Assembly: GCA_002794465.1 (NCBI GenBank)
Contig: MTSL01000141.1
Coordinates: 10,339 to 31,249 of the forward strand
DNA: 20,911 nt
Reading direction: 5' to 3'
Origin: Paramicrosporidium saccamoebae KSL3
Taxonomy: Eukaryota; Fungi; Cryptomycota
Shown here one piece after another: positions 1 to 20,911 of this stretch. The position numbers were made by a program, and so were the translations under genes. The notes under the pieces were generated by a model that was not told the origin of the DNA, searched no databases, and saw nothing but the letters and a program-made list of their open reading frames with translations. Numbering within the stretch: position 1 is the first letter of the stretch; every line of letters begins with the position of its first letter.

Positions 1-134
1 TTGAGATGTTGGACAAGTATGGCCATGAGGATCCCAATTGGAATTTGAGTGCAGATATCATTCATGCTTCCGTCAGTAATGGACATCTATGTGTTAGTGA
101 ATGGGCCCTTAGAAGGAACGGCTCGCAAATCTGA
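1..134 (+). pseudogene. 3' part of a possible ankyrin-like repeat gene or degenerate relic entering from the left edge
   Basis: Frame 3 reads EMLDKYGHEDPNWNLSADIIHASVSNGHLCVSEWALRRNGSQI then TGA (132-134). ASVSNGHLCVSEWAL..NG resembles the A..NGHL.V..WL..NG ankyrin-like repeat. The same frame resumes past two stops with YLKTALSKKLKTLMLLYKYCGSDP. Only one repeat is visible. Confidence 0.3.
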
Positions 135-472
135 CAGTACCGGGGCATTGTTAGTTTCAAAGTAAGTCGAGTGCTTGAGTCACAATAAAATCCATTATAT
201 CTAAAAACTGCTCTCAGTAAAAAGTTGAAAACTCTAATGCTGTTATACAAATACTGCGGCTCGGATCCAAGGATCCCCAAGAGCCTCAGCGATTGGAGAG
301 GCCAAAACGAAAAATTGTCTATAGCTTCCCCACACGATAACTGTAGCAGAACAAGTTACCTACTCTTACAAAATGCCCAACCGAGACATCCACCCGCTTC
401 TCGACCCTAACCCCACCTATCCATCTACCAATGTGCCCATTTGCCCACGCTCATAATCATGGATTAGTCAGT

Positions 473-3035
473 TTATTTGGGGACGGCACAGTATTTGCCA
501 TGGTCAAAGCCATTCCGTCGTTTATGATATCCAGAGAAATCAAGCACCATGGCCAAGGGAGATTCACCCTTTTCCTCCTTCTGCAGCTGTAACAGCAGCT
601 CATCCAAGTCTCCTTGGAATTGTCGCGCAGCATGTTGGAACGACGCCCGTCGCTCAGCAAGCAATTTGAGTTGCTGTGTGGAAAAGGACTCGAGGATGGC
701 CTCATCCTCCGCCAGAATGCTCCAGGAGCCGGACCGCAATCGGGCCACATTGCTTTGACGGCGTTCATGTTCTGACAACAGGGCAATATAATGTTCGTAG
801 GAACGCACCACTGTCTCTGACTTGAGTAACACACTGAGGACGGCAGCAAGTTTGGCCTTGATGGTTTGGTTATAAAAGATGAACAGATCGTTGCGCAGCT
901 CAGCCAATAGCCGATCGTGGGCTGAGATGTAATAATCTAAACCAGAGGTGGCAGCCTCGGGTTTGTCGAGGAGAAGGAATAATTGGTCCCAGCATTTGTG
1001 GACCACGGCGGTGGCATATTCACAAGTCTTTCGAGCAAAAGAGGCGCCTTCAAGAAGGAATAATTGCAATCTCTTGAGATCGACGCTGAATTCGCGATTC
1101 TTTACTGCAACACGTTGCATGGCATTTACGCGTGCCCAACAATTAGTGGTGGAATAATAGACACGACGCAAACTCCACAAGAAATGTGATACGTTTCCAT
1201 GCTGGGCCATGGCAGGGGGCGTGAGGATGACATCCAAAGGAAAATCAACGCGGTACTCCAGGGTAAAGACGTCCCATCCTGTGTGTTTGGGACTGGTGGC
1301 CTCGTGTAATCGCACATCCATACGTTCCCGAATGTCCGCAGGCGCAGCATCACGTGGTAGAGACAGCAGCGCCTGATCCAGACAGCTAACCAAGGCATGG
1401 CGGAACATGGATGCTGCCGGTTTGGCCAAATGAGCACTTGAAAACTCTATCAATGCAGAGGCAAAATCACCCCGTCCAAAGTATATGAAATCGCGTACTG
1501 CCCGTAAGTGCGATCGCATCGAATATTTTTCCGTCAATAAATGCGACAGTTGTTGACAGGCCAACTGGTGTTCCTTTTTTATCAACGCGACAATATCCTC
1601 AGTCTGACCAACGGCATTTTCCAATCCCATCTCTCCCCCTGTCTCTACCTCCAAGTCCATGGCATCAGCATCGGCAAAGGCGGCCAGGAAAGATCGCGTC
1701 TTTCCCGCCAGTAGGGCCTTTGCTGCCAAATTGGGACTGATGACGGTTGGTAGTCGGTCCAAAACAATGGTATGACTGGTGGCCCAGGACTCGGAGGGCG
1801 TCCGATTCTGTTGGACGAAAAACTCGTGATGTGGATCCTGCAGATTTCCATAACGAACAAACTCTATCAACGTCGCATAGAATGGACGCAAAGCTTCCCC
1901 CGCCAATACAGAGGCAATGGAGGAAATGTCAGCATTCCCATGTGACAAATATTTGTGCACGGCTGTAATCAATGGGCCGCCATGCAAATCCTGGCACTCG
2001 CGAAGTAAGGAATCCAGAAAATGCATTCGAGTCTGGGTCTCACTAAACCAGGCCAATGTCTTTCGCAGAGTCATAGTGCTGCCCTCTGTACTACCGGTGG
2101 CACTGGCCACTGTGGCCTCAAAACAGGCGACTGTCTTTAGATACTCTCGCAACACTGTCTCTACGGCCCGGAACAGACTCTGCCGCACTGTGCCTGTCGT
2201 CTTGGCAAAATATGTGATGGATTTGCGGATTCGATAACATAGCGTTCCGCATTCGGCAATTTTGTCGACAAGCTGGCGCACCGACTCGGACACTTTGACA
2301 TTGGATGTCAGACTCATTTTCATGGTCCGTTCGTCCATTCGGATCAGACTGCCATCCATTCCCTGTAACGCAAACACCAAATCCCGCAATAACATTTGTT
2401 CCGATATCCCCGTTGACTCTATTACAATTAGTACTCCCTCCTGTCCTACTGGTCTTGAGCTCCTGATACTGTTTCCAATACTCAGCCTGCGGCTTGTCGT
2501 CCAACACCAATGACCGCTCAAAATGAACAGTGATCGGCGGATGGAATGCGGGTAATGGCGGCCCCGACAGAATCTCTGCCATCCGTGCCGAGTTGCTTCC
2601 CTTTCCATTCTTCTCTGCCAGACGCAGCAGGAAATACAGCATAGACCATAGCTTCCGACTTGGATACTAGTCATCAGTATGCAGGAAAGAGTACATTGCG
2701 CTGCAAATCACCCAAAAGTTGTGTAAATTTCACTGCCTTTTCTGTGCCGTCTCTTCCTGCTCGCGCCAGACGCTTCTTAATCGTCTCCCCCACTGCCTCT
2801 TCATTTGCAATATTTGTTGCTGGTGCCATTGAACTAGTCATAAGCAATATCCCCCATTGTACCTTCCCAACAGGGAATCAGCCAGCATCAGCAGTGCCGT
2901 CTCATTCCGTGACCATTCTGACGCCGGTACTTGCGCAAGCAGCAAATAGCGTCTCACCAGACTGCACAGCAGTTGGTCCCGGTCCGATTGTACCGCACTT
3001 TCAACGGGCGGATGGAGCACAGCGCGCGCCAACAT
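473..3035 (-). CDS. SPC98: Gamma-tubulin complex component 3 (GCP3/Spc98), 4 exons, 824 aa as modelled
   Basis: Model: ATG at 3035, introns 2834-2862, 2667-2694 and 2419-2449, TAA at 473-475. The spliced N-terminus LLGSSMAPATNIANEEAVGETIKKRL...KFTQLLGDLQRNYPSRKLWSMLYFLLRLAE matches the GCP3 N-terminal helical (MZT1-binding) region. It is followed by GRIP1 (ISEQMLLRDLVFALQGMDG), GRIP2 (HLRAVRDFIYFGRGDFA, GWDVFTLEYRVDFPLDVI) and C-terminal LDFSGYHKRR. The first ~85 aa of the listed 733-aa ORF are out of frame with the real N-terminus. Confidence 0.93.
2419..2449 (-). other. Spliceosomal micro-intron, 31 nt (GCP3 intron 3)
   Basis: Sense sequence gtaggacaggagggagtactaattgtaatag, with a TACTAAT branch-like motif. 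Removal joins the 2118..2642 frame to the 473..2674 frame (KTK-STGISEQ). Confidence 0.85.
2667..2694 (-). other. Spliceosomal micro-intron, 28 nt (GCP3 intron 2)
   Basis: Sense sequence gtactctttcctgcatactgatgactag, with a TACTGAT branch-like motif. Removal gives DLQRN-YPSRKLWSML in frame. Confidence 0.85.
2834..2862 (-). other. Spliceosomal micro-intron, 29 nt (GCP3 intron 1)
   Basis: Sense sequence gtacaatgggggatattgcttatgactag. Removal gives SLLG-SSMAPAT in frame and bypasses the TGA that ends ORF 2838..3089. Confidence 0.85.
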
Positions 3036-3096
3036 TGCTCTTTTTCTATTGGCCGTCCGTCTTATGGGCTTTGTGTCCCAACAGAACACTCCCCGT

Positions 3097-4056
3097 ATGC
3101 TCTATTTGTTCTTCAGGATTGTCGTTCTGGCAAGTCTCTTTGGGAGTCTGTTGACGGCAAAGAGGACCCTACAAGTGGAGCAGATCATGCCACCCAATGG
3201 AGCCCTATTGAAGCCGTTTCTTGTGCCACGCACCGTGGGCAGTGATTCGCATCAAAACATCCAGGACTTTGTTCGACAGCACTTTCAGGCCCTTGGCTGG
3301 CATTTTGAGACTGATCGGTTCCAGAGAGACACTGTTATTGGGAAAAAAGTATTTACAAATCTCATCGCCACTGCTAATCCCTTCGCCAAACAACGCATCA
3401 TTCTGTGTGCGCATTATGACTCAAAGATTGATTTTATGGACGGCTCGCAGAAAGTGACCAATTTTGTGGGTGCAACCGACTCGGCATGGCCTTGTGCCCT
3501 GTTGCTTGAACTGGCTGCATCGCTTCCCCGTGGTTCAGATGATCTGACCATTCAAATGGTATTCTTTGACGGCGAAGAGAGTTTTCTGGATTGGAGCCGA
3601 TCCGACTCTCTTTATGGCGCAAACCACTTGGCCCATGTATGGTCCGGTTCGGCTCAATCCCATCAGCGTCTCGACAAGATCAAGTACATGATGCTTCTGG
3701 ACCTCCTAGGCGCACCGTCTCCAAAGTTCTACAGCTTCTTCCAGGACACTGCGCCTGTGTTTCAGAAACTCGCCCTTGCTGAATCTGACGCACGGAGAAA
3801 AGGTCTTTTACGAACGCCAAGACGTCTCTTTATCACTGAACAGTCCATTATGGGCCGGCAGCACGGTCACTATTACGTAGAAGATGATCATGTGCCCTTC
3901 TCCATGCGCAATGTGCCAATCGTCCACATCATTCCCACCCCGTTCCCCTCCGTCTGGCACAAGAAGCACGATGATGTCACAGCCCTCGATCCAGACACTT
4001 GCCACGATCTGGCCTTGATCATCCATACCGTCATCCACCGTGAACTGGCCGCTTGA
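3097..4056 (+). CDS. QPCT: Glutaminyl-peptide cyclotransferase (peptidase M28 family, QC-like) with N-terminal signal/anchor
   Basis: Motifs AHYDSK, GATDSAWPC, FFDGEES, LYGANHLA, LLDLLG, EDDHVPF and PFPSVWH are present, so the Zn-ligand D/E/H are intact. The ATG at 3097 gives the hydrophobic leader MLYLFFRIVVLASLFGSLLTA. An upstream in-frame ATG at 3064 is an alternative start. Confidence 0.9.
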   Translation: MLYLFFRIVVLASLFGSLLTAKRTLQVEQIMPPNGALLKPFLVPRTVGSDSHQNIQDFVRQHFQALGWHFETDRFQRDTVIGKKVFTNLIATANPFAKQRIILCAHYDSKIDFMDGSQKVTNFVGATDSAWPCALLLELAASLPRGSDDLTIQMVFFDGEESFLDWSRSDSLYGANHLAHVWSGSAQSHQRLDKIKYMMLLDLLGAPSPKFYSFFQDTAPVFQKLALAESDARRKGLLRTPRRLFITEQSIMGRQHGHYYVEDDHVPFSMRNVPIVHIIPTPFPSVWHKKHDDVTALDPDTCHDLALIIHTVIHRELAA

Positions 4057-4230
4057 AAGTTGTTTACAATGATCGTTTAAAGTGCTCACATACAGCAGCT
4101 ACTTGGAATAATCGCTTGGGATGGTTGGTTAAGATGATCGCGTACAACAATTGCTTAATATGTTCTCACACAATAACTGCGTAAGATGATCACTTAAATC
4201 CCCACGAATTAAGAATAATTCATTTGTATC

Positions 4231-5146
4231 ATGTCGGCTGTTTCGGCCTACTTTGCCGGAGATTATGTCGCGTGTTGCAGTGTGGCAGCAACAGAGTCCT
4301 CCACAGGCGTCGTTCGGTCCGTATGGTTCCGGGCCTGTGTGCAATGTGGTCGACATTCCGAGGCCCGGAGTCTGGCCAAGGGCAACGGCGCTCTTGACGC
4401 TGCCCTCCTGTTGTATTTGGACGCATTTCCATTACGCCACGACAAGCAAGCCAATTGGACTGACATTACGAGTCGTGCCGAAAAGGTTGGCTCTTTGGAA
4501 GGCGACCGGGACGAGGTGGCAGTCATCCTGTCCATTATCCACTCGTGGGCTGATCAGCTCGAGGACGCCTACCGTCTCGCATCCCAGTCCTCTTCCTTAG
4601 AGGCACAATTACTGACAGTGGCTTACTTGGCAATGATTAACCGGTTCGACTTGGCTGAGAGACGTCTTGAAAAGCTAAAGAATGCCCACGTAGACAATCT
4701 CGCCTTTCAATTAGTGGAGGCCGAGGTGGCTCTTCGCAGGGTATGTTGTTGTCCCCAAAGAATTAAGGTTGTAGGGTGGGGTTCATGCAAAGGACGCATT
4801 GTACATTTATCAAGAACTGGTGCAAATGTACGGTCGCACCCCAAAGCTGTTGAACGGCCAAGCTGCTGCTTGTCTCCTTGCTGACCGCCTCTCTGATGCT
4901 GAGGCACTTATCCTGGAAGTTCTCGAGCAAGTACCAAAGTCATCCTTGTCATAATTTTAGAATCCGCACGACTCGATGGCCCTGAGTCATTTGATCAACC
5001 TTTCAATTGCCCGTGGCTCTGGCGTGCATCTGGTCAATGATCAACTCGCCCGATTGGCGGCCGCTGATAAGAAGGCACCGTTTCTAAAGCTGCTGGAAGA
5101 ATATGCGGTTGATTTTGAACGGACCGCCGCTAAACTTGCCATGTAA
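4231..5146 (+). CDS. COPE: Coatomer subunit epsilon (epsilon-COP/Sec28), 3 exons, 283 aa as modelled
   Basis: Introns at 4741-4774 and 4931-4960. The spliced product contains SAYFAGDYVACC, LEAQLLTVAYLAMINRFDLAERRL, QLVEAEVALRRGGVHAKDALYIYQEL, LLNGQAAACLLADRLSDAEALILEVLEQNPHD and PFLKLLEEYAVDFER, each matching the corresponding epsilon-COP TPR segment. Stop TAA at 5144-5146. Confidence 0.9.
4741..4774 (+). other. Spliceosomal micro-intron, 34 nt (COPE intron 1)
   Basis: Sequence gtatgttgttgtccccaaagaattaaggttgtag, phase 0. Removal restores ALRR-GGVHAKDALYIYQE. Confidence 0.88.
4931..4960 (+). other. Spliceosomal micro-intron, 30 nt (COPE intron 2)
   Basis: Sequence gtaccaaagtcatccttgtcataattttag, phase 0. 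It contains an in-frame TAA, so it must be spliced. Confidence 0.88.
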
Positions 5147-5181
5147 CTTGTATATTGAATAAATCTTTTCCGATTCTGTCC

Positions 5182-5829
5182 ATGAAGGGTCAGAGCATTA
5201 ATTATGCTGCCATGTTGGGACTACTGAAGGGGATTAGGCGGCCTTATTTGTATCTTCCCTCCTGTTCAGCGCCAGGTAAATGAGCGTAGACTCCCTCATC
5301 TATAGACATACGGTGGATTGACTTTGCCGCATTGCGGGCTGCCGGATTCAAGGCCATTTGTTTTGACAAGGATAACACTCTCACCCTCCCTTACCAGACC
5401 ACCCTCCATCCCCCCCTTAAAGAATCGCTGGAAGAATGTAAACGCCATTTTGAGCAAATAGCAGTCCTCTCCAACTCGGCCGGTGGTCCCGACGATACTG
5501 ACCATCTCCACGCTCGTCAGCTCGAGGAATCGCTCGGCTTGCCGATCATCCGTCATCGGTGGAAAAAGCCCATGTGCTCTGCAGAGATTGCCAAGACGTT
5601 GGGAACTAATGCGTTGCAGACTGTGATGGTGGGTGACCGATTGGCAACGGATGTGTGGATGGCTAACGAGGCGGGGATGCTTTCCATCCATACAAAAATG
5701 CTCTCCTCCAAAGACGACAATCCCAATGCCGTCAAGCTGCGTCAGTTGGAGAATTGGATTTTGGAGAGGCTGGGACGATCGTACACTCGTCCAGATCTGC
5801 AATCTCGATTTATTAAGACCAAAATATAA
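5182..5829 (+). CDS. GEP4: Mitochondrial phosphatidylglycerophosphatase Gep4-like (HAD/YqeG family), 2 exons, 205 aa as modelled
   Basis: ATG at 5182, intron 5276-5305. The spliced start MKGQSINYAAMLGLLKGIRRPYLYLPSCSAPDIRWIDFAALRAAGFKAICFDKDNTLT is typical of Gep4. HAD motifs DKDNT, SNSAG, KKP and VGDRLATDV are present. Confidence 0.9.
5276..5305 (+). other. Spliceosomal micro-intron, 30 nt (GEP4)
   Basis: Sequence gtaaatgagcgtagactccctcatctatag, containing an in-frame TGA. Removal gives SAP-D-IRWIDF. Confidence 0.88.
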
Positions 5830-5858
5830 GTACATTTGCAACCCGACTGATTGTGTGA

Positions 5859-5898
5859 TTTGGAACTGCGTGTTTGGTTTTGGAACTGCGTGTTGGGT
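5859..5898. repeat. 20-bp tandem duplication (2 copies, 1 mismatch)
   Basis: tttggaactgcgtgtttggt (5859-5878) is followed directly by tttggaactgcgtgttgggt (5879-5898). Confidence 0.9.
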
Positions 5899-6689
5899 CA
5901 TGAAACATGCTTTCGAATTTGAATTAATCGTCGATCTATAGCCTTTACTTGCTCAGCATCAATCCGGCTGGCATTCTCTAACAACTCTTTAATTCGAGGT
6001 AGTTCTTCGAGAGAGCTGGGACACTTTTCTTGTAAATAAGCATCCATACTTGGAGAATCACAAGCCATCTTCAAGGCGCAACCCGCCAATGTCGCTGGTT
6101 TGTACAATAGCAGGGCATCGGTTGCGCAAATCCGATCCAACATCTTTCCAGCTTCCATAGGCATTTCAGCACTGAAATCACCCGTTCCTCCAATTTTGTA
6201 GTCCAGCAATAGTCCTGCCAACGGTGTTGCCGGCGCAAAGAAATTAATTTGGTACTCCAAGGCAGCCAGCAGGACAAATTCCATCTCCCCCAACCATTCA
6301 ACGTTGGTGTTTGGTATCTTTCCTGCGAAATCGCTCATCCCCAAATGCAGATTCTCGCACTTTGTGGCCAACCAGACACAGCAAAGCATAGTGTGCTTTG
6401 GGTCGTGAGTGAGCCAGCTGTGACGGAGGGTCAGACGTGTAAGCAGCCAGTGAGCAGTGGCGGCCACGGAGGGAGGGAACTTGAAATAGCGGCAGAGCTC
6501 GGGGATCTTTAGACGATAGAATTGGAGGAGTGCAGATTCCTCAGCGGCCGTTGGCGGTTCCAGGTCAGCAGGGAGCAGAGCCTTTATTCCAGCGACGGCC
6601 TCTTGGTTCACTGCATGTCTTAATTCGGCCACCTTTTCCCTCGTATAAATGCAGTGCCTATTATGATGAGACCGACTGAAGTAGTCCAT
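5898..6689 (-). CDS. CCNH: Cyclin H / Ccl1 (TFIIH CAK cyclin), 263 aa
   Basis: The true start is probably MDYFSRSHHNRHCIYTREKVAELR (ATG at 6689), matching the cyclin H N-terminus. Cyclin box: EESALLQFY...FPPSVAATAHWLLTRL...HDPKHTMLCCVWLATKCEN, then EMEFVLLAALEYQI. The 98-aa upstream extension in the ORF track overlaps the antisense CCDC90-like gene. Confidence 0.88.
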   Translation of the reverse strand: MDYFSRSHHNRHCIYTREKVAELRHAVNQEAVAGIKALLPADLEPPTAAEESALLQFYRLKIPELCRYFKFPPSVAATAHWLLTRLTLRHSWLTHDPKHTMLCCVWLATKCENLHLGMSDFAGKIPNTNVEWLGEMEFVLLAALEYQINFFAPATPLAGLLLDYKIGGTGDFSAEMPMEAGKMLDRICATDALLLYKPATLAGCALKMACDSPSMDAYLQEKCPSSLEELPRIKELLENASRIDAEQVKAIDRRLIQIRKHVS

Positions 6690-6720
6690 CAAGGGAGCCC
6701 TTGCCAACTGCCCTCCATAT
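6690..6720. promoter_or_regulatory. 31-bp head-to-head interval between the cyclin H and DUF1640 start codons
   Basis: Sequence caagggagcccttgccaactgccctccatat. It contains the inverted repeat caaggg-ag-cccttg (6690-6703). Regulatory function is inferred from position only. Confidence 0.55.
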
Positions 6721-7309
6721 ATGGGACGGGCGCCAAAGGTCTGCTTTGACACCAATCTGTTTGTAAAGCGCGTACAAGATGCAGGTCTCACCACTGAAAC
6801 CTCCTCAAAGCTGTCGTCGCTTCTCAGTAAGACTCTATCCGACTCCATAGAAGAAATTTCCTCTTCTGTAGTGACCCGCTCCGATTTGAACAAGGTATAC
6901 ATTCTACCCGCCCTTCTTTGACCGACAGGAACTTTGTGATTTGAGCGTAGAGCTGAGCAAATTAAAGAGTGAATTACAATCACGACACAGCCAGACTTTG
7001 CAGTCTGGAAAAAGCTCCATGGAGAAACTTTTGGGAGACCTTCGAACCAACCGACAGCGTTCCCGTGACACTCTCAACTCAATCCGATCAGAGATGCGTC
7101 TAGAAGTAAATTTGGAGCGTGGACGACAACGGGATGCTGCCCTAGTAGCAGCATTGCGGTTCCAAGACTTAAAGACGAGAGTGGACGCAGAAGTGGGCAA
7201 TGCACATGCTGCATTAGCCAAGCTGCGTCATGATATTTTCTACTCATTGACGGGATTTCTATTTACCAGCGTTGCAGCCCTCTTTGGATTCCTTCGCCTG
7301 ACTTCCTAG
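6721..7309 (+). CDS. DUF1640 / CCDC90-MCUR1-Fmp32-like coiled-coil membrane protein, 2 exons, 184 aa as modelled
   Basis: Exon 1 is 6721-6894 (FDTNLFVKRVQDAGL, the family FDT motif), intron 6895-6928, exon 2 is 6929-7309. Exon 2 encodes a coiled coil (IRSEMRLEVNLERGR, LKTRVDAEVGN) and a C-terminal TM (IFYSLTGFLFTSVAALFGFLRL). Confidence 0.85.
6895..6928 (+). other. Spliceosomal micro-intron, 34 nt (DUF1640 gene)
   Basis: Sequence gtatacattctacccgcccttctttgaccgacag, with a TTTGAC branch-like motif. Removal joins ORFs 6721..6921 and 6941..7309 in frame. Confidence 0.88.
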
Positions 7310-7445
7310 ATTATTGTGTATAGGCTTGGAGAGTTTCGACAAATACTGTATAATAATAACAATGTACAAGTTACTATATCTAGTTGGTATTGGGCCGATC
7401 GTGAATCTCACTAGCAAATTCTTTCCACCCTACCACACTGGAATT

Positions 7446-7547
7446 CAAATCACTTCACTACACTGAAATGATTTACATTGCACGTCACGTCAGGTCACTA
7501 CGCTACACTGTACTACTCTATTCACTACACATACTGTAACTAAACTA
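7446..7547. repeat. Degenerate pentanucleotide (CACTN-like) microsatellite upstream of NOG2
   Basis: In-phase 5-mers from 7446: caaat cactt cacta cactg aaatg attta cattg cacgt cacgt caggt cacta cgcta cactg tacta ctcta, then after a small indel cacta caca tactg taacta aacta. Confidence 0.75.
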
Positions 7548-7583
7548 TTTTACTATCAACCCCGTTTTAACCGGGGCTTAGAA

Positions 7584-9212
7584 ATGACAAAAGCCAAACG
7601 CGCTGCGGCAGTCAAGAGTAAGGCTAAATCAGCTGCTCCCAAAAGCACCGAGCGTGGCAGCAAAGTGCTCAAGACGGGCAACTTGAAGCTAAAGGGAGAA
7701 AACTTTTACCACGACAAGGAAAAGGTGCAACGACTGAATCTCCTCCGCGGAGGAAAGCCGGTGCGGGACCGAAGAGGAAAGATCATCAAGGAGGCCGCCT
7801 TCCAGTCCTCAGATGCACCCACTGCACGCATCCAGCCAGATAGGAGATGGTTTGGAAATACGCGTGTGGTCGGACAGCGCCAACTGGAAGAGTTCCGGGA
7901 AGAACTGGGGGCCAAGAAGAGCGACCCATATCAAGTACTATTGAGACAGAGCAAACTCCCAATGAGTTTGTTGACGGACCATACCAAAGAGGCAAAGATG
8001 CATTTGCTCAGCAGCGAGTCGTTTGGCTATACCTTTGGAAAAGAGTCCCAGCGGAAGCGGCCAAAGCTGGGGGTTGCGTCATTGGAGGAGCTTGCCCAGA
8101 GTGTAGAGGAAACGGCAGAAAAGGGCGCCGAGGTTGCAGAAACTGACTCTTTCAATGCCAACGATGCGATGCGCGATCCTTTGTTCCAGAAGGGACAGTC
8201 GAAACGCATTTGGAACGAGTTGTACAAGGTTATTGACTCTTCTGATGTGGTGGTGCATGTCTTGGACGCACGCGATCCCCTGGGCACCCGCTGCAAAAAT
8301 GTGGAGACATTTATTAGAAAGGAGGCACCACATAAGCATTTGCTGTTTTTGTTGAACAAGTGCGATTTGGTACCGCCCACCGTCACCCGGAAATGGGTAA
8401 AGCATCTGTCGCAGGACTATCCCACTTTGGCTTTCCATGCCAGCATCACTAATCCATTTGGAAAGGGCACTCTGATCCAGTTGCTGCGTCAGTACAGCGG
8501 CCTGCACAAGGACAAGAAACAGATTAGCGTTGGCTTCATTGGATATCCCAACACGGGAAAGTCCTCCATCATCAACACACTGCGACAAAAGGCGGTTTGT
8601 CCAGTAGCGCCAGTGCCGGGTCAGACAAAGGTGTGGCAATATGTAACACTGATGAAACGCATTTTCCTGATTGACTGTCCTGGAGTTGTTCCCTCGGCCA
8701 CCACTGATAGCGAGACGGACATTATACTCAAGGGAGTGGTCCGCGTCGAGGCAGTACCAAATCCCGAGGACCATGTGCAGGCAGTTCTGGAGCGAGTCAA
8801 GCCGGAACACGTTGGTCGCACCTACGACATTTGGAAGTGGGAGGATGCAACCGACTTTTTGGTAAAGTTGGCAAACAAGTCTGGGAAACTACTAAAGGGT
8901 GGTGAACCCGACATTAGTATCACAGCCAGAATGGTTTTGCAGGATTGGCTGCGTGGTCGGATCCCATACTTTGTACCCCCACCTGATAATATTGAAGATG
9001 ACGGTGATGAATTGGATGCTGAGTCCGAGGTGGGTTTGGAATCCGAGGTAGATGCTGAACCAGAGATGGGTTCGGAAGCAGAGGTTGGGTTGGGATCAGA
9101 GGTTGGTTTGGAATCAGAGGTTGGTACTAAACCAGAAATGGACAATACATCAAAAGTCGAGGATGGCTCAAATGCCGATATAGAGAATCAACAAGATTCC
9201 AATAATGAATAA
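7584..9212 (+). CDS. NOG2: Nucleolar GTPase Nog2 (circularly permuted YlqF/YawG family, pre-60S maturation), 542 aa
   Basis: NGP1NT N-domain ([15 protein letters not shown]), [30 protein letters not shown] (G4), [12 protein letters not shown] (G1), DCPG (G3), LLKGGEPD, and an acidic repeat tail. Confidence 0.97.
9021..9146 (+). repeat. Seven degenerate 18-nt coding repeats (ESEVGL-like hexapeptide) in the Nog2 tail
   Basis: Units: gagtccgaggtgggtttg, gaatccgaggtagatgct, gaaccagagatgggttcg, gaagcagaggttgggttg, ggatcagaggttggtttg, gaatcagaggttggtact, aaaccagaaatggacaat. Confidence 0.85.
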
Positions 9213-9371
9213 AGTTGGTATAGGCTATGCTTAGATTGTTACGGTCAAAGGTTACTCAAATACAAATGTCGAGAATTGTGGCATAGTACGTAAGGTCTGT
9301 TGATAGGCGAATTGATTTTATTAGAAAAACTGGTATAGGCTAGGTTTGGGTCATTACCAGGGTCCCACGAC

Positions 9372-10301
9372 ATGTCACAGAACGACTATGCTGTGGCTGC
9401 CGAGCAGGGCGACCCGAAGGCTCAGTTTAAGCTCGGATGTTGTTACATGGATGGAACGGGTGTGGAGACAGATGCCACTAGGGCTGCACACTGGTTCTGC
9501 GTTTCGGCTGAACAGGGCGATGCCGATGGACAATTCTCCTATGCCAACTGTCTGTACAAAGGCCTCGGCGTCCCCGAAGATCGTCCTGCTGCTTTGGAAT
9601 ATTACATAAATGCCGCCAAACAGGACCATGTGGGTGCATGTAATTTCCTGGGTGACCATTTTAGAGGGGAAGGACAAGACCTCCCGGCTGCGGTTGGTTG
9701 GTATCGTCGCGGAGCCGCTCTCAACGATGCGGCAGCACAATGTTCTCTTGCATTTTGCTACCACGAAGGCATTGGTGTTGAGAAGGATGCAGACACGGCA
9801 TTCGGCTGGTTCCAGAAGAGTGCTGGACAGGGCAATGTTGCGGCCCAGCGCCTCCTGGGGTATTTGTATGAATGCGGTCTTGGCTGTCCCAAAGACGCAA
9901 AGCAGTCCTTTGAGTGGTATCTAAAGGCTGCCGCACAGGGCGACGTCTTTGCACAGACCAATGTGGCTGGCTGTTACAGCGACGGACTGGGTGTTGAACA
10001 GGACCTGGCACTCTCCCACCATTGGTATCGCAAGGCCGCTGAAAAGGGCGAACGTGGTGCCCAGGGACTTCTTGGCTATTTCTACGAAGCAGGTGTTGGC
10101 TGCGAGGCCGACCCGAAGGAGGCCTTTAGGTGGTACCAAGTTGCCAGTCAGAATGATAATGCTACGGCGCACTTTCTGCTAGCCAACTGTTATGAGAACG
10201 GGATTGGCGTGGAGGTTAGTCGGGAGGAGGCTCTAAAGATGTATAAGCGAGCTCTAGAGGCAGGCATTAATCAGGCCGAGGAGCGCATTAATGCCCTTTA
10301 A
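9372..10301 (+). CDS. Stand-alone SEL1-like repeat protein (about 8 repeats), 309 aa
   Basis: Tandem ~36-aa units of the form AQ..LG..Y..G.GV..D...A..WY..AA.QG span the whole protein. No signal peptide, TM or other domain is visible. Confidence 0.92.
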   Translation: MSQNDYAVAAEQGDPKAQFKLGCCYMDGTGVETDATRAAHWFCVSAEQGDADGQFSYANCLYKGLGVPEDRPAALEYYINAAKQDHVGACNFLGDHFRGEGQDLPAAVGWYRRGAALNDAAAQCSLAFCYHEGIGVEKDADTAFGWFQKSAGQGNVAAQRLLGYLYECGLGCPKDAKQSFEWYLKAAAQGDVFAQTNVAGCYSDGLGVEQDLALSHHWYRKAAEKGERGAQGLLGYFYEAGVGCEADPKEAFRWYQVASQNDNATAHFLLANCYENGIGVEVSREEALKMYKRALEAGINQAEERINAL

Positions 10302-10581
10302 TAGATTGCCTTTTATTAACCAACCAATACACTGACCATTTAACTGTAAAGTACTGGGCTGCTTAGCTAGATGCTGGGTAGTATATACCCTCCAATGTTT
10401 AGACACCATGTCGGCGAGTCTATACCAGCAGATAATGAACAGTTATCTGTCGTCCATTCATGTTGACACTGGTAATTACCACCACGCAACATGGCAAACT
10501 AATATGTGCGCCAATCACCCAGATGATTCACCGGCCAATGGCTTCACTTTTGACTTTACAATAACAATTTATTATTCATCA

Positions 10582-11544
10582 TTATCTATCATTGTCCTCA
10601 ACCAAGACGGCCATGCCCCCTAAATAGTTGTCACAGACATCCACAAAGACGCGTTTTGCCATTTCTTCAAACTCTGCGGGGCTCTGCAGTTCACGTACCT
10701 CGTCAACAATTTGACTCAGTGTGCATTTGGCTGGCAACTTGTGCACTGTTAACAACAGCAGCACGTCATTCTGTTTCAGCGAAGCCTGGGTTAGGGTGTG
10801 GGAGCCATCTTCTTCCTGTACGTACGCATCGGCCCATTTATCGGCGCTAGAAAGTGCGAGTTCAGCAAGATTGACGATATGGCCTCGTCGGATGTGGAGG
10901 ATTACGGCGCCGTTGCGTCGGTCAAAATCGGCTTTGCGATCCTCACGAATGCGAACCTGTACTTCAGGTAATTCGGGATGAGGCGAATCTACCCGAGCGG
11001 GCACTGTCAGCAAGGTTTCTGACCAATTTGCGTTGCCAAAGGGTGCCAAGTAGTGCTTTTGCATCAAAGGCACAAAGACACTGTCTGGGGGTGGCAGAAT
11101 GGAGATTTCAAAGACGGGTCGGGTGGGTTTACCGGTGGCACCAAGATATGTCTCGCAGGACTCGCTCAGTTCACTTTCGGTGGACTCTAAAGTGTCTAGT
11201 GAAAAGACTACTCGCTGATCAGATGTATAGTTGTGAGTCTCTATTCCGTTTGTAGTTGGGCCGACCGTAGCCACTACTTGGTTACCCTCCACGATCATGG
11301 CCTTGCAGTTTCGAGTTGTGACTGCGAGGCTGCCAAGTCTTGTTATTAGCTCGATCATGCCGCCGCCCGAATTGCTATGGGGATTTGTGCCTGTGCAGTC
11401 CTCAGGAGCCTCTAGTCGCAATGTGTCTATTCCGTCATGATACTCGTGGCTATATGGCCATCCATCCGGTGGATTGCTTAGATCGCCAAGTCTAAATGCC
11501 AACGCCAGACATGGAAGTGTGACAGCAATTACTGCAAGTAGCAT
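10582..11544 (-). CDS. Secreted protein of unknown function, about 320 aa; C-terminal half weakly PP2C-like
   Basis: Long ORF. The first in-frame ATG (11544) gives a signal-peptide-like MLLAVIAVTLPCLALA. The listed start at 11589 is a TTG just after a stop. An out-of-frame upstream ATG at 11596 makes the start uncertain. No confident family call. Confidence 0.7.
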   Translation of the reverse strand: MLLAVIAVTLPCLALAFRLGDLSNPPDGWPYSHEYHDGIDTLRLEAPEDCTGTNPHSNSGGGMIELITRLGSLAVTTRNCKAMIVEGNQVVATVGPTTNGIETHNYTSDQRVVFSLDTLESTESELSESCETYLGATGKPTRPVFEISILPPPDSVFVPLMQKHYLAPFGNANWSETLLTVPARVDSPHPELPEVQVRIREDRKADFDRRNGAVILHIRRGHIVNLAELALSSADKWADAYVQEEDGSHTLTQASLKQNDVLLLLTVHKLPAKCTLSQIVDEVRELQSPAEFEEMAKRVFVDVCDNYLGGMAVLVEDNDR

Positions 11545-11848
11545 CAGTAAACACAATGTCCGCGATGGTCCTATAGGCTGCCAGGTCAATTTTCATTGGG
11601 CCCAGGTAATACGACGGCGTGTTCTCGGCCAATCCAGATCAATGCGATTTAAAGTTTGGTTTGGGGGGTTATTAATGTAAGCATCTTTGCCAGTGTTAAA
11701 TGAATCTAGAATTCAATAAAGAATCCTTTGTTATCAATCGAATCCCACTATCAACCATTCCTCTATCAATAGAAACCCACCATGGTCTCGCCACCATAAT
11801 CCCACCACCAATCACCCCACTGCTGATATCACAAAGTGTTATTTATGA

Positions 11849-12740
11849 TTACAAATATCGATTGCTCAATATTTTTTCTATAGCCGAGTCTACATTTCCA
11901 TTGCACGCCAGTAAGGCCTGGATATTCTCCCGTGTGTCGGTAAATCCCATCTGCCGCATCGACTCTAATTGTTCCTTAAATCGTGCCTCTTCGTCTCCAG
12001 CGTCCATGGAGGGCCGTTTCCACGGATTGGGCATCGGCTGGACATTTCGGGTATGCTGGCCCTCGTACACACGTTGGTGGAGATGCATCTCACCCAGTCC
12101 CGTCTCCACCTCGGCAAGTTCCTTAGTGTAGAATTGTTGGAGTGCCTGGAAGCCACCGGGAATGTTCTCAATGTTGGCGAGGGCACGGTCATGGCCTCGC
12201 ATTGCCTCCTGGTACACCCGCGGGTCGCTCCCAGTGGCAAGGATTTCCTGCAGTGTAGACGGGTCAGACAGCGCATGTCGTATCTGCGGATTCCTCTCCA
12301 TGAGAGCCTTCATCTTTGGGTTCATTTGCAGCAATTCCAACATCATTTCGGGGTTCTTTGCCAACATGCCTGAGAAGGGACTCTCGTCATGTCTGGGAGG
12401 CCCCACGTTTGTTGGTGTCAGTGTGGGAGAGGCCTCGTCGCTGCTCGTCTTTCTGCTGACTCCCATGAACACTTTGCTGTAATTTTCAATCCCTACGCCA
12501 TCAGAACTATCCAATGTCAGTACCAAGACCGGCGGCACTCTCCTCATCCTGTATCTTCTTCCCTCGATATACCAACCACACCTCATCCGGTATGAGTCCA
12601 TACTGCTCAGCCACACTCTGTCTAATTCCTGCAACCAGTAGCTCATCTCTCTCACGGTAGCACACGGCCACACTCTCTACCTTATTACGGAACTGCACCT
12701 CGATGATCAGTGCCACTTCATCGTCCGTCTCGGATGACAT
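11849..12740 (-). CDS. DSK2: Ubiquilin / Dsk2-like UBL-STI1-UBA shuttle factor, 2 exons, 286 aa as modelled
   Basis: ATG at 12740, intron 12493-12523. UBL domain (IRQSVAEQYGLIPDEVWLVYRGKKIQDEESAAGLGIENYSKVFM), STI1 segments (MNPKMKALMERNPQIRHALSDP, DRALANIENIPGGFQAL), PMPNPW, and UBA (RFKEQLESMRQMGFTDTRENIQALLACNGNVDSAIEKIL). Confidence 0.9.
12493..12523 (-). other. Spliceosomal micro-intron, 31 nt (ubiquilin)
   Basis: Sense sequence gtactgacattggatagttctgatggcgtag, with a TTCTGAT branch-like motif. Removal joins ORF 12507..12752 to 11849..12673 (AGL-G-IENYSK). Confidence 0.87.
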
Positions 12741-12793
12741 TGATTTGGCCAATCACAATAGACAGTATTGCCCCTTATACCTGATGTCTGATT

Positions 12794-13217
12794 GGGTCCT
12801 TATATGGGCCGCTGGTAGTTGCGGGGTTGCTAGTAAGGACCCTGTCGAGTGCAAGATTAGCTTTTATAAAATCTGTATAGCTGATATGGTCCAATTGTAA
12901 GTGAGGAATCGTAAATACTAGGCTCTGCAGACTACTTGAACAAATTGGACCATCCCAATGCTACCCTACAATCGGATGATTTGAAACTCGCCTCCTATTA
13001 CTCAATGCTTCTTGATCGGATTTGCAACCATCTCGGATTTGGCAAACTTTGGCAATACAACGCTCTAGAAGCCTCGAGTATTTTCTGTATGACTTTTAGA
13101 TCATCGTATTGCCAAAGCTTTGTAGTGGATAGTCAATTCAAATTGTATAAACAGCTTCAAGCACATTTACGTACAGATAGTTATTAGTATTGACACATGT
13201 ATAAACGTGTAGTGTCA
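12794..13217. ncRNA. Candidate structured non-coding element (four hairpins), family unassigned
   Basis: Perfect inverted repeats: 12794-12802/12834-12842 (9 bp), 12886-12896/12943-12953 (11 bp), 13047-13058/13106-13117 (12 bp) and 13191-13196/13212-13217 (6 bp). They lie in the only large ORF-free gap. No known snRNA, snoRNA, RNase P or SRP motif set could be fitted. Confidence 0.35.
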
Positions 13218-13423
13218 CTCCTTAGATTTCCTTCCACATGCCAAGATCGGATGGAAAACTCTGCTCTGTAAAGACGGTTCGTATTCAATACAAGCTCTCG
13301 TTATTCCTGCATGCAAGTTGAAGAGTCCTCGCGTCACAATTTGGATTAGGAATACCAGTCAAAGCGGATACTTGTAATTGACCCTTTGTCTCTGATCCGC
13401 AGATACACCATCTTACAAAGAGT

Positions 13424-13861
13424 TTACTTGTTATCCATTATATTATTGATTGTCTCAGCCACCCTTTCAATCGAGGGATCGTCAGAGAGCGCCTGTTGGA
13501 GGGCAGACATGGGATCGTCGGCAGCGAGGATAGCCTCAATCTTTCGCCTCACCTCTTCGTCAGAGAGCACCGCTGCCACCTTGGGTGATGTTGCGACGCG
13601 CTTCTGGAGTTCAGTTGGTTCTGGTGCCAAGGTGTCTGTTGGATGCACCGGTCCCTCTATGGTAGGCATTAGTTTTACATTCAGCACCGGCATACTTGCT
13701 GGTTGTTCGGGTGGTTGCTTATTGCACTTTTCTTTATGCTGCTTGCAACAGGCTACTGAACAACTGCAAGATAAATCACACCGCCCCGTTGGGTACTATG
13801 GAGAGAGACACGTTGGACATTTGTATGGACAGCGCTCAGCCTTGCACACCACACAGCTCAT
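13424..13861 (-). CDS. ZNHIT3: Zinc-finger HIT protein ZNHIT3/Hit1 (box C/D snoRNP assembly factor), 2 exons, 134 aa as modelled
   Basis: ATG at 13861, intron 13764-13796. The spliced N-terminus MSCVVCKAERCPYKCPTCLSPYCSVACCKQHKEKC is a canonical zf-HIT that the ORF track misses. The C-terminus RVATSPKVAAVLSDEEVRRKIEAILAADDPMSALQQALSDDPSIERVAETINNIM resembles the ZNHIT3/Hit1 Rsa1/NUFIP1-binding domain. Confidence 0.85.
13764..13796 (-). other. Spliceosomal micro-intron, 33 nt (ZNHIT3)
   Basis: Sense sequence gtacccaacggggcggtgtgatttatcttgcag. Retention creates a TAG stop at the exon-intron junction. Removal completes the zinc finger (CLSP-Y-CSVAC). Confidence 0.88.
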
Positions 13862-14049
13862 TCGAATTTATTTTGTTATTCTTGAAACTGTACCAAAGAG
13901 CATTGTGAGTAGTCCTATACCCATAAGGCAAGACTCCCCACACCCATACTCTTGGACATGTTCTCCTTCCTAGGAACGACTGTTGCAGCAGAGAGAGACT
14001 GCCGCTCAGTGCTTAAAGGAAGTACATTTGCGTTGTAAAGAAAATGAGA

Positions 14050-14084
14050 CCCCGGCCAAATTTATAGGCGGGGCGGGGCCGGCC
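14050..14084. promoter_or_regulatory. Putative promoter element (CCCC-AAATTT-GC boxes) between divergent ZNHIT3 and UXS1
   Basis: Sequence ccccggccaaatttataggcggggcggggccggcc: an AT-rich core flanked by C- and G-runs with two overlapping GGCGGG boxes. Position-based inference. Confidence 0.4.
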
Positions 14085-14169
14085 GTAGTGGGATTGTTGT
14101 CAAGACTACAGGGTGGCGCTTATAACATTCCGATAGAAACACAAACAGCCCCACAGTGCCGCCAGCAGC

Positions 14170-15249
14170 ATGATCACGGCACCCACTGCCCAAAATGAGA
14201 TTATTGCATTGCCCAAGGGCGAACATCCCATTCCGCTGGCCACTTTGAGGGCATTATACTTGCCGGGCGAGAATACAGCAGCCATCTCAGTTGCACAACT
14301 TTCCACGAAAGAGCAACATCGAGTGTTAGTGACGGGCGGCGCGGGATTCGTAGGTTCCCATTTGGTAGACCGTCTGATGCTACTCGGCCACAAAGTTATT
14401 GTGGTGGACAACTACATGACCGGCAGCCCAAACAATATCAAACATTGGCGCAATCACCCCAATTTCACAATAGTGGAGCATGACATTGTAGAGCCCTTTA
14501 TGGTGGATTGTGACCGCATCTTCCATCTAGCCTGTCCGGCCTCGCCGCCACACTATCAGGCAGATGAGATCAAGACGGTCAAAACATGCGTCTCAGGCAC
14601 CACCAACGTCCTCGATGTTGCCAAGCGTAACGGGGCACGCTTCCTCTTTACAAGCACCTCGGAGGTGTATGGGGACCCCGAAGTGCATCCACAGACGGAA
14701 GAGTATCGCGGATGTGTCAATCCCATTGGCGTGCGGGCCTGCTATGATGAAGGAAAGCGGTGTGCAGAGACGCTGGCATATTGCTACCAGCGCCAACATG
14801 CTTTAGAAGTGCGGGTGGCGCGCATATTCAACACTTATGGCCCGCGGATGGACCCAAAGGACGGGAGGGTGGTGAGCAATTTTGTCATGCAAGCATTAAC
14901 GGGTCAACCCATTACCATCTACGGAAGTGGAGAGCAGACACGGTCATTCCAATTTGTACACGACCTAGTGTCAGGATTGCTGGCGCTCATGGAGAGCAAC
15001 TTTAGCATGCCGGTGAATCTTGGGAACCCTGAAGAATACCAGATCAAAGAATTTTCCACCATCATCCGCGACATTGTGCACAGTCAATCTGGCATTGTTC
15101 ATTTAGAGGCCACACAGGATGACCCGCAGCAGCGCAAGCCTGATATCTCGCGGGCAGACAAGGTCCTGGGATGGAAGCCAAACTATCCGCTGAGGGCGGG
15201 CCTAGTTGATACTATAGAATACTTTCGTCGCATATGCGATGGAAAATAG
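14170..15249 (+). CDS. UXS1: UDP-glucuronate decarboxylase (UDP-xylose synthase), 359 aa
   Basis: Extended SDR motifs VLVTGGAGFVGSHLVDRL, IFHLACPASP, TSTSEVYGDP, YDEGKR (YxxxK), RIFNTYGP, DGRVVSNF, NLGNPEE and DDPQQRKPDI. Confidence 0.96.
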   Translation: MITAPTAQNEIIALPKGEHPIPLATLRALYLPGENTAAISVAQLSTKEQHRVLVTGGAGFVGSHLVDRLMLLGHKVIVVDNYMTGSPNNIKHWRNHPNFTIVEHDIVEPFMVDCDRIFHLACPASPPHYQADEIKTVKTCVSGTTNVLDVAKRNGARFLFTSTSEVYGDPEVHPQTEEYRGCVNPIGVRACYDEGKRCAETLAYCYQRQHALEVRVARIFNTYGPRMDPKDGRVVSNFVMQALTGQPITIYGSGEQTRSFQFVHDLVSGLLALMESNFSMPVNLGNPEEYQIKEFSTIIRDIVHSQSGIVHLEATQDDPQQRKPDISRADKVLGWKPNYPLRAGLVDTIEYFRRICDGK

Positions 15250-15308
15250 TTTTGCACATACAAAGAATAGACACTCCTGATTGGTCAGAGCCCTGGACGA
15301 CGCATAAT

Positions 15309-16754
15309 ATGGTCCTGACGAACCTTTCACAGTCGCATGTACAGCCACCGGCCCCCGTTCCAAACGCATCCAAGACGGAAACGACAGGCGTAGTTGTGCC
15401 AGTGTACTCGACGTGGTTTGAGTTTGGCACAGTACATGATATCGAGCGACGAACACTGCCCGAGTTCTTTGGCGAGGCGGACGATAAAACACCCGCCACA
15501 TACTTGGAATATCGCGACTTTATGGTACAAACGTACCGTCTGCGGCCTCACGACTATCTCACAATAACGACGTGTCGACGACACTTGACGGGGGATGTGG
15601 GTGCCATCGTCAGAGTGCATGCGTTCCTGGAGCAATGGGGACTGATAAACTTTCAGGCCGAGGTACCGGTAAAGCGGGAGCGACCGATGCCAACAGTGGC
15701 ACCACAGGTTGATGTGCTTAGTGCACTACATGGAGCAGTACAAACAGCGTCGCTGAGGACGAGTCTGGCCACTGCTTTGGACCGTACGGCAATGCCACCG
15801 GCACGCATTGTCTGTTCGCAGTGCAAGGTAGAATGTCCCCGTCTGTATTATACGCACACTATGGCCACGGGCGATGCTCTGAATCTGTGTGGACTATGTT
15901 ATGCAGAGGGAAAGTACCCCACGGGACTGCATTCCGGCGACTTTTCCAAACTCGATGTGGCCTCTTTGGAGCAGGGCATGCGTGTCCCATGGACTGACGA
16001 AGACATATTGACACTACTCTCAGCTATTGAGGAGTTTTCAAATGATTGGGACTCTGTGGCGCAAAAAGTCGGACGACCAAAGGATCAGTGTGTTTTCCAA
16101 TTCCTTAGACTTCCTGGGATCGAAACTATTGATGCTAAAACCACCGACGCAATAGGAGCTGAATTGGCCAAGACTACCCATGTGACCGGGAGCATCCCCT
16201 TTGCTACGGCAGCAAATCCCATCATGTCGACTTTGGCGTTTCTTGCATCTGCTGTGCATCCCAAGGTGGCTGCTGCAGCAGCTCAGGCGGCCCTTGCAGA
16301 GGTTGTTCAGATGAAATCTGAAGAGTCAGCTACTCCCGAACCGCCCACCTCCGAGTCATTGGCACAAGTATCCGCCGCTGGTCTGGCATGTGCCTCGGCC
16401 CGGTCTTCCGTCTTTGCTGATGAGGAATCTAAAAAGACTTGTCGTCTGCGCGACACTCTGGTTGATCTGCAGTTGCAGAAATTGCGAGTCAAGATGGCGC
16501 TGTTCGAAGACCTGGAACGGTCGTTGGACGAGGATCGCAAAGAGTTGGAGCAGCAGCGGTTGCAACTTTTCTTTGATCGCTTTAATTTGCGAAAACAAAT
16601 GATGGCTATTGAGAACAAGGCCGGTTTGGAAGTCATTTCTGATCGCATGGAAATTGATGGGGATGGCGAGACTGGGGAAAATGGAAAAACTGAAGAGAAT
16701 GGAGAGGTTAAAAGTGTCTTGCCACCTCCAGGCACTAATGTTACAAAATTATAA
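15309..16754 (+). CDS. SWI/SNF-RSC core subunit (Swi3/Rsc8/SMARCC family), 481 aa
   Basis: Domains in order: SWIRM (WFEFGTVHDIERRTLPEFF...RVHAFLEQWGLINFQ), ZZ finger (CSQCKVEC...LCGLCYAEG), SANT (WTDEDILTLLSAIEEFSNDWDSVAQKVG), PFATAANPIMSTLAFLAS, and a C-terminal coiled coil (LQLQKLRVKMALFEDLE). ATG 15309 is preferred because the listed start overlaps the UXS1 stop. The Swi3 versus Rsc8 paralog cannot be resolved by eye. Confidence 0.93.
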   Translation: MVLTNLSQSHVQPPAPVPNASKTETTGVVVPVYSTWFEFGTVHDIERRTLPEFFGEADDKTPATYLEYRDFMVQTYRLRPHDYLTITTCRRHLTGDVGAIVRVHAFLEQWGLINFQAEVPVKRERPMPTVAPQVDVLSALHGAVQTASLRTSLATALDRTAMPPARIVCSQCKVECPRLYYTHTMATGDALNLCGLCYAEGKYPTGLHSGDFSKLDVASLEQGMRVPWTDEDILTLLSAIEEFSNDWDSVAQKVGRPKDQCVFQFLRLPGIETIDAKTTDAIGAELAKTTHVTGSIPFATAANPIMSTLAFLASAVHPKVAAAAAQAALAEVVQMKSEESATPEPPTSESLAQVSAAGLACASARSSVFADEESKKTCRLRDTLVDLQLQKLRVKMALFEDLERSLDEDRKELEQQRLQLFFDRFNLRKQMMAIENKAGLEVISDRMEIDGDGETGENGKTEENGEVKSVLPPPGTNVTKL

Positions 16755-16865
16755 ACAACCGATTTCATGGCTGGGTTAGTGAGTGGCTGTATTGTCTTGA
16801 GAGCAAGCCAATAATGAGTGGCTGAAGCCCTTGTTCATAAAAGGCGTCTCTGCCGCAATTCCGCC

Positions 16866-18923
16866 ATGAATTCCGCCCCTCCGGCCTTTCCTACCGCTTC
16901 CGTCCCTCCCACTACTTCTGCACTAAAATGGACTGTATGCCGTAAAAATAACAAAAAGTGTCGCATCTCCACCCATCTCTCTCATGAGGCACATCTCAAG
17001 GTGCCGTCTGACCATATTGCGGCTTCGTCGGGACATTTCCACCTCTACGCCCAAAAATTCCAACGGGCCAATACCATCCCCACAGTGCACTTGGTGTTTC
17101 TGGCAGGCGGGCCGGGCGGTATCGGTCGGAGTTACGACGGTTTTATCGATCAATTACTACAACTGGACGGCAGATATGCCTGCTATACAGTGGATCATCG
17201 CGGCCTGGGTCGGTCGGGCTTAATCACCAACGATTCCTATCGAGAAATCGTCGACAGTCTCGACCACATTGTAAAACGTGCGCCCTTCCCCCTTCGCAGT
17301 CTGACCTTGACAAACTCGGCGCTGGATGTTGCACTTCTCGCTGACGCAATCAAGGAGCAGTCTGATTGGCGGAGCGGATCGCAAATTGCATTATATGGAT
17401 ATTCGTATGGCGCGCAGCTAGCACATCATATAGTAGAACTACGACCGAACCTATTTAACCAGGCATTTATTCTGGGTATTCCACCCCTAAAAAGTCTGAA
17501 AGTGGCGGCCAGTCATCAGGGGCCAGTGGAAATGTGCGAGCGTGACGCAGAGTGTCGACGTCTGATGGGGGGTGACGTGGCAAAACAGATTCGTCATGCA
17601 CTACTGAATATTTCCAAGCCAGAATACAATGAATGCACGCGAAAATTCTACTCCATCTGGTCTGCCCAACCTCATGCAAAGGACACACAGGGAGACATTA
17701 TGACGGCGCTGATCTGGCGAATGCGCTCCTTGATTATCAATAGAGCCCCTGGGTTGAATCGTGAAAGGAATCTACGAACTGTGCAGGTGGTCCTAGCAGC
17801 CATTAAGGCTACCAGCGACTGTGAACACCCAGAAAGCTACACCAAAGACGTACTCGTTCCATTACAGCCGTACATGGATGGTGTCGTGGCCATTAAGGAG
17901 AATGTCGGAAATGATGAAGAGAAGAATGAACGAAATGATGGGAGGGATGAGGGACAGAGTATTACGAAGAAAGTTATGGAAGGCGTTAAAGATGTTGCGA
18001 ATATTGCAAGCGTTGCAAACATTAGGACAGACGCAAAATTGGTTGATAACTCCCTTACTAATAGTCTCTCCAGACTGCAACCACAGCCTCCAGTTCAAAT
18101 TCAAAAAGTCGGTAATACTGGCTTGTTTGATAGGGAAAATGTTCCAAACTATGAAACATTGTGGGATCAGCCCTATGATGAGCAGTCAGAGGGACGATCA
18201 AACGAAATGGTCAACACTGTCGTCTTTATCGACAAGGATTACGATTTTGACACCCATCCACCTTCCCGGCTCCATTATCATGTTGATCTAACTCCGTCCG
18301 TTCTGTATCCCCCGACTTATCATGCCCGCTGGAAGTTTCTTCGACCTCATTTGACTGGAACCATCAAGTCGCAGCAGCGTCCCATCCATACATCCTACAC
18401 CCATTTGCACATGGCAAACGGTAGAATGGACATGATCACCACCTATGCCCCCGCCTATGCTCGATTTACTCAGGCCCAGGCTCCCGTGAAAAGTTGGATG
18501 TTGCTGGATCGACACGACCATGACGGTTTGTATAGTCCCTGTTTGTTTCTGTGGCTAAATGCCGCGGTGGAGAAACGCTCGATGGAAGAGGTAGAGGCCT
18601 GCGTCAAAGAGTCAAATGCCATCCGGCTGGACTGGTCGTTTCAGAGCTATCCGCAGTTTCAGACAATCTGGAAACAGGTCAAGTCTGCATCAAAGGTTCC
18701 CATTGAAGTATCTACCAGTTCAATACCGTCCTTTGTGCGTTCCTCAAATAGCCTAACTAGACAAACCACAAAAGGGTCGCCGGATTATCGCTTGCTGCTG
18801 GTCGGCGGGTCTATTGTATTATTCATGCTGGTCGGCCTTGCATGGTTCTTCCGAAAACGTCGCAGTCGCTCTTCCTCCGGTTCGCTTGCAAGTGCCGTGG
18901 CAGAAATTGTTGTTAATGCCTAA
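16866..18923 (+). CDS. Alpha/beta-hydrolase (S33/TAP-like peptidase or esterase) with C-terminal membrane anchor, about 685 aa
   Basis: Motifs FLAGGPGG, YTVDHRGLGRS, nucleophile elbow YGYSYG, candidate acid NGRMDMIT and candidate His DRHDHDG. TM LLLVGGSIVLFMLVGLAWFF is followed by RKRR. The start is uncertain: 16866 is the first ATG, and the listed ORF opens at GTG 16818. Confidence 0.8.
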   Translation: MNSAPPAFPTASVPPTTSALKWTVCRKNNKKCRISTHLSHEAHLKVPSDHIAASSGHFHLYAQKFQRANTIPTVHLVFLAGGPGGIGRSYDGFIDQLLQLDGRYACYTVDHRGLGRSGLITNDSYREIVDSLDHIVKRAPFPLRSLTLTNSALDVALLADAIKEQSDWRSGSQIALYGYSYGAQLAHHIVELRPNLFNQAFILGIPPLKSLKVAASHQGPVEMCERDAECRRLMGGDVAKQIRHALLNISKPEYNECTRKFYSIWSAQPHAKDTQGDIMTALIWRMRSLIINRAPGLNRERNLRTVQVVLAAIKATSDCEHPESYTKDVLVPLQPYMDGVVAIKENVGNDEEKNERNDGRDEGQSITKKVMEGVKDVANIASVANIRTDAKLVDNSLTNSLSRLQPQPPVQIQKVGNTGLFDRENVPNYETLWDQPYDEQSEGRSNEMVNTVVFIDKDYDFDTHPPSRLHYHVDLTPSVLYPPTYHARWKFLRPHLTGTIKSQQRPIHTSYTHLHMANGRMDMITTYAPAYARFTQAQAPVKSWMLLDRHDHDGLYSPCLFLWLNAAVEKRSMEEVEACVKESNAIRLDWSFQSYPQFQTIWKQVKSASKVPIEVSTSSIPSFVRSSNSLTRQTTKGSPDYRLLLVGGSIVLFMLVGLAWFFRKRRSRSSSGSLASAVAEIVVNA

Positions 18924-19083
18924 ATAGAGACCTCCCTGAAACGACCGGCAAATCCGTAGCAAAACATTTCACCGAAGAAGATTATTAATGATTGGTCGTT
19001 GTCCATCTCAAAGATCTAAGCATCATTTTGTTGAATAAAATGATCCCTGTACGTCTGCCCTTACTGAATTCATAGACGGTTGT

Positions 19084-20097
19084 ATGCGGGTGCTGCTGGC
19101 AAGGCTTGCGGAGCCACTAGGTCGCAAAGTCACCGCGCCACTGACAGAATCCTGTCAGAAACAGACAAAGGAGCTTTGTGACTTTGTCCAAAGATATTTT
19201 CGGGTAAGCAAGGTATACCGCAGTCCGTCCACAACATCGCTTATAGGCACGCCAGCCATAACAGTTGAGGGGCTTGCCGAGCACAAACCTCGTGTGAAAA
19301 TGGCAGAATTTCCAAATGACCCGCTCATCAATGGCGGTTTGCGGGACGGAGACGGTGAAACTCCAAGCGAGACGCTCGATTGCATCCTAAAAAATTTGAC
19401 AAAGATTACTCAAGTCCCAGACGATACGGGGATTCCGGTAGTAGTTGCTCGTGGGAATATCTTAACTCGGCTACTCGGCAGTCTAACCGGAAAAGCAATT
19501 GTACCATCCTATCCTGATCTGTACATGGTGACGTTTCACAAGGAGCAGGCAACCCGGGTCCAACGGATCTGGTCTGATTCTGGCCCACTGAAACCAAGTA
19601 ATCGACCCTCGGCACGAGCAATCCTTCTAAATCCAAAACGAGATGCCGTCTACATGTTTGAGCTTGTCGATCCTCACATGGTCACAAGTAGCATTATCGA
19701 ACACCGTTTATGGTTCACTCCCGGCGGTGGAATGGATCCCAATGAGGATCTATACACGGTCCTGGAAAGGGAACTTTGGGAAGAGTTGTCTCTTAAACCA
19801 ACCGAATTTCGAGTGTTGGGACACTTGTGGACAGGCCGAACGTCAATGATCTGGAAGGGTCTGCCTCATACATTTATAGACAATTATTTTTTGGTAGAGC
19901 TCACAAGCAATAAGAATACGTTTGGGCGTGGGAACTTGATGGAAGATGAGGTCGATGTACTTCGGTCGGGCCGATGGTGGCCTCTCGAGGAGTTGGCCAC
20001 TACCGAAGCAACAATTGTGCCTAGTCAATTGAGAGATCTTTGCAAGATGGACTTGTCAATCGCTCCTTGCCATTCTAATATCGGAGAGAGTGTCTAG
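19084..20097 (+). CDS. Fusion of a degenerate histidine-phosphatase (PGAM-like) domain and a Nudix hydrolase, 337 aa
   Basis: The C-terminal Nudix box GGMDPNEDLYTVLERELWEELSL (aa 215-237) fits GX5EX7REUXEEX(G>S)U, with RPSARAILL, WFTPGGG and RWWPLEEL also present. The N-terminal ~165 aa follow the His-phosphatase motif order (LARLAE, PLTESCQKQT, VYRSP, GLAE, GETPSE, VVVARGNI) without the catalytic histidines. Confidence 0.8.
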   Translation: MRVLLARLAEPLGRKVTAPLTESCQKQTKELCDFVQRYFRVSKVYRSPSTTSLIGTPAITVEGLAEHKPRVKMAEFPNDPLINGGLRDGDGETPSETLDCILKNLTKITQVPDDTGIPVVVARGNILTRLLGSLTGKAIVPSYPDLYMVTFHKEQATRVQRIWSDSGPLKPSNRPSARAILLNPKRDAVYMFELVDPHMVTSSIIEHRLWFTPGGGMDPNEDLYTVLERELWEELSLKPTEFRVLGHLWTGRTSMIWKGLPHTFIDNYFLVELTSNKNTFGRGNLMEDEVDVLRSGRWWPLEELATTEATIVPSQLRDLCKMDLSIAPCHSNIGESV

Positions 20098-20140
20098 TCG
20101 TTTGTCTATATGTGATAATTAAGGAATAATAATTTAATCC

Positions 20141-20899
20141 ATGTTTGTTGCTGCATCTCATTTAGAATTAGTTGCAACAGGGAAATACGCCGCCATTCCC
20201 AAGACTCCATCCTGCTTGCTTGCCATTCTAGAAGCAATCCCACACGGCGAGCCACCCGAACTTTACAAACACTTACTCCCCGACCCTCATGTGTATCAAT
20301 GCTGGTATCGGCGGCGCGCTTGCCAACTTGCTTCCACGGGCCACACGACTAATGCAATCAAGCTGTTGGAACTGTCTATTTCTGGAAGTAAACCATCGGG
20401 TTTAGAAACCCAACTATTGGACACACTGTATGATTATGAGCGGGTTGTATCTCTGTTGAGGATGGCTGATAGAGAAGAGGTGCTACAACAATTCACATTT
20501 GAATTGTTTTCAAGGGACAGATTGGAAGGGCTTTTCAAATTACTGGATGGCAAGATGTTACAGCAATTTAAGCAGGAATTGCTGTCATCAACTCTTACAA
20601 TCTTGCCAAATGAGATTTCTCTGCTTTCTAATTTTACTGGAGACGTGACTGTTTTGGGCGAGAGCCTTAGCAGTGAGCCATTCTCTGTGAGGGAGCAAAT
20701 AGCCAGCTTGCGACATGATCCTAAAAAGCACAAAAGGATTATCCAACGGGTCATGGAGCTTTTGGTAAAGAGGAGAAAAGCTGGGACCATTGATGTATCC
20801 ACCTGGATCCAAATACAAAACTACAAAGAACTCGCCGAGCTTGATGAATTGCCGGGATTGGAGGAATTTTGTTTCAAAGAGTTGGAAGAATATCCGTAA
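20141..20899 (+). CDS. Sec39/NBAS-like protein (Dsl1/NRZ tether); short, or continuing beyond the window
   Basis: LLAILEAIPHGEPPELYKHLLP...WYRRRACQL..TGHTTNAIKLLELSI resembles the conserved Sec39/NBAS segment LAIL.nfPet..P..Y..LLP...WY..RA..ie......AL.L..l. The TAA at 20897 lies inside a possible donor (gtaatc at 20896), 16 nt from the window end. Confidence 0.65.
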   Translation: MFVAASHLELVATGKYAAIPKTPSCLLAILEAIPHGEPPELYKHLLPDPHVYQCWYRRRACQLASTGHTTNAIKLLELSISGSKPSGLETQLLDTLYDYERVVSLLRMADREEVLQQFTFELFSRDRLEGLFKLLDGKMLQQFKQELLSSTLTILPNEISLLSNFTGDVTVLGESLSSEPFSVREQIASLRHDPKKHKRIIQRVMELLVKRRKAGTIDVSTWIQIQNYKELAELDELPGLEEFCFKELEEYP

Positions 20900-20911
20900 T
20901 CTAAAGGCTGT

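Follow-up and report, generated by a model that had tools for sequence, protein, structure and literature searches.

The gene at positions 19084..20097 of the window (the whole stretch of 20,911 nucleotides that was analysed, from Paramicrosporidium saccamoebae, a parasite of amoebae) encodes a protein of 337 amino acids in which a degenerate branch-1 histidine-phosphatase domain precedes a Nudix hydrolase domain. The protein belongs to a small and undescribed two-domain family, which is derived from bacteria, is built from familiar folds and contains a pseudo-enzyme domain in particular lineages. In our account, which we hold with a probability of roughly 0.55 as a whole, the family goes back to a fusion of bacterial type, the window protein would work as a Nudix enzyme only, and its dead N-terminal domain would have been retained for a structural, stabilising or docking function. 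Each part has an ordinary enzyme fold, and new chemistry is not implied. The family forms a natural comparison set, because closely related proteins carry a live or a dead histidine-phosphatase domain on the same Nudix enzyme. This permits a direct test of what the second domain contributes in fusions of Nudix and histidine phosphatase, a question that is open for the mycobacterial MutT1 protein as well.

The gene and its Nudix half

The coding sequence and the features of its C-terminal half are as follows.

19084..20097, + strand: complete coding sequence of a His_Phos-like/Nudix two-domain protein, 337 aa plus stop (ORF list, collinearity with homologs)
19603..20031, + strand: Nudix hydrolase domain, aa 174-316, from RPSARAILL to IVPSQL (Pfam PF00293, Foldseek, family profile, dN/dS)
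19726..19794, + strand: Nudix box GGMDPNEDLYTVLERELWEELSL, aa 215-237 (regular expression and reading of the sequence)
20077..20094, + strand: C-terminal tail NIGESV (19-sequence alignment, bacterial sequences)

An in-frame stop is located 15 codons 5' of the ATG, and from Met1 to the stop the ORF is collinear with its homologs P0001 and P0002 and with 16 further family members. The gene is intronless, as stated in the preliminary description.

Pfam assigns aa 179-307 to NUDIX (PF00293, E 4e-13). When compared with the consensus GX5EX7REUXEEXGU, the box retains all catalytic glutamate and arginine residues and deviates only by a serine in place of the glycine at the penultimate position. Residues R229, E230, E233 and E234 are invariant across the family in an alignment of 19 sequences. 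In the AlphaFold2 (AF2) model this part of the protein (aa 170-320) reaches pLDDT values of about 87-98, and the best 50 PDB matches that Foldseek finds with the full model are all Nudix enzymes (E about 1e-7, identity about 18-19% in these alignments), among them RppH, Ap4A and Ap6A hydrolases, Ndx1, YmfB and Dcp2 (entries 6d1v, 3i7u, 1vc8 and 4ijx). Both the fold and the box with its catalytic glutamates thus place the domain in the Nudix superfamily. The tail NIGESV fits a family-conserved motif, I-x-E-x-[IV]-COOH, which is missing from the bacterial Nudix relatives.

Because the full catalytic box is kept and the Nudix half is under strong purifying selection (see below), the Nudix half is predicted to work as a pyrophosphohydrolase, and this is most likely the only enzymatic activity of the protein.

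The N-terminal domain is a degenerate histidine phosphatase

The N-terminal half alone gives no match to Pfam or NCBIfam, even at E<=10. Its nature becomes apparent from its homologs. In P0002 Pfam recognises a clear His_Phos_1 domain at aa 2-150 (E 8.5e-25) with NUDIX behind it, and two HMMs of the N-domain were built, the window clade being left out of both. The HMM of the intact eukaryotic N-domains spans aa 1-165 of the window protein end to end (66.3 bits, E 1.6e-22 with one target), and the HMM of 24 bacterial stand-alone histidine phosphatases also finds the domain (25.1 bits, E 6.4e-10). Both alignments are in register, and therefore Leu8 and Arg123 occupy the two positions of the catalytic histidines, as had been read from the sequence before. 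The features of the domain are listed here.

19084..19578, + strand: degenerate branch-1 histidine-phosphatase domain, aa 1-165 (family HMMs, AF2)
19102..19107, + strand: R7-L8 at the "RH" motif, nucleophilic His replaced by Leu (alignment, HMM alignments)
19222..19239, + strand: SPSTTS at "SSPxxRA", phosphate-pocket Arg gone (19-sequence alignment)
19240..19353, + strand: middle part of the N-domain, once the cap or "L.ER" region, which evolves fast and aligns poorly (dN/dS, indels, pLDDT)
19354..19365, + strand: GETP, corresponding to the "GES" motif (alignment, HMMs)
19438..19461, + strand: VVVARGNI at "VSHGN", with A122 and R123 for Ser and the second catalytic His (alignment, HMMs)
19513..19572, + strand: conserved terminal beta-hairpin of the N-domain, PDLYMVTF...RVQRIW, ending at the fusion junction (alignment, bacterial sequences)

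The AF2 model, calculated from an alignment of 81 sequences, shows a compact two-domain arrangement (pLDDT 84 and pTM 0.80 for the full model). The core of the N-domain has pLDDT values of about 75-93, and its secondary-structure elements follow in the order beta-alpha-beta ... alpha-beta-alpha-beta-beta, as expected of the fold. Residues ~51-100 of this domain have low confidence and coincide with the drifting region; in the stretch 19240..19353 pLDDT is 46-67. Homology to the branch-1 histidine phosphatases (PF00300) and the corresponding fold are therefore indicated by P0002, the family HMMs and the order of secondary structures, even though the Pfam model itself misses the window protein. 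On the basis of profile homology and secondary-structure order we regard aa 1-165 as a true but degenerate branch-1 histidine-phosphatase domain, in agreement with the pseudo-phosphatase in front of a Nudix domain that the preliminary description had proposed for this ORF.

Taken one by one, the family motifs RHAxATGQ, SSPxxRA, RLxER, GES and VSHGN correspond to RLAEPLGR, RSPSTTS, a stretch that cannot be aligned, GET and VARGN in the window protein. The nucleophilic His of the RHG motif is replaced by Leu8, the motif APLTE..Q (aa 18-28) is in register, SSP is changed to RSP (aa 46-48) and GES to GET (aa 91-93), and in place of the second pocket His (SHG) and the second pocket Arg (SSPxxRA) we find A122-R123 and SPSTTS, respectively. 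The series of motifs described before thus stands for RH, APLTE..Q, SSP, GES and VSHGN, but not for the proposed equivalence of L.E with GLAE (aa 63-66), which falls into a region (aa ~50-90) that is not reliably alignable and is modelled with low confidence. Four of the five catalytic residues of the phosphatase are gone in the window lineage: both histidines (positions 8 and 123), the Arg of SSPxxRA and, with the reservation about aa ~50-90, the Glu-region motif. Only Arg7 stays. The nucleophilic His is essential in all known branch-1 histidine phosphatases, and the N-domain of the window protein is predicted to be unable to form the phospho-histidine intermediate.

At the end of the domain conservation is high. 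P144 and D145 are invariant in the 19-sequence alignment, and the segment PDLYMVTFHKEQAT-VQRIWSDSGPL shows one difference (R157 versus K) to an ortholog of 61% identity.

A family of His_Phos-then-Nudix proteins

A word-indexed search in 5.8e9 proteins yielded two relatives, P0001 (332 aa, 61% identity) and P0002 (367 aa, 32% identity over 94% of the query, E 1e-33), the latter aligning from Met1 to the C-terminus. An exhaustive profile search in 1.84e9 representatives resulted in 20 matches with E<=1e-30, about 17 of which, counted as clusters of 50% identity, are full-length two-domain proteins of 307-371 aa. Below these follow single-domain Nudix proteins (~160 aa) and single-domain histidine phosphatases (~185 aa). 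Identity among the family members goes down to ~23-30%. The window protein shares the marks of the family, namely collinearity from end to end, the RIW junction, WITPGGG, FIDNYF, RWW..EL..IVPxQL and the I-x-E-x-[IV] tail.

The consensus of the family in the 19-sequence alignment is RHAxATGQ ... SSPxxRA ... RLxER ... GES ... VSHGN, and most members have kept all catalytic residues of the phosphatase. A degenerate phosphatase domain occurs in three members, namely the window protein, P0001 and P0011. P0001 has both histidines (H8 and the second His), but S7 replaces Arg7 and the pocket Arg is gone, and hence timing and completeness of the inactivation within the clade of the window protein and P0001 are uncertain. 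In P0011 the entire RH loop is deleted. The choice between one and two catalytic losses (window/P0001 versus P0011) comes with bootstrap values of <50%. Furthermore, in L011-L013 a stop codon lies between the two halves. Because most members are intact and each half nests within bacterial proteins that stand alone, the inactive phosphatase is, judging from these sequences, a secondary, derived condition of the window lineage and of P0011.

In the literature searches we found no description of this domain order, only of MutT1 with the reverse order, which is in line with the expectation that the architecture is undescribed. What had been proposed as an independent, reversed fusion in a eukaryote holds as far as the order relative to MutT1 is concerned. 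The fusion is, however, not confined to this one organism: the window protein is one member of a family of ~17 clusters with mostly intact phosphatase domains, and a bacterial protein with the same order exists, too (P0121, see below).

Comparison with known systems and the probable substrate class

Like the window protein, mycobacterial MutT1 (Rv2985 and its MSMEG homolog) combines a Nudix domain and a branch-1 (RHG) histidine phosphatase in one polypeptide. The differences are considerable: in MutT1 the Nudix domain comes first and the RHG phosphatase is C-terminal (PMC11784022), as the preliminary description had correctly stated, and the order is reversed in the window protein; MutT1 keeps the RHG motif and the window protein lacks both histidines; finally, MutT1 is bacterial and the window protein eukaryotic. 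MutT1 is absent from the sequence matches of our homolog searches, suggesting that the two proteins are independent fusions of different subfamilies. It has been reported that the NDK-Pi activity of MutT1 does not require the RHG His of its phosphatase domain, and it was proposed that this domain helps to dock the partner NDK (PMC11784022). An accessory or docking domain of this kind is a precedent for the accessory role considered below.

The second group of relatives are the bacterial stand-alone histidine phosphatases of ~185 aa from Bacillaceae, Chloroflexi and others, which align over the whole N-domain including the terminal "...PD[VL][FY]...R[IL]W". These proteins have a single domain with intact RH and SHG motifs. 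They are themselves uncharacterised, and their database names are "histidine phosphatase family protein" or "phosphoglycerate mutase family 2".

Concerning the Nudix half, the family profile has its best match among solved structures in E. coli RppH, which it covers over most of the domain at E 3e-11. NudI, MutT, NUDT17 and DIPPs rank next, the DIPP matches being confined to the box region. RppH (NudH) and the Ap(n)A-type hydrolases have an intact Nudix box like the window protein, but their identity to it is only about 15-20%. The window family differs from RppH by its own signature (RPSARAILL, WITPGGG, GHLW, FIDNYF, RWW..EL, IVPxQL) plus the C-terminal tail, and RppH has no fused phosphatase-like domain; the NCBIfam RppH equivalog scores about 23 bits versus cut-offs of 116-259. 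Some Nudix subfamilies can be recognised by substrate markers, such as Pro at +15/16 for ADP-ribose, Tyr at +16-18 for Ap4A, SQPWPFPxS for NADH and the NuCoA motif. On reading the sequence of the window protein none of these four markers was visible, and for this reason no Nudix subfamily is assigned. As a substrate, a molecule with a polyphosphate chain (RppH/Ap(n)A-like, i.e. Ap(n)A, NTP or an RNA 5' end) is suggested by these similarities, though only as the most likely class. For a more specific role as a nucleotide-pool or inositol-pyrophosphate hydrolase, as envisaged earlier, we found no support beyond a weak similarity in the Nudix box.

Origin of both halves

Both domains have bacterial affinities. 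The nearest named relatives of the N-domain are stand-alone phosphatases of Peribacillus, Bacillus, Lysinibacillus, Roseiflexaceae and Binatia, and the bacterial stand-alone phosphatases terminate with "...SNPDVF...ERIW", exactly at the fusion junction of the family. The nearest named relatives of the Nudix domain are proteins of ~157 aa from Clostridium, Anaerolineaceae and Planctomycetota with ~30% identity. The pattern RxxAR..WxTPGGG..RWW..EL, which had been associated with a bacterial subfamily from the sequence alone, indeed recurs in bacterial stand-alone and tandem Nudix proteins, and the nearest relatives outside the family are bacterial. In bacteria the same Nudix subfamily also occurs as Nudix-Nudix tandems and as GNAT-Nudix fusions. 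In neighbour-joining trees of each domain, an analysis that had been suggested before, the eukaryotic family nests inside bacterial sequences. The branch leading to the window protein and P0001 is long in the N-domain tree.

The other family members are encoded on metagenomic or Logan contigs, which are compact and contain eukaryotic neighbour genes (ribosomal P0 and a PCI protein; ATG7, ArfGAP and THOC5; SART-1, ThrRS and uS13). In the window, GC and GC3 of the gene (0.49/0.49) are the same as those of its neighbours, and a recent horizontal transfer, which was considered, has no compositional support. A horizontal origin from bacteria is plausible, as the preliminary description had considered possible, but not a recent one: because the base composition matches the host, the transfer, if there was any, was ancient, and the members have diverged to ~23-30% identity.

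A bacterial protein of 321 aa (P0121), encoded on a metagenomic contig of 573 kb, has the same order of His_Phos_1 and NUDIX and an N-domain motif of the type RHCEATGQ. Unlike the window protein it has both active sites intact. Its N-domain lies outside the eukaryotic family in the tree, and its profile score is lower than that of many single-domain bacterial proteins. By these sequence comparisons P0121 is probably an independent fusion. A GTDB scan with P0121 returned single-domain phosphatase relatives only, with the frequency of bacterial fusions being thinly sampled. In a Rosetta-stone check of four loci with bacterial stand-alone phosphatase genes, no adjoining Nudix gene was found.

Selection and the role of the dead domain

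The selection on the gene was estimated in one pairwise comparison (Nei-Gojobori) of the window gene with the orthologous gene of L002. With dS at ~1.0, i.e. near saturation, all dN/dS values are rough. For the Nudix half dN/dS is 0.136 and for the whole N-domain 0.35, which means net purifying selection. Within the N-domain the values are 0.21 for aa 1-47, 0.24 for aa 116-165 and 0.66 for aa 48-115, the latter segment also having indels relative to the ortholog. The stretch 19240..19353 gave no nucleotide-level alignment to L002. The residues of the pocket differ between the orthologs (R7/L8/T-S/R123 in the window protein versus S7/H8/D-S/H in P0001). The frame of the N-domain is open over 165 codons in two diverged species.

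These data can be combined as follows. A bacterial-type histidine phosphatase of ~185 aa would have been fused head-to-tail to a bacterial-type Nudix protein of ~157 aa, giving rise to the family. Because both active sites are intact in most members, this ancestral fusion was probably bifunctional. In the intact members the Nudix half would cut the pyrophosphate linkage in a substrate of the nucleoside-polyphosphate type, and the phosphatase half would then take a phosphomonoester off a product. In the window lineage phosphatase catalysis would have been lost, leaving the Nudix activity alone, and the dead domain most likely persists because it supports the Nudix half structurally, stabilises it or serves it in docking, rather than as a catalyst or a phosphate sensor. 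We infer such a scaffold or accessory role because the core and the junction hairpin are under purifying selection while the former pocket and cap are drifting, and this pattern fits it better than a phosphate sensor.

The preliminary description had left open whether the dead fold is a sensor or a scaffold. A sensor in this sense would be a dead fold that binds a phosphorylated ligand or phosphoprotein and thereby controls the Nudix domain allosterically or targets it. With Arg7 kept and R123 in place of the second His a basic pocket could persist, the net purifying selection (0.35) would agree with such a function, and for MutT1 docking of phospho-NDK by the phosphatase domain has been proposed that makes no use of its RHG His (PMC11784022). 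However, the pocket positions are not shared by the two closest orthologs at 61% identity, which argues against a conserved phosphate-binding site, the pocket and cap region evolves at a dN/dS of ~0.66 with indels and low model confidence, and the likewise degenerate P0011 does without the entire RH loop. We therefore consider the sensor improbable and the scaffold or accessory half of that proposal the better supported one.

The N-domain could also be a decaying relic without any function, which is kept only because its deletion would upset expression or folding of the Nudix half. The catalytic residues are gone, the branch of the window protein and P0001 is long and the evolution of the mid-domain segment is close to neutral; the N-domain of P0011 has shrunk to 132 aa, and the split of the two halves in L011-L013 would suit such a decay. 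On the other hand, the core segments with dN/dS of 0.21-0.24, a junction hairpin with a single difference to the ortholog at dS ~1 and the intact frame of 165 codons in two diverged species are not what is expected of a relic, and we give this explanation little credit.

A more far-reaching version of docking is equally doubtful. The dead domain might have been repurposed as a docking or allosteric module for a phosphorylated partner or for the phosphate end of the substrate and might retarget an RppH-like Nudix enzyme, being a eukaryotic, order-reversed counterpart of the accessory role in MutT1. This may perhaps be tied to the scavenging of nucleotides, where a live nucleotide phosphatase would be wasteful. 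P. saccamoebae has neither de novo nucleotide synthesis nor the kinases that convert nucleosides to nucleotides (PMC5701793), and one may speculate that a nucleotide-directed phosphatase step is thereby dispensable or harmful. The family as such, which is uncharacterised, joins two domains of bacterial ancestry and occurs in rozellid-like parasites that rely on nucleotides of their hosts.

A non-canonical catalysis of the N-domain, that is mutase or phosphatase chemistry via other residues, is very improbable, as nothing but the conserved and folded state of the domain speaks for it, the nucleophilic His is essential in the known branch-1 enzymes and the window protein, P0001 and P0011 have no alternative conserved cluster of His, Cys or Asp in common.

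The public gene model

The best match of the exhaustive search, P0003, is the deposited protein PJF18126.1 of P. saccamoebae (Rozellomycota), which has 1015 aa and is named "Exopolyphosphatase". It joins an alpha/beta-hydrolase ORF (16818..18923), which ends with a C-terminal transmembrane segment, to the ORF 19084..20097, and at the join P0003 reads ...SGSLA|NGC|MRVLL.

18892..19075, + strand: 184-nt GT..AG "intron" of the public model (P0003 sequence; stops in all frames, AATAAA, 40% GC)

If this model were right, our protein would be the C-terminal part of a type-I membrane protein of 1015 aa with a hydrolase ectodomain, one TM helix and cytosolic His_Phos-like and Nudix domains, from whose transcript 18892..19075 is spliced out. 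The GT..AG boundaries preserve the frame, a possible branch-site-like sequence (TTACTGAA) is situated just 5' of the acceptor, and the protein is deposited in this form. Several observations make the merger unlikely. A stop of its own closes the upstream ORF 10 codons past the proposed donor; the donor sequence, GTGCCG, is weak, and within the "intron" there are an AATAAA and stops in every frame. Furthermore, 13 of the 19 aligned members begin at the equivalent Met, whereas the N-terminus of three others is extended to a short or moderate degree, a hydrolase domain being present in none of the members, and the orthologs follow unrelated genes (L002; L006/L007). We judge the 1015-aa protein to be quite unlikely and conclude that PJF18126.1 probably merges the window gene wrongly with the upstream hydrolase gene, and that 18892..19075 probably consists of intergenic DNA and the last part of the upstream gene. 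The name does not fit either: no exopolyphosphatase domain of the Ppx/GppA or DHH type was detected, Pfam finding an alpha/beta-hydrolase fold upstream and NUDIX here. The analysis thus flags a probably mis-merged and misnamed gene model in the sole public Paramicrosporidium genome.

The window as a whole is very compact and eukaryotic in its gene content, encoding among others a gamma-tubulin complex protein, an NGP1 GTPase, a cyclin and a SWIRM/Myb protein.

Gene model and gene order

In the public annotation the His_Phos/Nudix gene is not a gene of its own. The model PJF18126.1 (1015 aa, named "Exopolyphosphatase") spans 16818-20097 of the window and joins it to the alpha/beta-hydrolase ORF that precedes it, whose C-terminal part includes a transmembrane segment. 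The features around this model are:

14170-15249, NAD-dependent epimerase/dehydratase ORF
15234-16754, SWIRM/Myb ORF
18892-19075, proposed intron of PJF18126.1 (184 nt, weak)
20077-20094, C-terminal tail NIGESV of the His_Phos/Nudix protein, from the C-termini in the family alignment A2
20141-20899, downstream ORF of 252 aa with no Pfam match

No exopolyphosphatase domain is detectable in the region 16818-20097, and PJF18126.1 is probably both mis-merged and misnamed.

An ortholog of the 252-aa ORF is found on L002, the contig of the 61%-identity His_Phos/Nudix ortholog, where it lies upstream of that gene on the same strand (L002:3-696). The two genes are adjacent in both the window and L002, in swapped order. 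This could be due to a tandem duplication with differential loss, to a rearrangement, or to a second copy lying past the window or contig ends.

P0011 is another family member whose N-domain is degenerate. Its gene and a divergently oriented ATG7 gene are separated by just 10 bp at their starts on the P0011 side (L006/L007:8165-10924), so the genome of this relative is extremely compact. The same contig carries a second, unrelated NUDIX ORF of 111 aa at 3400-3735. Within the window, the epimerase/dehydratase and SWIRM/Myb ORFs (14170-16754) run on the same strand and share 16 nt, reflecting either very tight gene packing or one mis-set start codon.

C-terminal tail and domain junction

In A2, the C-termini of most eukaryotic family members share a conserved tail of the form I-x-E-x-[IV]-COOH, with variants including NIGESV, NIEEEI, FIDEEI, FISEEV and TIEENV. 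Bacterial Nudix relatives lack this tail, which may serve as an interaction motif specific to eukaryotes.

Family genes from three NCBI assemblies (GCA_048222815.1, GCA_048222835.1 and GCA_048222875.1; loci L011-L013) carry a single in-frame TAG (at ~5917-5919 in L011) that separates the two halves and falls precisely on the conserved Trp of the "RIW" junction. The phosphatase half is otherwise intact, and the Nudix half is intact and in the same frame. These genes may be naturally split, translated by read-through, or pseudogenes.

Bacterial relatives

GNAT acetyltransferase fusions recur in the bacterial Nudix subfamily to which the family's Nudix half is related. Furthermore, one bacterial stand-alone phosphatase gene begins 7 nt past a GNAT gene, and a second such gene shares 4 nt with the end of a gene for an MBL-fold (Apyc1-like) hydrolase. 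Together, these fusions and neighbourhoods (loci L005:5509-6567 and L004:5060-6555; proteins P0034, P0080, P0145, P0149, P0226 and P0237) hint that the three enzymes are functionally linked.
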